Shown piece after piece: positions 1-64,000 of a stretch of DNA of 64,000 bases. A program made the translations under genes and the position numbers. Under the pieces are notes generated by a model that saw only the letters and a program-made list of their open reading frames with translations, ran no database searches and had not been told where the DNA came from. Source of the DNA: Candidatus Iainarchaeum sp. (GTDB taxonomy: Archaea; Iainarchaeota; Iainarchaeia; Iainarchaeales; GCA-2688035); contig JAFCCL010000006.1 of the NCBI GenBank assembly GCA_017610205.1, forward strand, positions 32,001-96,000. Reading direction: 5' to 3'. The number at the start of each line of letters is the position of its first letter. Positions within the stretch are counted from its first letter, which is position 1.

Positions 1-378
1 AAAGCATTACTCAGCAACGGCAACCTTTCACTAAAAAAAGGAATATACTTCTTCGACAAAAAAGCAAAGAAACTGCACCTGTTTAAAAAAATTAAAATCA
101 AAAAACAGATAAATCAAAAAAACCAGCCAGTATTCAAAGTCAGCGGAGAAAACAAAGACACAAAAATTTCTTTTACCGTTGACTGCTACGCCGATGCATT
201 CTGGAAATTCGAAAAAAAGTTTCTGGGGCTGGTTAAAATGCGATTAAAGTACAACGAGTACCCTGCCAAAATAACCCAATTCAACTTGCAGAACAAACAA
301 GGCAAAACGCTGACATCACTAAAAGACTTGGGTGCAGGGATAGGCAATGCGGAACATTCGTGGGGGCTTTTGGCATGA
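1..378 (+). CDS. 5'-truncated hypothetical protein ending GAGIGNAEHSWGLLA (possibly AttH/tocopherol-cyclase-like fold)
   Basis: Frame 1 is open from base 1 to TGA at 376-378, which overlaps the next ATG (ATGA); not in the ORF track. Confidence 0.65.
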   Translation, partial: KALLSNGNLSLKKGIYFFDKKAKKLHLFKKIKIKKQINQKNQPVFKVSGENKDTKISFTVDCYADAFWKFEKKFLGLVKMRLKYNEYPAKITQFNLQNKQGKTLTSLKDLGAGIGNAEHSWGLLA

Positions 379-1265
379 CTGCAAAAAATAAAATAAAAGT
401 GATTGCAAGAAAAATCAAAGACTTAATCGCACTAATGAGACCAAACGCCTGGTTTGTAACCGTTTTCTCCCTAAGCATTGGAGCAGTATTCGCCCTGCCC
501 AATACCACCCTTACCACTGAAACAGGCTTAAAGTTTCTCTTCCTGTGCTTTGCTTTCGCTCCATTCATTGCAGGTGGCCTATACGCATTAAACGATGTCA
601 ATGACAGAAAAGTGGACCAAAGAAACCCGGATAAAGCCCGCAGGCCAATTGCCAGCGGAAGAATAACCCCAATTCAAGGAATAATCTTTTCACTAATCTT
701 ACTAACCGTTGGCTGTTTTTTGGCCCTGCAAATTTCCTTCATGCACCTTATTTTCGCTTTAATGCTAATTTTTTTGCAACTAATCTATTCAATGCCTCCA
801 ATAAGATTAAAAGAAACATCAATCGACTTCTTGTTCTCAGGTCCATTAAACCACATGATTAGGTTTACAGCAGCATGGATTCTATTCAAACCAATTACCC
901 AAATTCCACTGCTCTTACTAGCAAGCTTATTCACATTATACTGTGTTGCATACATTTACTACAAGCTAGTTGACAAAGAATTCACGCCAAAAAAATCGAT
1001 AGCAAGAAACAAAAACATACAAACACAACTAAACTACGCAACCGCAATAGGAATAGGCCTAATGTTCGCCTCAATCCTCCTGCTAAAAGAAGTAGACTTC
1101 GTTTTCATCGCATGCCCAACCTTTCTAACCTTAGCCCTCCTCACGCAAGCTGCCATACCCAGCATGAAAAAAATTGGGTTAATGCGCAGCCTCTTCTATG
1201 GATACGCGCCCTTCAGCCTAATGCTTGGAGTAGTAAGCCTATGGGTGCTAATAATAATGTTCTAA
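375..1265 (+). CDS. UbiA-family prenyltransferase
   Basis: MRP near N-terminus, YALNDVNDRKVD Asp-rich motif, KARRPIASG, YSMPPIRLK, multiple TM helices; start at 375 chosen from ATGA overlap. Confidence 0.88.
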   Translation: MTAKNKIKVIARKIKDLIALMRPNAWFVTVFSLSIGAVFALPNTTLTTETGLKFLFLCFAFAPFIAGGLYALNDVNDRKVDQRNPDKARRPIASGRITPIQGIIFSLILLTVGCFLALQISFMHLIFALMLIFLQLIYSMPPIRLKETSIDFLFSGPLNHMIRFTAAWILFKPITQIPLLLLASLFTLYCVAYIYYKLVDKEFTPKKSIARNKNIQTQLNYATAIGIGLMFASILLLKEVDFVFIACPTFLTLALLTQAAIPSMKKIGLMRSLFYGYAPFSLMLGVVSLWVLIIMF

Positions 1266-1284
1266 AACAAACGGAAGACTCAAA

Positions 1285-1590
1285 ATGACAACACCAAAAC
1301 CCATCCTAAAGGATTACTTAAATGACATTACGCAATCCCAATGGAACGCGTTCATACATGGCCGGTTAAAAATTTCAGATTACGTCAAACAAAACAAATT
1401 TTGGATCCAGTTATTTGGAAAAACACGCCAAATACGCAACGAAGTCAACAAGTACACACCAGAACAAATACTGCAAATGCTCAAACAGAACAGGGCAGAT
1501 CTATCAATAGGAGACGAGCAAAAAGCCATCAAACGAATACGTGAAGAATTAAACGTTACCCAAAAAATCCTAGAAGAATTCAAATTCTGA
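1285..1590 (+). CDS. hypothetical protein
   Basis: 101-aa ORF co-oriented with UbiA; no recognised motif. Confidence 0.6.
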   Translation: MTTPKPILKDYLNDITQSQWNAFIHGRLKISDYVKQNKFWIQLFGKTRQIRNEVNKYTPEQILQMLKQNRADLSIGDEQKAIKRIREELNVTQKILEEFKF

Positions 1591-1624
1591 ACAAAAAAAA
1601 GAGAGCAGGCTTTCTCACCTGCTC
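1591..1624 (-). terminator. hairpin plus U-tract, terminator-like on the minus strand
   Basis: GAGCAGG (1603-1609) / CCTGCTC (1618-1624) next to an A8 run. Confidence 0.45.
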
Positions 1625-1739
1625 AACGCCACAGCTACAATCCGTTGCTTTTCGCGATTGAGTTCTTCTTCAAGCAGCTCATTGAGCTTGACTGACAACT
1701 CTGACAATGCTTAAAACAACATTGCATAAGTTTTCTATT

Positions 1740-2489
1740 ATGGATTTAAAGCAAGCCCAGCAGCAGATATCAGAGGCACTCAACAGGAAGGATTTGCTAC
1801 TTGTAGTGGCAGACATGTCTGTTGAATACTGGGGGCGGGCTGCTTCCAAATTGCCTCGTGGCAAGCGATTGCTTTTGATAAAGGGAGACAATTCCTTTGC
1901 AATTCATCAAAACAGGTTGTTGCGTCCAACAAATTATATGATGGGAGCAAGGATTGGATGTGAGCTAAAGGACGGTGCACTTTTGCTGAGTGCAAGAAAG
2001 ATTAAGCCAAAGGAAAGCATTGTTGCAACCCTTTACTCGATGGAGGGACTTCATTGCTATCCAATGAGGGAAAATTCTGACCTTCGCCTTTTTGGTTCTG
2101 AAAAGGAATTAAGCGACCAGTTAATGCAGGATTTGAGTTTTCTTGAACCTGGCTTAAAGCCTTTGAATCAGGAAGAGGTTTTTAGAAAAGGTGTTGTTGA
2201 CATTCTTGCAGAGGACTCTGAGGGAAGGCTTGTTGTAATTGAGTTGAAGAGAAGGCAGGCTGATTATAATGCAGTAATGCAATTGAAGAGGTATATGCAG
2301 CAGGTTGAAAAAATTAAGGGAAAGGAAACCCGTGGCTTGTTGCTTGCGCCTTCAATTGGAAAAAATGCCTACGAGCTTCTTCAAAGAAACGGCTGTGAAT
2401 TTTTTAATTTTGAGTTTGAGATAGGAAATCCTGTGGCAAAAATTAAGGGCTTGCGAAAAAAGCAGGAAACACTTGACAAATTTTTTTAG
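1740..2489 (+). CDS. nucS: endonuclease NucS/EndoMS
   Basis: YWGRAASKL, RLLLIKGD, SEKEL, VDILAED...VVIELKR, QLKRY and C-terminal PIP box QETLDKFF. Confidence 0.93.
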   Translation: MDLKQAQQQISEALNRKDLLLVVADMSVEYWGRAASKLPRGKRLLLIKGDNSFAIHQNRLLRPTNYMMGARIGCELKDGALLLSARKIKPKESIVATLYSMEGLHCYPMRENSDLRLFGSEKELSDQLMQDLSFLEPGLKPLNQEEVFRKGVVDILAEDSEGRLVVIELKRRQADYNAVMQLKRYMQQVEKIKGKETRGLLLAPSIGKNAYELLQRNGCEFFNFEFEIGNPVAKIKGLRKKQETLDKFF

Positions 2490-2540
2490 GCCTTTGCAAA
2501 AGGGTTAAATAGTTGTTTTACTAAAATTCTTTTGAATATT

Positions 2541-3020
2541 ATGAAAAGATACTTTCCAACAGGGAAAAGAGTGCGACGCTTTAGAATTGTGGAGCTTAAA
2601 CCTTCTGCGGATGTAGGAAAAGTACAAGAAAAACTTACTGGTTTAAAACCAAAACCAATTGTGTGGGAAAAATATCCTGCTTCCAGAGAAGCCCAGGGAT
2701 TGATTGCTTCAATTGGCAGGCATATTGGAAATCTTGCTTCTAACGCTGCCGAAGCCGACCTTGTTAAATTGCGTAAGGTTCCTGAATCTGAACAGGTTGG
2801 AGTTGCGCTTAGATTGGAAAAGATGGTGAATGGACTTTGGCCAAAGATAGTTGCTGAAACAGTTCCGGGAAACATAAATGCATATGCAAAGGGCATTGTG
2901 TTTTCTTACGTTATTGCAGGTACACTCTATGAAAAGGCAAGATTGTATCCTAAGGCGGCTGAAATGCTTGACAAAATAAATACTATTAATAGAATTTTGA
3001 GAGAGGCGCAAAACCCTTAA
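2541..3020 (+). CDS. orphan protein with basic N-terminus
   Basis: ORF starting MKRYFPTGKRVRRFR; convergent 4-bp overlap with the next gene. Confidence 0.6.
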   Translation: MKRYFPTGKRVRRFRIVELKPSADVGKVQEKLTGLKPKPIVWEKYPASREAQGLIASIGRHIGNLASNAAEADLVKLRKVPESEQVGVALRLEKMVNGLWPKIVAETVPGNINAYAKGIVFSYVIAGTLYEKARLYPKAAEMLDKINTINRILREAQNP

Positions 3021-4261
3021 AGCTTTTTCACAGGGTTCTTTTTTGTTATCCTAATTCTGTGAATTTTTGGACCTTTTACCTGAATTGCTTTTAGTGTAAA
3101 GTTGCCGACAGAAATTGTTTCATTTTGTTTTGGAATTCTGTCAAGTTTTTCAATCATAAAACCGCTTATTGTGGAAAACTTTGTGCTTTTCCATTTTGTT
3201 TTAAACATTTGATTTATTTCGTTTAATGAAGCCTTTCCGTCTGCTTCAAAGACTCCTTTGCCTTCTTCAACCACTCTTGGAGCCTCGCTTTCGTCAACTA
3301 TTTCACCAACTATTTCTTCAAGCAAATCTTCCAAGGTTACTATTCCAAGCATGCCTCCATAGTCATCAACCACTACAGCCATGTTGTTTCTTGTTTGCCG
3401 GAATTCTGCCAAAAGCTTGTCAATTTTTTTGGTTTGGTGTACAAAAAGCACAGCCCTTGCAAGTTTGCTTACTTTTGTTGCGGTTTTTCCTTCAGCAAGA
3501 TAATTCCATGCGTCTTTTACATAAAATATTCCTTCAATTTCATCAAGGTCTTTTTTGTAAACAGGAAGTCTGCTAAAAGGAGTTTCTGCAAGCAATTCGT
3601 TCACATCCTCCAAAGTTGCATCTTTTGAAATTCCTTTCACTTCGCTTCTTGGAGTCATTACATCTTCCACGCTTATATCATTGAATTTGAATATTCTGTG
3701 AATCATTTGTTTTTCAGTTTCATGAATTGCTCCAACCTCTGCTCCCATTGTAACCATTGTTTTAATGTCCTGCTCTGTCATAGGCTGCTCTTCAACCTTT
3801 CCAATTATTCTTATAATTATTTTTGTAAATCCATTCAGGAACCAAATGATTGGGCTTAGAATAATACTAAGCCATTTAATTGGCTTTATTACAAAGAGTG
3901 AGATTGCTTCGCTGTGCTGCACTGCAAGGCTTTTTGGCGTAATTTCTCCAAGTACAAGAATCAAAAAGGTCATTATTCCAACAGAAATGCTTATTGCAAA
4001 GTTTGCAAACATCTGCAAGGCAACAGTTGTTGCAATTGCTGCAGCTGCAATGTTTACAACATTGTTGCCGATTAGAATTGTTGTAAGCATCTTCTGAGGA
4101 TTTGCCTTGAATTCCTCAACAAGGATTGCCGATTTGTTTCTTTTTTTTACAAGTTGCCTTATTTTAATTCTGTCAACTGCAATAAGTGCTGTTTCTGTTC
4201 CGGAAAAAAATCCACTTAATGCAAGCAAAATTGCAAGGGTTATTATGTCAAGTTCTAACAT
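3017..4261 (-). CDS. CNNM/hemolysin-family protein (DUF21 + CBS pair + CorC domain)
   Basis: SGFFSGTETAL, ILIGNNVVNI, GEITPKSLA, VMTPR, SRLPVY, VVDDYGG, EDLLEEIVGEI. Confidence 0.93.
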   Translation of the reverse strand: MLELDIITLAILLALSGFFSGTETALIAVDRIKIRQLVKKRNKSAILVEEFKANPQKMLTTILIGNNVVNIAAAAIATTVALQMFANFAISISVGIMTFLILVLGEITPKSLAVQHSEAISLFVIKPIKWLSIILSPIIWFLNGFTKIIIRIIGKVEEQPMTEQDIKTMVTMGAEVGAIHETEKQMIHRIFKFNDISVEDVMTPRSEVKGISKDATLEDVNELLAETPFSRLPVYKKDLDEIEGIFYVKDAWNYLAEGKTATKVSKLARAVLFVHQTKKIDKLLAEFRQTRNNMAVVVDDYGGMLGIVTLEDLLEEIVGEIVDESEAPRVVEEGKGVFEADGKASLNEINQMFKTKWKSTKFSTISGFMIEKLDRIPKQNETISVGNFTLKAIQVKGPKIHRIRITKKNPVKKL

Positions 4262-4299
4262 GCCAAGATTAACTCTTTTGCGGTTTTTAATTCTTGCTT

Positions 4300-5580
4300 T
4301 TACTTTTCTAAACGCCTTTTTCCCAAATAAACTGCCTTTTTTCCAAGTTCTTCCTCTATTCTGATAAGCTGGTTGTATTTTGCATTTCTTTCACTTCTTG
4401 CAGGGGCTCCAAGCTTGCTTTGCCCTGCATCAATTCCGACCAAGAAATCTGCAATAAAACTATCTTCTGTTTCACCGCTTCTGTGCGAAACAACAACTCC
4501 CCAGCCTGCTTTTTTGCTTTCTTTTGCGGCTTCAAGTGATTCTGAAATCGTTCCAATTTGGTTTATTTTAAGCAAAAGCGCATTGCAGCTTTTTTCTTCA
4601 ATTGCTTTTTCAATTTTTTTAGGATTTGTTACCAGCAAATCATCGCCAACAATTTGTACTTTGCTGCCAATTTTTGCAGTTAGTTCTTTCCAGCCCTGCC
4701 AGTCTTCTTCTGCCATTCCATCTTCCAAAGAATAAATGCTCCTATAAGTTCCTGTTAGTTCAGTGTAAAAATCAACAAGCTCGCCGGAAGAATATTCTTT
4801 TCCATAAAGTTTGTATTTTCCGTTTTCAAAAAATTCTGAGGATGCGCTGTCGATTGCAATGCTCATAATATCCTTATATCCTGCTTCTTCAATAGCTTTG
4901 CTTATCAAATCAAGCCTTTCCTGTGCACTGTTTACATTTGGGACAAAACCTCCTTCATCCCCCAAAAGCGTTGCCCCTGCTCCGAATTTTTTCTTAAGAA
5001 TTTTTTTTAGAGTATGATAAGTTTCAACCCCTGCCTTAAGCGCTTCACTGTAAGATACTGCGCCTGTGGCGGCAATCATTTGTTCCTGAATATCCTCTTC
5101 AAGCCCTGCATGCTTGCCTCCATTCATTACATTCATTTGCGGAACAGGCATTGTAACGCCCTTGTTTCCGCTTAATGAGGCGATGTATTCAAACAGATGC
5201 TGTCCTTTTGCAGCAGCCCCTGCCCTGCAGACAGCTATGCTTACGCCAAGAATTGCATTGACTCCCAATTTTTCCTTGTTTTCGGTTCCATCAAGTTTAA
5301 TCATTGCCTTGTCAATTTCTTCCTGTTTTGTGCAATCCATTCCCTCAATTAGTGGTGCAATTTTTTTGTTAACATTTGCAACTGCTTTAAGAACTCCTTT
5401 TCCGCCATAGGCGGTTTCGCCATCTCTTAATTCCAATGCCTCGTTTATTCCTGTGCTTGCTCCGCTTGGAACAATTCCACAAAACTGGCCTTGTTCTGTG
5501 TTTACATCTGCTTCAATAGTCGGGTTTCCCCTGCTGTCCAAAACCTGTCTTGCCCTGATTTTCCTGATTTTATTAGCCAT
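4300..5580 (-). CDS. eno: enolase
   Basis: LDSRGNPTIE, VPSGASTG, GDEGGF, VGDDL, LLKINQIGT, SHRSGETED; GGAGG upstream of start. Confidence 0.98.
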   Translation of the reverse strand: MANKIRKIRARQVLDSRGNPTIEADVNTEQGQFCGIVPSGASTGINEALELRDGETAYGGKGVLKAVANVNKKIAPLIEGMDCTKQEEIDKAMIKLDGTENKEKLGVNAILGVSIAVCRAGAAAKGQHLFEYIASLSGNKGVTMPVPQMNVMNGGKHAGLEEDIQEQMIAATGAVSYSEALKAGVETYHTLKKILKKKFGAGATLLGDEGGFVPNVNSAQERLDLISKAIEEAGYKDIMSIAIDSASSEFFENGKYKLYGKEYSSGELVDFYTELTGTYRSIYSLEDGMAEEDWQGWKELTAKIGSKVQIVGDDLLVTNPKKIEKAIEEKSCNALLLKINQIGTISESLEAAKESKKAGWGVVVSHRSGETEDSFIADFLVGIDAGQSKLGAPARSERNAKYNQLIRIEEELGKKAVYLGKRRLEK

Positions 5581-5595
5581 ATGCATTTCCTCCAA

Positions 5596-5671
5596 TTTTT
5601 TTTAAACAGTTTTAATAATTTATTTTAAACGATTTGGTATTTTTTTTTAAACAGTTTTGATAATTTATTTT
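5596..5671. repeat. two-copy ~30 bp AT-rich direct repeat upstream of eno
   Basis: TTTTTTTAAACAGTTTT(A/G)ATAATTTATTTT occurs twice. Confidence 0.6.
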
Positions 5672-5716
5672 TCATTCATTGTTTTGATAGATTGAAACAA
5701 ATAAGTCATTAAAAAG

Positions 5717-6142
5717 CTATTTGGACATTGACCTTTTTGGCCGCTTTACAGTCTTTTTTGCTGCCTTTTTTCTTGCGGTTCTTGCTTTTCTCAGTTCGCG
5801 CCCGATTTTTAATTTAAAATGCTGGTTTACATAATTTGAAAAAATTTTCCTGCATTGTTTTTTTGAAAGAGGCTTTCCAAGTTCTATACTGGTTTTAATT
5901 GCTCCTTCAACAAAAACATTTTCAATAGCCCTTAATTCATTCAAAATTTCGGTTTTGCTAAGTCCACTATAATTGATAATGTGAGCTGTTTCCTTCAATG
6001 CCCTTAGTGTAATTCCTGTATGTTTGCTTAAAATCCGTTCATATTGCTTCAAAGCCTGAATTTTTTCGGCGGACGACATTTTTTGATTTGCAACAATGCT
6101 TTCCAATACCCTAAATTCCTGTTCTATTATATCATAAACCAT
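5717..6142 (-). CDS. orphan protein with basic C-terminal tail
   Basis: 141-aa ORF ending RKARTARKKAAKKTVKRPKRSMSK. Confidence 0.65.
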   Translation of the reverse strand: MVYDIIEQEFRVLESIVANQKMSSAEKIQALKQYERILSKHTGITLRALKETAHIINYSGLSKTEILNELRAIENVFVEGAIKTSIELGKPLSKKQCRKIFSNYVNQHFKLKIGRELRKARTARKKAAKKTVKRPKRSMSK

Positions 6143-6216
6143 ATTCTACATTAAAAAAAAATGCATTCTTTTTTAAAAACAATTCTACAAACTATTTTAT
6201 ACTGGAGGTCTTTTTT

Positions 6217-7161
6217 TTGAAAAACAACGATTTGAAGATTTTTGCAGGGGGCAACAATCCAGAGCTTGCAAAGGAAATTGCTTCATACCTTAAATCTGAT
6301 TTGGGAAGGATTGATATAAAAAGGTTTAATGACGGAGAGCAATATGTTCGCTTTAGGGACAACATTAGGGGAACAGACCTTTTTCTTATACAGGGCACCT
6401 CCAAACCTGTTTCTGAAAATTTAATGGAATTGCTTATAATGATTGACGCTGCCAAAAGGTCAAGCGCTGAAAGGATTACTGCAGTAATTCCCTATTTTGG
6501 TTATGCAAGGCAGGACAGAAAAGCTGCTTCAAGAGAGCCAATAACTGCCAAGCTTGTTGCTGACCTTTTAACAAAAGCAGGAGCAAACCGTGTTATTACA
6601 ATGGATTTGCATTCAGACCAAATTCAGGGCTTTTTTGACGTGCCCTTGGACAATCTTACTGCAAGATTGAAACTAATGCAGTATGTTAAGGAAAAAAACC
6701 TTTCAGATTTGGTTGTTGTTGCACCTGATGCAGGAAGCGCAAAAAGCAGCACCAAGGTTTCAAAAGATTTGGGCACAGAGCTTGCAATTGTAAACAAGGC
6801 AAGGCCTGCTGCCGGTGTTGCCGAGTCAATTGGTGTAATTGGAAATGTAAACGGAAAAAATTGTGTAATGTTTGACGACATGATTGATACTGCCGGAACA
6901 ATTTGCGCTGCAGCAGACGCATTGAAAAAAGATGGCTGCAAATCTGTTTCTGTTTGTGCAACACACGGGCTTTTTTCAGGTCCGGCAATTGAAAGAATTG
7001 AAAAAAGCGGAATAGATTTTGTTGTTGTAACAGATTCAATTCCAGGAAATGGCAGAAGGAGTGAAAAGATAACGGTTTTGCCAGTGGCTGACCTTTTAGG
7101 CGAAGCAATTAAAAGAATTCACTTAAACGAATCAGTAAGCAATTTGTTTAACTGGAAATGA
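6217..7161 (+). CDS. prs: ribose-phosphate pyrophosphokinase
   Basis: FNDGE, PYFGYARQDRK, DLHSDQIQGFFD, DDMIDTAGT; TTG start with GGAGG upstream. Confidence 0.97.
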   Translation: MKNNDLKIFAGGNNPELAKEIASYLKSDLGRIDIKRFNDGEQYVRFRDNIRGTDLFLIQGTSKPVSENLMELLIMIDAAKRSSAERITAVIPYFGYARQDRKAASREPITAKLVADLLTKAGANRVITMDLHSDQIQGFFDVPLDNLTARLKLMQYVKEKNLSDLVVVAPDAGSAKSSTKVSKDLGTELAIVNKARPAAGVAESIGVIGNVNGKNCVMFDDMIDTAGTICAAADALKKDGCKSVSVCATHGLFSGPAIERIEKSGIDFVVVTDSIPGNGRRSEKITVLPVADLLGEAIKRIHLNESVSNLFNWK

Positions 7162-7167
7162 ATTTTT

Positions 7168-7437
7168 CTAAATTTCTTTTATTACTTCTTCATAGGTTTT
7201 GAAAAACTTTTTGAGTTTTTTTATCCTGAGAAAATAAAACTTTTCAGGCGGCTCATATTTTTGGCCTACTAGTTTCAAATCATACAATAGCTTTAAATGC
7301 CTTGAAGCCAGAGATTCACTCATGTTCAATTCTTTTGCGATTTCGTGAACAGACTTCCTTTTCTTTCCGCAGAGGATTTTCAAAATTTTCCTTCTAGACC
7401 TTGCCCTAATAGCTCTTGCTAATTTTTCATCAGACAC
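7168..7437 (-). CDS. ArsR-family winged-helix regulator
   Basis: RRKILKIL...SVHEIAKELNMSESLASRHLKLL. Confidence 0.85.
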   Translation of the reverse strand: MSDEKLARAIRARSRRKILKILCGKKRKSVHEIAKELNMSESLASRHLKLLYDLKLVGQKYEPPEKFYFLRIKKLKKFFKTYEEVIKEI

Positions 7438-7540
7438 AAGTTATCACTAATATTCATGGAGGGTATTCTTTAAAGTCTTGCTGTAAAATATTTTACGTTT
7501 ATATTTTGTGTAATTTTCATTGCCCGTAATACTATTTAAA

Positions 7541-7569
7541 CATTACGTAGTTGAACAATACTGAAACTA
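7541..7569. repeat. 29-bp direct repeat, copy 1 (partner at 9893-9921)
   Basis: CATTACGTAGTTGAACAATACTGAAACTA, 26/29 identical to copy 2. Confidence 0.75.
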
Positions 7570-7604
7570 TGAAATTTTCTGCATCTCCCGGAGGTGGTTA
7601 AAAA

Positions 7605-8021
7605 TTGAAAGTAAAGGATTTGTATCAAAAATTTTCAGAATGTACTGATCAGGTCAAAGAAACAGATTCAGTAGAAAAGATTATTGGGGTTTTGTTTAGA
7701 AACAAGGCAACAAGAACAGTTTTTGTAGTTGGTAACAAAGGCAAATTAATGGGTGTAATAAGGCTGCAAGAAATATTGGATGTTCTTGGAAAAGACCTTT
7801 CGCCACCGCTATTTTCTTTTACAAAAAAACAAAAAAAGACTACAGCGGTAGATATAATGATTTTGCCGACAGTTGTTCAGCTTGAAGACCCTATTGAAGA
7901 TGCTTTGACTGTAGCCATAAAATTTGGGTTGCAAGACATTCCTGTCTGCCATAAGGGAAAATTGGTTGGAGAATTGGATTGTTTTGAATTAATTTACGGT
8001 TTGAGCAAGCATGGTTCTTGA
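7605..8021 (+). CDS. CBS-domain protein
   Basis: Two CBS repeats (VVGNKGKLMGVI; IPVCHKGKLVGEL); GGAGGTG RBS. Confidence 0.85.
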   Translation: MKVKDLYQKFSECTDQVKETDSVEKIIGVLFRNKATRTVFVVGNKGKLMGVIRLQEILDVLGKDLSPPLFSFTKKQKKTTAVDIMILPTVVQLEDPIEDALTVAIKFGLQDIPVCHKGKLVGELDCFELIYGLSKHGS

Positions 8022-8073
8022 GTAAAATTCAGGTTAAGGCAAGCAATAACCTTTTGCTTACAGGTTTGTTATA

Positions 8074-9783
8074 TCAGCTTGTTTTTTCTTTTAGATAAGT
8101 TATAAATTCATCCTGTAAATTTGATATTCTGTTTCTGTGTCCTGTTTCCAAAAAGTATGCAAGATGTTTTAGCAGAATGTTGGATCCGATAATTTCAGGC
8201 AAAACAACATAGTCTGCTTCATTTTTATACAATTTTAATGCATCTTTAAAGTTTTTTGCCTTGGCAATTGCAACTATTTCAGGATTTATTTTTTTTACTT
8301 TTCGCACTACCCCGGCTGCTGTTTCTGTGTCAGGAATTGTTAAAAGCAAAATCCTTGCCTTTGCAAGTCCTGTTTTTTGCCACATTTCTTCATTATCTGC
8401 CTCGCCATACGCTACCGGAATCTTTTTTTCTATAAGTTTTTGGACAATTTCTGAGTCATGATCGACTGCAATAATAGTATTTGTTTCTTTAAGTGCGGAT
8501 GTAATTTGTTGCCCTAATACGCCTACTCCTATTATTACTGTGTGCTTTTTGAACCGTTTTTTTGGAAGGTACTCTAACCTTTTTTCCTTTTCGCCAAATT
8601 TTTTCCTGCATATTTGGGGAAAAAAACGTTTTCCAATTTTGTTTAAAAAAGAGTAAATGCCTTTATTGTGTTCCATTAAGTAAGGTGTTGAAGCCATTGA
8701 AACAGTTATTACCAGAATACTTGCTGAAAACATTCCTGCTGAAAGCTGTCCTAGTCTGAATCCCTGATTGGCAAGAATAAATGAGAATTCACTTGCCTGT
8801 CCAAGTGCCAAACCGACAAACAAAGCGCTTTTGCTTTTTAGCCCTGAACCAAGTGAAATGAAAAAGTAGATAAGAGGGTTGATAAGGTAGACCACAAGGA
8901 ACATTAGCAGAAGAATTGCTACAGGAATCCCGAAAAACGAAAGGCTGACCTGCATTCCTAGTGAGACAAAAAATATTGTGGCAAAAAAGTCCCTAAAGCC
9001 GATTATTCTGCTGGATGCCTCCTGGCTGTAAGGCAGTGATGAAAGTGCCAGTCCGCCAATGAATGCCCCCACCACTATTGGAAAATTTAATAGGTCTGAC
9101 AAGTAAATAAATGCAAAGCAGCAGGAGAGAAGAATCAGATAAAAAAGCTCTGGTGTTTTATCAAAACGATTCAACAGCTTTGGTAGAATTTTTCTGTTAA
9201 GCAAGAAGGCAATGGATGCCAAAACCATAAAACTTAGAAAAAGGCTCCCTGCCCAGGAAAGTGAGAAAAGCATTTGTGGGGCTGCAAGAAGCGGCAGCAG
9301 CAGAATAGCCAAAGTGTCTTGGACCAGGGCAAAGCCAACAATAAGCCTTCCATGTAATGTGCTAATTTTATTCATGTTTGACAGTTGTTTGACAACAATT
9401 GCTGTGCTGCTGAAAGCTAAAATCAAGCCCAAGTAAAGTGATTCAATGAAACCAATGCCTACAAATTGCATTAGTCCCAGTACAATTCCTGTTGTGGCTA
9501 TAACCTGGGTAAGTGCTCCAATTATTATTGCATTTTTTAGTTTAAACAATTGGCTAAAATTTGACTGGATTCCGATAGTAAACAGGAGAAAAGCAACTCC
9601 TAATTCGGCTAAAATGGCAATTTCCACAGGGCTGGTTATCAGGGCTAGGCCCATTGGGCTGATGATTATGCCTGCAACAATGTAGGCGATGAGCAGTGGC
9701 TGCTTTAAGAGTTTGGCAACACAGCCCATCAAAGTTCCGGAAATTATTACAATTCCCAAATCCATCAAAAGAGTTAAGTCCAT
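8074..9783 (-). CDS. Kef-type CPA2 cation/H+ antiporter with TrkA-N (RCK) domain
   Basis: AELGVAFLLFTIG, FSSTAIV, FFVSLGM, GQASEFSF, C-terminal IIGVGVLG Rossmann motif. Confidence 0.93.
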   Translation of the reverse strand: MDLTLLMDLGIVIISGTLMGCVAKLLKQPLLIAYIVAGIIISPMGLALITSPVEIAILAELGVAFLLFTIGIQSNFSQLFKLKNAIIIGALTQVIATTGIVLGLMQFVGIGFIESLYLGLILAFSSTAIVVKQLSNMNKISTLHGRLIVGFALVQDTLAILLLPLLAAPQMLFSLSWAGSLFLSFMVLASIAFLLNRKILPKLLNRFDKTPELFYLILLSCCFAFIYLSDLLNFPIVVGAFIGGLALSSLPYSQEASSRIIGFRDFFATIFFVSLGMQVSLSFFGIPVAILLLMFLVVYLINPLIYFFISLGSGLKSKSALFVGLALGQASEFSFILANQGFRLGQLSAGMFSASILVITVSMASTPYLMEHNKGIYSFLNKIGKRFFPQICRKKFGEKEKRLEYLPKKRFKKHTVIIGVGVLGQQITSALKETNTIIAVDHDSEIVQKLIEKKIPVAYGEADNEEMWQKTGLAKARILLLTIPDTETAAGVVRKVKKINPEIVAIAKAKNFKDALKLYKNEADYVVLPEIIGSNILLKHLAYFLETGHRNRISNLQDEFITYLKEKTS

Positions 9784-9833
9784 TCAAATCAAATGCCGAA
9801 TGAGTTTTAATTAATATAATTATAAGAAGTATT

Positions 9834-9890
9834 TAAAGCATTGTACAAGTGGATAATTTAAATAAAGCATTGTACGGTTTGATAATTTAA
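9834..9890. repeat. two-copy tandem repeat upstream of the antiporter
   Basis: TAAAGCATTGTAC-N5-GATAATTTAA occurs twice. Confidence 0.65.
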
Positions 9891-9892
9891 CG

Positions 9893-9921
9893 CATTTCGC
9901 AGTTGAACAATAATGAAACTA
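9893..9921. repeat. 29-bp direct repeat, copy 2
   Basis: CATTTCGCAGTTGAACAATAATGAAACTA. Confidence 0.75.
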
Positions 9922-10007
9922 AAAAAGGTAGTTTGTTTTAAAAACCTTGTTAAGCTAATTTTTTTTAAGAGGATAATAAATTTGTTAATTTTTTTATTTG
10001 AGAAAAT

Positions 10008-10690
10008 ACTGTGTGGTCTGAAAGACCCGCAGTCGTTATTTTTTTAACCTTGAATCTTTTTCTTTCTTCTATCGCGCGCGACACCGCTTGTGCAGTGCCC
10101 TTTAAATGGCGCGATAGGAGAAAAGATATAATGGTAGTTTTGAGTGGCGGTAGCTGTAAAAATCAAGGGGATACAAGAAACAACTGGGTTACGTTCATGT
10201 TCAAAACAAAGTGTGTGTTCCAGTGTTTTAGGAAGCAGTCGCATATTGATACTTGTATTGCTGCTTTTCGAGAGTTTGAAGCTCATGGCTTTGAGTTTGG
10301 TGAGATTGGTTTTGGTGGCAATCATGCACACTTTAGAGTGAATATTCCAAAGCGTTACAGTGTCGTGGTTGCTGAGATAATGTTGAAGTCCAGAAGCGCA
10401 AAAAGGATATTTGAGAATCATCCTGGTTTCAGGAAAAGGTATCCTCGTGGTTCTTTCTGGTCAGGATATGAGCATCATCAGTCTACAGGAGAGCAGAACA
10501 TGGAGCAGTCGGATGATTATATTAGAAGCCAGCAGGCACATCACAATGTGCAGGTTATAGATGACAGGCACGCACAGTTATCAGCGTTTTAAGCGCCGAG
10601 CGGGGGTACGGCAAGCCCGAACCCAAGTGAGGGCTTGACAGGGAAGCGAGGCGCAAGGGGGTTATAGGGCGCGCAGCCCCCCTATTCCAT
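10008..10690 (+). mobile_element. IS200-like element (tnpA only) with hairpin ends; boundaries approximate
   Basis: Hairpins at 10008-10033 and 10063-10123, Y1 transposase, GC-rich multi-hairpin right end 10593-10686. Confidence 0.8.
10131..10592 (+). CDS. tnpA: IS200/IS605 Y1 (HUH) transposase TnpA
   Basis: HUH motif NHAHF, LKSRSAK, FWS.GY, catalytic DDYIRSQ; AGGAG RBS upstream. Confidence 0.9.
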   Translation: MVVLSGGSCKNQGDTRNNWVTFMFKTKCVFQCFRKQSHIDTCIAAFREFEAHGFEFGEIGFGGNHAHFRVNIPKRYSVVVAEIMLKSRSAKRIFENHPGFRKRYPRGSFWSGYEHHQSTGEQNMEQSDDYIRSQQAHHNVQVIDDRHAQLSAF

Positions 10691-10691
10691 T

Positions 10692-10952
10692 CCAAAGTAT
10701 GAAGGCCTTAAGAAATTATTCGATGAAAACCTTGAAAAAGATTAAGGCAAAAAAGACTATGGCAAGCAGTTTAGTATCAGAACCGGAAAGGTTTTGGCAA
10801 AACCTGACTGGATTGAAGCAATTTTCAAAGAAGAGGAAGACACACAAAAAGTTTTCTTGGAATATTTAAACCATCAAAGAAAAAGGCTTTTGGATGCAAA
10901 AGAAAAGTTTGGCAAATCAGAAATTCTTCCGGAAGAATTTGAAGCAAAGTAG
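10692..10952 (+). pseudogene. 3' fragment of a gene next to the IS, with an in-frame TAA
   Basis: PKYEGLKKLFDENLEKD*GKKDYGKQ...PEEFEAK*; no start codon, TAA at 10743. Confidence 0.45.
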
Positions 10953-11008
10953 GATTGCATTGGACAGCAAGGTTTTAATATCTCCTTGCCCTTACTTTAC
11001 TGGTTTTT

Positions 11009-11170
11009 ATGGCTAACAATCAAATGGTTGGAATGCTTTTGCTTGGTCTTGCAATAGGTAGTTTTATTCCAAGAACTCTGCCGGCACCAGGAGACGCACT
11101 CAATCCGCTAATGCCTTTTGCTGGCTTTATCTTTTTGGCGGTCGCAATAATTTTATTTGTCAAAGGCTAG
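11009..11170 (+). CDS. 53-aa two-TM membrane microprotein (not in ORF track)
   Basis: MANNQMVGMLLLGLAIGSFIPRTLPAPGDALNPLMPFAGFIFLAVAIILFVKG; TTTTAATA box about 30 nt upstream. Confidence 0.6.
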   Translation: MANNQMVGMLLLGLAIGSFIPRTLPAPGDALNPLMPFAGFIFLAVAIILFVKG

Positions 11171-11215
11171 TTCTTATTTGCCAAAGGCTAAGTCTTATTT
11201 GCCAAGATTAATTTC
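11153..11215. repeat. 3 x 21-bp degenerate tandem repeat
   Basis: TTATTTGTCAAAGGCTAGTTC / TTATTTGCCAAAGGCTAAGTC / TTATTTGCCAAGATTAATTTC. Confidence 0.75.
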
Positions 11216-11320
11216 ATGACAATTGCCTTAAACCCCTTCGACAAAAGCGGATTTTTTTGCTTCACCATTTCACTTGTAAAAGTGCTAGAAAGCTTTTTAA
11301 ATGCCAAAAACCTATTACAC

Positions 11321-11437
11321 TTGGAGATGGTTTGTTAATTATCAAGGCATCAATTTAAAACAAGCAACCGAAACAAACTCACCCTGTTTTAAGGGCAATA
11401 GAAAAAAAGGTTTTGGTTTGTACTCGGCCATCTCCAA
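11321..11437 (+). ncRNA. candidate structured RNA of unknown family
   Basis: 10-bp closing stem TTGGAGATGG/CCATCTCCAA, internal stems, BRE-TATA-like GAAAGCTTTTTAAAT just upstream. Confidence 0.35.
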
Positions 11438-11538
11438 CCTAAAAGCACTTCTAATTCATATGTCTGAACTCTGTTCTTTTAAATTTCTTCAAAAAAAGCT
11501 AGATTTTTTTGTGGCTTACAATTTTTCCCTTGTTAAGT

Positions 11539-11919
11539 TCAAGCAATCCCAACTTCCTTTAAATGATTTTGTTCTTCTTCAATCAACTTTTCCAGAATTT
11601 GAATATATTCTGCGTTTTGCCCAGGCTTCTTCAAATGCACTAGCAAAGCGTTATCGTAAGCGATTTTTGCATTTGCAAATTCCAAAAAGTAAGTTCTGAG
11701 CTCAGGGTCCTGCCTGGACTTTATCATATCAGAGGCCTTTTCCAAATTAATTTTCCTAGACCTAACAGCATTTATGTATTTCCTGCGGAGCAATTCGTAG
11801 TTCATGAAAAATACCTGCCCTTTTCCTCTTTTCTGAAACCTTGTGGTAATTTCCTTAAATCTTATTCCCTGTCTTTTCCAAAAGGGGTTTATCCCAGAAC
11901 GCCTTCTATTATTTTTCAT
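11539..11919 (-). CDS. orphan protein with basic N-terminus
   Basis: MKNNRRRSGINPFWKRQG...; TTTAAAT box about 25 nt upstream. Confidence 0.65.
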   Translation of the reverse strand: MKNNRRRSGINPFWKRQGIRFKEITTRFQKRGKGQVFFMNYELLRRKYINAVRSRKINLEKASDMIKSRQDPELRTYFLEFANAKIAYDNALLVHLKKPGQNAEYIQILEKLIEEEQNHLKEVGIA

Positions 11920-11956
11920 ACTAAAACCTTGTTTTTCTTAATTTAAATAGATTGCG

Positions 11957-12633
11957 CTACTCTGCCTCAATCTTTCCGTTTCTCAATTCTTTTTCAGTGA
12001 AATCGGTTCTAAGCAATTTTCCTTTTCCAGGCGCAGATAACTGCTTCACACCAATGTTGACTTCTTTCAATTCTTTGGCATTAAAGCCAGCTAGTGCAAT
12101 TGAAAAATTACTAAATCTTGCTATAATTATCCATTTTAAGATTTCATCTTTAGTTTAATTGCACCTGCTTCTTTTCCTAATCTCGAAATCTTTGCGTTCA
12201 GTTTTTTAACTTTTTCACTGTTGGCATTCTCCAACTTTGATTGTTCTTTCACAAGGTAAACCTCTTCAAGGCGCATTTCCTTCATCTTTAAGTCGTACTG
12301 TTCGCTTTGTTTGAGAGCCCATTTGTCTTGCAAGTCCAATAACTCTACAATCTTTTCCAAGAGATAGCTCTCTTCTTGAAATGACTTCCTTAAGACTTTT
12401 AAGTGTGCCTTTTCTCCTTTCACTTGTTATTTTCGAATTGCCCAAAATTTCCAAAAGCCTTCTGGTTTGTTCTCCAAATGTTAGCACTTCCTCTCCAAAC
12501 CTGCGATATCCAATATGTCCTTCCATAACTCCTCTAACTTTTTTTTGTCTCTCCTGCTTCCAGTTTTACCAGAACCCTGAATGGGCTTATGTAAGTTTGC
12601 TGTTCCTAAAACTCTCAATTTTTTCTTTTTCAT
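11957..12633 (-). pseudogene. multiply frameshifted coiled-coil orphan gene
   Basis: Consecutive fragments in different frames: MKKKKLRVLGT..., 12266-12526, 12136-12423, KDEILKW...KIEAE*. Confidence 0.5.
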
Positions 12634-12719
12634 TGATAAATTATTGCCTTTTACGTAATTTAAATCTTCTTTTTTTCAATGAATAGTCTTTTTAATTCAA
12701 TTATTTTATTCTATACACT

Positions 12720-13229
12720 ATGAGTGAAAAAGATAAATTGATTGAGGCAGCCTTGTTTATGACTCCGCAGGCTGTTAGTGTTTCAGACTTAATGGAGATT
12801 ATTTCCGAGTCAAATTACACTATGGCAAAGGGAATTGCTTTGAAGTTTATGAAGGAGTTTAATCAAAGGGATTCTTCTCTTCAAGTAGTGCTGGTTGAGG
12901 ACGCTTTTCAGATGGTTATAAAGCCTGCTTATGAGGAAAAAGTAAGGCATCTTGCACAGAAGGCAATGTTTCATCCTGGTTTAATGAAAACCCTTGCTTT
13001 GATTGCGTTCAAACAGCCTATTGCCCAAAGTCTTGTTGTAAAATACAGAAACAACAAGGCATATGACCACATTCACAAGCTTGTTGAAGAGGGTTTTGTT
13101 GCAAGGGAGCCAAAGGGAAGAAGCTATACTTTGAGAACCACTAAAAGGTTTTTGGAGTGCTTTGGAGAGGATGCAATAAAGCAAAAAAAGCTTTCTCCAC
13201 TTCCTGATCTTGTTGAAAATTTGGATTAG
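12720..13229 (+). CDS. scpB: SMC-associated segregation/condensation protein B
   Basis: IEAALF, KTLALIAFKQPI, HIHKLVEEGFV, TTKRFLECFG. Confidence 0.92.
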   Translation: MSEKDKLIEAALFMTPQAVSVSDLMEIISESNYTMAKGIALKFMKEFNQRDSSLQVVLVEDAFQMVIKPAYEEKVRHLAQKAMFHPGLMKTLALIAFKQPIAQSLVVKYRNNKAYDHIHKLVEEGFVAREPKGRSYTLRTTKRFLECFGEDAIKQKKLSPLPDLVENLD

Positions 13230-13244
13230 AATTAAATAAAGGAA

Positions 13245-13898
13245 TTAAAATTCTAATTTTCTTTGAAAAACTTTGTTTTCAATGTTCTTGCTTGTTGCCC
13301 AGCTTTTTCTTGCAAAGTCCGGCAATTTTTTGTTTTTTTTAACCCAGTTGTGCATAAAAGCAATTGTGTTGGGGTCGTGGGGGTACCCTGAACCTATGTT
13401 TCCATACTTTCTGCTGAGTTTTCTTATTGCCTTGTCTCTTTCAACCTTTGCAATTATTGAAGCAGCGCTTACAATTGGATAATTTATATCTGCCTTGTGT
13501 TCTGCCCTTATTTCTAATTTGAATGAAATGTATTTTTCAATCCTTTTTCCAAAGTTTTTTGCAATGGGGTCTGGTGAGTCAACAAATGCCACATCCGGCT
13601 TTTTTTTGAGACTGTTTAGCAGGTAACCTATTCTCATTGCCTCTATTTCGTTCAGGTTTTTTCTGTTGCGCAATGTGTCAATTTCCCCTGCCTTGATGTG
13701 AACAGAATTAAATTCGTGAAGTAACGCTGGCAATATTTTGTTCTGTCTGTTTCTTTCCTTTTCGTTTAATAGTTTGCTGTCTTTGACTCCGAGGTCAACA
13801 AGTTTTTCTTCGTGCTTTTTTTCAATACTTGCAATGCTTAAAACCATTGGTCCAAGGGCTGGCCCTCTTCCTGCTTCGTCAACGCCTGCAATCAGCAT
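13245..13898 (-). CDS. rnhB: ribonuclease HII
   Basis: GVDEAGRGP, VKDSK, EHKAD, VSAASIIAKVERD, GSGYPHDP, PIP-like QRKLEF tail. Confidence 0.97.
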   Translation of the reverse strand: MLIAGVDEAGRGPALGPMVLSIASIEKKHEEKLVDLGVKDSKLLNEKERNRQNKILPALLHEFNSVHIKAGEIDTLRNRKNLNEIEAMRIGYLLNSLKKKPDVAFVDSPDPIAKNFGKRIEKYISFKLEIRAEHKADINYPIVSAASIIAKVERDKAIRKLSRKYGNIGSGYPHDPNTIAFMHNWVKKNKKLPDFARKSWATSKNIENKVFQRKLEF

Positions 13899-13908
13899 AT
13901 AAAAACCT

Positions 13909-14223
13909 TTATTTTCTTATTTTGTTCACGCCTCTGTTTACCAAATCAACGCTTTTGTCGCATTTTTCGCATTCTTCCAGCAAATCCATGCAACGCCTTT
14001 TGTTTTCAATAGCGTTGTTTATGTCTCCTGCTTCAGCGTCTTCTCTTCTAAGTGCATTGAATTTGGTGTGGAAGAATTCAACAAGATTTTTCAGTCCCTT
14101 TTGCACATTCTGCCTTTCAGGTTCGGAACTCCTCAACCTGCTTCTTCCCTTGCACAGCATGCAATGCCTTTTCAAAAAAGCAACTTTGTCGGAAACAAGC
14201 TCTTCATTTGTCAACTCAACCAT
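13909..14223 (-). CDS. hypothetical protein with two CxxC motifs
   Basis: HCMLC and ECEKC; 10 bp upstream of rnhB. Confidence 0.7.
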   Translation of the reverse strand: MVELTNEELVSDKVAFLKRHCMLCKGRSRLRSSEPERQNVQKGLKNLVEFFHTKFNALRREDAEAGDINNAIENKRRCMDLLEECEKCDKSVDLVNRGVNKIRK

Positions 14224-14249
14224 TTTAACCAGTAATATTATAGTAGTTG

Positions 14250-14274
14250 GTTATAAAAAAAGTTTCTGTTTTTT
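14250..14274. repeat. 25-bp perfect direct repeat, copy 1
   Basis: GTTATAAAAAAAGTTTCTGTTTTTT, identical at 14666-14690. Confidence 0.8.
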
Positions 14275-14320
14275 GTTCCGAAAGAATAAAATAGGGGTTT
14301 GAACTTATTAAGTAATACAA

Positions 14321-14554
14321 ATGCCTAGAAAGCCAGCAAAAAAACCAAAAAGAAAACTAAGCGAAAGAATGCGAAACTGGAGAGCGTACAGAAGAGAGTC
14401 TGCTCCAGTCAGGAAACGACTTAAAGAACTTCGTAAAGGAGATAAAAAACTTAGGAGAGCAACTGATCTTGAAACAATGTTAAGGAGACTGGGAAATTAC
14501 GCCATTGCCGGGGAAGAACTGGCAAAGATTAAGAAAAAATATGGTTACAAATAA
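14321..14554 (+). CDS. small, highly basic orphan protein
   Basis: MPRKPAKKPKRKLSERMRNWR... Confidence 0.65.
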   Translation: MPRKPAKKPKRKLSERMRNWRAYRRESAPVRKRLKELRKGDKKLRRATDLETMLRRLGNYAIAGEELAKIKKKYGYK

Positions 14555-14665
14555 TTCTTCTTCAACCCCTCAATGGTTTTGCAGGCATAAAAAGGTTTGA
14601 CTAATTAAGATGATTTAAGGATACGTCAAATTCAATATGTTAATATTATGCTTCCATTAAATTAA

Positions 14666-14690
14666 GTTATAAAAAAAGTTTCTGTTTTTT
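14666..14690. repeat. 25-bp perfect direct repeat, copy 2
   Basis: Identical to 14250-14274. Confidence 0.8.
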
Positions 14691-14806
14691 TCTGGTTCTA
14701 TATAAATCATTTATAAATTGAAGAAAAGCGTTCATATAATTGAGGTGATTTCATGAATGCTTTGTATCCAATAGAGCTTTCAGGTTTTTATAAGTTATGC
14801 ATTAAG

Positions 14807-16122
14807 CAGTAGATTCGCAAGTGCTTGATTGAGAGCTGTTTTTCGTGCTTTTCTGTTGATGTTGTTGTTGCGTGTTTTGAGTTTGTTAGAGTAGGTGTTT
14901 GTTGTAGTGTGCTGATAGCGTGCATGTTTGCTCCTGTTGTGTATGCTGATGTCTAGTGCATGTGTGTTGGGGTGTGTGTGGTTGCTATGTGTCTGTTCTG
15001 TTTGGGTTTGCAAGGCTTGTGGCAGCAAGCTTTTCGATAACTTTTTTGAATGTTGCAATTGTTGTTGTGGTAGTGTTTCTTGCGTTGTACCATGCGTTGT
15101 ACAGTAGGGATTCCATGTAGAAGTATAGCATTCTTACTGTGTTGTTTGTGGTGGTTGTCTTGGCTCTGAACCTTTTCTTTGACTTGTAGCCGGTTTCAAT
15201 GCTCCATCTCTTGCGGTACAGTTCTCTGAGGTAAAGAGTGTTGTCTGTTTAGATGTTTGTTGCAAAGCAGTATACTGGTCTTGGTTTGTTTGGTTCTTTG
15301 GTTTCACTGCGAGTCATGCCGAGGTTGAATGTTTGTTTTTCTTTCCTGCCGACAGCGTGTTGTATTACTATAGGTAGCTTGTTTTCGTTTTGTTTGATGG
15401 CTCGCTTGATTGCTTTGTCTCTTGGAACAGGCATCACAAACTTTGTTTTCAACAGCTTCAGTGCCTTAATGCATGCAACAGTGTAAAACGCTCTATCTAA
15501 CAGAATACAGGTGATTTGAGCGTGTTTTCTGGCAACCTGCATGAGCTCTTGTACTACTGTTGCTTTGCTGTCATCATCTACTGAGAGTTTTCTTACTGCA
15601 AGTGTTAGCCAGCAGTCACCCTCAACAATCTCCAGTGTCGCAAATTGGTGGCAGTAGTTTGTGCCTCTTTGCCTCTTTGTTCCTCTGACATTAGGATTGT
15701 TTTTGTCTCCGTAGTATAGGATGTCATGATAGTCAATGGCCATAGTGTAGCGTTTCTTTTCGTGTCCTTTCAACATTCTTTTTACTGTAGAGTTGAATGC
15801 TTTCCTAACAATCTTTCTGTTGGTTTGTTTGAGCCGTCTCAATAACGTGTCTGCTGAAGCAACCAGTGCATCAGAGCACTCTATTTTGAGCTGGTTGCTT
15901 GCTTCTTCTGCAGACAACTGGTTTACAAACATGTATAGCAACAGTCGGAATAACTGGCTAAGTTTGTGTTTGCTGTTGTATTTTTGGGTGTATCCCAAGG
16001 TGTTTGAAGAAAAAACGCCTAATAATACTGACCTGTTTCCCAGAAACAAGTATTTTATTTACTCTCCCCTAACAAATAAAACTATCGAGTCAGCTAATCA
16101 GAACCCACTTGCGGAAGTACTG
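14807..16122 (-). mobile_element. ISH3-family (IS4 superfamily) insertion sequence
   Basis: Terminal inverted repeats CAGTAGATTCGCAAGTG (14807-14823) and CAGTACTTCCGCAAGTG (reverse of 16106-16122), 14/17 identical, flanking a DDE transposase. Confidence 0.85.
14985..16049 (-). pseudogene. ISH3-family DDE transposase with one internal stop
   Basis: AIDYH..YYG, LLDRAFY, FATN; TAA at 15249-15251, then the same frame continues YRKRWSIETGY to TAG at 14985. Confidence 0.85.
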
Positions 16123-16178
16123 GGCAGGAGGAAAGTAATTTATATAAGAAAGAACAAAATAAATCTAGAGGAATTGAA

Positions 16179-16400
16179 ATGGATACAAAATATAAAATCA
16201 TTTTCAAATCATTGTTTTTTTTTGTAGCTGTTGCAATTCTTACAGCAAGCTTTATTGTCACACTTTTTGAAGGAATTATAATGCAATTTAATGACCTTGA
16301 ATTTGACGCAATGGGTCTTTACATTGTTTCAATAATTGCCCTAATCGCAGCTTTGGCAGTAATGAAAAGGGCAAAACACATGCTTTGGACAGCTGCCTAA
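16179..16400 (+). CDS. small two-TM membrane protein
   Basis: Two hydrophobic helices; RBS-like GAGG. Confidence 0.7.
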   Translation: MDTKYKIIFKSLFFFVAVAILTASFIVTLFEGIIMQFNDLEFDAMGLYIVSIIALIAALAVMKRAKHMLWTAA

Positions 16401-16456
16401 AACAGGAATCAAAAGCCATATTAATCACTTAACACCTATTTAAAACCAGTTTAAGC

Positions 16457-17980
16457 ATGAAGAAAAAAGGGCAGGCTGCAGCAGAATTGCTGATAATTCT
16501 GGCGGTTGCAATAGTTGTACTAATTGCAATCTACAGCTTTAGCTTTGAAGCAATAACAGATATTGGACAAGAACAAATTATTGAAACAGCACAAACAAGC
16601 GTGAAGGATTTGGCAAACGCTACAAACGACGTTTATGAGCAAGGAGTCGGGGCAAAAAAACGGGTTTTCTATCAGGTACCAGGAAATGTTGATGAAAGCA
16701 AAAGCGGAATTGAAGGAAATGCCTTTGTCCTGAACGTACTTAAATCAGATGTTTATGCTTCAGCAAACACCTGCCTTTTGGGAGAAATGCCTACAAGCAC
16801 AGGAGGGCACTTTGTATGGCTTACTGCACAGGAGCAATGTGTTTTTGTAGGAATTGAAAACCTTGAAATAAGCAAAACAAGCAGTTACATTACATTAAAC
16901 CAAAGCGATTCTGAAACAGACTCTGTAACCATAACAAACAATGGAGAAGAAACAGCAGACATTTTTCTTACAAGAAACTGGAGCCACACAGGAACAACAG
17001 ACCTTGACCTTGACATATATATATTCTCACTTAACGCAGGGCAATCGCAAACAGTGACATTGACATACTCTTCAAGCGCGAGTGCCTCTGGCAACTATAC
17101 CGGCAGCGTTTCAATTGATGCAGCCTTTGCATCAGGCAATGAAAGCAATTCACTGCCTGTTACTGCAGACGTGCTTGTTGCAGGCGGAGGTGAGATACTT
17201 GTTGTCTTTCCTGCAACAAGAACAAGTGACTATAATGCAGGCGAAACAGAGAATTATTCATTTCAGGTTTGCAACAACGGGGACAGCGCGTTAACTAATA
17301 TATCGTTTTCAGACAGCGGAAGAATTGCTGACTGGATTGACGCAGAATCAATTCCAATAATTGCCCTGCTTGCAGCAGGCAGTTGCGAAACAGTTTCTTA
17401 CACTTTGACTCACCATGGGTTACGACGCCTAGTGCCACTGATTGGCACGATTATTGCAACAGACGGCACCTACAGTGACAACCTTGCAATAACTGTTGTT
17501 ATTCCAGCAGCACCTCCAGAACCAACAGTAATTGCTTTTGATGTTTTCCCAAACAGTACCTGGGATGAAGGAAGTGGCTGGCTTGAAGACTGGACCCATT
17601 CAGGGGATGCATCTCTTAGAACAATCGGTAATCCACACAGTTTGCCAAGGCACCTTAGACTAAGAAGGGCAACAGGCTATGTCAAAAGACCTGTTGACCT
17701 GAGCAGCTACACAAATCCAAGAATTGAATTCTGGGCAAAAGCTATTAGCTGGGAATCTGGTGACGAAGCACATGTTTTGGTCAGCCACAATGATTCTGAC
17801 TGGCATACCCTAAAAACATGGGTTAACGGAGAGGATGATGGTGTATATCACTTCTATGAATTTAATTTAAATCCTTATACCTTGAGCAGTGAATTCTGGA
17901 TAGCATTTGATGCAGAAATGAACAATAAGAATGATTATTTCTATGTTGATGACGTAAATATTGTTGAAAGGACCCAGTAA
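16457..17980 (+). CDS. large class III signal-peptide pilin/adhesin with Ig-like domains
   Basis: KKG|QAAAELL prepilin motif plus hydrophobic helix; beta-rich Ser/Thr/acidic C-terminal domains. Confidence 0.85.
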   Translation: MKKKGQAAAELLIILAVAIVVLIAIYSFSFEAITDIGQEQIIETAQTSVKDLANATNDVYEQGVGAKKRVFYQVPGNVDESKSGIEGNAFVLNVLKSDVYASANTCLLGEMPTSTGGHFVWLTAQEQCVFVGIENLEISKTSSYITLNQSDSETDSVTITNNGEETADIFLTRNWSHTGTTDLDLDIYIFSLNAGQSQTVTLTYSSSASASGNYTGSVSIDAAFASGNESNSLPVTADVLVAGGGEILVVFPATRTSDYNAGETENYSFQVCNNGDSALTNISFSDSGRIADWIDAESIPIIALLAAGSCETVSYTLTHHGLRRLVPLIGTIIATDGTYSDNLAITVVIPAAPPEPTVIAFDVFPNSTWDEGSGWLEDWTHSGDASLRTIGNPHSLPRHLRLRRATGYVKRPVDLSSYTNPRIEFWAKAISWESGDEAHVLVSHNDSDWHTLKTWVNGEDDGVYHFYEFNLNPYTLSSEFWIAFDAEMNNKNDYFYVDDVNIVERTQ

Positions 17981-17992
17981 CGGAAGGTTAAA

Positions 17993-18385
17993 ATGGATAT
18001 AAGGGCACAGGTTTCGGTTGAGTTCCTAATAGTTTTGATACTGCTCCTTGGACTGCTTTTGTTTTCGCTTGCTGTTTTTAGCGAAAAAAATGAAGGATTT
18101 ATTTTAAGCAAGGAAAATTACAAAGCAAGGCTTATTGCCAACCAGATTGCTGAAAAAGCAAACACAGTACTTACTTCAGGAAATGGAGCAGAAGTAAGTT
18201 TTAGGCTTAAGAAATTGGAGGGTTTTGAGCCAAGTGTTGCAGGAAATGCAGTAAGGGTTTCGTGGCGCGATAACTTTGTTGATTCGCCATTGCTAACTAA
18301 CGATGTAACAGTAAACAACCTTGCATTAGGAGAGGGAATAAAAATTAAAAATCAGAAGGGGGAGATTGTAATTGACTTTGCTTAA
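17993..18385 (+). CDS. minor type IV pilin
   Basis: RA|QVSVEFL class III signal. Confidence 0.85.
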   Translation: MDIRAQVSVEFLIVLILLLGLLLFSLAVFSEKNEGFILSKENYKARLIANQIAEKANTVLTSGNGAEVSFRLKKLEGFEPSVAGNAVRVSWRDNFVDSPLLTNDVTVNNLALGEGIKIKNQKGEIVIDFA

Positions 18386-18878
18386 TAGAAATGGCCAGAT
18401 TTTTTCAATAGATTTAATGCTTGCCTCAATAATTTTTCTTCTAATACTAACAACCGCGACAATTTACAGCAACCATATTGCAAACAGGATTTATTTTTTG
18501 GAACAGGATGCAGAAATGAGACAGGCTGGCCAGCAGGCAGCCAATGGATTGGTTTTAACAGGAGGAAATCCTGCAAACTGGCAAAATCAGGGATTGAAAA
18601 ATGTTAATTCGATTGGAATTGCAAGCAGTGCAAACAATCTCAAAAAAAACAAAATGCAGCGGCTTTCCTCACTGGCTTCAAGCAATTACGAGGAAGTGAA
18701 AGACATTCTTGGAATTGCAAAATTTGATTTTAAAATTGATGTTATAAGCATGAAGGGTAATTTTGTGGTTGAAAGCTTTGGCGCAAGGCCTGAAAGCGAA
18801 AGCAGCATAGTAAGCATTAACAGGATTGCGTTTTATGACGGAAACAATGTTGTTGTAAGGCTGAAGGTGTTTAAATGA
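18372..18878 (+). CDS. minor type IV pilin-like protein
   Basis: NG|QIFSIDLM signal; LTGGNPANW...IGIA motif. Confidence 0.8.
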   Translation: MTLLNRNGQIFSIDLMLASIIFLLILTTATIYSNHIANRIYFLEQDAEMRQAGQQAANGLVLTGGNPANWQNQGLKNVNSIGIASSANNLKKNKMQRLSSLASSNYEEVKDILGIAKFDFKIDVISMKGNFVVESFGARPESESSIVSINRIAFYDGNNVVVRLKVFK

Positions 18879-19327
18879 AACATGCAAAAAACGGAAAGGA
18901 AAAAGGATTTATAATTTCATTCGAAGCTATTATTGCATTGCTTGTTTTTGCAGTGCTTATTGGCACAAGCGTTTTTTATCTTGAACAGAGTGTGCCAGAG
19001 GCAAGAAACAGCCTGCTATTGAAAGAAACTGCATCCGATACCTTGACTGTTTTGGACAAAACAACTATTTTGCAGGATGCCATTGACAACAGAAGCAGTT
19101 TAGGCATAAATTCTTTTTTTGCAAGACTTCCATACAACAAATGCGCAGAAGTTATTATTTACAATGAATCAGACCTTAACACCGCAATCCTTAGTGTCTT
19201 AAGACAAGATTGTGAAAAAACATTTGACGAGCTTGCAACAGTTAAACGAGGCTTCTTTATTGAAAGTAACGGCAACCTTGACTTTTACATTGCAGAATTA
19301 AATATGTGGGTGAGGGAAACAGCATGA
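18875..19327 (+). CDS. minor type IV pilin-like protein
   Basis: KG|FIISFEAII signal; ATGA overlap with previous gene. Confidence 0.8.
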   Translation: MKHAKNGKEKGFIISFEAIIALLVFAVLIGTSVFYLEQSVPEARNSLLLKETASDTLTVLDKTTILQDAIDNRSSLGINSFFARLPYNKCAEVIIYNESDLNTAILSVLRQDCEKTFDELATVKRGFFIESNGNLDFYIAELNMWVRETA

Positions 19328-20199
19328 GGAAGGGATTTGTGATTTCAATCAGCACCTTTCTGGTAATGATAACTGTGGTGTGGTTCAGTATTTTTTACAC
19401 AGGATTTATGCAAAACCAGGAAGCAGACATTTACAGCACTTATCCTATTGAAAAAGCCGGCTTTGTTGCAGATGACATAATATGGGATGTGAATCAAATC
19501 GTTGGCATTGGACAAAGTGTTGAAAGGAGAACAGATTTTATGAGGATTGAAATAAAGGACAAGCTTCCTGCAGATATAAACAAGCTGCAGCTGATTGACT
19601 ACAATGAATTTGTTGACATAAATTACAGTGAAAAACAAAATGCCTCAATTAACCTTGATTTTTCAAATTTGCTTGACGGAAAGGTTGAACTTCTTTTCAG
19701 CAACGGTCTTGTATACGAGCACCAATATTCAGGAGACCAGAACTTTTCCAAGTTTTACAGGAACGATGGCAGCGATACAGGTGTTTTTACCTACGACATA
19801 AATGTTTTTGTGCAAAATGCAAGATATGACAGTGGAGAATCCGAGGAATGGGACTGCGACAATGACGGAGATGTGAATGTGAATTTAAGGTATAGCGATA
19901 GCTATGGGGAAAGCGTTAATAGTTTTTGCCAACAGGATTCTGAAGAAGAGTATGAATATGAGTTTGAATTTGATAGTGTTGCAGGAAGCCTTGTTGTAAG
20001 TTTTGGAGATGTACAAGGCAATGAGAATTCACTAAAGATAAGGAATAATATCGGAAACCCAAATGTTGAAGTAGTTGTTTCAATCAGTGCAGAGCTTGCT
20101 TCTCCAACTGAAGAAGTTGTATGGTATTATGATGCAGACCTGAATTATGTGCAGGGGGCTGTTGAATTGAATAGAAAAATTGAATTGGGAAGAAGCTAA
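19324..20199 (+). CDS. minor type IV pilin-like protein, acidic
   Basis: MRKG|FVIS signal; ATGA overlap gives start 19324. Confidence 0.75.
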   Translation: MRKGFVISISTFLVMITVVWFSIFYTGFMQNQEADIYSTYPIEKAGFVADDIIWDVNQIVGIGQSVERRTDFMRIEIKDKLPADINKLQLIDYNEFVDINYSEKQNASINLDFSNLLDGKVELLFSNGLVYEHQYSGDQNFSKFYRNDGSDTGVFTYDINVFVQNARYDSGESEEWDCDNDGDVNVNLRYSDSYGESVNSFCQQDSEEEYEYEFEFDSVAGSLVVSFGDVQGNENSLKIRNNIGNPNVEVVVSISAELASPTEEVVWYYDADLNYVQGAVELNRKIELGRS

Positions 20200-20239
20200 T
20201 TATATTAGCCGGAATCACTTTTGTTGTTTATAATTAATT

Positions 20240-20372
20240 TCATTTTCGTTTCTTATAATTAGTTGTTATTTTTACTTTGCTTTTAGGGTGCTTTTTTCCG
20301 GTAGTTTTTCTTTTTTCCTTCAGGCTGGGCAAAAAGTGCAATAACTGCCAGCAGAAACAACAATTTTTTCAT
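20240..20372 (-). pseudogene. internally deleted remnant paralogous to 20495-21976
   Basis: Starts MKKLLFLLAVIALFAQ, shares TTGAATGAAAAAATTGTTGTT with the neighbour, then jumps to a Lys-rich tail. Confidence 0.5.
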
Positions 20373-20494
20373 TCAAGGATTACCTTTTTAAATGTCCATT
20401 CAATCATTATCTTTGAAATTGTTCTTTATATAAATAGTCTCTTATATACAAAATAGTTTTCCTAAGGCAAGACAGGAAAAATAGTTATTTTTGT

Positions 20495-21976
20495 TTATCT
20501 TTTTTTATTCTTAGAAATATACTTTTTGTATATTTTAATTTTTTCTTTCAGTTTTTTTTCAGCTTTAGTTTGTTTTCCAGATTCCTTTTCAGCTTTAAAT
20601 TGTTTTTTGTGTTCCTTTTCCTTTTCAATATTGACAATGGTTATAACCAGAGGTTCACCTTCTTCATAGCCAATAACTGCAGGCAATGGAACAGAATTTG
20701 CTTCAGGCTGTGAAATTAACAAAGGAACAGTGTATGAAAAAGTTGTTAGCTTCATTGCACCAACCTTTTCCAAAATAAATTCAGCTACGGAATCAAACTT
20801 TTTTACATTGATTTTTGTATCCTCAGATTTTTCTAAAAAAGTTTTGCCAAAAAACCTTGGAATTTTAACTGCTACCTTTGCATTCAACCAGTTTCTGTTA
20901 GTGTTGTTTTCAATTGTAACCATTACCGTTGTTTCAAAACTTGCTTCTCCTTTTTTTGTTACAACAAGACAGCATTTAACCGACTGTAAAACATTTGTTC
21001 TGGCAGCAAACTCCATTGCGTTTTCCCTCACCTCTGCTTTTAATCCGAGTTTGTCAAGAATCCAACCCACATCGTAATCGTTTGCTGTTCCCTCTGACTC
21101 GGCAGCAAAAAGCCTCACACGATCTTCATCTTCAACACCATCAACAAGAGTTTCAGAAGGCATTATTTTCATAGGGTACTTTCCGCCTGCAAAACGCTTT
21201 GTTGTAAAAAATATTCCTGCAAAAAGCAGAGCGACTAAAACAATAATTGCAATCGTTTGCAATAACTCAAAAGGAAACGGCGGAGGAGTTAAAGGCAGTG
21301 CATTCACAGAAAAATCTTTTATAAGCTTTGCGGATTCGGTGCCTGATAAGGTAGTTACCATAAGCTTATAATTTCCTATCGGCAAACTAGGGCCAAGCCT
21401 TGTTATTTCATTAATCCCACTTACAGCAATATTCTGCGAATTAGACCAAACAACTTCACCATCCTTTGTTATCTGCTCATGTAATTGAATAGGTGTTTCA
21501 TCAACATCGTTTGTCTTAATAGAATAAGCAAAGCCCAGCTGGCCTCCTTCATCCAGACCATCAAGTATAATTGCACCAAGCTGGGGCATCACAGGAACAA
21601 TTTTTCTCACTTCAATTGTCTTGTTTGCCAAAACATTTGCATCATTGCACTTTAATTCAATCAAAAAATTGTAAATGCCCTCAAGGTGGCTTGGCAAAAG
21701 CACATTTGCATTTCCAGATTTTGTCTCATCGCTATCGAGAAAAATATTATCACTGCCCTTGCTTACTTTTTCATTGTCAACCTCAATCCAATAGCTTACA
21801 TAGCCTGTACATGGCGGACCAGCCCTGTTTCCTGCATAATACACAAAATCAAGAGGAGCTCCTGCTTTTACAATAACAGGCATGTCCTCAATTTTTAGCT
21901 CGAGAATGTTTTCTTCAGCCACAGTAAGCTGGGCAAAAAAGACCAAAATAACCAGAAGGAACAACAATTTTTTCAT
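20495..21976 (-). CDS. single-pass membrane surface protein (signal peptide, Ig-like domains, cytoplasmic domain)
   Basis: Signal peptide, Pro linker before TM helix, Lys-rich tail. Confidence 0.8.
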   Translation of the reverse strand: MKKLLFLLVILVFFAQLTVAEENILELKIEDMPVIVKAGAPLDFVYYAGNRAGPPCTGYVSYWIEVDNEKVSKGSDNIFLDSDETKSGNANVLLPSHLEGIYNFLIELKCNDANVLANKTIEVRKIVPVMPQLGAIILDGLDEGGQLGFAYSIKTNDVDETPIQLHEQITKDGEVVWSNSQNIAVSGINEITRLGPSLPIGNYKLMVTTLSGTESAKLIKDFSVNALPLTPPPFPFELLQTIAIIVLVALLFAGIFFTTKRFAGGKYPMKIMPSETLVDGVEDEDRVRLFAAESEGTANDYDVGWILDKLGLKAEVRENAMEFAARTNVLQSVKCCLVVTKKGEASFETTVMVTIENNTNRNWLNAKVAVKIPRFFGKTFLEKSEDTKINVKKFDSVAEFILEKVGAMKLTTFSYTVPLLISQPEANSVPLPAVIGYEEGEPLVITIVNIEKEKEHKKQFKAEKESGKQTKAEKKLKEKIKIYKKYISKNKKR

Positions 21977-22101
21977 TCAACTTCTCCTTTTATTAAACAC
22001 TAGTATATAGAAGTCCTTTTTAGTATAAAATTGTTTTTACAAACCTAGCAAAAGAACAATCAGTACCCCCAAAAAAAGCACAATTTCAAAAAGTTTGTCA
22101 A

Positions 22102-23799
22102 TTACCCAAATTTAGGGCTGTTTTCCTTCATTGATTTGAGCTTTTTTGCCAAAACCAGCATTGCAATCACAGCAAGAATTGCCACTATTATCCATGGAAT
22201 AATTTCAAAAAATGTTGCAACAAGAGACTGGTCTGAAGGAGATGGTGGAGTTGACGGAAGCAGTCCTGCAGATGGCTTTATTTCAAAAGAATACATATCA
22301 GTATCTGTTTCACCCTGATAAACAGCATCTACTTCAAGCCGGTAGTTGCCTGGTTCCAACCCATAAACTTCTTCGGAAAATTTCTGCAGGATTTGAACAG
22401 CCACTGTTTGCTTCTTTTCCCAAACCAGCGAATCGTTTAAATAAAGCCGTTCATTAACAAGCACTGGCAAAACCGCGTCCTTGTTTGATTCAATTGTCAT
22501 TGAAAAAGACAATGGCTCTGCACCACCGCCTGGCAAAAGTGAAGTAATATCAATTCCGATTTTTGTCGGAACACCTTTTCCAACAGTTATTAGCCTTTCC
22601 ACTTCAACGTTTTCCTGCTCTTCCCTTGACAATTGCAGATGGAACTCATACAAGCCATCCATGTCTTCAAACAAAAGAAGGTTTGCATTGATTTCCCTTA
22701 TTTCACCAGATACAAGATAAACTGTTTCACTTCCACTTACAAATTTCACATCATCTTTTTCAAGCCAATATTCAATATATGCATTGTCATTTGAGTTTGT
22801 TCCATTTGTTATAAGATAGGTAAAATCAAGTTTCTCACCTGCTTCAACAGGGTCATCAATTCGGATAAGGATTATATTAAAATCATTTTCCAAAACAGCC
22901 CCTGGAAAAACGCCGCCTCCACCAGGAACAGGTGAAGGTGTTGGCGTTGGTCCAGGTCCTGGAGGAGTATATGTTGTTTGCACTATCAAACTGTTGTTGT
23001 CAGCGTAATCCGTTGCCTTCACATAATAGGTATGGCTTGTTAATCCGCTTCCAGAAAAGACATGGGAAAGGGCGAGCCCTGTCCTTAGCCAGCTTCCACT
23101 GTCTTCCTTAATATAATATGTTTCAATTCCTGTAAACGAATCCTGTCCGTTCCATAAAAGGGCAACATTGGAGCCGCTTTGTGCAGCCGAAATGCTTGTA
23201 ATTACAGGGGCTGTTGCATCATAATGTACAATCCTTTCAATGGGCAAACCACAATTATTCAAATCGTCAGCTGCATAAAAAACAACGTTGTTGTCAGCGT
23301 CAACCGCCAAACCTGTTTCAACATAGCTGCAGTAGAACTCTCCCCTAAATTCGACGCAGTCAGTACTGCCATTAAAGTCAGTGCTTGCAAGGCCATTTAG
23401 ATCTACTCTAGCACTGTAGTTGTTTACATCAGCAGTTGGGGTTTTGTTCAAGTCAAAAATGATTGTTGGATTACTGTTAATGTTTGCATCCTGAACAGGG
23501 TTTTCTATATTGATTAGAACGCCAACAGGCCATCCGTCTAAAATTGTTGCAATCCAACCAAGCTGGAGATAGTAGCTGCTTGAGGATACTTCACCGGCAA
23601 TTGGCTGCCCTGTTGTACTAATCATGCCATAAGAACTTGAGCCAGTTTCTTCACCACTTACTATAGCCAGTTGAATTGGGTTTATTTTGTAAGCTGTTGT
23701 AATCGAGGGGAGAAGTAAAAGAGTAAGGCAAAGAACAATCAGTGGCTTGAAGAAAAATTGCTTTTTAAAAAAAATGTTTGTTTTTTCATTTTCAGACAC
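22102..23799 (-). CDS. secreted Ig/FN3-like surface protein with C-terminal TM anchor
   Basis: Signal peptide, DATAPVI, YYVKATDYADN, Pro-Gly linker, C-terminal TM; shares a domain with 20495-21976. Confidence 0.8.
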   Translation of the reverse strand: MSENEKTNIFFKKQFFFKPLIVLCLTLLLLPSITTAYKINPIQLAIVSGEETGSSSYGMISTTGQPIAGEVSSSSYYLQLGWIATILDGWPVGVLINIENPVQDANINSNPTIIFDLNKTPTADVNNYSARVDLNGLASTDFNGSTDCVEFRGEFYCSYVETGLAVDADNNVVFYAADDLNNCGLPIERIVHYDATAPVITSISAAQSGSNVALLWNGQDSFTGIETYYIKEDSGSWLRTGLALSHVFSGSGLTSHTYYVKATDYADNNSLIVQTTYTPPGPGPTPTPSPVPGGGGVFPGAVLENDFNIILIRIDDPVEAGEKLDFTYLITNGTNSNDNAYIEYWLEKDDVKFVSGSETVYLVSGEIREINANLLLFEDMDGLYEFHLQLSREEQENVEVERLITVGKGVPTKIGIDITSLLPGGGAEPLSFSMTIESNKDAVLPVLVNERLYLNDSLVWEKKQTVAVQILQKFSEEVYGLEPGNYRLEVDAVYQGETDTDMYSFEIKPSAGLLPSTPPSPSDQSLVATFFEIIPWIIVAILAVIAMLVLAKKLKSMKENSPKFG

Positions 23800-24013
23800 A
23801 GGATTAGCCCCCCAACTTTCCTAAAAAATAATTTTTCAGCCCAAAATTTATACGGGCAATTATTTTTTCCCAGTATATTAAAGGCTTTTAAAATTTAAAA
23901 AGCCATTGTTATCAATATCTTGGATTACACCTGAATCCAATAAGAAAGACTTGTTTTAATTACATTTATTAATTAGAAAAGCGTTTTATTGGGTAGTGGA
24001 AAAGTGACTGGAA

Positions 24014-25921
24014 ATGACTGAAGAAAAGAAAGCACTAAAAGGCAATGAAAAGCAAATTGAGAAAAAAAAGAAAATGCAAGCAAAGTCAGTGGTAAAAAAA
24101 GAAGGCCTTTGGGCAAATAAGGTTGAAAACAAAATGCAGGGAGAAGAAATTGAAAAAAATGGCGGGATTGCCTTTTTGCAGACACCTATTGACAAGTTTG
24201 TAGGACTTATTAAAAGAAATGGTAAGATGTCGTTTAAGGCGCTTGCAAACCAACTTGGATGGAGTGTTGAAAGCGTTGAAAAAGTCGGACTTGTTTTGGA
24301 AAAAAGAGGCGTTGTTGACGTGCGCTATCCGGCACTTGTTACAGCAAAGCCAAATATTTCTTTTATAAAAGAGCTTCCTTCAATTCCAAGATACGAAATT
24401 AGGGGAACTTTGCTTGAAAAATACCGTTACATTATTGACTTTGTTCCTGCAACAATTGAAATCTACAAAGTAAAAGAAGAACAGCGGCCGGTTTACCACA
24501 TAGTCACTCCTTATGTTGGAGCATATACCCGTGCATTTTTTGAAGAACTAAAGGAGAATATTGCGGAACAGATTCCAATAGAGGCATCTGAAATAACAGA
24601 CAACAGAAAAGGATTTGAATTGAAAAAAAGATTTTTTATAATTGCAAGAAAAGAGCTTAAAAGCTACCTTGCAGAAAGTCAGCCAAGAATTGTTGACGTA
24701 CTTGCAGGACTTTTGCTGCATGCAATGTACGGACTTGGAGAACTGGAAATTTTACTTGGGGACAACAACCTTGAAGAAGTAGCAGTTAACAGTGCAAAAA
24801 CTCCGATTACAGTTTATCATCGAAAATATGGATGGATGGAAACAACTATTTTTATGCAGTCAGAAGACGATATATTCAATTACGCAGCCCAGATTGGAAG
24901 AAAGGTTGGCAGAAATATTAACACCCTGCACCCTATCCTAGATGCACATCTTGTTTCAGGAGACAGGGTTAGTGCCACACTCAGCCCGGTAAGCAGTTCA
25001 GGCAACACAATTACAATAAGAAGATTTGCAAGGCGCCCTTGGACAATAGTTGATTTTATTGGAAAAGTTCACACAATGAACATTGAAATGGCGTCATTGC
25101 TTTGGATGGCAATGCAGTATGAGATGAGCATTGTGATTGCAGGCGGAACAGCAAGTGGAAAAACAAGCTGTTTAAATGCATTGACTGCAATGATTCCTGC
25201 ATACCATAGGACTATTTCAATTGAAGATGTTAGGGAAATAATGCTGCCAAAATACATGCATTGGAACTGGGTTCCTTTAACCACAAGAAATCCAAACTCC
25301 GAAGGAATGGGAGAGGTTTCAATGCTTAACTTAATGCAGGCATCTCTTAGAATGCGACCTGACAGAATTATTCTTGGAGAAATCAGGAGAAAGAAGGAAG
25401 CAGAAGTATTGTTTGAGGCAATGCACACAGGCCACAGTGTTTACAGCACAATCCACGCAGACAACAGCCAGCAGGTTTTAAGAAGGCTGACAGAGCCTCC
25501 AATTTCACTGCCGCCTTTGGAAATTGAGGCAATAGACCTTGTTCTTGTGCAATACCGGGACAGGAAAAAAAATGTAAGAAGAACCTATGAAATAAGCGAA
25601 GTTGAAAGCGGTGTAAGTGGTGAACAGCTTGGAATAAACACTGTTTTCAAATGGGATCCGAGGACAGACGAATGGGAAACAGTAAATCCTGCAACCAAAT
25701 TTATAAGGCAGCTTAATCTGCACACAGGAATGACAGAGGATGAGATAACAAAAAGCCTTGAGTCAAGAGCAGCTGTGCTGAAATGGGCTGATGAAAACAA
25801 ACAGAACGAAATAGAGCAGGTTGGTAAAATAATGAAACTTTATTACAGTGAGCCAAAAATTATTGAAAAGGCTGTATTGGACAATGAAAACCCTGAAACA
25901 GTTCTTGGTGGTAAAACATGA
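24014..25921 (+). CDS. type IV pilus assembly ATPase (VirB11/CpaF family) with N-terminal HTH-like extension
   Basis: GGTASGKT, SIEDVREI, LRMRPDRIILGEIR, AMHTGH, TIHA. Confidence 0.95.
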   Translation: MTEEKKALKGNEKQIEKKKKMQAKSVVKKEGLWANKVENKMQGEEIEKNGGIAFLQTPIDKFVGLIKRNGKMSFKALANQLGWSVESVEKVGLVLEKRGVVDVRYPALVTAKPNISFIKELPSIPRYEIRGTLLEKYRYIIDFVPATIEIYKVKEEQRPVYHIVTPYVGAYTRAFFEELKENIAEQIPIEASEITDNRKGFELKKRFFIIARKELKSYLAESQPRIVDVLAGLLLHAMYGLGELEILLGDNNLEEVAVNSAKTPITVYHRKYGWMETTIFMQSEDDIFNYAAQIGRKVGRNINTLHPILDAHLVSGDRVSATLSPVSSSGNTITIRRFARRPWTIVDFIGKVHTMNIEMASLLWMAMQYEMSIVIAGGTASGKTSCLNALTAMIPAYHRTISIEDVREIMLPKYMHWNWVPLTTRNPNSEGMGEVSMLNLMQASLRMRPDRIILGEIRRKKEAEVLFEAMHTGHSVYSTIHADNSQQVLRRLTEPPISLPPLEIEAIDLVLVQYRDRKKNVRRTYEISEVESGVSGEQLGINTVFKWDPRTDEWETVNPATKFIRQLNLHTGMTEDEITKSLESRAAVLKWADENKQNEIEQVGKIMKLYYSEPKIIEKAVLDNENPETVLGGKT

Positions 25922-26805
25922 GGGTAAAATTCATGCTTTTTTCAATTGAAAGAGCAAACAAGGTCAACAGGCATTTTGTTTGGATTGGAGAAAAACTAAA
26001 AACTATTTTTTCAAATTTCAAATATACTCTTATGCAGTCAGATCTTAAAATTTCTACTGAAAAATATTTAACAGCGGCATTTTTTAGCGCACTTGTATAC
26101 GGTTTGCTTTTCTTCGTGTTTATTTATGGATTGCAGTTTGCAAGAGACGGAACAGTTACTGCAGAAGGCAATATCATATCGTTTGTTGTAGGCCTTATGT
26201 TCTTTGTCATTTTCTTCATTCTGCACATAATCTACCCCGGAATTATGGCAAAACAGCATGCAACAGGAATTGACCAAAATCTTTTGTTTGCATTGAAAAG
26301 CATGATGATTCAGGTAAGCAGTGGAGTTTCATTGTTTGACTCAATGATAAACATAGGCAATGAAGATTACGGAATTGTAAGCAAAGAGTTTGCAGAATTG
26401 ACAAAAAAAATAAGTTCAGGAGAAGGCGAAGTAAAAGCCCTTGAAAAAATGGCTTTAAGCACAAAAAGCGATTATCTTAGAAAAACCACTTGGCAACTGT
26501 TAACATCTTTGAGAAGCGGAGCTTCTTTGGAGAGTGCCTTAAAATCAATTGTTGAAACACTTTCAAACAATCAGGCAAGGGCAATAAAAAATTATGCAGC
26601 TGAGTTAAATCTGTGGATTTTGGTTTATTTGCTTTTGGCAGTAGCTATTCCAACTATGGGAGTAACCTTTTTGGTTATTCTTTCCGCATTAGGCGGTGTA
26701 TCTATTGGACCAGAACTTATTATACTGATTGTATTGGGGGCATTTGCAATGCAAATTATTTTGATTGGATTTGTCAAAAACAGAATGCCAAAGGTGATTG
26801 CATGA
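25918..26805 (+). CDS. T2SS-F/TadB-C family pilus membrane platform protein
   Basis: SSGVSLFDSM, YGIVSKEF, SGASL, TM helices; ATGA overlap with the ATPase. Confidence 0.9.
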   Translation: MRVKFMLFSIERANKVNRHFVWIGEKLKTIFSNFKYTLMQSDLKISTEKYLTAAFFSALVYGLLFFVFIYGLQFARDGTVTAEGNIISFVVGLMFFVIFFILHIIYPGIMAKQHATGIDQNLLFALKSMMIQVSSGVSLFDSMINIGNEDYGIVSKEFAELTKKISSGEGEVKALEKMALSTKSDYLRKTTWQLLTSLRSGASLESALKSIVETLSNNQARAIKNYAAELNLWILVYLLLAVAIPTMGVTFLVILSALGGVSIGPELIILIVLGAFAMQIILIGFVKNRMPKVIA

Positions 26806-27842
26806 GTAAAACAGCAAGTGGAACATATGAAAGGGTGTGCAAAACAGTCTGCGAAATTGTTCCACAGGAAAGAAGAGTTGCAAAAGTTTTTCCAAAGCTT
26901 AAGTATGCTGGCATAAAAGAAAATTTTGATGTCTGGATTGGAAAAAGAATGATTTTGGTTTTCTTTGCAGGAGTAATTGGATTTCTTTTGCCTTTGGCTC
27001 TTGGAAGATACTTTGCATTTCTTGACTTTTCAGCCTTTGTAATGCCTTTGTTTGAAGCAATAGGTCTTGGAATTGCTTTTGCACTTGCAGCAGTGCTTGC
27101 AGTTTACCTTCATCTTTATTACACAATTGAAGGCCGTGCTTCAATGGTTGAAGCAATTTTGCCTGACTTTTTGATGCTTGTAGCAAGCAATATTAGTGCA
27201 GGAATGACTCCTTTTTCAGCATTTAGGGAAGGTGCAAGGAAAGAATTTGGGCCTTTAAGTGAGGAAATAAAAATTGCTTCTGCAAAAAGCCTTGGAACAA
27301 AAAGCTTTGGACTAGCCCTAAAACAGCTTACAGTAAAAATAAATTCAAAGATTTTGAGGGAAACAGTTTCATTCTTTGCACAGTCTCTGAAAAGCGGAGG
27401 CAAGCTCTCAAAGCTTCTTGAAACAAGCGCCCTTGACTTAAGAAGGACACAGGAAATGAAAAAGGATTTGGCTTCAAGTACAAGAATGTATATAATGTTT
27501 GTTGCATTTGTAATAGTAATCGCAACCCCATTGCTTTTAGGAGTATCAATTCAATTCCTTGAAATGATTTCCACTGTACAGGGAGAGCAATTGTCACAGG
27601 GAAGCCAAGGAATTTCAAGCGTTACGTTTCTTTCATCAGAATTGAATGTAAAACCAGCCTTTATGCTAAACCTTTCCTATATTTTGCTTACTGGAAATGC
27701 AATTCTTGCATCGCTCTTTATAGGAGTTATTGGAGGCGGAAAGGCAAAAATGGGCTTAAGATATACTCCTGCAATTCTAATTTCCTCAATAATTGTGTTT
27801 GTTTTCCTTGAACAAATTCTTAATTCAATGTTTGGAATTTAA
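26802..27842 (+). CDS. second T2SS-F/TadC family platform protein
   Basis: LPDFLMLVASNISAGMT, FGPLSEEI, SGGKL; start 26802 by ATGA overlap. Confidence 0.9.
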   Translation: MSKTASGTYERVCKTVCEIVPQERRVAKVFPKLKYAGIKENFDVWIGKRMILVFFAGVIGFLLPLALGRYFAFLDFSAFVMPLFEAIGLGIAFALAAVLAVYLHLYYTIEGRASMVEAILPDFLMLVASNISAGMTPFSAFREGARKEFGPLSEEIKIASAKSLGTKSFGLALKQLTVKINSKILRETVSFFAQSLKSGGKLSKLLETSALDLRRTQEMKKDLASSTRMYIMFVAFVIVIATPLLLGVSIQFLEMISTVQGEQLSQGSQGISSVTFLSSELNVKPAFMLNLSYILLTGNAILASLFIGVIGGGKAKMGLRYTPAILISSIIVFVFLEQILNSMFGI

Positions 27843-28027
27843 ATTAATCAAACTTGCTCAAAAAGTAAGTATTTAGTTGGGTCTATCTTCAAGGCTCAGA
27901 AATGCGTTAAAACTGCCAAAATTGAAAAATAGCACTCAGTGACTAAATACGTACCTCAAAAAAAAGCTTTATATAGAAGAAAACACTAATTAAAACCAGT
28001 TTTATTAAATTAAACGGAGGGAAAAAG

Positions 28028-28486
28028 ATGAAGTTTAAAGGTCAAGGGACAACAGAATATCTGATAATCCTTGCAGTTATAATTGTAGTTGCATTGGTTG
28101 TTGTCGGCGTAATGGGCTGGTTTCCAGGACTTGGAACAGGCATTACAGAAAGCCAGAGCAAAGCATACTGGAAAAGCGCTTCGCCAATAGCAATAACCGA
28201 CTGGAAAATCACAGGAACTGCAGCAGATGCCACATTCTCTTTACAGAATCTGACAACCGACAAAATATCGGTTACTGAGATAACAATTGATGGCGCAGCA
28301 ATTGGATTGGCAGACGTCAACATTGCAGCAGGAGACACCAACGGAAGCGTTACAGGCTCAACAGGCATTGCATGCTCAAGCGGCTCAAGCTACCAATACA
28401 ATATATCAATAAGCTATGATGTTGTAGGCGGAATTTCAGGCAAGACCGAAACAGGGCAAAAGCCATTAGTTGGAAGCTGTCCATAA
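28028..28486 (+). CDS. probable major type IV pilin
   Basis: KG|QGTTEYLIILAV; own promoter (CTTTATATA) and GGAGG; downstream hairpin. Confidence 0.88.
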   Translation: MKFKGQGTTEYLIILAVIIVVALVVVGVMGWFPGLGTGITESQSKAYWKSASPIAITDWKITGTAADATFSLQNLTTDKISVTEITIDGAAIGLADVNIAAGDTNGSVTGSTGIACSSGSSYQYNISISYDVVGGISGKTETGQKPLVGSCP

Positions 28487-28505
28487 AAAAAAGTGTTTTA
28501 TTCAA

Positions 28506-28540
28506 TGGGAAGCATTGTACTTCCCACTATTTTTCATTTT
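28506..28540 (+). terminator. hairpin plus T-tract after the pilin gene
   Basis: TGGGAAG...CTTCCCA followed by TATTTTTCATTTT. Confidence 0.55.
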
Positions 28541-28563
28541 GTTAAATTTAAGTAGGCTATATT

Positions 28564-28860
28564 CTAAAATATTGAAAAACCCATAAAAATAAAGTAAGCA
28601 TAGAAAAACACCTGCGCAAGAATTAATGCAGACGAAGTAAAAATTGTCGACTTCCTGTTTTTTGAAAACCTTTTAACAAAATTCAGCAATAGTACAATAA
28701 GAAAAAGAATTAATGGAAGTGAAAGAATAAAAATGTTCAACACCCACTTTTCAGGAATTCCCCAAACAAACCAAGTTGAAATTATCTTGTAGGCAAAATT
28801 TACCCCAGGCAACACAGCCAGAAAAGAAATTACTATAAAGGCAAGGTTTAATTTTTTCAT
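28564..28860 (-). CDS. small three-TM membrane protein
   Basis: Three hydrophobic segments. Confidence 0.6.
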   Translation of the reverse strand: MKKLNLAFIVISFLAVLPGVNFAYKIISTWFVWGIPEKWVLNIFILSLPLILFLIVLLLNFVKRFSKNRKSTIFTSSALILAQVFFYAYFIFMGFSIF

Positions 28861-28899
28861 TCAAAAAAAGAAAAGGAACAAAACCTATTTAATTGAAAT

Positions 28900-28934
28900 G
28901 CCTCAGTCCGCCCATCTTATTTGAAAGATGAAGA
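28900..28934 (-). repeat. att-like copy 1 of the sRNA 3' end, with hairpin arm
   Basis: GCCTCAGTCCGCCCATCTT (19/19 to 31251-31269) then ATTTGAAAGATGAAGA. Confidence 0.85.
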
Positions 28935-28948
28935 TTTAATTCCATTTT

Positions 28949-29398
28949 TTAAGAGTTCTTGGATTTAACGATGTCTTTTGCTTTTTCAATGAATTTTTCC
29001 GCTTTGTCATATAACTCGCTTAGGTTTTCCTCAAACTTCACTCTTGTGACATTGTATTGAACTTCCTGTCTTAGTCCCCTCAACAAATCAAATAATGATA
29101 AGTCCTCTGAGCTGAGCATTCCTTTTTCGCTGAATTTTTCTTCCAGGTATTTCTGCAGGCAATAGTGGCTTTTCTCCTTTACTCCATGCAAATAAAGTAT
29201 TGCTCTTGCTGCATGAAAAGCCGCATTGTACATTGCTATTGCAGCCATCTCTTCCTTTTTAATGTTTATTAAATCAAAACTTTCATTCAGAAAAAATTCA
29301 GCTTGTGCAAGATCCTGCAATGCAAGCCTCTTGCTTTTAGTGGTTTTCTTGAGTAATCCTTTCTCAAAACAATCATCAACCTCAGTCAAGTTCTTCAC
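28949..29398 (-). CDS. HEPN-domain protein (MNT-HEPN module)
   Basis: YNAAFHAARAIL, KSH, RQEVQY. Confidence 0.88.
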   Translation of the reverse strand: MKNLTEVDDCFEKGLLKKTTKSKRLALQDLAQAEFFLNESFDLINIKKEEMAAIAMYNAAFHAARAILYLHGVKEKSHYCLQKYLEEKFSEKGMLSSEDLSLFDLLRGLRQEVQYNVTRVKFEENLSELYDKAEKFIEKAKDIVKSKNS

Positions 29399-29939
29399 CT
29401 TCTAAGACAATTGATTTAGCCCTTATTTGCTGCAACAATTCTGTTTTCTCTTTTTCCATTAAATCAACTTTGCTTTTAGTCAACGTAATTAACTGCACAT
29501 CTCTTTTTAGCTGGTTACTCAGCTCTCTTTTGATTTGGCTTATTAAAAGCGAATCTGGCTTTTTTTTAAAATAAATTGCCAAATCAATATCACTGTCACC
29601 AGTCATTTTTCCGGTCGCAGCACTGCCAAACAAGTAAACGCCTAAAGGCCGTAACTTGACCAAGTTTTTAAATGGCCTGGTTATTGTGATTTCATGCACA
29701 AGAATAGTTCTCAGTATGCTTGTCGTTAGAGGATTATTATAATTCAGACTGAAAATTTTTCGGTTCTTTTGTTTTGCCACCACAACAATTTTTTTTAGTG
29801 CAAGCTTTGTCATTATTTTGTGAACAGTACTTGGAGCAAGACCTGTTTTTTCAGCAAGCTCTCGCAGATAGTATTTCTTATTCAAAAGAAGCTCTAATAG
29901 TCGAAATGTGCTTTCATTAAGAAAATCAATATTACCCAT
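29382..29939 (-). CDS. HTH + minimal nucleotidyltransferase (MNT)
   Basis: YLRELAEKTGLAPSTV HTH; LFGSAATG...SDIDLAI. Confidence 0.9.
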   Translation of the reverse strand: MGNIDFLNESTFRLLELLLNKKYYLRELAEKTGLAPSTVHKIMTKLALKKIVVVAKQKNRKIFSLNYNNPLTTSILRTILVHEITITRPFKNLVKLRPLGVYLFGSAATGKMTGDSDIDLAIYFKKKPDSLLISQIKRELSNQLKRDVQLITLTKSKVDLMEKEKTELLQQIRAKSIVLEGEELD

Positions 29940-29997
29940 GTAATAATACCAAACGTTCATATATAAAAACGTTTCGTTCACACAGAAAAACAATAAA

Positions 29998-30032
29998 GCC
30001 TCAGTCCACCCATCTCTCTCGAAAAATGAAGA
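29998..30032 (-). repeat. att-like copy 2 of the sRNA 3' end, with hairpin arm
   Basis: GCCTCAGTCCACCCATCT (17/18) then CTCTCGAAAAATGAAGA. Confidence 0.8.
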
Positions 30033-30057
30033 AAGACTTACAAGACCTTGAAAAGCA

Positions 30058-30288
30058 TTATTTTAGAAACTTAGCCAGTTCTTCAATGTCAAGGTTAGCT
30101 TGCCTTAGAATGGATTTCATTGTACCTGTTCTAATCACTTGTTTCAAAGGAATAATAACAGTAAGCTTTCTTCCGCTTGCAAATTTCCTGAGCTTTACAT
30201 GACTCCCCCTCTGCTTGACAGATTTAAAGCCAGCCTTCTCCAAAGCTTTAATTACTTCCTTTCCTGAAAGAACTGGAAACTTAGGCAC
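30058..30288 (-). CDS. hicA: HicA toxin
   Basis: SGKEVIKALEKAGF..QRGSHVKL, GTMKSILRQA. Confidence 0.9.
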   Translation of the reverse strand: MPKFPVLSGKEVIKALEKAGFKSVKQRGSHVKLRKFASGRKLTVIIPLKQVIRTGTMKSILRQANLDIEELAKFLK

Positions 30289-30490
30289 AGGCTTTCACTT
30301 CAAAAGTAGTGACAAAAGGAGCAATATCTGAAAGCTTTATGTCCTTCTTGTCTTCCAAATAGAGTTCAACAGCCTCTTTCAAATTAGCCAGAGCATCTTC
30401 TATTGAATTGCCTTGCGAAGCAACATCAAGCTCAGGGCACAAAGCAACATACTCGCCCTCTTCTTTACTAATTACTGCAGATAATCTCAA
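30281..30490 (-). CDS. hicB: HicB antitoxin
   Basis: YVALCPELDVASQG.SIEDALANLKEAVELYLE. Confidence 0.9.
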   Translation of the reverse strand: MRLSAVISKEEGEYVALCPELDVASQGNSIEDALANLKEAVELYLEDKKDIKLSDIAPFVTTFEVKACA

Positions 30491-30631
30491 AATATCACCT
30501 AGTATATTTAATGGATAAACAGTATAAAAAAAGATTTGTTTCCCACCAATTTAACTCTAAAAATGAGCTCAGGCGTGCAATATGGTAGAAAGATAATATT
30601 TAATTGTTTAAGATGCATCATTCTGTTAAAG

Positions 30632-31231
30632 ATGACTCCGAAGAAAGCAATTAGAAAAAGAGAAGCTAGAGTAACACAAAATCTGAAAAAAACGCTTGCG
30701 AGATTAAGACCGAAGCTGAAACCTTTCTTAGCAAATCCAAAACCCATAACTGTCGAACAACTTCGAGCAGGCGACATACTATTTTTTAGGCCGAAATCTG
30801 ATTCAGCTATTATAAGAAAGTGCCTTGCATATGGACACCCGTTTTCGCACATGGCACTCTACATTGGAAATGGTAAAATGTTTAATTTGGCAAAAACCGC
30901 AAGACTGCCACTGGCCGAAACCGTGTTAGCAACTTATGGGGCACCCTTTGTTTTAAGACCGGAAATTACTAAGAGGCAAACAGAAAAAATTGCTGAAAAA
31001 GCAAAAGAGGCTGTTGGAGAAAAGCATAATAAAAAAGTAGAGAAGATGGTTCAGCTAAGCGAATTGACAAACATCGGATTCAAAAAAGCAAGAACCAAAG
31101 GATTCAACTGCACAAATGTAATATCATTTATTTTCTCAGAAGCAGGAATGGACGTGACACCAGGGGTGCATCCTCTAAGAGCCGGACCCTCACATTTCCT
31201 CCGAAACAAAAGACTCAGAAGAATAAACTAA
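30632..31231 (+). CDS. permuted papain-like NlpC/P60 (YiiX/YebB-like) protein with basic N-terminus
   Basis: LRAGDILFF, FSHMALYIGNG (His first), FNCTNVI (Cys later). Confidence 0.75.
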   Translation: MTPKKAIRKREARVTQNLKKTLARLRPKLKPFLANPKPITVEQLRAGDILFFRPKSDSAIIRKCLAYGHPFSHMALYIGNGKMFNLAKTARLPLAETVLATYGAPFVLRPEITKRQTEKIAEKAKEAVGEKHNKKVEKMVQLSELTNIGFKKARTKGFNCTNVISFIFSEAGMDVTPGVHPLRAGPSHFLRNKRLRRIN

Positions 31232-31250
31232 CCCAATAAAAATATTCACA

Positions 31251-31313
31251 GCCTCAGTCCGCCCATCTTTCTTCATTGCTTGCGCTCTGTGTCATCGTCA
31301 GTTCATCATCGGC
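31251..31313 (-). ncRNA. C/D-box methylation guide sRNA (63 nt)
   Basis: Minus strand gccg-ATGATGA (C)-13 nt-CAGA (D')-ATGAAGA (C')-12 nt-CTGA (D)-ggc; terminal GCC/GGC stem; TTTAAA about 23 nt upstream. Confidence 0.85.
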
Positions 31314-31421
31314 AATTAAATTGTACTGCGAATGGCTTTAAAGAATAGGTATTCTTACAATTTTAGAGGCTACCACGCCTCTCGGTTATCTTTTAAAGAA
31401 GTTTTAAACCCATTTTTTTTA

Positions 31422-32813
31422 ATGCTAACTGTAATGAAGTTTGGTGGTAGTATTCTTTCAAGCGAAAGCCAGCTTAAGCGGGTTACCCAAGTTGTTAAAA
31501 AGCGCAGGGAACGGGAAGATGTTTTGATTGTTGTCTCTGCATTGAAAGGGGTTACCAATTCTCTTATTGGGATTGCAAACAAGGCACTTGAAGGCAGCGA
31601 CTTCAAAGAAGAATTTGTAGCAGTAAAAAAACTGCATCTTGAAATGCTTTCAGGCATCAAAGCCAAGAATTATGTGAAAGAGACTGAGAAAGGGCTGCTT
31701 GAAGAGTTTTCTCTGCTTGAAAGGGCACTGCAGGGAATTTTGTGCCTTAAAGAGCTTTCTCCGAGAAGCCTTGATCTTGTGCAGACAGCGGGAGAGAGAC
31801 TATGTGTTTTGCTTCTATTCGCCTATCTTTTGGATGAAAACATTCAGGCAATTGCCTTTGACGGAAGAAAGCAGGGCATTGTAACAAACTCTGATTTTGG
31901 CAGAGCTAGGCCTTTGATGGATGAAACCAAAAAAAAGCTGGAAAAAACGAAGGGATTTGTACACAGCAATGTCCTGATTTTCCCAGGCTTTTTTGGAGTT
32001 GACAAGCAGGACAATGTTGTCAGCTTTGGCAGGGGTGGCAGTGATTTCAGCGCAGCAATTCTTGCAAACTTGTTCAGAGCAAACTCCTTGGAGTTGTGGA
32101 AGGACGTTGATGGCTTTTTAACCAGCGACCCAAAAATTGTTGAGGATGCTGTGGTTTTGTCAAATCTGAGCTACGAGGAGGCGGAGGAACTTGGCTATTT
32201 TGGGGCAAAAATCATTTACCCGCGAACAGTGGTTCCCTTGAAAGAAAAGGGTATCAAAATCGTGATAAAAAACATCCAGAAACCTGACAAAATTGGAACA
32301 ATTGTAAGTAATGAAAGACTTGAACAGAAGATAGTGGCCAAGTCAATTGCAGTCAAGAGAAACATTGCGAGCATAACACTAAGAAGCCCTATCTTTGTTG
32401 GTCAGGCAGGCGTTCTGGAAAAAATCTTTTATGAAATCGCCAAGGCTAACATAAGCGTTGGCCTTGTTGCAACAAGCGAAACTGGGATTTCTTTCACAAT
32501 TGACGAAAAAAGCCTGCCAAGGACAAGGGAAGCCATTTCCAGAATCGGCCTGGTTCTCGAAGAAGCTAGCTTTGACAAGGATCTTGCAATGGTGGGAGTA
32601 GTTGGAGAGGGGCTGAAGAAAAAACCTGGGGTAGCAGGATTTGTGTTTGGCTGCCTTGCAGAAAACAAGGTAAACGTTGAAATGATCTCTCAGGGAAGCA
32701 GTGGAATAAACATTTCTTTTATAATAAAAGAAAGTGATCTGCACAAAACAGTAAAGGCACTTCACAAGAAAATAATACAAAACCCAAAGATGAAAAATAG
32801 CCTTATTAAGTAA
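31422..32813 (+). CDS. lysC: aspartate kinase with two ACT domains
   Basis: VMKFGGS, VVSALKGVTN, GRGGSDFSA, WKDVDG, FGAKIIYP, MISQGSS. Confidence 0.95.
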   Translation: MLTVMKFGGSILSSESQLKRVTQVVKKRREREDVLIVVSALKGVTNSLIGIANKALEGSDFKEEFVAVKKLHLEMLSGIKAKNYVKETEKGLLEEFSLLERALQGILCLKELSPRSLDLVQTAGERLCVLLLFAYLLDENIQAIAFDGRKQGIVTNSDFGRARPLMDETKKKLEKTKGFVHSNVLIFPGFFGVDKQDNVVSFGRGGSDFSAAILANLFRANSLELWKDVDGFLTSDPKIVEDAVVLSNLSYEEAEELGYFGAKIIYPRTVVPLKEKGIKIVIKNIQKPDKIGTIVSNERLEQKIVAKSIAVKRNIASITLRSPIFVGQAGVLEKIFYEIAKANISVGLVATSETGISFTIDEKSLPRTREAISRIGLVLEEASFDKDLAMVGVVGEGLKKKPGVAGFVFGCLAENKVNVEMISQGSSGINISFIIKESDLHKTVKALHKKIIQNPKMKNSLIK

Positions 32814-32997
32814 AGTAGGGTAAAAGTGTTTGGTTTTAGTGCCTCAAGCCAAACTTACAAAAAAAGAGTATATTACCCTGAGCACATCAAGCTAATTATC
32901 AGATTGGCAGTGGCAAAAGAATCAGGTTGCATAGGAGTTTAAAGAATAACATATACGTATATAAAGACTTTGTAAGTATATAATTATAGGTGATTTT

Positions 32998-33240
32998 GTG
33001 GGAAACGTGACAATTACCCTGGAAAATGAGGACGAGGAAACCCTTAGGTCAATTGCCGGAAGCAAGTATAATAATAAAAAAGGCTCTTTGGCAAAAGTAG
33101 TCGGTGAGTCTATAAGACTACTTTCCAGCAAAACCGGAAAAAACAAGGCAATGAAGAGGCAGTTCAAGTGGATGGACCAAGGATTTAACCTAGGAAAAAT
33201 AAAAGTAAAGAACAGAGGAGAAATATATGACAGAAAGTAA
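32998..33240 (+). CDS. putative antitoxin (RHH-like)
   Basis: NVTITLENE N-terminus, GFNLG...RGEIYDR C-terminus; overlaps the PIN gene. Confidence 0.75.
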   Translation: MGNVTITLENEDEETLRSIAGSKYNNKKGSLAKVVGESIRLLSSKTGKNKAMKRQFKWMDQGFNLGKIKVKNRGEIYDRK

Positions 33241-33667
33241 GGAATTGAAGCTTCTTGATTCAAACATCTTGGTTTACGCTTACGACAAAAGCGAGACAAA
33301 AAAGCATCCGATAGCAAGAGAACTTGTTAAAGAAAGATGGAAAAAAGAAGATTCGGTTCTAAGCATTCAAAACCTGGCAGAATTCTATTCAGTTATCACA
33401 AGCAAAATAGAGAGACCTTTGGAGATTGACAAAGCAAAGCAAATTGTCTTAGATTACATTGACGGCTTTGAGATACTAGGATACAACGAAAAAACAATCT
33501 TGGAAGCAATTAATGTGCAAGCAATTTACAAAATTCCTTTCTGGGACGCATTAATAGTTGCCACAATGGAAGAAAACAGCATTGACACAATAATAACAGA
33601 AAACGAAAAAGACTTCAAAAAAGTCAAGTGGATAAAAACAATAAACCCGTTTAAAAAGGCAGAATGA
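33227..33667 (+). CDS. vapC: PIN-domain (VapC) toxin
   Basis: LLDSNILVYA, QNLAEF, FWDALIVA, TENEKDF. Confidence 0.92.
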   Translation: MTESKELKLLDSNILVYAYDKSETKKHPIARELVKERWKKEDSVLSIQNLAEFYSVITSKIERPLEIDKAKQIVLDYIDGFEILGYNEKTILEAINVQAIYKIPFWDALIVATMEENSIDTIITENEKDFKKVKWIKTINPFKKAE

Positions 33668-33750
33668 AACAACAACAAAAAAGTTATATTACCCTTAATA
33701 CTCAAGGCTAATTGTCAGATTACCATTTTGCAATGTTTTGCCAGATTATT

Positions 33751-35331
33751 TTAAATCATTTTTTTGTCGATTTCTTTGATTGTTCCGTTGCTTACTTTTA
33801 GAATTCGTTGTGCAATTTTTTCAATGAAGTATCTGTCGTGAGAAATTGCAAGAATTGCACCGTTGTAATTCAAAAATGCGTTTTCAACAATTTCGCAGGC
33901 GTCAATATCCAGGTAGTTTGTTGGCTCGTCAAGCAAAAGCAAGTTTGGTTTTTTAATGAGAATTTTGAGAAGGTTTAGCCTGGATTTTTCACCCATTGAC
34001 AGTTGAGAAATTGGCTTGGATACATCTTTATCAGTAACAAACCCAAGCATGGACAATTGCTGGCGCGTTTTAGCACGGTCTTTAAACAAGGAGAATATTT
34101 CGTCGTACAAGGTGGCTTTGATTGTTAGGTCTTTGAGTTCCTGGTCTACATAACCAAGCTTTGCCTTTGAGTCCAAAATCACTTTGCCAGAAATTGCCGA
34201 AACGCGGCCTTCGATTGTTTTGAAAAGCGTGCTTTTGCCTATTCCGTTTTCCCCAATTAAAACAGTTCGTTGGCCAAGACCAGCATTAAAATTTATGTTG
34301 GAAATGAGCGGTTTTTCATACCCTACACACAGGTCAACCAGGTCCAAAATCACAACTGAATTAATTGGGGTTGCTTCAAAGGAGGTTTTGAATCTTGACT
34401 GGTCCAGGTCTGGTTTTTCAATAATTTTGCGCTTTTCCAAAAGTTTTTCACGATATTTTCCTTGCTTGACTTTCTGGGGGCTTTTGCCAAGGCGGGCTAT
34501 TTTGTCTTTTTGAATAGCAATGTATTTTTCTTCTAATGAGTAGGCTGCTTTTTGGGCTTTAAATGTTGCTTCACGCGTTTTTATGTATGCTGAATAATTG
34601 CCGTTGTACTTAATCCATTTTCCATTCTCTATTTTTAGAATAGTGTCGCACACACTGTCCAAAAAATACCTGTCATGTGTGACCATAAGCACAGTTCCTT
34701 TAAAAGCGCGCAAGTGGTTTTCCAAAATACCTAAGCGTTTAAAATCAAGGTGATTGGTTGGTTCATCAAGCAACAAAAAATCTGCGTCAGAGGATAAAAT
34801 CTGGGCCAAGGCAATAATCGCGCGTTGTCCTGTAGAAAGTGAGCCAATGGATTGGTTGAGCCATGATTCTTTAATCTCAAGAGTTTGTAAAGCGTATTTG
34901 ATTTTGTTAATAGGAGGCAGGGTTTGGTGCTTTGCAATTTTTGCCTGCAATTCCACATAGAGCTCCATTAGCTTGCTTACTTTATTATTGTCTTGATGGA
35001 TTTCTGGGCGTGAAAGAAGCTGCTCAATTTTGTGCAATTTTTTTTCAAACTGATTTTGATGATGAATTGTGGCGCTTTCTCCAAGTGTTTGACACACTGT
35101 TTTATTCAAGTCCAAATCAACTTGTTGGGAAAAATAAACTGCTTTGCCATTGAATTCAATCTTGCCGTTGTAATCCACTTGGCCTAAAATTGCTTTGAGA
35201 AACGTTGTTTTTCCAACTCCGTTTCTGCCAATAAGACCTACTTTGGAACCATCTGCAAGCCCCACGCTTTCGTCAAGCAGTATTTCCTTGCTGCCAAGAG
35301 AGATTGAAAGGTTTTTAACAGAAAGAGCCAT
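33751..35331 (-). CDS. ABC-F family ATPase
   Basis: Two NBDs (GRNGVGKT/LLDEPTNHLD; GENGIGKS/LLDEPTNYLD), HDRYF, YNGNYS linker, no TM segments. Confidence 0.92.
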   Translation of the reverse strand: MALSVKNLSISLGSKEILLDESVGLADGSKVGLIGRNGVGKTTFLKAILGQVDYNGKIEFNGKAVYFSQQVDLDLNKTVCQTLGESATIHHQNQFEKKLHKIEQLLSRPEIHQDNNKVSKLMELYVELQAKIAKHQTLPPINKIKYALQTLEIKESWLNQSIGSLSTGQRAIIALAQILSSDADFLLLDEPTNHLDFKRLGILENHLRAFKGTVLMVTHDRYFLDSVCDTILKIENGKWIKYNGNYSAYIKTREATFKAQKAAYSLEEKYIAIQKDKIARLGKSPQKVKQGKYREKLLEKRKIIEKPDLDQSRFKTSFEATPINSVVILDLVDLCVGYEKPLISNINFNAGLGQRTVLIGENGIGKSTLFKTIEGRVSAISGKVILDSKAKLGYVDQELKDLTIKATLYDEIFSLFKDRAKTRQQLSMLGFVTDKDVSKPISQLSMGEKSRLNLLKILIKKPNLLLLDEPTNYLDIDACEIVENAFLNYNGAILAISHDRYFIEKIAQRILKVSNGTIKEIDKKMI

Positions 35332-35481
35332 GTATAATTATCATTTGCACAAATTCTTTAAAGTATGTTAAAAATTATTTTTTTTTCCAGATTTCGTACT
35401 TATTACCAACTTACCATTGGCAAAATGTTGTCTTGCAAAAGAATTAAAAGCGTGGAATGCGTTATTTTTTTGGTTTTTTTA

Positions 35482-36582
35482 ATGCTTGTTGAGGAAAAGG
35501 TTTTGCTAAGACCAAAGGATGTCAAGCCTTTGGTAAGGGGCTGGGTTGTTATGGGCGTGCTGAATCCTGCAGCTGTGAGGCTGCCGAATAAGAAAATAAT
35601 GCTTTATACAAGGGTTTCTGAAATGCCAAAAGGACATATTGGAACAGGCTTGAAATGCCCGGTGATTGTTTCAGACAAGCAGGTGAAAAGAAAGGGCTAC
35701 AAGCTTAGCAGCATGAAAATAAGCAAGGCAAAAATTGTTGGTGAAGAAGAAAACGTAATCTATCTGAAGGATGAAACATGCAGGCTTAAAACAAGCTCGC
35801 ATTTTCGCAGAATAATTTTGGACAAAGCAGGATTTGAAGTTGAAAAAATTGATATGCTTCCAATTTTTACAGGAACCCATGAAGAAGGACAATTTGGTGT
35901 TGAAGATCCAAGCATTACAAAAGTCGGTGACAAATATTATATGACATATGTTTCTGTTTCACTGCACGAAGGAGTATGCACTTCAATAGCTGTTTCAAGC
36001 AACCTCAAAAATTGGAAAAGAAAGGGAATAATTTTCAGGGAACAAAACAAGGATGTAGCCCTTTTTCCTGAAAAAATCAGGGGGCGTTTTGTTGCATTGC
36101 ACAGACCGGAAGGATTTTTTGAATTCAGCCGCCCATCAATGTGGATTTCCCATTCACCTGACTTAAAATACTGGGGTGAAGAAAAAAGCATTATGCAGAC
36201 AAGACCTAATTCCTGGGAAACCGAAAGGGTTGGGGCAGGAACAACCCCTATAAAAATCAAAGAAGGCTGGCTGGAAATATACCACGGGGTGCAAAAAGAC
36301 AAAAAAGGCAACAAGATTTACAGTGCCGGAGCAGTACTTTTTGACAGGAATAATCCGACAAAAATAATTGCAAGAAGCCCAAGAACACAGCCTTTGTTCA
36401 AGCCTGAAAAAAGCTATGAAAAAAGTGGTTTTGTAAACAATGTTATATTTCCATCAGAGGCAATTCCTGATTTGAATGGAAAAAATTTGCTTGTGTTTAG
36501 CGGGGCAGGCGATTCTGTTACAACTGTGAAAAAAGTTGCAATAAAAGACATATTAAACCACATGCATTTTATTGGAAATTAA
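35482..36582 (+). CDS. GH130-like glycoside phosphorylase/hydrolase
   Basis: LNPAA, GVEDPSI, NKDVALFPEKI, HRP, WLEIYHG, NNVIFP. Confidence 0.88.
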   Translation: MLVEEKVLLRPKDVKPLVRGWVVMGVLNPAAVRLPNKKIMLYTRVSEMPKGHIGTGLKCPVIVSDKQVKRKGYKLSSMKISKAKIVGEEENVIYLKDETCRLKTSSHFRRIILDKAGFEVEKIDMLPIFTGTHEEGQFGVEDPSITKVGDKYYMTYVSVSLHEGVCTSIAVSSNLKNWKRKGIIFREQNKDVALFPEKIRGRFVALHRPEGFFEFSRPSMWISHSPDLKYWGEEKSIMQTRPNSWETERVGAGTTPIKIKEGWLEIYHGVQKDKKGNKIYSAGAVLFDRNNPTKIIARSPRTQPLFKPEKSYEKSGFVNNVIFPSEAIPDLNGKNLLVFSGAGDSVTTVKKVAIKDILNHMHFIGN

Positions 36583-36748
36583 TAAATGCCTAATTTAGCC
36601 AGATAATACCTACCTTTAGGGCTGTTTTGAGAAATTTTACAAAATAGTGCATCAATTTTTACAATGGAAAGGCTTTAAAATCTGAATGTTTGATAAGATA
36701 TTTGCTTAATTTTTAATGCTAATTGGGAAAATTTGGGAGGCTATTAGT

Positions 36749-37168
36749 ATGACAGACAAACAAAATGACGAAAAAATATTGCCAGAAAATGGTGAAGAAA
36801 CACCAGGAACAGAGGAAAAAATTGTTAAGGAAGAGGCTGCTGAAGTTGAACGTGATGATTTGCCTTTCCCAAAAGCAACAATTGTTAACATGCTTAGAAA
36901 GCATTTAAGCTCTGGAAAGCAAATTAAGGGCCAGGTAAAGGATGAAATGAACCTTTGGCTTGGAAAAATGGTTGAAAGAATTGCCAAAAAAATGGACTCT
37001 CACCCTTATGCATATGTTGACGGCGGAATGCTAAGGGATGCAATAGAGCCATATGAAACAGTGCAGGAAATAGAGCTTGAAAAGGAAAGGATAGTAAAGC
37101 AGCTTGAAAGCATTAAGGCAGCTTGTGACATTCTGATAAGCGAAGTGGACAGGAAATTTAGAAAATAG
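36749..37168 (+). CDS. histone-fold (NF-YB-like) protein with acidic N-tail and C-terminal coiled coil
   Basis: DDLPFPKATIVNMLRKHL...V....L..A pattern. Confidence 0.7.
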   Translation: MTDKQNDEKILPENGEETPGTEEKIVKEEAAEVERDDLPFPKATIVNMLRKHLSSGKQIKGQVKDEMNLWLGKMVERIAKKMDSHPYAYVDGGMLRDAIEPYETVQEIELEKERIVKQLESIKAACDILISEVDRKFRK

Positions 37169-37171
37169 ACC

Positions 37172-37732
37172 TTATTCTTTTTCAATTGCCTTTGAATATA
37201 CCTCTGCGGTTCTTCTAAGGCCACTGAGAAAATTGTCTATTTTGCCGCTTTTTCTGAGGGCTGCATCAAAGCTAAGCAGGCCTGTCCTGCCCATCCCACT
37301 GGCAAAAGACTCAAAATTATTGGAAATCCCTTTTCCAAGTTGGAAGGCATCTACTCCAAGAGCAAACCTGTCCTTGTAAAAGATTCTTTTGACAAATTTG
37401 GCAGAGTCTGGTCCCAATTTCCTAAAAAGCAGGTTAACGCTTGTGCCAAGACCCATAAAGAAAAAGGACGTGTTGTTCTTTCCAAGCCCCATTGCAAACT
37501 TTACAGGCTGCCTGGCAATCAAAGCAATTATCAGCCCCTTTTGCCGCATTGAGTACTGCGTTGCCTTGTTTTGCTTTAAGGATTCGGCAAGAATGAATGC
37601 TTTTTCTTTTGTGGCAAGGTTTTCCCATTTGCCAGCCTTAAGATATAGCCTCCTTGTTTTAAGGCGCTTGAAGAAAAAGGCCTGAACTCCCCTTGTTCCA
37701 AGCACTCTTCTTTTTTGTTTTGGTTGATGCAT
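37172..37732 (-). CDS. orphan protein with basic N-terminus and FxxGxG repeats
   Basis: MHQPKQKRRVLGTRG; FAMGLG, FFMGLG, FALGV, FASGMG. Confidence 0.65.
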   Translation of the reverse strand: MHQPKQKRRVLGTRGVQAFFFKRLKTRRLYLKAGKWENLATKEKAFILAESLKQNKATQYSMRQKGLIIALIARQPVKFAMGLGKNNTSFFFMGLGTSVNLLFRKLGPDSAKFVKRIFYKDRFALGVDAFQLGKGISNNFESFASGMGRTGLLSFDAALRKSGKIDNFLSGLRRTAEVYSKAIEKE

Positions 37733-37804
37733 TCTTTATCACAATAAAATAAAACTTGTTTTTCTATTTATTTAAATCTTTTCTTCCAAAATTTCCACAA
37801 ACCT

Positions 37805-38713
37805 TTATTTTTTCGGTTGCCGCCAGTGAATTCCGCGCAAAGATAAGGAAAATCTTTTTATAATTGCTCCAGCATCTTTTTTGGAAAATGTTTTTCCTTT
37901 TGGCAAGCCTATGGCAAGCTTGAATTTTGGATTGTTCAAAAGCTTCAGCAATCCTGAATTAAGCAAACTTGAAACCAGCGAAGGACTTATTTCCATGATT
38001 TCGGCAATTGCCCTTGTAGGAAGAGATTGCTTTGAAAGAAACCTAAGCCTTAAAACTCTGGCAGTGCGCTTGTCAAGGTATTGGACAAACGCCTTTGAAA
38101 GGTATTCACGCAGGTCATTTGCCTCTGCACGCTTGAGTGGATTGGAATGCCCTGCCTTTCCTTCAATAAGGTCAAAAAGCTTGCTTCCTTTACCTTTTCC
38201 GGTTTCAACAAGTTTATCCCCTGAAAAAGGCCTTATTCCGCGATGTGCAGACCTTAGCCTTGAAATTAGGTTAATGGCAGAATCTCTTTCAGCAATTGTT
38301 TTTGATTCAAAAACTACTTTGTAAAGCCGTTCAATTCTTTTGTTTAATGCAACCTCGTTTGAAATTAATCTCAAAACCTCTTTTGAAAGAGCAATTACCG
38401 GAGCTTTTTGCTCAAGCATTGTAATGACTTCACCCTTTGCCCTTGAGTAAGCAAATGTATTAAATTTAATGCCTTGTGATGGCTCAAACCTTGTATAAGC
38501 ATCCATTACCCCAATAAAAGCCGCCTGTTTGAAATCATTTTTGGAAATACGCCCTGATTTTGCTACAGCATTATATTTAAAGAAAAGCCTGTTTGAAACA
38601 TTGTCTGCAATCTTGTAAGCCTTCTTTACAAATTTTACATCAAATGTCTTTTGAACTTTCTTTTTCCTTGGTTTTGGTTTTTTTTGTTCACTTGGTTTTT
38701 TTTGGCTCATCAT
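37805..38713 (-). CDS. sigma-70-family-like protein (regions 2 and 4)
   Basis: DFKQAAFIGVMDAYTRFEPSQGIKFNTFAYSRAKGEV; LDKRTARVLRLRF...RAIAEIMEISPSLVS...GLLKL. Confidence 0.8.
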   Translation of the reverse strand: MMSQKKPSEQKKPKPRKKKVQKTFDVKFVKKAYKIADNVSNRLFFKYNAVAKSGRISKNDFKQAAFIGVMDAYTRFEPSQGIKFNTFAYSRAKGEVITMLEQKAPVIALSKEVLRLISNEVALNKRIERLYKVVFESKTIAERDSAINLISRLRSAHRGIRPFSGDKLVETGKGKGSKLFDLIEGKAGHSNPLKRAEANDLREYLSKAFVQYLDKRTARVLRLRFLSKQSLPTRAIAEIMEISPSLVSSLLNSGLLKLLNNPKFKLAIGLPKGKTFSKKDAGAIIKRFSLSLRGIHWRQPKK

Positions 38714-38791
38714 TCTAAAGAATAATTCCTTTTTAAGGATTTATAATCCTTGCTGTTTCAGCAAAATTCCAAAATTTGCAATACCTGGTTA

Positions 38792-39349
38792 CTACCCCAA
38801 AATTGCATTAACTTTTGCTGCAATTGCCCCTTTTGGATTTCTGAGCAGGAATCCTTCAATTACTGAAAGATTGTGGCATTTTCTGTTGCAGGAAGCCTTT
38901 TCAAAGTCAATTATTACAGGCATTCCTTTTCTTACCAGAATGTTTTTGCCGCTTCCTGCAAGCTGACCGTGGTCCAGACCAATTTTGTCAAGGACCTTTG
39001 CCTGCCTTTGCAGCTCTTTGACAAAACGCTTTAGTCCTGTTTTTGAAGGGCCCGCAAAAATCCATTCTGAAAAGCACGAGCCTTCAATGAATTCCATTAA
39101 AACAATTCTTTTTTCAAGATCTGCATCAAATAATTTTGGGCCAATTCCAACACCGTTTGCCTTTTTCAAATTTTCAGATTCCCTTTCAGCCATTTTAAAT
39201 CGCGTACTGTCATGCCGTTCCATTTTGATTACAAAAAAAACTCCTTTTTTATTCCTTGCAAGAAAAAGGTGGCTGCTAAAGCCCCTGTCAATCTTTTTTT
39301 CAAAGAAAAGCTTTTTTTTGAGCAGGAATTCTTTCAAAGTTGAATGCAT
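38792..39349 (-). CDS. small archaeal Ser/Thr kinase (RIO/Bud32-like)
   Basis: VIKMER, ESENLKKAN..GIGPKL, MEFIEG, HGQL..KNILV, IIDFEKAS. Confidence 0.85.
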   Translation of the reverse strand: MHSTLKEFLLKKKLFFEKKIDRGFSSHLFLARNKKGVFFVIKMERHDSTRFKMAERESENLKKANGVGIGPKLFDADLEKRIVLMEFIEGSCFSEWIFAGPSKTGLKRFVKELQRQAKVLDKIGLDHGQLAGSGKNILVRKGMPVIIDFEKASCNRKCHNLSVIEGFLLRNPKGAIAAKVNAILG

Positions 39350-39409
39350 AATCTATTTATAGAAGAAAAGCAATTAATTACTTGTTTTGCTTTAAAAGGA
39401 GTGATTTTT

Positions 39410-40102
39410 ATGGAAGGAAAAATAACACTTGTGAAAACAGGAACACCTGGTTTGGACGAACTTTTTACAAAAGGCGGATTTGACCACAGTAGCAGCATTC
39501 TTGTAAGCGGAGAGCCAGGAGCAGGAAAAAGCATTGTTGCATTGCAATACATTTACAACGGCGCACGTATTTACGGAGAAGCAGGAATTTATGTCACCAG
39601 TGAACAAAGCATTGAAAAAGTAAGGGAAAACGCAAAATCTCTTGGAATGAATTTTGCAGAGCTTGAAGAAAAAGGGCTTGTAAAGCTAATGAAGATTCCA
39701 ATAAATCGCGGCTATGAAATGGCTGACGATGAATTAATGCGCGAAATCAAAAAGGAAGAGGTAAAAAGGGTTGCAATTGACTCAATAACGCCTTTGGAAA
39801 ATCTTTCACCGGACATTAGAGGATTTAGAGTAAGAATACTTGGATTTATTGAAACAGTTACCGCAAATAACATAACACTTTTGGTTACAGCTGAAAAGCG
39901 CAAAACAGATTTTGACAACATGGAGTTTTCTCCGGAAGACTTTCTTTTCGACGGACTTATTATGATGGGAAGGCTTCGCAAGGCAGTAAGCTTTGAAAGA
40001 GTATTAAGCGTTATAAAAATGCGTGGAACAAAGCACAGCGAGGAACTGCATCCTGTTGAAATAAGCAATTCAGGGCTTGTGATTAAAAGCCTTGAAGAAT
40101 AA
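39410..40102 (+). CDS. KaiC/RAD55-like RecA-fold ATPase, single domain
   Basis: TGTPGLDEL, GEPGAGKS, AIDSIT, KMRGTKH. Confidence 0.92.
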   Translation: MEGKITLVKTGTPGLDELFTKGGFDHSSSILVSGEPGAGKSIVALQYIYNGARIYGEAGIYVTSEQSIEKVRENAKSLGMNFAELEEKGLVKLMKIPINRGYEMADDELMREIKKEEVKRVAIDSITPLENLSPDIRGFRVRILGFIETVTANNITLLVTAEKRKTDFDNMEFSPEDFLFDGLIMMGRLRKAVSFERVLSVIKMRGTKHSEELHPVEISNSGLVIKSLEE

Positions 40103-40224
40103 AGTTTTGTTAATTGCTTAAAAACAACTAAGTTTATTAAAAAAAAGCAATTAAGTTTGTTTTTTAAAAAAAAAGATAATTTGGGCATTTTCATTGAAAC
40201 ACCCTTTAAAATAAAGCAAAACAT

Positions 40225-40380
40225 TTAGTCTGCTTCAGGAACTGCATCAGCTTCTGTTTCAGATTCAGTTTCCTCTTCAGATTCAGTTTCCTCTTCAGAT
40301 TCAGTTTCCTCTTCAGATTCAGTTTCTCTATCTGTTTCTTCGTTAGGTGCTTCGCCTTCTTTCTGAAATTTTATATTCAT
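40225..40380 (-). CDS. 51-aa highly acidic repeat microprotein (not in ORF track)
   Basis: MNIKFQKEGEAPNEETDR(ETESEE)3ETESETEADAVPEAD; GGGAGTGA RBS upstream. Confidence 0.65.
   Translation of the reverse strand: MNIKFQKEGEAPNEETDRETESEEETESEEETESEEETESETEADAVPEAD
40258..40326. repeat. 18-bp perfect tandem repeat, about 3.8 units
   Basis: TTCAGATTCAGTTTCCTC. Confidence 0.92.
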
Positions 40381-40588
40381 TATAAATCACTCCCGATTGT
40401 TTTATTTTTCTAAAATAAATAGTTTAAAACTATTAAGCAACATTTTTACAAAAAAGCTTAAAAAAGGAATTTGGAGCAGGTTTCCCATAAAAAAAACGAA
40501 AGGAAATAAAAATGGTTGCAATGATTATTTTTCAAAAACTTTTCATTGTAGGAAATATTTAAGTAAGGGAAAGGGCTTTAGTTATTTC

Positions 40589-42061
40589 ATGCCTCTTTTC
40601 TATGGTGAAAAAAGGGCAATGAATGAAATTGCCTCAGTTCTTTCTTCGCAGTGGAGCAATGGAATGCTTCCGCAAATAAGATTTGTTCCAGGACAAACAG
40701 GCTACAGCCCTGATGAAGAAGAATGGGGAGTTACTGCAAAAATAAGCGGAAACAAAAAAGTAAGGACTTCAGGAATTACACAGCCCCCGAACATTGCCTT
40801 TGCACTATGGAAGGTTTTTAACAGCTCGCAGAACAAGGAAGAGCTTGTGCCAGCCCTCAAAGAATTTTACCCAAAGCTCAAAAAATACCATTCATTTCTT
40901 TTAAAGGAGCGTGACCCTAAAGGAGAAGGTCTTGCGTCCGTTTTTCACCCATGGGCAACTGGTTCTGATAACACTCCGTGTTATGACGAGCTTGTAAAAA
41001 GCGTGGGAAAAGATCTTAGAGAAAATGGATTTGAACAAAGAATAAAAAAAAGAAAAGATGCGATTTACGTTGACAAAAGCCAACGACCAAAAGAAAAGGA
41101 TTACGAAACCTATGGAAGGCTGCTTGGCTTTTTTGTTGCAAAAAAGTATGACCAAAAAAGACTCTGGAAAGAATGCCCTTTTGTTGTTCAGGATATTTTG
41201 TTTAACTGCATTTTTAAGGAATCACTTTCCGCAATGGCAAAAATTGCAGACGCTCTTTCTTTGGAAAAAGAAAAAAAGCTTGATGAAAAGCTTGCGTTAA
41301 AGGTTAAAAATGCAATAAAAAGCAAATTGTATGATGAAGAAACAGAACTGTTTTATTCTTTTGATGTAAAAGGGAACAAGCTGATAAAAATTGCAACAGT
41401 GCATTCACTTGCGCCACTTTTTGGAAAAATTGCATCCAAAGAACAGGCAAATGCATTGATAAAGCATTTGAAAAGCGAAAAAGAATTTAATCCAAAGAAC
41501 GGTTTTATGGTTCCAAGCGTTCCACTTAACGGAAAGGAGTTTAATCCAACAGGATATGCACGCGGACCTGTTTGGCCTGTGCGAAACTGGATTGTTATAA
41601 AAGGCCTGGAAAATTATGACAAGAAGTTTGCAAGAAATCTTAAAGAGGAAACAATTGCATTAATTTCACAAGGCTTTAAGGGAATTGAAGAACTTGAAAG
41701 CCTTGCAGCTTCCCTAATGGAATACAACAGCTTTAATGAATCATTTACTACACCCTCCAAAACACAGTACTGCCACGGATGGCTTTGGGATTCTGGATTT
41801 GCAGCAATTGGATGGAGTAGAGTAAGAAAAAAACCAGACCCAAGGATTTGGAAAAATGTGGAGTTGCGAAAGAAAGTACTTAGGAAAGAAGGAGCCAGTT
41901 CCGCTGAAATTAAAAATGCTCTTGGAAAGGAATTCCAAATGCCTTTGTTTGATGAATACTTTACCCCAATTGCTTCAAAGAAAGGAGTGGCTGGAATGCC
42001 TTTGGGCTCTGAGAAAATGACCTGGACAGCTGCGCTGCTTCTTGACTTGCTTCATTCATAA
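40589..42061 (+). CDS. GH63/MGH1-like (alpha/alpha)6 glycoside hydrolase with rearranged segment order
   Basis: QWSNGMLP, TSGITQPP, HPWATGSDNTP, RGPVW, WLWDSGF, EYFTP, WTAALLLD. Confidence 0.85.
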   Translation: MPLFYGEKRAMNEIASVLSSQWSNGMLPQIRFVPGQTGYSPDEEEWGVTAKISGNKKVRTSGITQPPNIAFALWKVFNSSQNKEELVPALKEFYPKLKKYHSFLLKERDPKGEGLASVFHPWATGSDNTPCYDELVKSVGKDLRENGFEQRIKKRKDAIYVDKSQRPKEKDYETYGRLLGFFVAKKYDQKRLWKECPFVVQDILFNCIFKESLSAMAKIADALSLEKEKKLDEKLALKVKNAIKSKLYDEETELFYSFDVKGNKLIKIATVHSLAPLFGKIASKEQANALIKHLKSEKEFNPKNGFMVPSVPLNGKEFNPTGYARGPVWPVRNWIVIKGLENYDKKFARNLKEETIALISQGFKGIEELESLAASLMEYNSFNESFTTPSKTQYCHGWLWDSGFAAIGWSRVRKKPDPRIWKNVELRKKVLRKEGASSAEIKNALGKEFQMPLFDEYFTPIASKKGVAGMPLGSEKMTWTAALLLDLLHS

Positions 42062-43111
42062 CAGTTTTTCTTTAAACAATTTGAAAGCAAGCTTTGACTT
42101 TTTCTCAGCCTTTTTCCTTTTTGCAAGAAGCCTTTTTCTTGAAGCAGGCAAATTTTTGTACAACTTTGTTGTTTTTCTCGCAAGCTCTTCTGCCTTAAAA
42201 CCCTGTTCCACTTCAAAACTTTGCCAGCCAAAAGCCTTTACAAGATTTCTTGTTTTTGCAGTAAAATCAATTGCAACAAACGGCTTTCCGATTACGGCGG
42301 AAAAAACAAGTGAATGAAAACGCATTCCGACAACAAGGTCAAACTTTTCAAAAGTTTTTGTCAGTTTCATTCCAAGAGGCTTGTATTTCAAAAGCCTTAC
42401 CTTTTTGCTTTTAACACCTGAAAGAATTTTTTTGCAGAAGATTGTGTCATACTTTTTAAAGAAAGGAAAAATTTTAATTCCTGCACTTGTGTCAGAAGAA
42501 ACAAGGTCAATTGCTTTTGCAATCTTTTCCGCAAGTTGCTTGTCTTTTTTTGGTTTGAGCTCAAAAATTTCATAAAAGGGAATGGGACAGAAAAGAATTG
42601 CGTTCCTTTTTCTTCTATCAGGCTTTTTGCTTTCAGTAAAAGTTAAATCTGCAGAAACATAAATTTGCTTTTTAACATTAGCTTTCCTAAGCTGGTCCCT
42701 GCTTTCATTGTCCCGCATAATAATCAAATCGGAGTTTTCGCAAAGCTTTCTTGCAAGAGCCCTTCCTTTTGCTGTCTTAAGCTTGGTGGAACCAATTGAA
42801 AGCAAACAGGTTTTGACACTTGGTTTTTTTGCCTTCAAAAAAAACTTTACCAGATTTTCAAAACCTTTCAATCTGTAATCCTGGATTTGTGTTCCGCCGC
42901 CAAGAATAAAAAAATCATACTTTAGATTTGCAAGATTTGCTTTGGGGTTTATGGCCTCAATCCCAAAAGCCGTCCTTGTTTTTGCAGGGTTTCCTGAAAC
43001 AGCAATTGTTTTGATACTAAGCTTTTTGAACTGTTTGGCAATAACCTGCAGCATTGCGTCATCACCAATATTATCTTTGCCATAATACCCATAAACTAAA
43101 GCGGTTTGCAT
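42056..43111 (-). CDS. polysaccharide pyruvyl transferase family protein
   Basis: GYYGKDNIGDDAM, GGGTQIQD, MRDNES, ADL, GMRFHSLV. Confidence 0.9.
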   Translation of the reverse strand: MQTALVYGYYGKDNIGDDAMLQVIAKQFKKLSIKTIAVSGNPAKTRTAFGIEAINPKANLANLKYDFFILGGGTQIQDYRLKGFENLVKFFLKAKKPSVKTCLLSIGSTKLKTAKGRALARKLCENSDLIIMRDNESRDQLRKANVKKQIYVSADLTFTESKKPDRRKRNAILFCPIPFYEIFELKPKKDKQLAEKIAKAIDLVSSDTSAGIKIFPFFKKYDTIFCKKILSGVKSKKVRLLKYKPLGMKLTKTFEKFDLVVGMRFHSLVFSAVIGKPFVAIDFTAKTRNLVKAFGWQSFEVEQGFKAEELARKTTKLYKNLPASRKRLLAKRKKAEKKSKLAFKLFKEKLL

Positions 43112-43161
43112 GAAAATAAGAAAGCACATGGAATAATAAAAGCCTTTCTGCAAGCAGGGTG

Positions 43162-44340
43162 TTAGCCAAATTTTGCTTTGAATTGGACTTTCAATGATTG
43201 TTCTTTGCCAAGAACTTGGACAAGCTTGACCCAGTTTTTCTGCAATTGCTGGTATTTTTTCTTGTTCTTGTCTGCAAAGCTTCTTGCATCAAACAATGAA
43301 ACCTTGATGTTTGCCAAGTGGATTTTTGCTTCAGAAAATTTTGCCGTGAAAACAGAGCCTAAAAAAAGCAAAAGGTCTGTCAGCACAAGCTTTATGTAAA
43401 TGCTTCTTTTGAGAAACATTCCAGGATAGGGGTCAAGCTCTTCTATTACGTTTGAAGGCAATTTTTTTTCTTTTATAAATTCAAGAATCTTCTTTCTCTC
43501 ATAGATGAACCTGTAAGCATCCTTTCTCATGTAAACACACCAGTCAGACATCTTTTTGGGAGGAGGCAAATGCGTTATTGCAAGCTCTTTATCAAGGAAG
43601 AAGTACAAACCATAAGCTCTTGCGTTAATCAAAAGGTCCATATCCTCTCCATAGGGAATAAGGGAATCAAACATAAGCTTGTGAAACAGGTCTTTGTGTA
43701 AAACTATGTTGCCTCCAAATGCAAAGCTTGTTTCCTTCAGCCTTGGTTCCTTGCCAATAATTGAAAAGGCCTTGTTCATGTTCTTTATTTTGTTCCAGAA
43801 AACATCCCACCAAAGCTTTTTCCAGTTCCAAGGCACAAGGTAAGAGCCGGACCTGTCAACATAATAGCCTGCAACAGCCCCAACAAACTTTCCATCAAAG
43901 CACTTTCCAATGAACTCCCTGGCTTTCTTTAGGAATTTCTTGTCTTCAATCAATTCATCATCATCCAGAAACATTATTATTGGCGAGCCAAGGAGGATGC
44001 CTATTGCAAGCCCAAAATTTCTGAAACAAGAGTAGTTGCCGATTGCTACAGAGCCCTTTAGGTCAGCTAAGCCTTTTGAGGAAATAAATTGGTGAAATTT
44101 TTTGACATCACGATAGCTTACTTGTGCAATTGGAAAGTGTTTTCTAAAAGGAGAAATTATTTTATCAATTTTTCCCCTTACCCTCTCATTGTACTCCAAA
44201 TCATAGGTATTATTTATTATCAAAACGCGGAAATTTTTTTCGTTAAGTGAACGAATACTTTCAAGCAACTGAACAAAGGTATTGTGCTTTAATTCGAGTC
44301 TTTCTCCAAAGGTTGCAATCACTATAAGCATTTCCTGCAT
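43162..44340 (-). CDS. GT-A fold (GT2-like) glycosyltransferase
   Basis: RNFGL, FLDDDE, FGGN, GEDMD, H-LPP. Confidence 0.85.
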   Translation of the reverse strand: MQEMLIVIATFGERLELKHNTFVQLLESIRSLNEKNFRVLIINNTYDLEYNERVRGKIDKIISPFRKHFPIAQVSYRDVKKFHQFISSKGLADLKGSVAIGNYSCFRNFGLAIGILLGSPIIMFLDDDELIEDKKFLKKAREFIGKCFDGKFVGAVAGYYVDRSGSYLVPWNWKKLWWDVFWNKIKNMNKAFSIIGKEPRLKETSFAFGGNIVLHKDLFHKLMFDSLIPYGEDMDLLINARAYGLYFFLDKELAITHLPPPKKMSDWCVYMRKDAYRFIYERKKILEFIKEKKLPSNVIEELDPYPGMFLKRSIYIKLVLTDLLLFLGSVFTAKFSEAKIHLANIKVSLFDARSFADKNKKKYQQLQKNWVKLVQVLGKEQSLKVQFKAKFG

Positions 44341-44459
44341 ACTCAAAAACCAGAAATAAAGAAAGGCAAGCTTAATTATAACCTTATCCCCTAAAGCAAA
44401 AGCCAACGGCTTTTTGCAAAGAACATGTTTTTATAGTAAAAAGGGATTCTTTTTAATGC

Positions 44460-45224
44460 ATGGCAAACGATATCAAACCAAGGGTAACAGTAATAATGTC
44501 TGCTTACAATGCAGAAAGATTTGTTGCCGAAGCAATTGAATCTGTTTTGAACCAGACAATGAAAAATTTTGAACTAATTGTAATTAATGACAACTCAAAA
44601 GACAAGACAGGAAAGATTTGCAAAAACTACAAGGATAAGAGAATCCATTATTTTGAACACAAGTACAACAAGGGGAAAAACCATGCAGTAAACTTTGCAT
44701 TCAAAAGGGCTCGCGGGAAATATGCCTGCATTTTTGATGCGGACGACGTAATGGTAAATTACAAGCTTGAGGCAAGCAGCAAGCTGCTTGACAAGCACCC
44801 GGAAGTAGGGCTTGTTTATGGAGACGCATGGATTATTGACGAGGCTTCTGAAATTACTGGTCCGCTGTCTTTTCCTTCAAGGGCTAAAAAAAATATTGAC
44901 GACAAGTTCCCTGATTTGAAATTTTCTATGGCAAAGTTGTGCAAGGGCGCTCTTTTCTCACAGGGCAGCACATTGTTTAGAATGGAGGCAATTAAGAAGG
45001 TTGGTGGCCTTGACGAAAAGTTAAAGGTTGCAGAGGACTGGGACCTTTGGATTAGGATTGCGGAAAAGTACACTCTTTACTATATGCCAGTTCCAATGTA
45101 CCTTTACAGAATAAACCCAAAAGGGCTCTTAAGCCAGGCACTGAAAGGAAAGTTTCACGAAAAAAGCAAGAAATTTGTTTTGAAGAAAATGCAGGAAAGG
45201 GCAAGGAAAGCGAAGAAATGTTAA
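44460..45224 (+). CDS. GT2 glycosyltransferase
   Basis: VIMSAYNAERF, VINDNSKD, FDADD, EDWDLWIR. Confidence 0.93.
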   Translation: MANDIKPRVTVIMSAYNAERFVAEAIESVLNQTMKNFELIVINDNSKDKTGKICKNYKDKRIHYFEHKYNKGKNHAVNFAFKRARGKYACIFDADDVMVNYKLEASSKLLDKHPEVGLVYGDAWIIDEASEITGPLSFPSRAKKNIDDKFPDLKFSMAKLCKGALFSQGSTLFRMEAIKKVGGLDEKLKVAEDWDLWIRIAEKYTLYYMPVPMYLYRINPKGLLSQALKGKFHEKSKKFVLKKMQERARKAKKC

Positions 45225-45230
45225 TTCTTT

Positions 45231-45269
45231 TAAACATTAAACACTTGCAACCGCTATAAGGGATACAAC
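45231..45269. repeat. 39-bp direct repeat, copy 1
   Basis: TAAACATTAAACACTTGCAACCGCTATAAGGGATACAAC; 37/39 identical to 46724-46762. Confidence 0.9.
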
Positions 45270-45273
45270 AGTT

Positions 45274-45546
45274 TTAATCAACTTTAATGCCAAGCAATTC
45301 ATAAATCATTTGCTTTATTTCTGGAGCCCTTTTATGGTTCAAGGAAACATGCAAACCATAGCCTGTAGGCTTTTTGAAAAGAAGATTTTCCTTGATTAAT
45401 TCTTCAGCAGCCCTTTTCACCAAAAGATGCTCTCTTGGCTTGAAACCCTTCTTAAGGTTGTCAAAAGCAGTATGGGAATTACCCCAGTTTCTTCTCCTTG
45501 CCAGTTTGAAAAGAAGCTTTGTCTTAACTAGCTCAAGAGAGTCCAT
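45274..45546 (-). CDS. small winged-helix-like protein, possible TA component
   Basis: WGNSHT..NLKKGF, KKPTGYG..VSLN; divergent from an HTH gene inside the repeat-bounded cassette. Confidence 0.65.
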   Translation of the reverse strand: MDSLELVKTKLLFKLARRRNWGNSHTAFDNLKKGFKPREHLLVKRAAEELIKENLLFKKPTGYGLHVSLNHKRAPEIKQMIYELLGIKVD

Positions 45547-45598
45547 TTGAATAGACTTTGAAAGTATATTATTATAAACTTTGCTTTCAATAAGTTAA

Positions 45599-45925
45599 TT
45601 GGCGAAAAATATGGAAGAAGAAACAAATTTGGTAAGATTTTTTGGAGACAACCCTTTTGTGAGAATGCTAGACGCATTCATAGACAACATTGGCGGAGAG
45701 TACAGCAAAAAAGAAGTACAAGAACTTGCAGGAATAAGCAAGGGTGCCTTGTTTAAGCACTGGAAAAAGCTTGAAGAGCTTGACCTTGTCAGGATTACAA
45801 AGACCTTTGGAAACACAAAGCTTTTCACACTAAACAAGCAAAACCCCCTAGTAAAAGACATCCTTCGCTTTGAAGCAAGAATGATTGAAGAAACAACGCC
45901 AAAGTCAGTAAAAGCAGTTGCTTAA
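45599..45925 (+). CDS. winged-HTH DNA-binding protein
   Basis: SKKEVQELAGISKGALFKHWKKLEE...GNTKLFTLN. Confidence 0.78.
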   Translation: MAKNMEEETNLVRFFGDNPFVRMLDAFIDNIGGEYSKKEVQELAGISKGALFKHWKKLEELDLVRITKTFGNTKLFTLNKQNPLVKDILRFEARMIEETTPKSVKAVA

Positions 45926-46068
45926 AGCCAAAATAACCCAAAACCTACTTTTCCAAGGTTTAAAAACTTAAAACAAGTAAAGGCTTTTAAACATTAAAAA
46001 CTTACTTTTTGGGAAAGTATTACTTTTTACAATAGTAATATTTATATATAAGTTGCACCTATATTGTA

Positions 46069-46320
46069 TTGGTGATTTGTTTGGGCGAGAATGTTCTTGA
46101 AACCAGAATGACGAGCAAGGGCCAGGTCCTGATTTTAAAGGAAATAAGGGAAAGGCTTGGTTTGAGCAAAAGGCAGCAGTTCATTGAGAGAACCAAAGAC
46201 AACAAGGTTATTTTGGAACCTGTGCCAAATCTAGTAGACCTTGGAGGAACCCTGAAAAGCATGGGCAAAAACAAAAGCATTAAACAGCTTATGAAAGAAG
46301 TAAAAGAAGGCTGGGATTAA
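46069..46320 (+). CDS. AbrB/MazE-type antitoxin
   Basis: MTSKGQVLILKEIRERLGL. Confidence 0.85.
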   Translation: MVICLGENVLETRMTSKGQVLILKEIRERLGLSKRQQFIERTKDNKVILEPVPNLVDLGGTLKSMGKNKSIKQLMKEVKEGWD

Positions 46321-46321
46321 G

Positions 46322-46708
46322 GTGCTTGTGCTAGATACCTACGCACTCTTCGAATGGCTTGTCTACCAAAACCAAAAATATAAGAAATACTTTGTAGAAA
46401 TCAACGAAGAAGGCGCCCTCATCACCGAACTGGTTCTGATGGAATTCTACCACAAGGTCCTGCACGGAAAAGGAAAAGAAGAGGCAAACCAGCTGTTCAA
46501 CACCATAACAGCAAAAACAGAAACAATCAAGCTAAACAACGAAAGAATCAAAAAAACAGGCATAAAAAGAAGCCAAACACTAAAGCAAAAGAAAAAACTT
46601 TCCTACGCAGACTGTCTCAACCTTGTAATAGCAGAAGAATTCAACGCAAAAGTCCTGACAGGAGACAAAGAATTCAAAGGAATGCAAAACACGAAATTCG
46701 TGGAATGA
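46322..46708 (+). CDS. vapC: PIN-domain (VapC) toxin
   Basis: VLDTYAL, VLMEF, LSYADC, VLTGDKEF. Confidence 0.9.
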   Translation: MLVLDTYALFEWLVYQNQKYKKYFVEINEEGALITELVLMEFYHKVLHGKGKEEANQLFNTITAKTETIKLNNERIKKTGIKRSQTLKQKKKLSYADCLNLVIAEEFNAKVLTGDKEFKGMQNTKFVE

Positions 46709-46723
46709 CAAACCACAGGGCAG

Positions 46724-46762
46724 TAAACATTAAACGCTTGCAACCACTATAAGGGATACAAC
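46724..46762. repeat. 39-bp direct repeat, copy 2
   Basis: TAAACATTAAACGCTTGCAACCACTATAAGGGATACAAC. Confidence 0.9.
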
Positions 46763-46833
46763 CACTACTTTTCCACTACAAAAACAGGGGGCTTAAATAA
46801 TGCTTGCCTCACAATTAATGTAGTGATTTTGTA

Positions 46834-47118
46834 GTGGAAGTTTTTTGGACACAGCACGCATTGGAAAGATTTACTGAAAGGACCTTGCTTTATGGACTTT
46901 CAAGAACAGAGTTGGAGTTCGTAATCAAAAAGCAGGAAGTGAGAATTTCCAAAGGATTTGACAAAAAGTATAGAAAAGAATGCTTTGAAACAATTGGCAT
47001 GGTTGCCAACAAGTTTTTCACTGTTCAAAAAGCTGAAGACAAAAAGAAAATAATTGCGATTACCCTTTGGCAATCAAGCAAAAAGGAGGTTGAATTATGG
47101 TTTTCAAAACAAAAATAA
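46834..47118 (+). CDS. DUF4258/RelE-like putative toxin
   Basis: WTQHALER, C-terminal IIAITLW; overlaps the zinc-finger gene. Confidence 0.72.
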   Translation: MEVFWTQHALERFTERTLLYGLSRTELEFVIKKQEVRISKGFDKKYRKECFETIGMVANKFFTVQKAEDKKKIIAITLWQSSKKEVELWFSKQK

Positions 47119-47432
47119 AATGCCCAATTTGTGAGGGTGAAGCAAAACTGTCAAAAACAAGCCTGAAGATGTTCGGCGGCGTTGTTACACTAAAGGACAA
47201 CCCAATCTATGAGTGCAGGAAATGCAAGGAAAAGTTCGCAACAGGCAAAACCGTTGACAAGACCGTGAAAAGAGCAAGAAAGGAATTCAGCTTTGCAAGA
47301 AAGCTTATTTCAACAGGCGGCTCTTTGGCAATTACAATCCCACCAGATCTGACAAAATTCTACAAACTCAAAAAAGGGGAAGACATCCAGCTTATTCCGG
47401 CAGGCGAGCACTTGATGAAGGTTAAAGTGTAG
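47097..47432 (+). CDS. YgiT/MqsA-type zinc finger fused to an AbrB-like domain (antitoxin)
   Basis: CPIC...CRKC, then GGSLAITIPPD...LKKGE. Confidence 0.8.
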   Translation: MVFKTKIKCPICEGEAKLSKTSLKMFGGVVTLKDNPIYECRKCKEKFATGKTVDKTVKRARKEFSFARKLISTGGSLAITIPPDLTKFYKLKKGEDIQLIPAGEHLMKVKV

Positions 47433-47612
47433 GATAATATTAGATAAAAACCTACAGAATTAGCCTCAAAACAGCCTCAAATCCCCATTGTATATCCCAT
47501 AACAACTATAAGTTTTTAAACATTTATATCCATCAATTTATTATACATTTATTGAACGTAGATATCAATACCAAATTTTTAAAAACTAAAACAAACGGAG
47601 TGTGAGATATAA

Positions 47613-49256
47613 ATGGCTGAATCACAGCAACCAGTAGTATTTCTTCCAGAGGGAACAAAGAGAACAAGGGGAAGAGATGCACAGAGAATAAACATTTTGA
47701 TTGCAAAAGCAGTTGCAAATGCAGTCAAGTCAACTTTGGGTCCAAAGGGAATGGACAAAATGATTGTTGACGACCTCGGGGATGTAACAATTTCAAACGA
47801 TGGTGCAACAATTTTGGACGAAATAAGCATAGAGCACCCTATTGGAAAGATTATGGCAGAGGTTGCCAAAACACAGGATGATGCAGTAGGAGACGGAACA
47901 ACAACTGCAGTTATTCTTGCAGGCGGTCTTTTGAAAGAAGCCGAAGGAATGCTTGACAACGATATCCATCCAAGCATTATTGTTAAGGGATATAGGATGG
48001 CGTCAAAAAAGGCAATAGAGTTTGCAAGAGATATCGCAGAGGAAATAAAATTTTCTGACAAAAAGGCATTGAAAAATATTGCAATGACTTCAATGACCGG
48101 CAAGGCAGCTGAATCAACAGAAGAATTGTCAGAAATTGTTGTAGAAGCCCTGTCAAAAATTGCAGACAGTGAAGAGGGCAAAATAGACATTGATATTGAC
48201 AATGTAAAGGTTGAAAAAAAGCAGGGTGCATCACTTGCTGAAAGCAAACTAATTGAAGGAATTGTAATAGACAAAGAAATAGTGCACAGCGGAATGCCAA
48301 AAAAGGCTGAAAATGCAAAAATTGCATTAATTGACGTAGCACTTGAAGTAAAAAGCACTGAAACAGATGCAAAGATTGAGATAACTTCGCCGGAGCAAAT
48401 GCAGGCATTTCTTGACCAGGAAGAGGGAATGCTCAAAAACATGGTTGAAGCAATCAAAAAGGCAGGCGCAAACGTTGTTGTATGCCAAAAGGGCATTGAC
48501 GATTTGGCACAGCACTTCCTTGCAAAAGAAGGAATTCTTGCTGTTCGCAGAGTCAAAAAATCTGATATGGATGCACTTGTAAGAGCAACAGGCGGCAAGG
48601 TTGCAACAAGACTTGAAAGCCTTAACCTAAAAGATTTGGGAAATGCAAAGCTTGTGCAGGAAAGAAAGATTTCAGGCGACGCAATGGTCTTTATTGAAGG
48701 CTGCAAAAACCCAAAGAGTGTCTCGCTAATAATAAGAGGCGGTTCAGAGCACGTAATTGATGAAGCCGAAAGAGCAGTGCACGACGCTTTGATGTCAACA
48801 GCCACGGCAATAAAAGACGGAAAAATTGTTGCAGGCGGCGGAAGCGCAGAAATCGAAATTGCAATGCATCTAAGGGATTATGCAAAAAGCATTGGAGGCA
48901 GGGAACAACTTGCAATAGAAGGATTTGCAAACACAATGGAAGAAATTCCAAGAACCCTTGCTGAAACAGCTGGCATGAACCCATTGGATACAATTGTCGA
49001 GCTTAGAAGCAAGCACGCAAAAAATGAAGAAAAAAACATAGGAGTTGATGTCCTAAAAGCAAAGCTCTCAGACATGAAATCATTGAATGTCATAGAGCCA
49101 TTGTCTGTAAAGACACAGGCAATAACATCAGGTGCAGAAGTTGCTGAAATGATTCTCAGAATTGACGACATCATTGCAGGAACAAGCAAGAGCAAGATGG
49201 AAATGCCTCCAGGTGGAATGCCACCAGGAATGGGTGGCGGAATGGGAATGATGTAA
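47613..49256 (+). CDS. ths: thermosome (group II chaperonin) subunit
   Basis: STLGPKGMDKM, GDGTTT, CQKGIDD, ILRIDD, GGM-rich tail. Confidence 0.98.
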   Translation: MAESQQPVVFLPEGTKRTRGRDAQRINILIAKAVANAVKSTLGPKGMDKMIVDDLGDVTISNDGATILDEISIEHPIGKIMAEVAKTQDDAVGDGTTTAVILAGGLLKEAEGMLDNDIHPSIIVKGYRMASKKAIEFARDIAEEIKFSDKKALKNIAMTSMTGKAAESTEELSEIVVEALSKIADSEEGKIDIDIDNVKVEKKQGASLAESKLIEGIVIDKEIVHSGMPKKAENAKIALIDVALEVKSTETDAKIEITSPEQMQAFLDQEEGMLKNMVEAIKKAGANVVVCQKGIDDLAQHFLAKEGILAVRRVKKSDMDALVRATGGKVATRLESLNLKDLGNAKLVQERKISGDAMVFIEGCKNPKSVSLIIRGGSEHVIDEAERAVHDALMSTATAIKDGKIVAGGGSAEIEIAMHLRDYAKSIGGREQLAIEGFANTMEEIPRTLAETAGMNPLDTIVELRSKHAKNEEKNIGVDVLKAKLSDMKSLNVIEPLSVKTQAITSGAEVAEMILRIDDIIAGTSKSKMEMPPGGMPPGMGGGMGMM

Positions 49257-49290
49257 CGCTGAAAAAGCGTTACTTTCTTTTTTCTTTTTA
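49256..49290 (+). terminator. hairpin plus T-tract after ths
   Basis: AACGCT-GAAAA-AGCGTT followed by T-rich run. Confidence 0.6.
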
Positions 49291-49800
49291 TAATTTTTCC
49301 TTTTGTTTCAAATGTTCTTTGATAATTTCAAGAATTTTAAAATATTTTATTTCACACCCCATATCAGACAAAATATGAAATTCTAGGTCTATAATATGCG
49401 GCTTTTTAGTCCAGGTAGATATTATTTGTTTAACCATTAAAGTTGTTGAAGTGCCAATTGGGATAATGAAGTCCGACTTTAAGGCAAGGTGTTTGAATAA
49501 ATCAGGAGTATTTCTGTAACCTATATGGTCTAACAGAATATTAACCTGAAGTGGGTTCTTTGATGCAATGTCTACAAATGATCTTTGTGCATCAGCTGAA
49601 GAACCAACACCATCAGCGCAGACAAATAACAGAGTCGTTTTTTTCCTGGTTGGCTTTTTAGCCCTGACAACATCTGGCATCTTTGAAGCCTCTTCACGCC
49701 TTAGCCTATTAAGCAAGGTCTTGCCAGCACCTGTAAGATAAAATTTTCCACTGATTTTGGAGGCAAGCCCTCTTCTAACTAGACCGATCTTTTTTTTCAT
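49288..49800 (-). CDS. orphan with basic N-terminus and PTS-EIIB/LMW-phosphatase-like P-loop
   Basis: LFVCADGVGSS. Confidence 0.6.
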   Translation of the reverse strand: MKKKIGLVRRGLASKISGKFYLTGAGKTLLNRLRREEASKMPDVVRAKKPTRKKTTLLFVCADGVGSSADAQRSFVDIASKNPLQVNILLDHIGYRNTPDLFKHLALKSDFIIPIGTSTTLMVKQIISTWTKKPHIIDLEFHILSDMGCEIKYFKILEIIKEHLKQKEKL

Positions 49801-49881
49801 TTGTAACAAGAAAGTCACTCCGGTTAAAATTGTTTCTTTTGTGATTAATATTATTAACCCTTTACACAACTTATTAATTGT

Positions 49882-50412
49882 ATGCAGGCAATTGCATTTA
49901 CCGGACTGCCTCGTTCTGGAAAGGATACCGCTGCAGACTATCTTGTGAAAAAGCATGGTTTTAGCAAGGTTGTAATGAGTGACGAGAATGGCTTTGAGTT
50001 AAAAAAGCATGGTTTAAAGGATAACAAAATGGGTCGTTCAAGAATGGGAAAGGAACTTCGTGAAAAATTTGGATTGGACGTAATTGCAAGGCGTTCATTT
50101 GAAAGAGCCAAAAAAAGTGGCTTTGAAAGAGTTGTTTTTGTTGGAGTTAGGGGTGTTGAAGAAGTGAATTTTTTCAAAAAGGAAATTCCTGAATTTAAGC
50201 TTATAAAAATTGAATCGGTAAAAGGCAAAAGATTTGAGAGGAAAAGCAAAATTGACGGCCAAAGCAAAGAACAGTTCTTTGAAAGAGAGGTCTGGGAAGA
50301 GGAAAAGTTTGGACTTGGCAAAGTTTTGAACGAAGCTAATTATACTATCGAAAATAATTCAACGATTGCCGAATTTCAAAAGGCAATAGACGAATTGATG
50401 CAAAACATTTAA
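49882..50412 (+). CDS. P-loop nucleotide kinase (archaeal dephospho-CoA-kinase-like)
   Basis: TGLPRSGKDT, LREKFG, GVR..EEV, IENN. Confidence 0.8.
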   Translation: MQAIAFTGLPRSGKDTAADYLVKKHGFSKVVMSDENGFELKKHGLKDNKMGRSRMGKELREKFGLDVIARRSFERAKKSGFERVVFVGVRGVEEVNFFKKEIPEFKLIKIESVKGKRFERKSKIDGQSKEQFFEREVWEEEKFGLGKVLNEANYTIENNSTIAEFQKAIDELMQNI

Positions 50413-50449
50413 AAACATCAAATGCTTTTTAGATTCAGGTGATTAGTAA

Positions 50450-51175
50450 ATGGTTGATTTAAACCTGACAATAAGCCAATTTCTTGACAGCTTATACCAA
50501 GCACTTGTTGTAAACATCTGGGACGAATTTGTAGAAGTCGTTCCAGGAATTGTTGCGGCAATAATCATTGTGCTTATTGGTTGGGTACTGGCAAGAATAA
50601 TCAAGCAGATTGTAATCAAAATTCTGCAGAGCACAAAGGTTGACAAATGGATTGATGAGCAAAACCTTACGGCTGCAATTGGAGGAAAAGAGGTTTCGGG
50701 ATTGATTGGAAGCCTGACCAAATGGTATGTTATAGGAATCTTCCTTGCACAGGCGGTAGGATGGCTCAATCTTGACATTTTTACAATCTACCTTGAAAGA
50801 ATTTTTGTGTTCTCTAACAGCAACCCAAGCCCGATATTTTTCTCGTTGCTTGGAGGCATTGTTGTAATGGTAGCAGGATTGCTGGTTGCACGCTACTTCA
50901 GGAACCTTATTGAAGCAACAACATTCAGGGTAAAGAAAGCATTAGGATTAATTGCAGAAGGAATTGTCCTAATCTTTTCAGGAATGCTTGCTTTGACATT
51001 AGTTGTGGGACCGGAAATAGCAAATGTGCTAATACGCTTGATAGAGCTTTTCTTAACTCCGTTCATTCAAGCCTTTGCATGGGTGCTTGCAATAGTAGTA
51101 GGAATAAGCATTCTTGTAAACTCAAAAAATGAACTTAGGAAAATTTCTTTAGAGTTAAAAAAGTCAATCAAGTAA
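50450..51175 (+). CDS. MscS-type TM-helix-repeat membrane protein
   Basis: PGIVAAIIIVLIGWVLAR motif and a second similar repeat. Confidence 0.72.
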   Translation: MVDLNLTISQFLDSLYQALVVNIWDEFVEVVPGIVAAIIIVLIGWVLARIIKQIVIKILQSTKVDKWIDEQNLTAAIGGKEVSGLIGSLTKWYVIGIFLAQAVGWLNLDIFTIYLERIFVFSNSNPSPIFFSLLGGIVVMVAGLLVARYFRNLIEATTFRVKKALGLIAEGIVLIFSGMLALTLVVGPEIANVLIRLIELFLTPFIQAFAWVLAIVVGISILVNSKNELRKISLELKKSIK

Positions 51176-51178
51176 AAA

Positions 51179-51220
51179 AAGGGGCTTTTAAAAACCCCTT
51201 TCTTTTTTTATTTTTTTTAA
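51179..51220. terminator. hairpin flanked by A- and T-tracts
   Basis: AAGGGG...CCCCTT followed by T-runs. Confidence 0.6.
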
Positions 51221-51304
51221 AGCTTTAAAACCCCCAAAAAGCAGGAATTAAATAAATTATTAAACAAGTCCCCGTTTCTAATTTATTAGAAGTCACATCC
51301 TATT

Positions 51305-51382
51305 GTGCGAGTGATAACGAGCATATGGCATCGAGCGCCGTTAGGCGTGAAGATGGCATTCGCACTCGCGGGGCGTGACCGC
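51305..51382 (+). ncRNA. GC-rich structured RNA/leader immediately 5' of the tRNA
   Basis: GTGCGAGTG/CATTCGCAC stem, CGCC-GTTA-GGCG hairpin with K-turn-like CGA/GTGAAGA, CGCGG/CCGCG hairpin. Confidence 0.5.
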
Positions 51383-51456
51383 GGGTCCGTAGCTTAGTCT
51401 GGCAGAGCATTGGTCTTATACACCAAGGGTCAGGGGTTCAAATCCTCTCGGACCCA
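51383..51456 (+). tRNA. tRNA-Ile (anticodon UAU), no intron, CCA not encoded
   Basis: Acceptor GGGTCCG/CGGACCC plus A; D arm GCTT/GAGC; anticodon arm TTGGT-CTTATAC-ACCAA; T arm AGGGG-TTCAAAT-CCTCT. Confidence 0.93.
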
Positions 51457-51619
51457 ATTCAATTTTTTTTGGAGAGGTAAAAAAATACCCGTGAAAAAAA
51501 GCCATTAAAGAGGCTTTTACTGGTTTTATTGCCCAAATAAGGAATTTGTTTAAAAGGATTAATTAGTTAAAAATAATAAAAATGCGAATTTTTGTAAAGA
51601 AAGTAAAAAATGTGTTAAA

Positions 51620-54484
51620 ATGGCAAAAAAAAGGATTTTGGAACAATTTGACCTCAAAAAAGAGGAAAGCGTAAGGCGTTTTTGGAAAAAGGACCAAATT
51701 CCTGAAAAGGCAAGAAAACAAAGCCAGAAGCAAAAAGAACCCTTTTATTTTATGGACGGCCCGCCCTATGCAACCGGGCACATTCATATGGGAACTGCCT
51801 TAAACAAGGTTTTGAAAGATGTTGCAATGCGTTCCAAAAGAATGCAGGGATTTAATGTTTTTGACAGGCCAGGATACGACTGCCATGGGGTTCCAACAGA
51901 AAAAAAGGTTGAAGAAAAACTTGGCTTTAACAACAAACAGCAAATTGAAGAATACGGAGTTGACAAATTTACAGAGCAATGCAGGCATTTTGCCACACAA
52001 TTCATTGAAGTAATGAACAAAGAATTTGACAATATTGGAGTCTGGATGGATTGGAAAAACCCATACCTTACATTAGACGATGATTACATTGAAGCAATCT
52101 GGGGGTCTTTCAAAAAAGCCGATGAAAAAGGACTTCTTTACAAAGGGCTTTACCCAGTGCACATTTGCCCACGCTGTGAAACAGTTGTTGCATTCAACGA
52201 AATTGAGTATACAAAACAAACAGATGAAAGCATTTACGTAAAATTTCCAGTAAAGGATGCAAAAGAAACATTTCTGGTAATTTGGACCACTACTCCCTGG
52301 ACACTGCCTGGAAACACAGGCGTAATGGTAAACCCAAAATTCGATTACGCTTTTGTAAAACTAAGCAATGGCGAAACATGGATTGTTGCAGAAAAAAAAG
52401 TACAAAACTTAATGGATGCAATTGAAGCAGGCTATGCAATTGAAAAGATAGTAAAAGGAAAAGAACTTGAAGGAATGCAATACAAAAATCCATTGCAGAA
52501 AAAATTAAAATTGCCAGAACTTGAAAATGCTTACAGAGTTGTTATGAGCGAAAGATATGTCAACCTTGATGAAGGAACAGGACTAGTGCACTGCGCACCA
52601 GGACATGGCAAAGAAGATTACGAGGTTGGAAACAAAGCAGGACTGCCTGCAATTTCACCGGTTAAATTAAACGGCTTGCTAAAAGAAGAAACAGGAAAAT
52701 ATGCAGGAAAGAAATGCAGAGTTGTTGACAAGGAAATTATTGAGGATTTGGAATATGACAAAATGCTAGTGTACAAACACGAGCACACACATGATTACCC
52801 AGTGTGCTGGAGATGCAAAAGCCCTCTTTTAATGCTAAGCGTAAAACAATGGTTTTTGCAAATAAGAAGCATTCAGGAAAAAATGCTTTCATTAAACAAA
52901 GAAGTCAATTGGACACCGGCATGGATGAAGGACAGAATGCATAACTGGCTTGAAAGCATAAGCGACTGGCCTATTTCAAGAGCAAGATACTGGGGAACAC
53001 CACTGCCAATATGGGTTTGTGACAAGTGTGAAAGCAAAAAAGTTATTGGAAACAGAAAAGAACTCAGGCAATTAAGTGGTGTGAAAGAAATTGAAATGCA
53101 CAAGCCAGGAATTGACAAAATTGAATTCGGATGCAGTTGCGGAGGAACAATGAAAAGGGTTCCGGAAATTCTAGACGTATGGTTTGATTCAGGAGTAAGC
53201 AGCTGGGCAGCATTGGGATTTCCAGAAAAAAAGGAATTGTTTGAAAAATTCTGGCCAGCCAATTTAAACCTTGAAGGAACAGACCAGTTTAGAGGATGGT
53301 GGAACTCGCAATTGATTCTTTCAACAATTTGCTTTGACAAGGCACCATTTGAAAACATTTTAGTGCATGGAATAGTACTGGACCTTCAAAAGAAAAAAAT
53401 GTCAAAAAGTGTTGGCAACATTGTACAACCAAAGGAAATAATTGAAAAATATAACAGAGACTACCTTCGCTATTATTTAGTAAGCACAAGCAAGGGAGAA
53501 GACTTTGCATTTTCATGGGATGCGTTTAAAGACATTCACAGATTCTTCAATGTATTATGGAACAGCTACAATTATGCCTTGCTTTACCTGGACATTGACC
53601 TTGAAAAGGCGGAAAAAATTGAATTAAAGGGACTGGAAGCAGAGGACAAATGGATAATAAGCAAGGTTGAAAGCTTGACCAAAGAAACCCTAAACGCTTA
53701 CAACAATTTTACTTACTTTAAAGCAACAGCAGCAATAGAAGAATTTGTTTTAGAAGAATTAAGCAGAACCTACATCAAACTTGTAAGAAACAGGGAAGAC
53801 AAGGAAAATGTAAACAAAACCCTGTCCTATGTTCTTGGCAAAATACTAAAAATTATTGCACCAATCACCCCGCATATTGCAGAATACATTTACCAGGGAT
53901 TTAAATCAGGCAAAATGCCTGAATCAATTCACCTGATTGAAATTCCACTGCCTGATGCAAAAAAGATTGACAAAAAGCTCGAAGCAGAATTTGAAAAAAC
54001 AAAACAGGTTACACAGGCAGTGCTTTCATTAAGGGAAGAAAACAAGCTAAGGAGAAGATGGCCACTGCGTTCTCTTACAATAGTATCCAAAACAGGAAAA
54101 GAATTAAGTCACGTTAAAAAAGTTCTTGAAAGCAGCTGCAATGTGCAAAAAGTTTTGCTTGACAAAAAAAAGCCAAGAAAAGGAAAATACGCAGAAAAGG
54201 AAATAGAGGGCATTAAAGCATTTCTTGAAATTGACGCAGACCAGGAACTAAAAGAAATCTGGGAACTGCAGGAACTAAGAAGAAAAATACAGGATTTAAG
54301 AAAGCAGGCAAAGCTCATGCCAGGGCAAAAAGCAAAATTAAAAATTGCCTGCAGCAAGCCGGAATTTTTGGAAAAATTCAAAAAAGAAATTGAAACAGGA
54401 ACAAACACAGAATTGGACCAGACAAAGAAAAAGCCCTCAGAAAAACTCCTTGAAAGGAAATTTGCACTACAGATTGTGAAGTGA
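51620..54484 (+). CDS. ileS: isoleucine--tRNA ligase
   Basis: DGPPYATGHIHMGT, WTTTPWTLPGN, GTGLVHCAPGHG, DWPISRARYWG, KMSKS. Confidence 0.96.
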   Translation: MAKKRILEQFDLKKEESVRRFWKKDQIPEKARKQSQKQKEPFYFMDGPPYATGHIHMGTALNKVLKDVAMRSKRMQGFNVFDRPGYDCHGVPTEKKVEEKLGFNNKQQIEEYGVDKFTEQCRHFATQFIEVMNKEFDNIGVWMDWKNPYLTLDDDYIEAIWGSFKKADEKGLLYKGLYPVHICPRCETVVAFNEIEYTKQTDESIYVKFPVKDAKETFLVIWTTTPWTLPGNTGVMVNPKFDYAFVKLSNGETWIVAEKKVQNLMDAIEAGYAIEKIVKGKELEGMQYKNPLQKKLKLPELENAYRVVMSERYVNLDEGTGLVHCAPGHGKEDYEVGNKAGLPAISPVKLNGLLKEETGKYAGKKCRVVDKEIIEDLEYDKMLVYKHEHTHDYPVCWRCKSPLLMLSVKQWFLQIRSIQEKMLSLNKEVNWTPAWMKDRMHNWLESISDWPISRARYWGTPLPIWVCDKCESKKVIGNRKELRQLSGVKEIEMHKPGIDKIEFGCSCGGTMKRVPEILDVWFDSGVSSWAALGFPEKKELFEKFWPANLNLEGTDQFRGWWNSQLILSTICFDKAPFENILVHGIVLDLQKKKMSKSVGNIVQPKEIIEKYNRDYLRYYLVSTSKGEDFAFSWDAFKDIHRFFNVLWNSYNYALLYLDIDLEKAEKIELKGLEAEDKWIISKVESLTKETLNAYNNFTYFKATAAIEEFVLEELSRTYIKLVRNREDKENVNKTLSYVLGKILKIIAPITPHIAEYIYQGFKSGKMPESIHLIEIPLPDAKKIDKKLEAEFEKTKQVTQAVLSLREENKLRRRWPLRSLTIVSKTGKELSHVKKVLESSCNVQKVLLDKKKPRKGKYAEKEIEGIKAFLEIDADQELKEIWELQELRRKIQDLRKQAKLMPGQKAKLKIACSKPEFLEKFKKEIETGTNTELDQTKKKPSEKLLERKFALQIVK

Positions 54485-54488
54485 ACAA

Positions 54489-54716
54489 ATGAAACTGCCA
54501 ATTATTTCTTCAGCAAAGGCAATCAAAGCACTTGAAAAGATTGGCTTTAAAGAAAATCACCAAAAAGGAAGCCATATTGTTCTTAGAAAAACAACTTTTC
54601 CATTTGCAAGAATTGTTGTTCCAAAAAGAAAAGAATTGCCAAAAGGAACACTGCGTGCAATAATAAGGCAAGCTGGATTGAACAAAGAAGAATTTACAAA
54701 ACTTCTTGGAAAATAG
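54489..54716 (+). CDS. hicA: HicA toxin
   Basis: KALEKIGF..HQKGSH, GTLRAIIRQAG. Confidence 0.9.
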   Translation: MKLPIISSAKAIKALEKIGFKENHQKGSHIVLRKTTFPFARIVVPKRKELPKGTLRAIIRQAGLNKEEFTKLLGK

Positions 54717-54792
54717 CTTTATTATTAATAATTTATATAACTTGTGTAAGAATAGTAATATATACAACTTTTAGCAATAAATGTGATGAAAC

Positions 54793-55008
54793 ATGGATTT
54801 TAAAGTGGCAATTTCAAAGGATGAAGATGGTATTTACATAGCCGAATGTATTGACCTTCCAGGCTGTGTTTCAGATGGAAGCACAATGCAGGAAGCCAAA
54901 AAAAATGTCAAAGAAGCAATAGAAGCCTATTTGGAAAGCCTTGAAAAGCACGGTGAAAAAATTCCTTCAAAACACTCCGAGATTGTAAGAATAAGCGTCT
55001 GCACATAA
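54793..55008 (+). CDS. hicB: HicB antitoxin
   Basis: YIAECIDLPGCVSDG.T.QEAKKNVKEAIEAYLE. Confidence 0.92.
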   Translation: MDFKVAISKDEDGIYIAECIDLPGCVSDGSTMQEAKKNVKEAIEAYLESLEKHGEKIPSKHSEIVRISVCT

Positions 55009-55069
55009 ACGCAAAGTTTTTCTAATTCAACGGTAAACATAAGACTCCCCCTTTAAGAGGTGTTTTTTT

Positions 55070-55984
55070 ATGGAAAAAATCAAGGATATTGAACTAAACG
55101 GAAAAAATTCAAAAGAAATGGTCAATGAAATGAAAACAGTTGGCTTTCAGGCAACTCATCTGGCACAAGCTGTTGAACTTATAGAACAAATGAAAAAAGA
55201 AAACGCAACAATATTTTTGGGTTTTACAGCAAACTTAATGGCCTCAGGATTGAGGGGAATTGTAAAAGAATTGTGCAAAAAAAAGTTTGTTGACGCAATT
55301 GTAACAACTGCAGGAAGCATTGACCACGACATCATCAAAAGCAGCATGCCATACAATCTTGGAACATTCCAGGCAAACGATGTAGAACTGCACCAAAAAG
55401 GCATTAATAGAATTGGAAACATTTTTGTTGAAACAAAAGGATTTGAGCTCCTGGAAGAAAAAATGCAGCAATGGTTAAAGGAAATTTACAGCAAAGAAAA
55501 AATTGTCAGCCCAAGCCAGCTTACAAAATTCATTGGAGAAAAGCTTCCAAAAGAAAGCTTTTTGCACTGGTGCAATACAAACAACATCCCGGTGTTCTGC
55601 CCGGGAATAACAGACGGGGCAATAGGAATGCAAATGTATTTCTTCAAACAAGAACACGCAGACTTTGCAATGGACGTAACAAAAGACATGAAAGAGCTGG
55701 CAGACCTTGTTCTGACAGCAGACAAAACAGGCGCAATAATTCTCGGAGGCGGAATTTCAAAACACCACATAATCGGCGCAAACATTCTAAGAGAAGGACT
55801 TGATTACGCGGTTTACATTTCAACAGCTGCAGAATTTGACGGAAGCCTTTCAGGAGCACAAACAAGAGAAGCAAAAAGCTGGGGCAAATTAAAGGAAAGA
55901 GGAAACAGCGTGCAGGTAAACTGTGACGCAACAATTGCACTTCCCCTAGTCGCTACTGCTTTAAAGGAAAAAGGAGTACTGTAA
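55070..55984 (+). CDS. dys: deoxyhypusine synthase
   Basis: GFQAT, TANLMASGLR, INRIGN, TDGAIG, GGGISKHH, DGSLSGA..REAKSWGK. Confidence 0.97.
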   Translation: MEKIKDIELNGKNSKEMVNEMKTVGFQATHLAQAVELIEQMKKENATIFLGFTANLMASGLRGIVKELCKKKFVDAIVTTAGSIDHDIIKSSMPYNLGTFQANDVELHQKGINRIGNIFVETKGFELLEEKMQQWLKEIYSKEKIVSPSQLTKFIGEKLPKESFLHWCNTNNIPVFCPGITDGAIGMQMYFFKQEHADFAMDVTKDMKELADLVLTADKTGAIILGGGISKHHIIGANILREGLDYAVYISTAAEFDGSLSGAQTREAKSWGKLKERGNSVQVNCDATIALPLVATALKEKGVL

Positions 55985-56043
55985 AAAAAAAAGGAATTGC
56001 TTGCAATGATTACAACCAGTACTTGCAGTAAAGAGGAATTACA

Positions 56044-57054
56044 ATGATTACAGTAATAACTTATTTGCTAATGTTTGCCTGCGGAGCATTTACAAAATTC
56101 GCAGACAATTTAATTGACGAACCATTCAAATCAAAATTTCCATGGCTGCAATATGCCACAGCTGCAATTTACGGAATTCTTGCAGGATACCTTGCAACAG
56201 GCTCAACAGAATTTGCAACACTAATAATTGCAATCACAATAGGAGTGTTGTTTGCGGGAAAAATTGATTCAAAAGCACACCAGCTTGCAATTGCAATAAT
56301 TTTTGTAACAATTGCACTGCGAGGTTTGCCCTCAATAGACATTCTTCTGCTTGCAGCCCTTGTTATTCTTGGATTTCTTGACGACGCCTTAAACGATTTT
56401 GTAGACAATGCAAAAGAAAAAGGAAAACACATTAATTCAACAATAAGACACATTGTAAGCGCAAGGCTTTCACTGGAAATCGGAACACTTGCATTAGGGC
56501 TTTGGACAGGAAACTTTGTTTACTTCCTTTCAATATTTTCATTCGACCTTGCATACAACATTGTGGACAAGGCAATGCCGTTGTTTATGAAAATGTTTAA
56601 TCCAGAATACGGGCCACAGCTGGTTGTTGATTTGTACAAATGCAATGCAAAAAAACTAGGTGACAAAAATTTTATCAAAAAAACGCTTGTGGAATTTCCT
56701 GCAAAAATCGGAATGAGAAAAATTTCCAAAGCATTTGTCTTCAAATACAATCCAAAAAACAAGGAAGAACAAGGACTAAGCGCATTTGTGCTAATAGCAG
56801 AATCACACATTACAATACACACATATCCACTAAGGCAGCTTGCAAAAATAGATATAGTTTCATGCAAGGGATTTGATCAGGAAAAGGCAGCAGCAATGCT
56901 AAAAAAAACATTCAATGCAAAAGAAGCAGAAGCCAAATCACTCTACAGGGGAAAACACTATCCAAAAGACCTGAAAAAATCAGCAGAACTTGCAAAAAAA
57001 GAGCGCTCAAAAAGCACAGTTTGCAAAACGCAGGCAACTATGCTGAAGGAGTAA
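56044..57054 (+). CDS. multi-TM membrane domain fused to a pyruvoyl-dependent AdoMet-decarboxylase-like domain
   Basis: About 6 TM helices, then GPQLVVDLYKC, GLSAFVLIAE|SHITIHTYP, DIVSC. Confidence 0.85.
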   Translation: MITVITYLLMFACGAFTKFADNLIDEPFKSKFPWLQYATAAIYGILAGYLATGSTEFATLIIAITIGVLFAGKIDSKAHQLAIAIIFVTIALRGLPSIDILLLAALVILGFLDDALNDFVDNAKEKGKHINSTIRHIVSARLSLEIGTLALGLWTGNFVYFLSIFSFDLAYNIVDKAMPLFMKMFNPEYGPQLVVDLYKCNAKKLGDKNFIKKTLVEFPAKIGMRKISKAFVFKYNPKNKEEQGLSAFVLIAESHITIHTYPLRQLAKIDIVSCKGFDQEKAAAMLKKTFNAKEAEAKSLYRGKHYPKDLKKSAELAKKERSKSTVCKTQATMLKE

Positions 57055-57214
57055 TTGCCCTAACAACCAAAACCAGTGCAATAACAGCAATTGCCGCACC
57101 AATAACAAATTCTGGCGAAAGCTTTGGACCGCTTGTATCTGCGTCAAAAAACCTTACAATTCCCAAACTACTGCTTGGTCCGCTAACAGCAGGACCCCTA
57201 TTTAACTTAACCAT
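57038..57214 (-). CDS. secG: preprotein translocase subunit Sec61-beta
   Basis: PSSSLGIVRFFD...KLSPEFV plus TM helix. Confidence 0.88.
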   Translation of the reverse strand: MVKLNRGPAVSGPSSSLGIVRFFDADTSGPKLSPEFVIGAAIAVIALVLVVRAITPSA

Positions 57215-57316
57215 TTTAAAACACCAAAAATGCGCCAAAAAAGGCACAATATAAAGATTTTAATAGTTGTTAAGATATAAAAATGATAACGTTTAAGAAA
57301 AAAAAGGCTGAAAACC

Positions 57317-58318
57317 ATGCAAAACGAAATACTGATACAAAATGGCATTAGGGCAATTATTCTAATAGCAATGATTTTTGTTTTACTATTTTTGCTGACA
57401 TTTACAGGAGTAATAGGATGCAGTGAAATTCCAATGGCAGGAGAAGCATGGTGCGACGTTTACTGGACAATCAAAACCTATACAACAGGCGGACCACGCG
57501 TTCTAATAGTATACGGAGACTCAGGTCTTGGAAACCCAATAGGGTTTAACAACGGAAGCCTTGAAGAACTTCTTGCAGACCCAAATCTTCTTTCGGTTCA
57601 CGCAGATACACAGCATATTGACAACCTAAGCTACGGAGTTCTGCAAAACTATGACATAGTAATAGTTGACAGGGCAAAAGAAATTGAAACAAAGCAATTA
57701 AGGATGTTTATAGACTATGCATCAAATCCAACAGGCGGAGTACTTGTATGGACAGGTGATGCAGGAACCAAACTTGGACCAAATGACCACCCGGTTTACA
57801 CAGAAGACAAAGATCCTTCCACAGATACAAATACAATCCTTGGACCATGGTCAAGAAGAGACGAAGATTACATAATTTCGTTTGATGAGCTTTTAGGAGT
57901 AAAGCCTGTTGACAATGAAAAAATTACTTTCTGCGAACTCTTTTCATGCCGTGAAGGAATGCCAATGCTGGCAGGAAATATTGAAACAGAACCAAGCGGA
58001 AACCACCCGCTTATAAGAGGAATTACAAGATCGCTGCCATTATATGTCTTCAAAGGAGAAGACTTTGGAATTGTTGAAACACTTTCAGGAGGAATTACAA
58101 ACGAAGTCCTCTCCCTTGACTTTGGAAGCAAAATGAGCGTAGCCGGATATGACCTCAACAAAAGTGTGCCACTAATTGTAACATCGGGAATCGGTGAAAG
58201 AATAATTTACTACGCGCTTCCCATTGAATACTATGCAAACCCCGAACTTGAAAAGGCAGGAAAAGCAACATACCTGCTTCCAATAGAAAACATGTACTAC
58301 GGAATCATAAAAGGGTGA
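57317..58318 (+). CDS. membrane-anchored extracellular protein (GATase-like fold suspected)
   Basis: N-terminal TM; LQNYDIVIVD, GGVLVWTGDAG; paralogous to 62986-63834. Confidence 0.75.
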   Translation: MQNEILIQNGIRAIILIAMIFVLLFLLTFTGVIGCSEIPMAGEAWCDVYWTIKTYTTGGPRVLIVYGDSGLGNPIGFNNGSLEELLADPNLLSVHADTQHIDNLSYGVLQNYDIVIVDRAKEIETKQLRMFIDYASNPTGGVLVWTGDAGTKLGPNDHPVYTEDKDPSTDTNTILGPWSRRDEDYIISFDELLGVKPVDNEKITFCELFSCREGMPMLAGNIETEPSGNHPLIRGITRSLPLYVFKGEDFGIVETLSGGITNEVLSLDFGSKMSVAGYDLNKSVPLIVTSGIGERIIYYALPIEYYANPELEKAGKATYLLPIENMYYGIIKG

Positions 58319-58397
58319 AGCAACGCATTAAATAAAAAAATCTGGCAATTAAAAAAAACAAAGCATTAAATAAAAAAAAACCTTTAATTAACACAGC

Positions 58398-60806
58398 ATG
58401 CAACAAAAACACATTGCAACAGCACTAATTTTTATAGCCTTGATAAGCACAGCAAACGCAGCTACTTACTATGTGGCGCCCTACGGTAACGACGCGCATA
58501 CAAAACAACAAGCACAAAATGCCACAACTCCTTGGGCCACCATAAACTATGGAACTAGCCAGCTATTAGCCGGCGATACTCTTTTGGTTAGAGAAGGAAC
58601 GTATAGAGAAAGTGTTAATATAAAGGTAAATGGCACAGAAGCAGATAGAATTACCATAAAAGCATATTTAGGAGAAAAGCCAATTCTAGAAGGCACGCAA
58701 GTCACAGGTGGTTGGGCAAAGTGCGTGTCTAAAGAGGAATGCCTTGACAATATTAATTGGCAGAATATCTACTATGCAAAAACGAACATAAATCCAGAAG
58801 AAAAACTGTTTTTTGAAGATGGAGAATATCTACAAATAGCTCAAGAGCCTAACCAAAGCGATCCTGCCTTAGAGCAGGTTAGCGAATTTAGCTCTCTTGA
58901 GAATGAAGGAAACAATTTTGGGCATCAAATAATAGCAATAAATCCAGGGCAAGCAGAAGTTGGTTCTTTTAGTATATCAGACCCAGATGGTTTTTATTCA
59001 ACGTTGTTTAAAGAGGGGGAAACAATTATTGTAGGAATTAAAAGCGGGTCAAATAAGAACAATGGAAACTACAGTTTGACAATGGATGCAACTAACCTTA
59101 ATGGTACCACAACACTTACTGTTGATAGAGAGGTTTTTGATGCACTTTATGATAACATTGAAGTTGAAAACCAGAGATTTTTTGTTGATAGTGATAAATT
59201 AATTCAAGATGATGATTATTGGAATGGAACAAAAATAAGATTTTGGTCTCATGCAGCAAATAACTGGGTTGACACAAAATATGTGAAAAGATTTATCCAA
59301 GCCAGACACATGGTTGTTTTTGATGTTCCTCTTGGCTGGGCAGTTTCTCCTGGAGGAACAAGCCCTGATGCATATTCATTCCAAAACCATCCATTAATTT
59401 TAGATAAAGCAGATGAATATTATTATACCACACAGCCAGATATAGATGGGAATTATACAGTTTATTTGTGGCCAAGAAATGCTTCAGATTTAGACAATAA
59501 AATCGGCATTTCTATTTTCATAAGAGGCTTTTACATTAATTCTAAATATGGGAGTTATGTAACTATAGACGGTTTTACTATTAGAAGCTATTCTGGGACT
59601 GAAGGGGGCACTCGATCAGGCGGAATTATCTGTCCCTATGGTTTTAACCATGAGAGTTTAATAATAAAAAATAACCTTGTTTATAACAACAAAGGGTATG
59701 GCGGGATTGCAATAAGTTCAGGCAATTATGATATAGTTGAAGGCAATCTTGTTTACAACATTTTGGATGGATTCGGAATTTTACTTGCAGGAACAAATGG
59801 AAAAGCAACAGGAAACAATATTACAAAAACAGGGAGGACCTGTCTTTATGTAAGTTTAAAAAAAGGGTTACTTACGAACAATGTTCTTGGTATCGGCTCT
59901 ACCCATGCAAATGGAATAAGTATCTATGCAGGGAACGAAAATATTTTAGTGTCTGGCAACAGGTTTATGAATAACAACTTAACTTTTCAAAGCTGCCGCA
60001 ATCTTACAATTTATAACAATATATTGGACAGCAAAGAAGGAAACTATGTTATCGCAGACTGGAGCAAAAATGGAGAAAACGTTTACATTTTTAACAACAT
60101 AATCACAGGCACTAGCAATAATGCTGCTCTTTATGCAACATCTCCAACAACCACTTCTAAAAATAATATAATTGGAGGAAGCTCTACTATTAACAGAAGC
60201 CATAATATTTACATTGCAAGAGCTTGGAACCAAAAACCAAGTTATGGGTGGTTATTGCAGGAAGAAGAAATTGTTGCAGACGGAACAACAATATACGGTC
60301 CGGCATATACAGTTAATGACATTTTTCAGGATATTTCCACATCCTATGAATTAAAAGAAAACAGCATCGCAATTGACAAGGGGACAAACATTATAACCGA
60401 GTTACCGGATTATTTACAAGATCCATTTTTCGCAGAGGTTGATTTTTTAAAAGATATTGATGGAAATCCACGGCCACAAGGCAATGGATTTGACATTGGA
60501 CCATACGAATTTCAAAGCAATGCAACGCAAACATGCGCTGGCACTGACTCAAACTGTGGCACCTGGCCAAACTGCCAAAACTGCAACAGCCAAGACGGCT
60601 GCATTGAAACAGCTTACAGAAACTACAGCTGTGAAGGAACAAACTGCAGCTACACAGAACAAGCAGACGACCCAAGATGCCAAGCAGTAGAATGCGTTGA
60701 CCTAACAGCACTAACAGACCACATTTCCCAATGGAAACAAGGCAACCTAACAATGCTTGCTCTAATGGAAAAGATTCAATTGTGGAAAGCAGAAACAGGA
60801 TGCTAA
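58398..60806 (+). CDS. secreted right-handed beta-helix protein with Cys-rich C-terminus
   Basis: TYYVAP.GND, PWATI, GDTLLVREGTYRE, Asn-rich repeats, DIDGNPRPQGNGFDIGPYEF. Confidence 0.88.
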   Translation: MQQKHIATALIFIALISTANAATYYVAPYGNDAHTKQQAQNATTPWATINYGTSQLLAGDTLLVREGTYRESVNIKVNGTEADRITIKAYLGEKPILEGTQVTGGWAKCVSKEECLDNINWQNIYYAKTNINPEEKLFFEDGEYLQIAQEPNQSDPALEQVSEFSSLENEGNNFGHQIIAINPGQAEVGSFSISDPDGFYSTLFKEGETIIVGIKSGSNKNNGNYSLTMDATNLNGTTTLTVDREVFDALYDNIEVENQRFFVDSDKLIQDDDYWNGTKIRFWSHAANNWVDTKYVKRFIQARHMVVFDVPLGWAVSPGGTSPDAYSFQNHPLILDKADEYYYTTQPDIDGNYTVYLWPRNASDLDNKIGISIFIRGFYINSKYGSYVTIDGFTIRSYSGTEGGTRSGGIICPYGFNHESLIIKNNLVYNNKGYGGIAISSGNYDIVEGNLVYNILDGFGILLAGTNGKATGNNITKTGRTCLYVSLKKGLLTNNVLGIGSTHANGISIYAGNENILVSGNRFMNNNLTFQSCRNLTIYNNILDSKEGNYVIADWSKNGENVYIFNNIITGTSNNAALYATSPTTTSKNNIIGGSSTINRSHNIYIARAWNQKPSYGWLLQEEEIVADGTTIYGPAYTVNDIFQDISTSYELKENSIAIDKGTNIITELPDYLQDPFFAEVDFLKDIDGNPRPQGNGFDIGPYEFQSNATQTCAGTDSNCGTWPNCQNCNSQDGCIETAYRNYSCEGTNCSYTEQADDPRCQAVECVDLTALTDHISQWKQGNLTMLALMEKIQLWKAETGC

Positions 60807-60870
60807 AAAAAAACAAGAGAAAACAATTATATAGGAATTTGAAGCAATAGAATTAAAGAAAGTGGAAAAA

Positions 60871-61128
60871 ATGGGTAAAAAAATTATTTTAGTGTTTGCT
60901 GCCTTAGTGATTTTGGCTGGTGGCAGCCTTGCTTCCGGTGTTTCAAGAAGCTTTAGCAGCAATGTTGAACCAGGAGCCGACCTCAAAGTAATGCTTATCG
61001 TAGAGACTGAAGGCGATGAAACTTACTATGCAATAGACGAATTGGTGCCAAAAGGCTGGACAGTAAAAAGCAGCGGAAGCGAAAGACCAAATAAGATAAA
61101 AGCAATAGAAGGAAAAATCGATGAATAA
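60871..61128 (+). pseudogene. truncated duplicate of the N-terminus of 61121-62611
   Basis: VSRSF...ETYYAIDELVPKGWTV versus VSRNF...ETYYAIDESIPTGWTV. Confidence 0.6.
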
Positions 61129-62611
61129 CAAAGCTGTTTTGCTATTTGCAATTTTTGTAATGTTTTTTGGAAGCGCTTATGCGTCAACAGTTTCAAGAAA
61201 CTTTAGTGAGACAACAGTTGAAATTGACAGTAATGTAACTGTAACACTAACTGTTGACATTACCGGAAGTGAAACTTATTATGCAATAGACGAAAGCATT
61301 CCAACAGGGTGGACAGTGGCTTATGCTGATAACGAACCTGATTCAATACAACAGTCAGGGCATATAAAATTGGTTGTGATAGAAAACGCGACAAACACGA
61401 CACACACATACATTCTGACAGCACCAAACCAAGCCGAAACAACAACCTTTTTAGGCATATACATGCTTGAGGGAATGAACAATGAAGCGCAAATTTCTGG
61501 AGAAAACCAAGTAACTGTTGCTTCAGACAGCTGCGCAACAGATGATGATTGCCCTAGCCAAATATGCTGCAGCAGAATATGCATCAATCCAGCATGCAGC
61601 CTGAACTCAGATTGCGACGACGGAGACGCCTGCACAACAGACTCCTGCGGTGATGGAGGCACCTGCACAGCAGCCTGCTCAAACACGCCAATAGAAGGAT
61701 GTGGCGAAGAACCAGAGCCAGCATCAGGGCCAGGAGGCGGAAGCTCAGGAGGCGGTGGAGACACTGGCAACAGGTTAACCATCAACATAGAAGGAAGCTG
61801 CCTAAGGCAACCAATCACTATAACAGTACTAAACCAACAAGGAAATCCGTTAACAGGAGCATTTACAAGAGTAACAAAAAACCGGACAACTGTTGAAACA
61901 AAAACAACAAACCAGACAGGAAAAAACACATTTGTATTTGAAGAACCAGGAGAATACACAATCTACACAACCAAACCAGGATACCATGCAAACACCAAAA
62001 CAATCCAAGTCAGAGAATGCAAACCACCAACAGCACACTTCGAACAAGAAATAAAAACAGGCCAAACACAAACAATAACACTAACAACAGATGACGGCAA
62101 TACAATAACAGACTTCAACGTCCTGATAACATACCCAAACAATACAACAGCACTGCTTGAAGCAAAAGATGGGGCGATAATACTGCCAGCAGAGGAAGCA
62201 GGAACATACACAGCAACAGTAACAACAACAGACTTTCAAACAACAGTAAACTTTGAAGCAACAACACCAATGCAAATAATCCCAAACATCAAACCAGACG
62301 CAAGACCAGTAGTCAGCGCAGTACTAGGAGAAGAAACAGTCCAAACACCAAACTACCTAATCATATGGATACTAGCAGTAGCAATCATAAGTGGACTAAT
62401 CATAGAAATAACAAAAGTCAAGCCAGGATGGTTCAGAATATTCATGGCAACAACATACACAACCCTGCCATTAGTAGTAAATTACTACACAAACATCTGG
62501 ATAGCCTTCGCAACAATAGCAATACAAACAGTAATCCTAACAGCACTATACTTCAACCAATGGAGAATAAAAAAAGCACTACAAGCAATAAGCAAACTTG
62601 AAAATAATTAA
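61121..62611 (+). CDS. secreted/membrane-anchored surface protein with Cys-rich module and Ig-like domains
   Basis: Signal peptide, CDDGDACTTDSC, GGGSSGGGG linker, C-terminal TM helices. Confidence 0.85.
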   Translation: MNNKAVLLFAIFVMFFGSAYASTVSRNFSETTVEIDSNVTVTLTVDITGSETYYAIDESIPTGWTVAYADNEPDSIQQSGHIKLVVIENATNTTHTYILTAPNQAETTTFLGIYMLEGMNNEAQISGENQVTVASDSCATDDDCPSQICCSRICINPACSLNSDCDDGDACTTDSCGDGGTCTAACSNTPIEGCGEEPEPASGPGGGSSGGGGDTGNRLTINIEGSCLRQPITITVLNQQGNPLTGAFTRVTKNRTTVETKTTNQTGKNTFVFEEPGEYTIYTTKPGYHANTKTIQVRECKPPTAHFEQEIKTGQTQTITLTTDDGNTITDFNVLITYPNNTTALLEAKDGAIILPAEEAGTYTATVTTTDFQTTVNFEATTPMQIIPNIKPDARPVVSAVLGEETVQTPNYLIIWILAVAIISGLIIEITKVKPGWFRIFMATTYTTLPLVVNYYTNIWIAFATIAIQTVILTALYFNQWRIKKALQAISKLENN

Positions 62612-62985
62612 AAAAAAATGTTTGATTAATGCGGCAATTTTTTTCAGCAAATCTTTTCTTTGCTTTTTTGGAAACTTTTGTTTTCTTTGAAGCCATCTAT
62701 AAAAATAAAGGAAAAAGAGAATTTAGTACTTTGCCTTCAAGAAGTTTTTAAACAAGGTCCAACTTAAGCAAAATCTAATTAACCAACAAAAGTCCAATCC
62801 ATGAAATGGCAACAGAATTTACCTACAACGCCAAGGAAAAGAAAAGCTTTATAAATAACAAAAGACTTCTATTGACTTAGAGTGCCTCCCTCAAAAAGGA
62901 AAGGTTAAAAAGGGAGAAAAGCACCAAATATTAATAGAATTATTAACATATTAATTGGAAAAAATTAACGAAGGTGAGTATTAGG

Positions 62986-63834
62986 ATGTATCCAGAAGAC
63001 GCAGGAGGAGAACCGGCACAAGGTGGCGGAATGAAAGCAGGCGTTACAAGAAATCTTGAGGCCCTAATTCCGTTAATTCTGATTGTCATAATAGCTGCAT
63101 TCTTAGGTCACAAATTTGGATTGTGGACAATCCCATTTTTGGGAGGAGATAATCAGGTCCAGATGCTGGTAGTAGGCCAGCCAAGTGTTGACCTGCTTGC
63201 AGACCTTGACAACCAGCGAGATTTGGTATACTACAGAGTAAAAGATGCTTCAGATTTAGATGCAGCACCACAAGAGCAGCTAGCTCAATATGACATTGTT
63301 TTGCTTGACCAGCATATGGGAATAACGCCATATGACAAAAGTGTCTCAAGGACTTTTGGCGAAGCACTTGAAAACTATGTCAAAACAGGCGGAAAGCTAA
63401 TAACCGTAATGGATTCAGGAATTTATAGATCTGGAGGAATTTACGGAACAGGGGTTGCATCAGACGTAATAGGTTGGAGAGCAACATTTGGCGATATTAT
63501 ACCAGTTGAATGTGATCTTGGGCCAAACGACATTCCGACATGCAAGCAGCCAATTGCAACAACAGGCAAAATTTACAGGTTGGACTTTGACAACAAAATG
63601 ATGGAAGGCATAGAAGTTGCCCCAGCAGACCCAAGATATGGTCCACTGAACATACTAACATTTGATGTCAAACCAAACGGAAATCAGGTTGCCTACATAA
63701 AACATATTGCGACTGCAAGCAACTACCCAGGAATAGTTGAAAAAAATCTCCTAATAGGAAAAAGCATTTACTTCAACTACGACCCAGCTATAACTCCTGG
63801 AATCTGGCAAAACACTCTGGAATATCTGCGCTAA
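62986..63834 (+). CDS. membrane-anchored extracellular protein, paralog of 57317-58318
   Basis: TM helix, LAQYDIVLLD, YVKTGGKLITVMDSG; AGGTGA RBS. Confidence 0.78.
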   Translation: MYPEDAGGEPAQGGGMKAGVTRNLEALIPLILIVIIAAFLGHKFGLWTIPFLGGDNQVQMLVVGQPSVDLLADLDNQRDLVYYRVKDASDLDAAPQEQLAQYDIVLLDQHMGITPYDKSVSRTFGEALENYVKTGGKLITVMDSGIYRSGGIYGTGVASDVIGWRATFGDIIPVECDLGPNDIPTCKQPIATTGKIYRLDFDNKMMEGIEVAPADPRYGPLNILTFDVKPNGNQVAYIKHIATASNYPGIVEKNLLIGKSIYFNYDPAITPGIWQNTLEYLR

Positions 63835-64000
63835 TGCAAAGGCATTCCAGCAATTTTTTCTTTTTTAAAAAAAAACCAGGCACAGCCTTAGACAGTGTAG
63901 GGAATGATATTAGACATTGCATAATTCACTAATTACGATAAAATGGTAAAATAAAACATATTTATAAAAAAAGGTTGTAGGCATATTTTTTTAGAAAAGG

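Follow-up and report, generated by a model that had tools for sequence, protein, structure and literature searches.

Why does the tail of a small RNA gene recur behind the toxin-antitoxin operons that lie downstream of it? The question is raised by a contig of Candidatus Iainarchaeum sp. (assembly GCA_017610205.1, here genome G000), of which we analyzed a window of 64,000 nt, that is, the whole stretch from 32,001 to 96,000 on the forward strand of JAFCCL010000006.1. A first-pass annotation had read the locus as a C/D box sRNA gene used as an integration site by tandem cassettes. From the comparison of sequences, we consider it probable that three mobile cassettes, none carrying an integrase, have successively inserted at the tail of the sRNA gene in this Iainarchaeum-like DPANN archaeon.

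Archaeal C/D box sRNAs have a C box (RUGAUGA) and a D box (CUGA) joined by a terminal stem, along with internal D' and C' boxes. A complete gene with these elements was identified on the minus strand at 31251-31313 by reading the boxes directly and by its core match. The terminal stem is GCC/GGC, the C box is ATGATGA (31303-31309), the D' guide CTGACGATGAC is followed by a D'-like box CAGA (a D' variant), the C' box is the variant ATGAAGA (31270-31276), and the D guide AAGATGGGCGGA precedes the D box CTGA (31254-31257). A homologous RNA with identical box layout was found in 17 loci of relatives. At the Rfam gathering score, no family matched the sRNA, and the window gave a single tRNA match only. 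Guide targets were searched in the rRNA of relatives (the rRNA of G000, including the LSU, is not assembled), and in one of them, G054, the D' guide has a match in the SSU rRNA that covers 11 of its 12 positions. The best pairing of the D guide comprised 7 Watson-Crick and 4 G.U pairs in the G054 rRNA operon and 9 Watson-Crick pairs and 1 G.U pair among 37 tRNAs of G000. The exact 10-nt complement of the D guide was absent from the rRNA of G054 and G037, and 2 other exact matches were located in stretches without a tRNA according to ARAGORN. The D guide, which is conserved across an order, had no detectable target in these rRNA and tRNA sets.

The 3' end of this gene, used as a core query (GCCTCAGTCCGCCCATCTT; up to 3 mismatches allowed), matched the window at 28900-28918 (0 mismatches), 29998-30016 (2 mismatches), and 31251-31269 (0 mismatches), all on the plus strand and with start-to-start spacings of 1098 and 1253 nt. 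Only 0.02 matches were expected by chance, and at least 3 matches were seen in 0 of 100 shuffles. In the whole G000 genome, only 5 matches were found at up to 2 mismatches, and none with a reversed control. The recurrence of the last 19 nt, proposed in the first reading, holds in full at 28900 (19/19), while the copy at 29998 agrees at 17 of 19 positions rather than 17 of 18. Since the last 17-19 nt of the sRNA are the core repeated at every cassette boundary, the sRNA end would play a role like that of attI or attB.

The 2 downstream core copies share, on the minus strand, an additional arm of ~28 nt (TCTTCATCTTTC or TCTTCATTTTTC), as had been claimed, and 42 distinct copies of the arm could be aligned. 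The arm consensus is CTTCATCTTTCGAGTAA, preceded by a GTAAYTAA-like motif and followed by the copy of the sRNA-tail core, GATGGGCGGACTGAGGC; the full consensus of the 42 sites, TGTAAnTAAnnCTTCATCTTTCGAGTAAGATGGGCGGACTGAGGC, ends in CTGAGGC. An nhmmer profile built from the 42 arm-plus-core copies scored 2 sites of the window on the minus strand. The site at 29997-30043 (core GATGGGTGGACTGAGGC, arm TCTTCATTTTTC; E 5.5e-10) closes the second cassette, and the site at 28899-28945 (arm TCTTCATCTTTC after GGAATTAAA; E 3.5e-14), with a core identical to the sRNA 3' end, closes the third cassette and the array. The profile gave no score to a further, decayed arm-plus-core on the minus strand at ~30536-30575, which belongs to repeat family D2 and in which the arm is recognizable (CTCATTTTTAGAGTTA) and about half of the core letters are gone. 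This decayed copy indicates that the NlpC/P60 and HicBA genes belong to 2 separate cassettes. Further, the HicBA-only cassette of a relative (G061:C54, 535 nt) aligns to the first inter-core segment of the window only from position 715. The earlier partition into 2 cassettes had real boundaries, at the spacings given above, but its joining of HicAB and NlpC/P60 into one unit does not stand, because the decayed site splits them.

The order in the window is sRNA, NlpC/P60 cassette, HicBA cassette, MNT-HEPN cassette, and flank. Cassette 1 (~30576-31250) extends between the decayed site and the sRNA core and holds an NlpC/P60-like ORF (30632-31231) on the plus strand, opposite to the sRNA; its assignment is borderline, with a Pfam NLPC_P60 score of 23.2 bits against a cut-off of 23. 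The cargo of cassette 2 (30058-30490) is on the minus strand, co-oriented with the sRNA, and comprises a hicB-like antitoxin gene (30281-30490, minus strand; a weak Pfam HicB-like match below the cut-off) and a hicA toxin gene (30058-30288, minus strand; Pfam HicA_toxin, E 1.6e-16). Cassette 3 encodes, also on the minus strand, an MNT-type nucleotidyltransferase with an N-terminal wHTH (29382-29939; Pfam Polbeta/NTP_transf_2, E 1.4e-15) and a HEPN protein (28949-29398; Pfam HEPN, E 1.4e-14). Upstream, the array is flanked by the aspartokinase gene lysC (31332-32813, plus strand, divergent from the sRNA; Pfam AA_kinase E 9.2e-43 plus ACT domains), with a likely start at the ATG at 31434. Downstream are a membrane-like ORF of 98 aa (28564-28860, minus strand) and a class III signal-peptide pilin gene (28028-28486, plus strand; weak Pfam Class_IIIsignal match).

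The arm had been described as folding back on the core, and this was borne out in part. Arm complementarity to the guide part of the core reached 82.9% of cells, with many G.U pairs, against 42-56% in slid controls. The duplex energy of 33 arms (2 of them mis-anchored), compared with random genomic 20-mers, gave p ~1e-6, a value that is overstated because the arms are related to one another. However, the fold is weaker than claimed: RNAalifold on arm plus core returned 2 pairs at -1.25 kcal/mol, with neither covariation nor a consensus structure, 2 named arm-plus-core structures showed no excess over column shuffles, and the arm-shuffle z averaged -0.68 and fell below -1.64 in only 6 of 42 copies. 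With an arm lacking covariation and a consensus fold, a folded substrate like attC is unproven.

Both toxin-antitoxin operons of the window end shortly before the arm, as first noted, with stop codons 14 nt (HEPN) and 25 nt (HicA) away. A position 14-25 nt past stop codons would also suit a small repeat or RNA signal, like a 3' UTR or terminator element or a decoy of the D guide, that accumulates in a toxin-antitoxin-rich island while the genes between its copies stay immobile. The pairing of arm and D guide agrees with such a role, as do the lack of a D-guide target in the G054 rRNA operon or the 37 G000 tRNAs and the slightly better folding of the sense strand of the site (mean MFE -9.5 kcal/mol, vs -5.8 kcal/mol for the antisense strand). 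We nevertheless find this account very improbable: entire inter-core segments with their genes recur in other contexts, G000 has only 4 arm-plus-core copies, every one at an array, the consensus structure and covariation are missing, and an arm that lacks both C and C' boxes could not form a K-turn RNP. An RNA role could exist alongside mobility.

The reading as an array of cassettes is supported by its distribution in the phylum. The core was present in 95 of 215 phylum genomes, all from a single order, and in none of the 19 genomes outside that order, with 1 genome matched by a reversed-pattern control. The arm-plus-core pattern was found in 34 of 215 genomes, of which 8 were discounted on inspecting the matched strings (sRNA-type or chance), and the ~26 left fall in at least 9 families. 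The integron-like array of minimal cassettes with a common arm that had been suggested for the window has the same build in ~26 of 215 genomes. Contigs carried up to 11 core copies, and the biggest array comprises 10 cassettes and 2 sRNA-like copies within 9.6 kb. A full sRNA heads 14 arrays (the window, L037, L040, L041, L042, L043, L045, L046, L073, L075, L088, L096, L099, and L102), and as in integrative islands, it is intact at these heads, with a direct repeat of the RNA-gene 3' end at the distal side. Copies are uniform in strand within every contig and share the strand of the sRNA; the architecture is of the integron type, with co-oriented cassettes, one 3' site each, and a distinct insertion site at the head.

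Cassettes measure 0.4-2.3 kb. Each holds a single gene or operon that in most cases runs in the direction of the sRNA and apparently has its own TATA-like start region. Toxin-antitoxin cargo across the arrays includes HicAB, MNT-HEPN, PemK+RHH, MqsA-like, AbiEii-like, and UPF0175 genes, and other cargo includes Fic, GT2, GNAT, DUF211+VIT1, and a methyltransferase. This cargo, mostly toxin-antitoxin systems, Fic, GT2, and GNAT, is typical of cassette arrays. A simple one-site model does not predict that some array-internal copies have a C' box in place of the arm (for example L073:8839), or the whole sRNA copies repeated inside arrays (L074 and L099).

If the cassettes move, their content should vary between relatives, and it does. 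The orthologous locus of congeneric G004 (G004:C32) reads sRNA, MNT-HEPN, Fic, and then a downstream flank of the identical type, which after the last core is 85% identical to that of the window over 903 nt. Locus L096 also matches this flank, so that all 3 loci have a common downstream flank and differing cassette sets. Inter-core segments are homologous over their full length between different arrays, loci, and families. The MNT-HEPN cassette of the window recurs in G004:C32 (92%, 1019 nt) and metagenome locus L088 (78%, full length), and homologues of the HicBA cassette were identified in G002, G004 (2 contigs), G061, and G000:C19. A Fic cassette of G000 (G000:C1:5104-6498), at a different locus than in G004, is 90.6% identical to that of G004:C32 over 1394 of 1395 nt (2-1395), with homology stopping at the cores, and also matches G047 and G061 at 76-86%. 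Further, a GNAT+HicBA cassette was found in G002 and 2 G004 contigs, a DUF4258+MazE-like cassette in 3 places, and a GT2 cassette in G047 and G061 at 92.7% identity. Between G047:C18 (12.9 kb) and G061:C54 (20 kb), from different families, the match is limited to 2 cassettes and the att/sRNA sites, and in G061:C54 one additional cassette sits exactly between the 2 shared ones.

The near-identity of up to 45 nt at every boundary might also serve general homologous recombination, in which the 45-nt repeats are portable homology, as are repeats bordering other variable islands, and cassettes spread by DNA uptake and RadA-type exchange without a site-specific enzyme. The within-array duplicates of G061 (c3 vs c10, 93.6%; c4 vs c8, 93%) speak for such exchange, as do untidy junctions at secondary loci and searches that found no dedicated recombinase. 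We regard this explanation as unlikely, since it does not account for the same 3' site on more than 15 unrelated cargo types, for array starts exactly at the last 17-19 nt of the sRNA (core only, without the arm), for the single orientation per contig, or for cassettes 86-93% identical in different families with flanks of no detectable similarity.

The untidy junctions are those of secondary loci, where empty sites were also found, in genomes of the same genus. After a HerA-like gene, a core-bounded cassette is present in 2 (G000 and G004) of 12 family genomes, and no core-like sequence was found within 3 kb in the other 10; in 4 of these 10 (G002, G003, G005, and G017), the next gene follows directly. 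No empty primary site (an sRNA with the flanks of the window and no cassette) was found in the genus. At the HerA locus, the insert comes with the 3' part of an sRNA and with ~228 nt of additional DNA, and at G004:C55 ~2 kb of the ancestral locus is replaced, so these junctions are not clean att x att products.

Under the reading that we prefer, that of mobile cassettes, each would carry at its 3' end a site of ~45 nt made up of the GTAAYTAA-like motif, the arm, and the copy of the sRNA-tail core. This site would recombine with the identical core at the sRNA end or at the end of a resident cassette, rebuilding the sRNA and leaving arm plus core at the far end, and recombination between 2 such sites would lead to cassette loss or reshuffling. 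The outcome would be an integron-like array with a guide-RNA gene as docking site, produced by conservative site-specific recombination via a circular intermediate and by a host enzyme acting in trans. Neither circular forms nor excision junctions were observed, and no sequencing run was listed for 27800-32000. Thin evidence places the crossover, probably, within the core's 5' part: the left junction of G004:C55 and an A/G difference that sets the arm copies of L075 apart from the sRNA both hint at a point before core position 5-9 if single events are assumed.

We infer mobilization by a recombinase in trans and searched for the enzyme. The tyrosine recombinase domain PF00589 had no match on the contig of the window, and neither a match nor an integrase fragment was found in or beside the arrays examined, in agreement with the first-pass annotation, which had seen no integrase; since the genomes are for the most part MAGs in fragments (60-99% complete), failure to find an enzyme gene close to the arrays is weak evidence. 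Among the contigs that bear arrays, only G000:C1 has a PF00589 match, a broken copy at a distance of 70 kb from the array. Many of these genomes do carry large tyrosine integrases, and RNA-gene 3'-end duplication is a hallmark of the elements that carry them, so the arrays could be decayed remnants of larger integrase-carrying elements (proviruses or plasmids) that target the sRNA gene as others do in tRNA islands. Such an origin would fit L076, where a solo arm-plus-core has VirB4-like genes and a DDE transposase on its upstream side. It is nonetheless decidedly unlikely, with an integrase or fragment in 0 of the arrays examined, with units that are compact, intact, and conserved over their full length between genomes, and with a homologous arm on all cassettes, a feature that decay could not generate. 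In G000, the 3 large tyrosine integrases adjoin tRNA-Arg, tRNA-Ser, and tRNA-Thr genes. When IMG/VR was scanned for the 16-nt core, each of the 5 hits was a chance match in an ORF of an unrelated contig (50-66% G+C), and a viral master element was rejected.

For movement in trans, an XerA-like tyrosine recombinase is the first candidate and a tyrosine integrase of 400-500 aa the second. Of 61 relatives searched, 58 have the XerA-like enzyme (encoded in G000 at C14:16513-17403), as do 4 of 5 further array-bearing genomes searched; the search of the fifth, G168, gave only a 465-aa recombinase. Among 5 array genomes, a single one yielded a serine recombinase. IMEX are integrative elements that exploit the host Xer recombinases, having none of their own, integrate at dif, and can stack in tandem. 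The cassettes resemble them in the lack of a recombinase, in tandem stacking, and, if XerA is indeed used, in reliance on a universal host tyrosine recombinase; unlike IMEX, they sit at an sRNA 3' end rather than dif. PATEs are nonautonomous derivatives of IS200/IS605 elements moved by a Y1 HUH transposase. Like the cassettes, they have one end with an imperfect, subterminal palindrome and insert immediately 3' of a defined sequence, and mobilization in trans would be a further similarity, but here no conserved left-end hairpin is seen and the shared "target" is 17-19 nt instead of 4-5 nt. Y1_Tnp matches were found in G000 (7), G004 (5), and G047 (4) and in none of 7 other array-bearing genomes (G001, G002, G003, G015, G017, G138, and G176), so that in these MAGs (79-94% complete) a Y1 transposase had no consistent association with arrays.

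Integrons are the closest comparison in architecture. Their attC sites, as usually written, end in complementary R''/R' motifs (RYYYAAC ... GTTRRRY) and fold as a hairpin, whereas the 42-site consensus has neither GTTRRRY/RYYYAAC ends nor a consensus fold. Docking would here take place at the tail of a C/D sRNA gene rather than beside intI, the cassettes seem to have their own TATA-like starts, and no integron integrase (TIGR02249) passed the 265-bit cut-off in any of 215 genomes; the best score was 138 bits, and XerA-like hits break at or lack profile positions ~183-236. Integrons and CALINs (attC clusters without integrase), including the archaeal integrons of Ghaly et al. 2022 (PMC9668308), resemble the arrays in having tandem short cassettes of one gene or operon behind a fixed docking site, an imperfectly palindromic site of ~45 nt ending each cassette, cargo rich in toxin-antitoxin and acetyltransferase genes, a patchy spread across the phylogeny, and arrays usually without an adjoining integrase. 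Iainarchaeota do not figure by name in the main text of Ghaly et al., whose supplementary tables might list arrays from these MAGs. In genomic islands that target tRNA or tmRNA genes and in tycheposons, as outlined in 10.1101/2020.12.28.424599, a small RNA gene is likewise rebuilt with a copy of its 3' end left at the far end, and repeated integration displaces older elements outward into tandem islands; those elements measure 10-20 kb and bring their own integrase and often replication genes, unlike the recombinase-less cassettes of 0.4-2.3 kb targeting a methylation-guide sRNA. A review of archaeal tyrosine recombinases (PMC8371274, 2021) has 0 occurrences of sRNA or snoRNA, and our literature search found no paper on integration at a C/D sRNA gene.

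On balance, we lean toward an undescribed DPANN gene-capture system, integron-like, that docks at the 3' half of an sRNA, uses new sites of ~45 nt in the role of attC, and depends on an unlinked recombinase, perhaps XerA or one of an unrecognized class. In a bolder variant, the orphan D-guide half may have been kept as a recombination site, or the sRNA itself may join in site choice, given that the arms are partly complementary to it. Because the sites are short and defined (17-19 nt core, ~45 nt cassette site), they can be tested directly in vitro, and if one host recombinase suffices, a compact recombination tool is possible. Gene exchange in host-dependent DPANN archaea is poorly understood. 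Movement between families at 86-93% identity indicates that the cassettes mark a route of horizontal transfer. If the proposed reading is true, genes for tRNA and tmRNA would be joined by the C/D box sRNA gene as a further class of target for integration, and these tiny host-dependent archaea would hold a second, independent integron-style store of swappable genes.

We identified a 63-nt C/D box sRNA gene on the minus strand at 31313-31251, with its boxes read directly from the sequence: a GCC/GGC terminal stem, a C box (ATGATGA), a D' guide containing CTGACGATGAC, a D'-like box (CAGA) separated by a short GC stem from the C' box (ATGAAGA), a D guide (AAGATGGGCGGA), and a D box (CTGA). An Rfam search of the window assigned it no family, and the same RNA with an identical box layout was present in 17 loci of related genomes. 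Its last 17-19 nt, comprising the D guide, D box, and 3' stem (hereafter the core), recur downstream. The 19-nt word GCCTCAGTCCGCCCATCTT has 3 plus-strand copies, two of them exact (28900 and 31251) and one with 2 mismatches (29998), and consecutive starts are 1098 and 1253 nt apart; 0.02 copies were expected, and 0 of 100 shuffles reached three. The repetition of the sRNA 3' end at 28900 and 29998, described in the first-pass annotation, is therefore confirmed, as is the observation that these repeats bound cassettes.

The 2 downstream copies have no C' box and carry in its place an arm (TCTTCATCTTTC and TCTTCATTTTTC) that is common to both and absent from the sRNA, as had been described. In these toxin-antitoxin (TA) operons, the arm begins 14 nt past the HEPN stop codon and 25 nt past the HicA stop codon. 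Pfam confirmed MNT (Polbeta and wHTH), HEPN, and HicA, supported HicB weakly, and was borderline for NlpC/P60. Between the NlpC/P60-like ORF and hicB, a decayed third site (~30536-30575) belongs to repeat family D2 of the window repeat analysis and has a readable arm on the minus strand (CTCATTTTTAGAGTTA); further, a HicBA-only cassette of 535 nt from a relative (G061:C54) aligns to the first inter-core segment of the window only from position 715. The core-bounded cassettes of the first-pass annotation are thus real, but they number three and not two, the decayed site parting NlpC/P60 from HicBA. Outside the array, between lysC and an ABC-F ATPase, a pair of ORFs of 146 aa (33227-33667) and 80 aa (32998-33240) looks like a VapBC-type TA pair by size and layout, and the matching position in the relative G004 is occupied by two small ORFs that differ from these.

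Elsewhere in the window's own genome (G000; 1.37 Mb, 24 contigs), only 2 more core matches were found, both on contig C1, 1.4 kb apart and flanking a 408-aa Fic gene; the distal copy has an arm (GCCTCATCTTTCGGGTAG), and the proximal copy has a C'-like TGATGA just before it. A 42-site profile search identified 4 arm-plus-core copies in this genome, 2 in the window, 1 on C1, and 1 on C19, where it follows a decayed HicBA pair. A 5' half of a C/D sRNA, with the C box and the same D' guide (TCTGACGATGG) but no C' box, D guide, or D box, lies on the minus strand at G000:C12 ~880-920, and its upstream context is similar to the one at the G004:C32 sRNA locus.

Compared across relatives, cassette number and content are variable. 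The MNT-HEPN cassette of the window comes first at G004:C32 (92%), and the 2 loci share a downstream flank (85% over 903 nt); they are thus one locus, arranged as [NlpC][HicBA][MNT-HEPN] in the window and [MNT-HEPN][Fic] in G004, and L096, a metagenome contig that shares this flank, reads [Fic][mini-cassette]. The second cassette of G004:C32 is the Fic cassette of G000:C1 (90.6% over positions 2-1395 of 1395), and the DNA beyond the cores of these 2 copies is unrelated. Two contigs from different families, G047:C18 (12.9 kb) and G061:C54 (20 kb), have in common only the sites and two cassettes, GT2 (92.7%) and Fic (86.0%), with one TA cassette placed in G061:C54 exactly between the GT2 and Fic cassettes.

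Of 12 family genomes examined, 2 (G000 and G004) have core-bounded cassettes downstream of a HerA-like gene, and these cassettes differ between the two. Nothing resembling a core lies within 3 kb in the other 10, and in 4 of these (G002, G003, G005, and G017) the HerA-like stop codon is followed directly by the next gene. Because the insert includes an sRNA 3' part of its own plus ~228 nt of additional DNA, it is not a clean one-site insertion. The HerA-like ORF of G000 (1032 aa; G000:C1:1970-5068) has a C-terminal part that reads, by eye in translation, as containing an intein with a homing-endonuclease insert. At G004:C55, the array adjoins a 178-aa ORF whose G000 ortholog is 16 codons longer and without a core; homology to G000 stops just before CGGCGGACTGAGG, and ~2 kb of the ancestral locus has been replaced. 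This junction, together with core position 9 of locus L075, where the sRNA copy and the arm copies differ (A/G), hints at a crossover that may fall within the first 5-9 letters of the core.

Fourteen arrays (the window, L037, L040, L041, L042, L043, L045, L046, L073, L075, L088, L096, L099, and L102) begin with a full sRNA followed by cassette and arm-plus-core units in the same sense, and on every contig all core copies lie on one strand. The largest array (G061:C54, also present under G176) has 2 sRNA-like copies and 10 cassettes in 9.6 kb. Contig ends frequently fall at a core, as expected because a repeated or variable site would give such breaks. Across arrays, the cargo includes HicAB, MNT-HEPN, RHH with PemK/MazF, DUF4258 with a MazE/AbrB-like partner, MqsA-like proteins, an AbiEii-like nucleotidyltransferase with its partner, UPF0175 with a weak DUF3368, Fic/DOC, GT2 glycosyltransferase, GNAT (weak), DUF211 with VIT1, a Methyltransf_33 enzyme, CBS, several family-less ORFs, and one DDE transposase. 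Cassette genes are mostly co-oriented with the sRNA, and many cassettes have TATA-like words within ~20 nt of the core at their start; cassettes therefore probably carry their own promoters. Another arm type, a G+C-rich hairpin (CAGCCGGGCGTGACGGCT) directly before the core, closes ORF-less mini-cassettes of ~70-100 nt in L038 (5936) and L096 (1660; oriented coordinates).

An alignment of the 42 distinct cassette sites has one 1-nt indel (consensus TGTAAnTAAnnCTTCATCTTTCGAGTAAGATGGGCGGACTGAGGC), and conservation ends immediately past GAGGC. The arm corresponds to the core in inverted orientation, degenerate and shortened internally, with CCTCA pairing TGAGG and TCTT pairing AAGA. A fold-back of the arm on the core had been proposed, and a helix with the guide part of the core is indeed possible in 82.9% of alignment cells, against 42-56% when slid (G.U pairs account for 114 of the 191 non-Watson-Crick cells). 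However, we found no covariation and no RNAalifold consensus in the arm-plus-core alignment, and only a weak folding energy signal; the hairpin is therefore treated as unproven, and the conserved letters of the arm (CATCTTTCG) look more like a putative binding site. The arms are also partly complementary to the orphan D guide of the sRNA.

The D' guide matches 11 of 12 positions in the SSU rRNA of a relative (G054). For the D guide, which doubles as the core, no convincing partner was identified in the SSU-LSU rRNA operon of G054 or in 37 tRNAs of G000, and it is nearly invariant throughout the window's order; this conservation may reflect either an unseen target or retention as a recombination site.

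With up to 1 mismatch, 95 of the phylum's 215 genomes have the core. These all belong to the window's order, and 0 of 19 genomes of other orders have it, while a reversed-core control matched one genome of 215. Most core-bearing genomes have a single copy, the sRNA itself. Same-strand copies 74-184 nt apart in family f11 (G147:C5, G157:C3, G158:C41, and G162:C24) appear to be tandemly duplicated sRNA genes rather than cassettes. The arm-plus-core pattern (up to 2 mismatches) was present in 34 of 215 genomes; 8 were set aside on reading the matched strings as sRNA-type (C' box) or chance, leaving array sites in ~26 genomes from at least 9 families. Exact core matches among genome contigs comprised 12 stretches, 5 labelled Candidatus Iainarchaeum and the others generic archaeon (2), Chloroflexi (3), and Thaumarchaeota (2), and of the 10 stretches returned by a metagenome scan, 9 were real.

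The reported absence of an integrase holds, as no PF00589 match was found in or adjoining any array examined; among contigs with arrays, only G000:C1 has such a match, a broken copy lying 70 kb away from its array. The 3 large integrases of G000 adjoin tRNA genes. A classical tRNA island at G000:C18:40153-46691 has tRNA-Arg, a 396-aa tyrosine integrase, and small ORF pairs resembling, by eye, HicAB and RelE-type TA systems, and ends near tRNA-Leu. Integron integrase was above the cut-off in 0 of 215 genomes, a serine recombinase was identified in 1 of 5 array genomes searched, and an IMG/VR scan for the core returned no element with this site. No Y1 transposase was found in 7 array genomes. 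G000 has 7 Y1_Tnp matches in all; one (IS200/IS605 transposase, E 4.1e-11) lies in the window at 10188-10532 (G000:C10:42188-42532), 18 kb from the array. In G004:C20 (L036), ~2 kb past the array, a 393-aa ORF of TnpB/OrfB type by eye adjoins a Y1_Tnp fragment (G004:C20:19996-20139), and an IS200/605-type element therefore stands beside this secondary array. XerA-like genes were identified in 58 of 61 relatives and in 4 of 5 further array-bearing genomes, the fifth (G168) having only a 465-aa recombinase. XerA is our first guess for the enzyme moving the cassettes because it is nearly always present; in addition, the excerpted text of PMC8371274 reports weak binding of Pyrococcus XerA to the stem-looped att sites of other elements.

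A literature search returned no description of a C/D sRNA gene serving as an integration site, and sRNA and snoRNA do not occur in the excerpted text of the archaeal tyrosine recombinase review (PMC8371274). Tycheposons are the nearest island-building analogue but, in the portion of 10.1101/2020.12.28.424599 available, carry integrases and target tRNAs. The archaeal integron paper describes IntI with canonical attC, and Iainarchaeota are unnamed in the main-text portion available (PMC9668308). With cassette content varying at shared flanks and arrays alike among relatives, the interpretation as an integron-like cassette array at a guide-RNA gene is supported, and we rate the system as integron-like in operation but outside the integron family.

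Follow-up and report, generated by a model that had tools for sequence, protein, structure and literature searches.

The 64,000-nucleotide stretch of DNA analyzed here (the window; positions 32001–96000 of contig C10 in the source genome G000, which is 1.37 Mb in size, 92% complete, and 0.6% contaminated) almost certainly carries a genuine but strongly diverged sigma-70 family gene in an archaeal chromosome. The best explanation as a whole, in which we place moderate confidence, is a diverged sigma factor of group 3 descent that is encoded by a chromosomal accessory gene and acts as an intracellular regulator. The gene is located as follows:

37805 to 38713, minus strand: sigma-70-family gene, recognized from the ORF list, Pfam regions 2 and 4, TIGR02937, an AF2 model, and Foldseek

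The product comprises 302 amino acids followed by a stop codon. The initial annotation had described it as a bacterial sigma-70-like factor with clear region 2 and region 4 helix-turn-helix (HTH) signatures, and both were recovered with Pfam profiles. Sigma70_r2 matched residues 59–103 of the window protein with 32.1 bits (gathering score 24) and gave 34.4 bits in a six-frame search of the genome. For Sigma70_r4, the match to the protein (residues 213–258) fell just below threshold, at 23.6 versus 24.1; in the six-frame genome search the same profile reached 26.8 bits, over the cut-off. The NCBIfam model for the sigma-70 superfamily, TIGR02937, covered residues 56–260 at 66.3 bits versus a cut-off of 42.9.

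At the level of subfamilies, the best NCBIfam model was that of FliA/WhiG (sigma-28; TIGR02479), which was also the top subfamily for the relatives P0002, P0004, and L116 (86.5–108.1 bits). The window protein scored 69.2 bits with this model, far under the cut-off of 189.6, and is therefore not a member of TIGR02479. The SigB/SigF/SigG model TIGR02980 gave 47.2 bits versus 234, and scores remained well short of all NCBIfam subfamily cut-offs. When the PDB was searched with phmmer, the best matches were again WhiG (6pfj and 6pfv; E 5.7e-9) and FliA (6pmi). With these proteins, its closest match by subfamily and by solved structure, the window protein shares the domain order 2-3-4 and the absence of region 1.1; unlike them, it carries extra N- and C-terminal tails, and unlike FliA/WhiG systems it resides in an archaeal genome that encodes no bacterial core enzyme.

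An AF2 model of the protein had a mean pLDDT of 75.4 and a pTM of 0.38. Comparison of this model with the PDB by Foldseek returned 111 matches at E ≤ 0.001, and the top ones listed were sigma chains by description; these aligned over ~248 columns with a probability of 1.00 and TM-scores of 0.2–0.25, the low TM-scores arising because the domain arrangement differs and the pTM is 0.38. A region 2 over its threshold, a domain 4 HTH, and a fold like that of solved sigma factors together place the protein in the sigma family. Its layout could be divided into six parts, from N to C terminus:

38639 to 38713, minus strand: Lys-rich N-terminal tail, residues 1–25, predicted to be disordered (pLDDT ~50 or lower)
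38405 to 38638, minus strand: sigma domain 2, residues 26–103, including the region 2 HMM match at 59–103 (Pfam; pLDDT 83–96)
38237 to 38383, minus strand: sigma domain 3-like helices, residues 111–159 (model helices 111–118, 120–136, and 140–159)
38141 to 38233, minus strand: flexible linker, residues 161–191, with the subfamily motif GIRPxSG (pLDDT <50)
37937 to 38140, minus strand: sigma domain 4 HTH, residues 192–259 (Pfam Sigma70_r4; pLDDT 84–94)
37808 to 37936, minus strand: Lys-rich C-terminal extension, residues 260–302, with two predicted helices (262–268 and 278–293; alignment and model)

The Lys-rich extensions at both ends, also claimed at the outset, are plain from the translation, with 10 Lys in residues 1–24 and 9 in residues 260–302. 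The N-terminal tail is missing in P0002 (52% identical), and P0003–P0008 have long N-terminal extensions instead. The C-terminal extension is kept in the window protein and P0002–P0008 and is missing from the bacterial-like P0009–P0016 (alignment A1). Both the FliA/WhiG and the SigB/F/G models, which include region 3, align to the whole protein, and the position of the linker suggests that it corresponds to sigma region 3.2. Across the eight-member subfamily 14 columns are invariant, half of them in domain 2 (D60, Q63, G68, A72, P78, F84, and G94); linker residues Ser-164 and Gly-165 are invariant as well. In the window protein and P0002, the recognition helix of region 4.2 does not follow the consensus shared by the subfamily and bacterial proteins (alignments A1 and A4), which leaves the DNA-reading ability of this helix uncertain.

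This subfamily is small, with 8 matches at E ≤ 1e-10 among 1.84 billion representatives; when 10 representative clusters were looked up, one carried a name, FliA. A word-index protein search of 2306 candidates gave no match except the sigma protein itself, and neither IMG/VR nor two scans of genome contigs yielded a relative. One locus, L116, was recovered by a metagenome scan.

The sigma gene sits among archaeal genes in an archaeal genome. TBP is encoded on the window's own contig, C10, and on contig C3, TFB is encoded on C17, and a thermosome gene lies inside the window. Rpb1_1 has one match in the genome; the sole RpoB signal, split over two frames, reached 171.7 bits versus a bacterial cut-off of 801. 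Profile searches of the genome found neither bacterial beta subunit nor alpha-CTD. Searches of the 92%-complete genome for anti-sigma factors of the FlgM type (PF04316) were likewise empty, as were those for HATPase_c_2 (RsbW/SpoIIAB-type kinases) and STAS. An assembly or binning artefact, in which a bacterial fragment had been fused to archaeal DNA, can be given hardly any weight. Archaeal genes lie close on either side of the sigma gene, the long contig that holds them bears TBP as well, the GC content of the sigma gene (0.376) fits that of the genome (0.377), and an archaeal-type TATA box lies upstream. The same adjacency, a RIO-type kinase gene followed by the sigma gene, recurs in genome G002 and in metagenome locus L116, and this order in two other, independent assemblies makes a chimera unlikely. 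The proposal of a bacterial sigma-70-like factor in an archaeal chromosome is supported by this shared adjacency, by the HMM and structural matches, and by the archaeal markers on the same contig.

Sigma-like genes proved to be scattered through the phylum. Matches to Sigma70_r2 were present in 52 of 215 genomes, 45 of them over the cut-off; G038 and G179, each assembled as a single contig, are among them. In 2021, Castelle et al. (PMC8204110) reported sigma-70 genes in DPANN archaea, with particular prevalence in Woesearchaeota, and stated that mis-binning was ruled out; the high novelty implied by the initial annotation is accordingly not supported. Their family fam00359 resembles the window in that a sigma-70-type gene lies beside archaeal genes on a DPANN contig, a likeness of gene type and archaeal context. 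The contig studied here, which probably belongs to a small DPANN archaeon (Woesearchaeales-like, judging from genome size and that paper), is a further case: its sigma-70-class gene is accompanied by archaeal markers, the genome has both TBP and TFB, and searches for anti-sigma factors (FlgM, HATPase_c_2, and STAS) were empty. The present analysis adds the exact variable slot, the RIO-then-sigma order in three assemblies, the small subfamily, its conserved C-terminal extension, and a contrast in evolutionary rates.

The slot is bordered by two conserved genes and, in the window, holds an orphan ORF together with the sigma gene:

38792 to 39349, minus strand: RIO-type kinase gene, conserved left border of the slot (Pfam RIO1, 27.8 bits versus 22)
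36716 to 37168, plus strand: conserved 150-aa gene, right border of the slot, with a possible histone fold
37172 to 37732, minus strand: orphan 186-aa ORF from the ORF list, next to the sigma gene in the variable slot

The kinase that had been named as one archaeal neighbor is borne out by the RIO1 match. Its orthologues are 63–76% identical in four genomes of the same genus, and G003 contains a frameshifted copy; the 150-aa protein is 73–90% identical in five such genomes. The other neighbor had been called an archaeal histone-fold gene. The gene next to the sigma gene on that side is in fact the 186-aa ORF, and the fold of the 150-aa protein beyond it could not be confirmed: Pfam gave no match at E ≤ 0.1, phmmer against the PDB gave no meaningful one, and the AF2 model (pLDDT 49) was too poor for a structure search. 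In a protein atlas, the 150-aa protein stood at 0.90 to clusters in which 12–29% of members carry CBFD_NFYB_HMF, which makes the histone fold only a lead.

The 186-aa ORF has no match in Pfam, PHROGs, or PADLOC. It was matched in 5 of 215 phylum genomes, with one strong match (46% identity) in G003, where it occupies the same slot without a sigma gene. As a candidate anti-sigma partner it was rejected, given that G003 has the ORF without sigma and G002 has sigma without the ORF.

Between the RIO and 150-aa genes, the slot is empty in two genomes of the same genus, G001 and G004, and is filled differently, with other genes, in two more, G003 and G005; tblastn found no remnant of the sigma gene in the slots of these four genomes. 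With the sigma protein as query, two of 41 relatives were matched, G000 itself counted, the genomes scored for absence being 79–88% complete and the slot having been read directly in four. The sigma gene is thus very probably accessory and dispensable.

A slot that is empty or differently filled from one genome to the next raises the question of whether the gene landed in an insertion hot spot as cargo of a mobile element of DPANN archaea, be it a virus, a plasmid, or another kind, and either serves that element instead of the cell or is what remains of it. We regard this as possible, though clearly less probable than an accessory regulator. The patchy occurrence of sigma-like genes in the phylum (the 52 of 215 genomes above) would agree with it, as would two genes of DPANN viruses that a 2025 paper (PMC12647753) reports as annotated rpoS. 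The PHROGs sigma family phrog_351 also matched the window protein, at 66.5 bits over residues 50–258, and phage sigma factors are, like the window protein, members of the sigma family whose genes do not belong to the core gene set of bacteria; this match is a general family likeness. Unlike phage sigma genes, the window gene has no viral context and no IMG/VR relative. Its surroundings comprise KaiC, RIO, GH130, and ABC-F type ATPase genes, and no integrase, capsid, or other mobile gene was found among the neighbors. GC content equals the genome mean, and the RIO-then-sigma position is shared by three lineages whose copies are 30–54% identical, which fits an old residence.

A short repeat on both sides of the gene bears on the same question, and the region upstream holds a putative promoter:

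38739 to 38746, minus strand: TATA-like octamer TTATAAAT, 25 nt 5′ of the ATG (sequence; conservation in L116)
38735 to 38751, no strand assigned: 17-bp perfect palindrome over the TATA box, unique in the genome
37784 to 37794, plus strand: exact 11-mer TTCCAAAATTT, copy 1, just 3′ of the sigma stop codon (sequence)
38767 to 38777, plus strand: exact 11-mer TTCCAAAATTT, copy 2, just 3′ of the RIO stop codon (sequence)

The flanking repeat had been pointed out in the initial annotation, and the two exact copies are indeed where it placed them, at 37784 and 38767; statistically, they are not compelling. Although these are the only exact sites in the window, TTCCAAAATTT occurs 12 times in the 1.37-Mb genome, and with up to one mismatch it was observed 9 times in the window versus 15.35 expected, so that it is not enriched. 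Each copy follows, within ~25 nt, the stop codon of one of two co-oriented genes, RIO and sigma, and no comparable repeat was found flanking the G002 sigma copy. A target-site duplication was considered, and the statistics for it are weak.

The TATA-like octamer and its 5′ flank are kept upstream of the homologous ATG in L116 (15 identical bases), and the sigma gene appears to be transcribed from an archaeal TATA-type promoter of its own, as judged from sequence. An operator role was considered for the palindrome, which occurs nowhere else in the genome; in L116 the right arm is not kept, and the palindrome may therefore be due to chance.

Rates of evolution set the sigma gene apart from its neighbors. 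Between G000 and G002, identity is 30% for the sigma protein, 75% for RIO, 85% for the 150-aa protein, and 79% for KaiC. NG86 estimates of dN/dS were 0.40–0.42 for sigma, 0.14–0.17 for RIO, and 0.11 for the 150-aa gene, figures that are rough because dS (0.96–1.78) is at or near saturation. The sigma gene appears to evolve several times faster than its neighbors yet stays intact. The 30% identity to the G002 copy could alternatively reflect replacement by a different copy rather than rapid divergence of an orthologue.

The fastest protein divergence in the neighborhood, the loss or absence of the gene in close relatives, and scores far under all subfamily cut-offs are what would be expected if the gene had come by an old transfer from bacteria, had no function left, and were drifting to loss. 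We consider such a relic unlikely. Full-length, intact frames are present in the window, G002, L116, and P0002–P0008, and dN/dS (~0.4) is below 1. Conservation is centered on region 2 and the subfamily-specific C-terminal extension, and the promoter (TATA box and flank) is conserved in L116.

For the function of the protein, an accessory transcription regulator inside the archaeon is the most likely role, a view held with middling confidence. The protein would derive from group 3 (FliA/WhiG-like) sigma factors and would bind DNA through its domain 4 HTH, domain 2, and the basic tails. A classical sigma role for a bacterial core is not expected, because none is encoded in the genome. Free sigma factors are usually poor DNA binders without core enzyme. 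The conserved surface of region 2 may have been kept for a coiled-coil partner, for example the clamp of the archaeon's own RNA polymerase; the archaeal clamp coiled-coil is homologous to the bacterial beta-prime clamp helices. That region 2 docks on this coiled-coil and makes the protein an alternative initiation or promoter-selectivity factor beside TBP and TFB is a more specific version that we think improbable; the C-terminal extension and the basic tails would assist in such docking.

Within the subfamily, conservation is highest in the core-binding part of region 2, and the three-domain sigma architecture is kept overall (AF2 and Foldseek). The same two observations would also suit a true sigma factor that acts outside the archaeon, on the RNA polymerase of a bacterial host or prey whose transcription it redirects; as the genome lacks genes for a bacterial core enzyme, any bacterial partner would be external. 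We judge this to be a rather poor prospect. The translated N terminus, polar and rich in Lys, contains no hydrophobic stretch resembling a signal. The sigma gene has no linked genes for secretion or injection, and clustering of neighbors at 47 sigma-bearing loci of the phylum (379 ORFs; many loci overlapping and flanks of only ~1.5 kb) gave no family common beyond close relatives. Known hosts of DPANN archaea are archaea, according to PMC8204110, and the gene is dispensable within the genus, as seen from the empty slots of G001 and G004. No pointers to export or to a bacterial partner were found, and the only polymerase of the genome is archaeal. Of the two roles offered in the initial annotation, a repurposed DNA-binding regulator or an effector acting on a bacterial RNA polymerase, the first is the one that we tentatively prefer.

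The role of sigma-like proteins in cells whose sole RNA polymerase is archaeal was raised as a question in 2021, and the literature searched gave no answer to it. The locus offers a clean test case: a compact protein of 302 amino acids with three sigma domains, a putative archaeal promoter of its own that is conserved, a defined insertion slot with empty-site relatives, and a small subfamily whose conservation is focused where a bacterial sigma factor grips the polymerase clamp. If the region 2 surface binds the archaeal clamp, initiation factors would be functionally compatible across domains, and if docking on the clamp makes the protein an initiation factor, transcription initiation in the cell would be a working bacterial–archaeal hybrid. 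If the clamp is not bound, the sigma genes of DPANN archaea would be a further class of HTH regulators that archaea have borrowed from bacteria.

The window protein was also compared with MzaA, the sigma-like protein of the anti-phage system MZA. It matched no defence system in PADLOC, and the G002 sigma relative aligned with MzaA at 30.3 bits over 65 residues only.

The sigma-70-like protein of the window is the product of a single open reading frame, which falls inside the interval marked in the initial annotation:

37805–38713, minus strand: sigma gene, single ORF, 302 amino acids

For identification of this protein, family models, PDB sequences and a predicted structure were used. The region 2 signature noted earlier was confirmed by Pfam Sigma70_r2 (32.1 bits, gathering score 24; residues 59–103). 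The region 4 signature was confirmed as well: Sigma70_r4 gave 26.8 bits, above cut-off, over region 4 of the gene in a six-frame genome search, but on the protein (residues 213–258) it reached 23.6 bits, just below the gathering score of 24.1. The NCBIfam sigma-70 superfamily model TIGR02937 was passed (66.3 versus 42.9; residues 56–260). FliA/WhiG was the top NCBIfam subfamily model with 69.2 bits, far below its cut-off of 189.6, followed by SigF, SigB/F/G and WhiG, each far below its own. WhiG sequences were closest in the PDB (6pfj, E = 5.7e-9; 6pfv, E = 1.2e-8), and E. coli FliA (6pmi) was retrieved at E = 3.3e-6. An AF2 model built from a 13-row alignment (mean pLDDT 75.4) comprises confident helical blocks at residues 26–103, 111–159 and 192–259, a disordered linker at 161–191 and two more helices at 262–293. 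Foldseek returned 111 PDB matches at E ≤ 0.001, and the top matches listed are by description sigma chains (sigma-A, sigma-70, sigma-S, sigma-B and sigma-28); TM-scores were low because relative domain placement is uncertain in the model (pTM 0.38). In a protein atlas the sequence falls among sigma clusters. The Pfam, NCBIfam, PDB, AF2, Foldseek and atlas results therefore identify a real but strongly diverged sigma-70-family member, three-domain and of group-3 type, which is too diverged for filing in any bacterial subfamily.

The source genome (1.37 Mb, 24 contigs, 92.3% complete, 0.62% contaminated) carries two TBP genes, one of them on the sigma contig, C10, of which the window covers positions 32001–96000:

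C3, 131404–131901: TBP gene, both repeats
C10, 110825–111346: TBP gene, both repeats

TFB is encoded on C17, and a thermosome gene (598.7 bits) lies within the window. Next to the sigma gene, Pfam identified a KaiC-type ATPase and a RIO-type kinase, the latter being the archaeal kinase of the initial annotation. The bacterial RpoB model scored 171.7 bits against a cut-off of 801; its signal is divided between two frames on C13, resembling the situation in archaea whose Rpo2 is split. Rpb1_1 had a single match. Neither an alpha C-terminal domain nor FlgM, RsbW/SpoIIAB-type HATPase_c_2 or STAS was found in this 92%-complete genome. GC content is 0.376 for the sigma gene and 0.377 for the genome. 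The order RIO kinase then sigma gene, on one strand, recurs in G002, a genome of the same genus, and in L116, a short metagenome locus; this order is common to three independent assemblies, and a chimera is therefore very unlikely.

With Sigma70_r2, TIGR02937, a sigma-like model and TBP on the same contig, the initial observation of a bacterial sigma-70-like factor in an archaeal chromosome was largely right, and its headline interpretation is right; DPANN sigma-70 genes were already known and are not new. Castelle et al. 2021 (PMC8204110) described sigma-70-class genes (fam00359) in DPANN genomes, notably Woesearchaeota, with mis-binning excluded, anti-sigma factors not found and the mechanism left open; our results concur on each point tested. 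A literature search found no functional study of DPANN sigma-70 proteins, for which the sigma locus is a compact, well-delimited test case.

Close relatives are few. A word-index protein search retrieved only the window protein itself, and among 41 genomes matches were seen only in the source genome and G002. Against 1.84 billion representatives, phmmer gave 394 matches at E ≤ 0.001 and just 8 at E ≤ 1e-10. The nearest, P0002 (270 amino acids), is 52% identical; P0003–P0008 are 28–32% identical, most with N-terminal extensions of 100–200 residues, and P0004 (a 456-residue NCBI entry whose contig is 8,971 bases long) is apparently the G002 protein. P0009 (258 amino acids, 30%) falls with bacterial-like sequences in the alignment of library relatives. 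Clusters for P0002–P0011 have 1–2 members. A subfamily profile built from the window protein and its closest relatives P0002–P0008 (eight sequences) matched strongly only in the source genome and G002 across 215 phylum genomes, the next best scoring 85 bits. Sigma70_r2 as a family matched in 52 of the 215 (45 above cut-off), including 14 of 58 high-quality genomes and the single-contig genomes G038 and G179. The source genome itself holds a second copy:

C11, locus L002, 1159–1791, minus strand: second sigma-like gene, ECF type, 210 amino acids; Sigma70_r2 26.4 bits, above cut-off

Its TIGR02937 score is 38.8 bits, below the 42.9 cut-off. A small gene pair beside it looks toxin-antitoxin-like by eye, and G004 and G005 contain frames of near size (209–214 amino acids) with region 2 matches. 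The survey's highest region 2 score (85.2 bits) came from a 468-residue primary-type sigma with an acidic N-terminal region in G211 (C75; L014/L059); this contig is only ~3.2 kb in a 600-kb genome, and the gene may be bacterial contamination rather than archaeal.

The stretch between the RIO kinase gene (38792–39349, minus strand) and a conserved 150-residue gene (36716–37168, plus strand) was read directly in five same-genus genomes. It holds a 459-residue sigma gene in G002, a 603-residue pilin-like gene plus a 190-residue homologue of the orphan ORF listed below in G003, and ~560 bp with a 120-residue hydrophobic ORF in G005; the border genes are only 41 bp apart in G004 and abut in G001. 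No sigma remnant was found by tblastn with nine sigma proteins at the G001, G003, G004 and G005 loci. Thus, this is a variable slot occupied by accessory genes, and members of the genus can do without the sigma gene. That the gene came from a mobile element is compatible with such a slot and with rpoS-annotated genes reported for DPANN viruses (PMC12647753); against this, there are no mobile genes near it, and no viral relative was found in IMG/VR. In the window, the slot also contains:

37172–37732, minus strand: orphan ORF, basic, 186 amino acids; GC3 0.43 versus 0.30–0.39 in neighbours

It matches in 5 of 215 genomes, one strongly, and is nearly confined to the genus. The pilin-like gene of G003 (C69, L056, 2735–4546) has a 320-residue paralogue at 1048–2010, both with pilin-like hydrophobic N-termini and Cys/Asp-rich repeats. 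The RIO kinase orthologue there (5174–5816) is split into two overlapping frames, reflecting a frameshift or sequencing error.

Upstream of the sigma gene, the following elements were located:

38739–38746, minus strand: TATA-like octamer, 25 nt ahead of the sigma ATG
38735–38751: perfect 17-bp palindrome centred on this TATA box, occurring once in the genome

The TATA-like box proposed initially is kept in L116 together with the adjoining 5' sequence (15 bases identical in all), as are the bases directly preceding the ATG; the right arm of the palindrome is not conserved there. The octamer fits a putative archaeal promoter with a very short or absent leader. The reported flanking repeat, an 11-mer, is exact at 37784 and 38767 with no third copy in the window, but it occurs 12 times genome-wide and is not enriched in the window when one mismatch is allowed (9 observed, 15.35 expected). 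Its copies sit directly after two stop codons; the repeat could represent a 3'-end element common to both genes, an insertion footprint or chance.

Between the source genome and G002, protein identity is 30% for sigma, 75% for the RIO kinase, 85% for the 150-residue protein, 79% for KaiC (partial) and 93% for Rpo1N; with L116 it is 53–54% for sigma and 76% for RIO. Rough Nei–Gojobori dN/dS values are 0.40–0.42 (sigma), 0.14–0.17 (RIO) and 0.11 (150-residue gene), indications only because dS (0.96–1.78) is near saturation. Frames are intact in all known sigma copies. Across the eight subfamily members 14 columns are invariant, seven in region 2 (D60, Q63, G68, A72, P78, F84, G94), and two further invariant columns lie in the linker motif GIRPxSG. 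The D-x-x-Q...G...A pattern presumably corresponds to region 2.2 of E. coli sigma-70, which grips the beta-prime clamp helices. A C-terminal extension of ~40 residues after region 4.2 is common to the subfamily and missing from the bacterial-like matches; the Lys-rich N-tail is found in the window copy only, and the region 4.2 recognition helix of the window protein and P0002 deviates from the subfamily consensus.

This intact sigma-family protein, constrained yet fast-evolving, accessory, of native composition and with a putative archaeal-type promoter upstream, resides in a cell whose only polymerase found is archaeal. An effector acting on a bacterial polymerase, as suggested initially, has no positive support: the N-terminus is without signal-like character, and no export genes are linked to the gene. 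We favour an accessory regulatory role within the archaeal cell, in which the HTH and basic tails would contact DNA and region 2 might engage a coiled-coil partner; in a bolder form of this proposal, region 2 would possibly dock on the archaeal clamp.

Elsewhere in the window, a sole tRNA was located and confirmed by Rfam:

51383–51456, plus strand: tRNA-Ile, anticodon TAT (UAU)

A UAU anticodon is unusual in archaea, where AUA is mostly decoded by a modified CAU tRNA.
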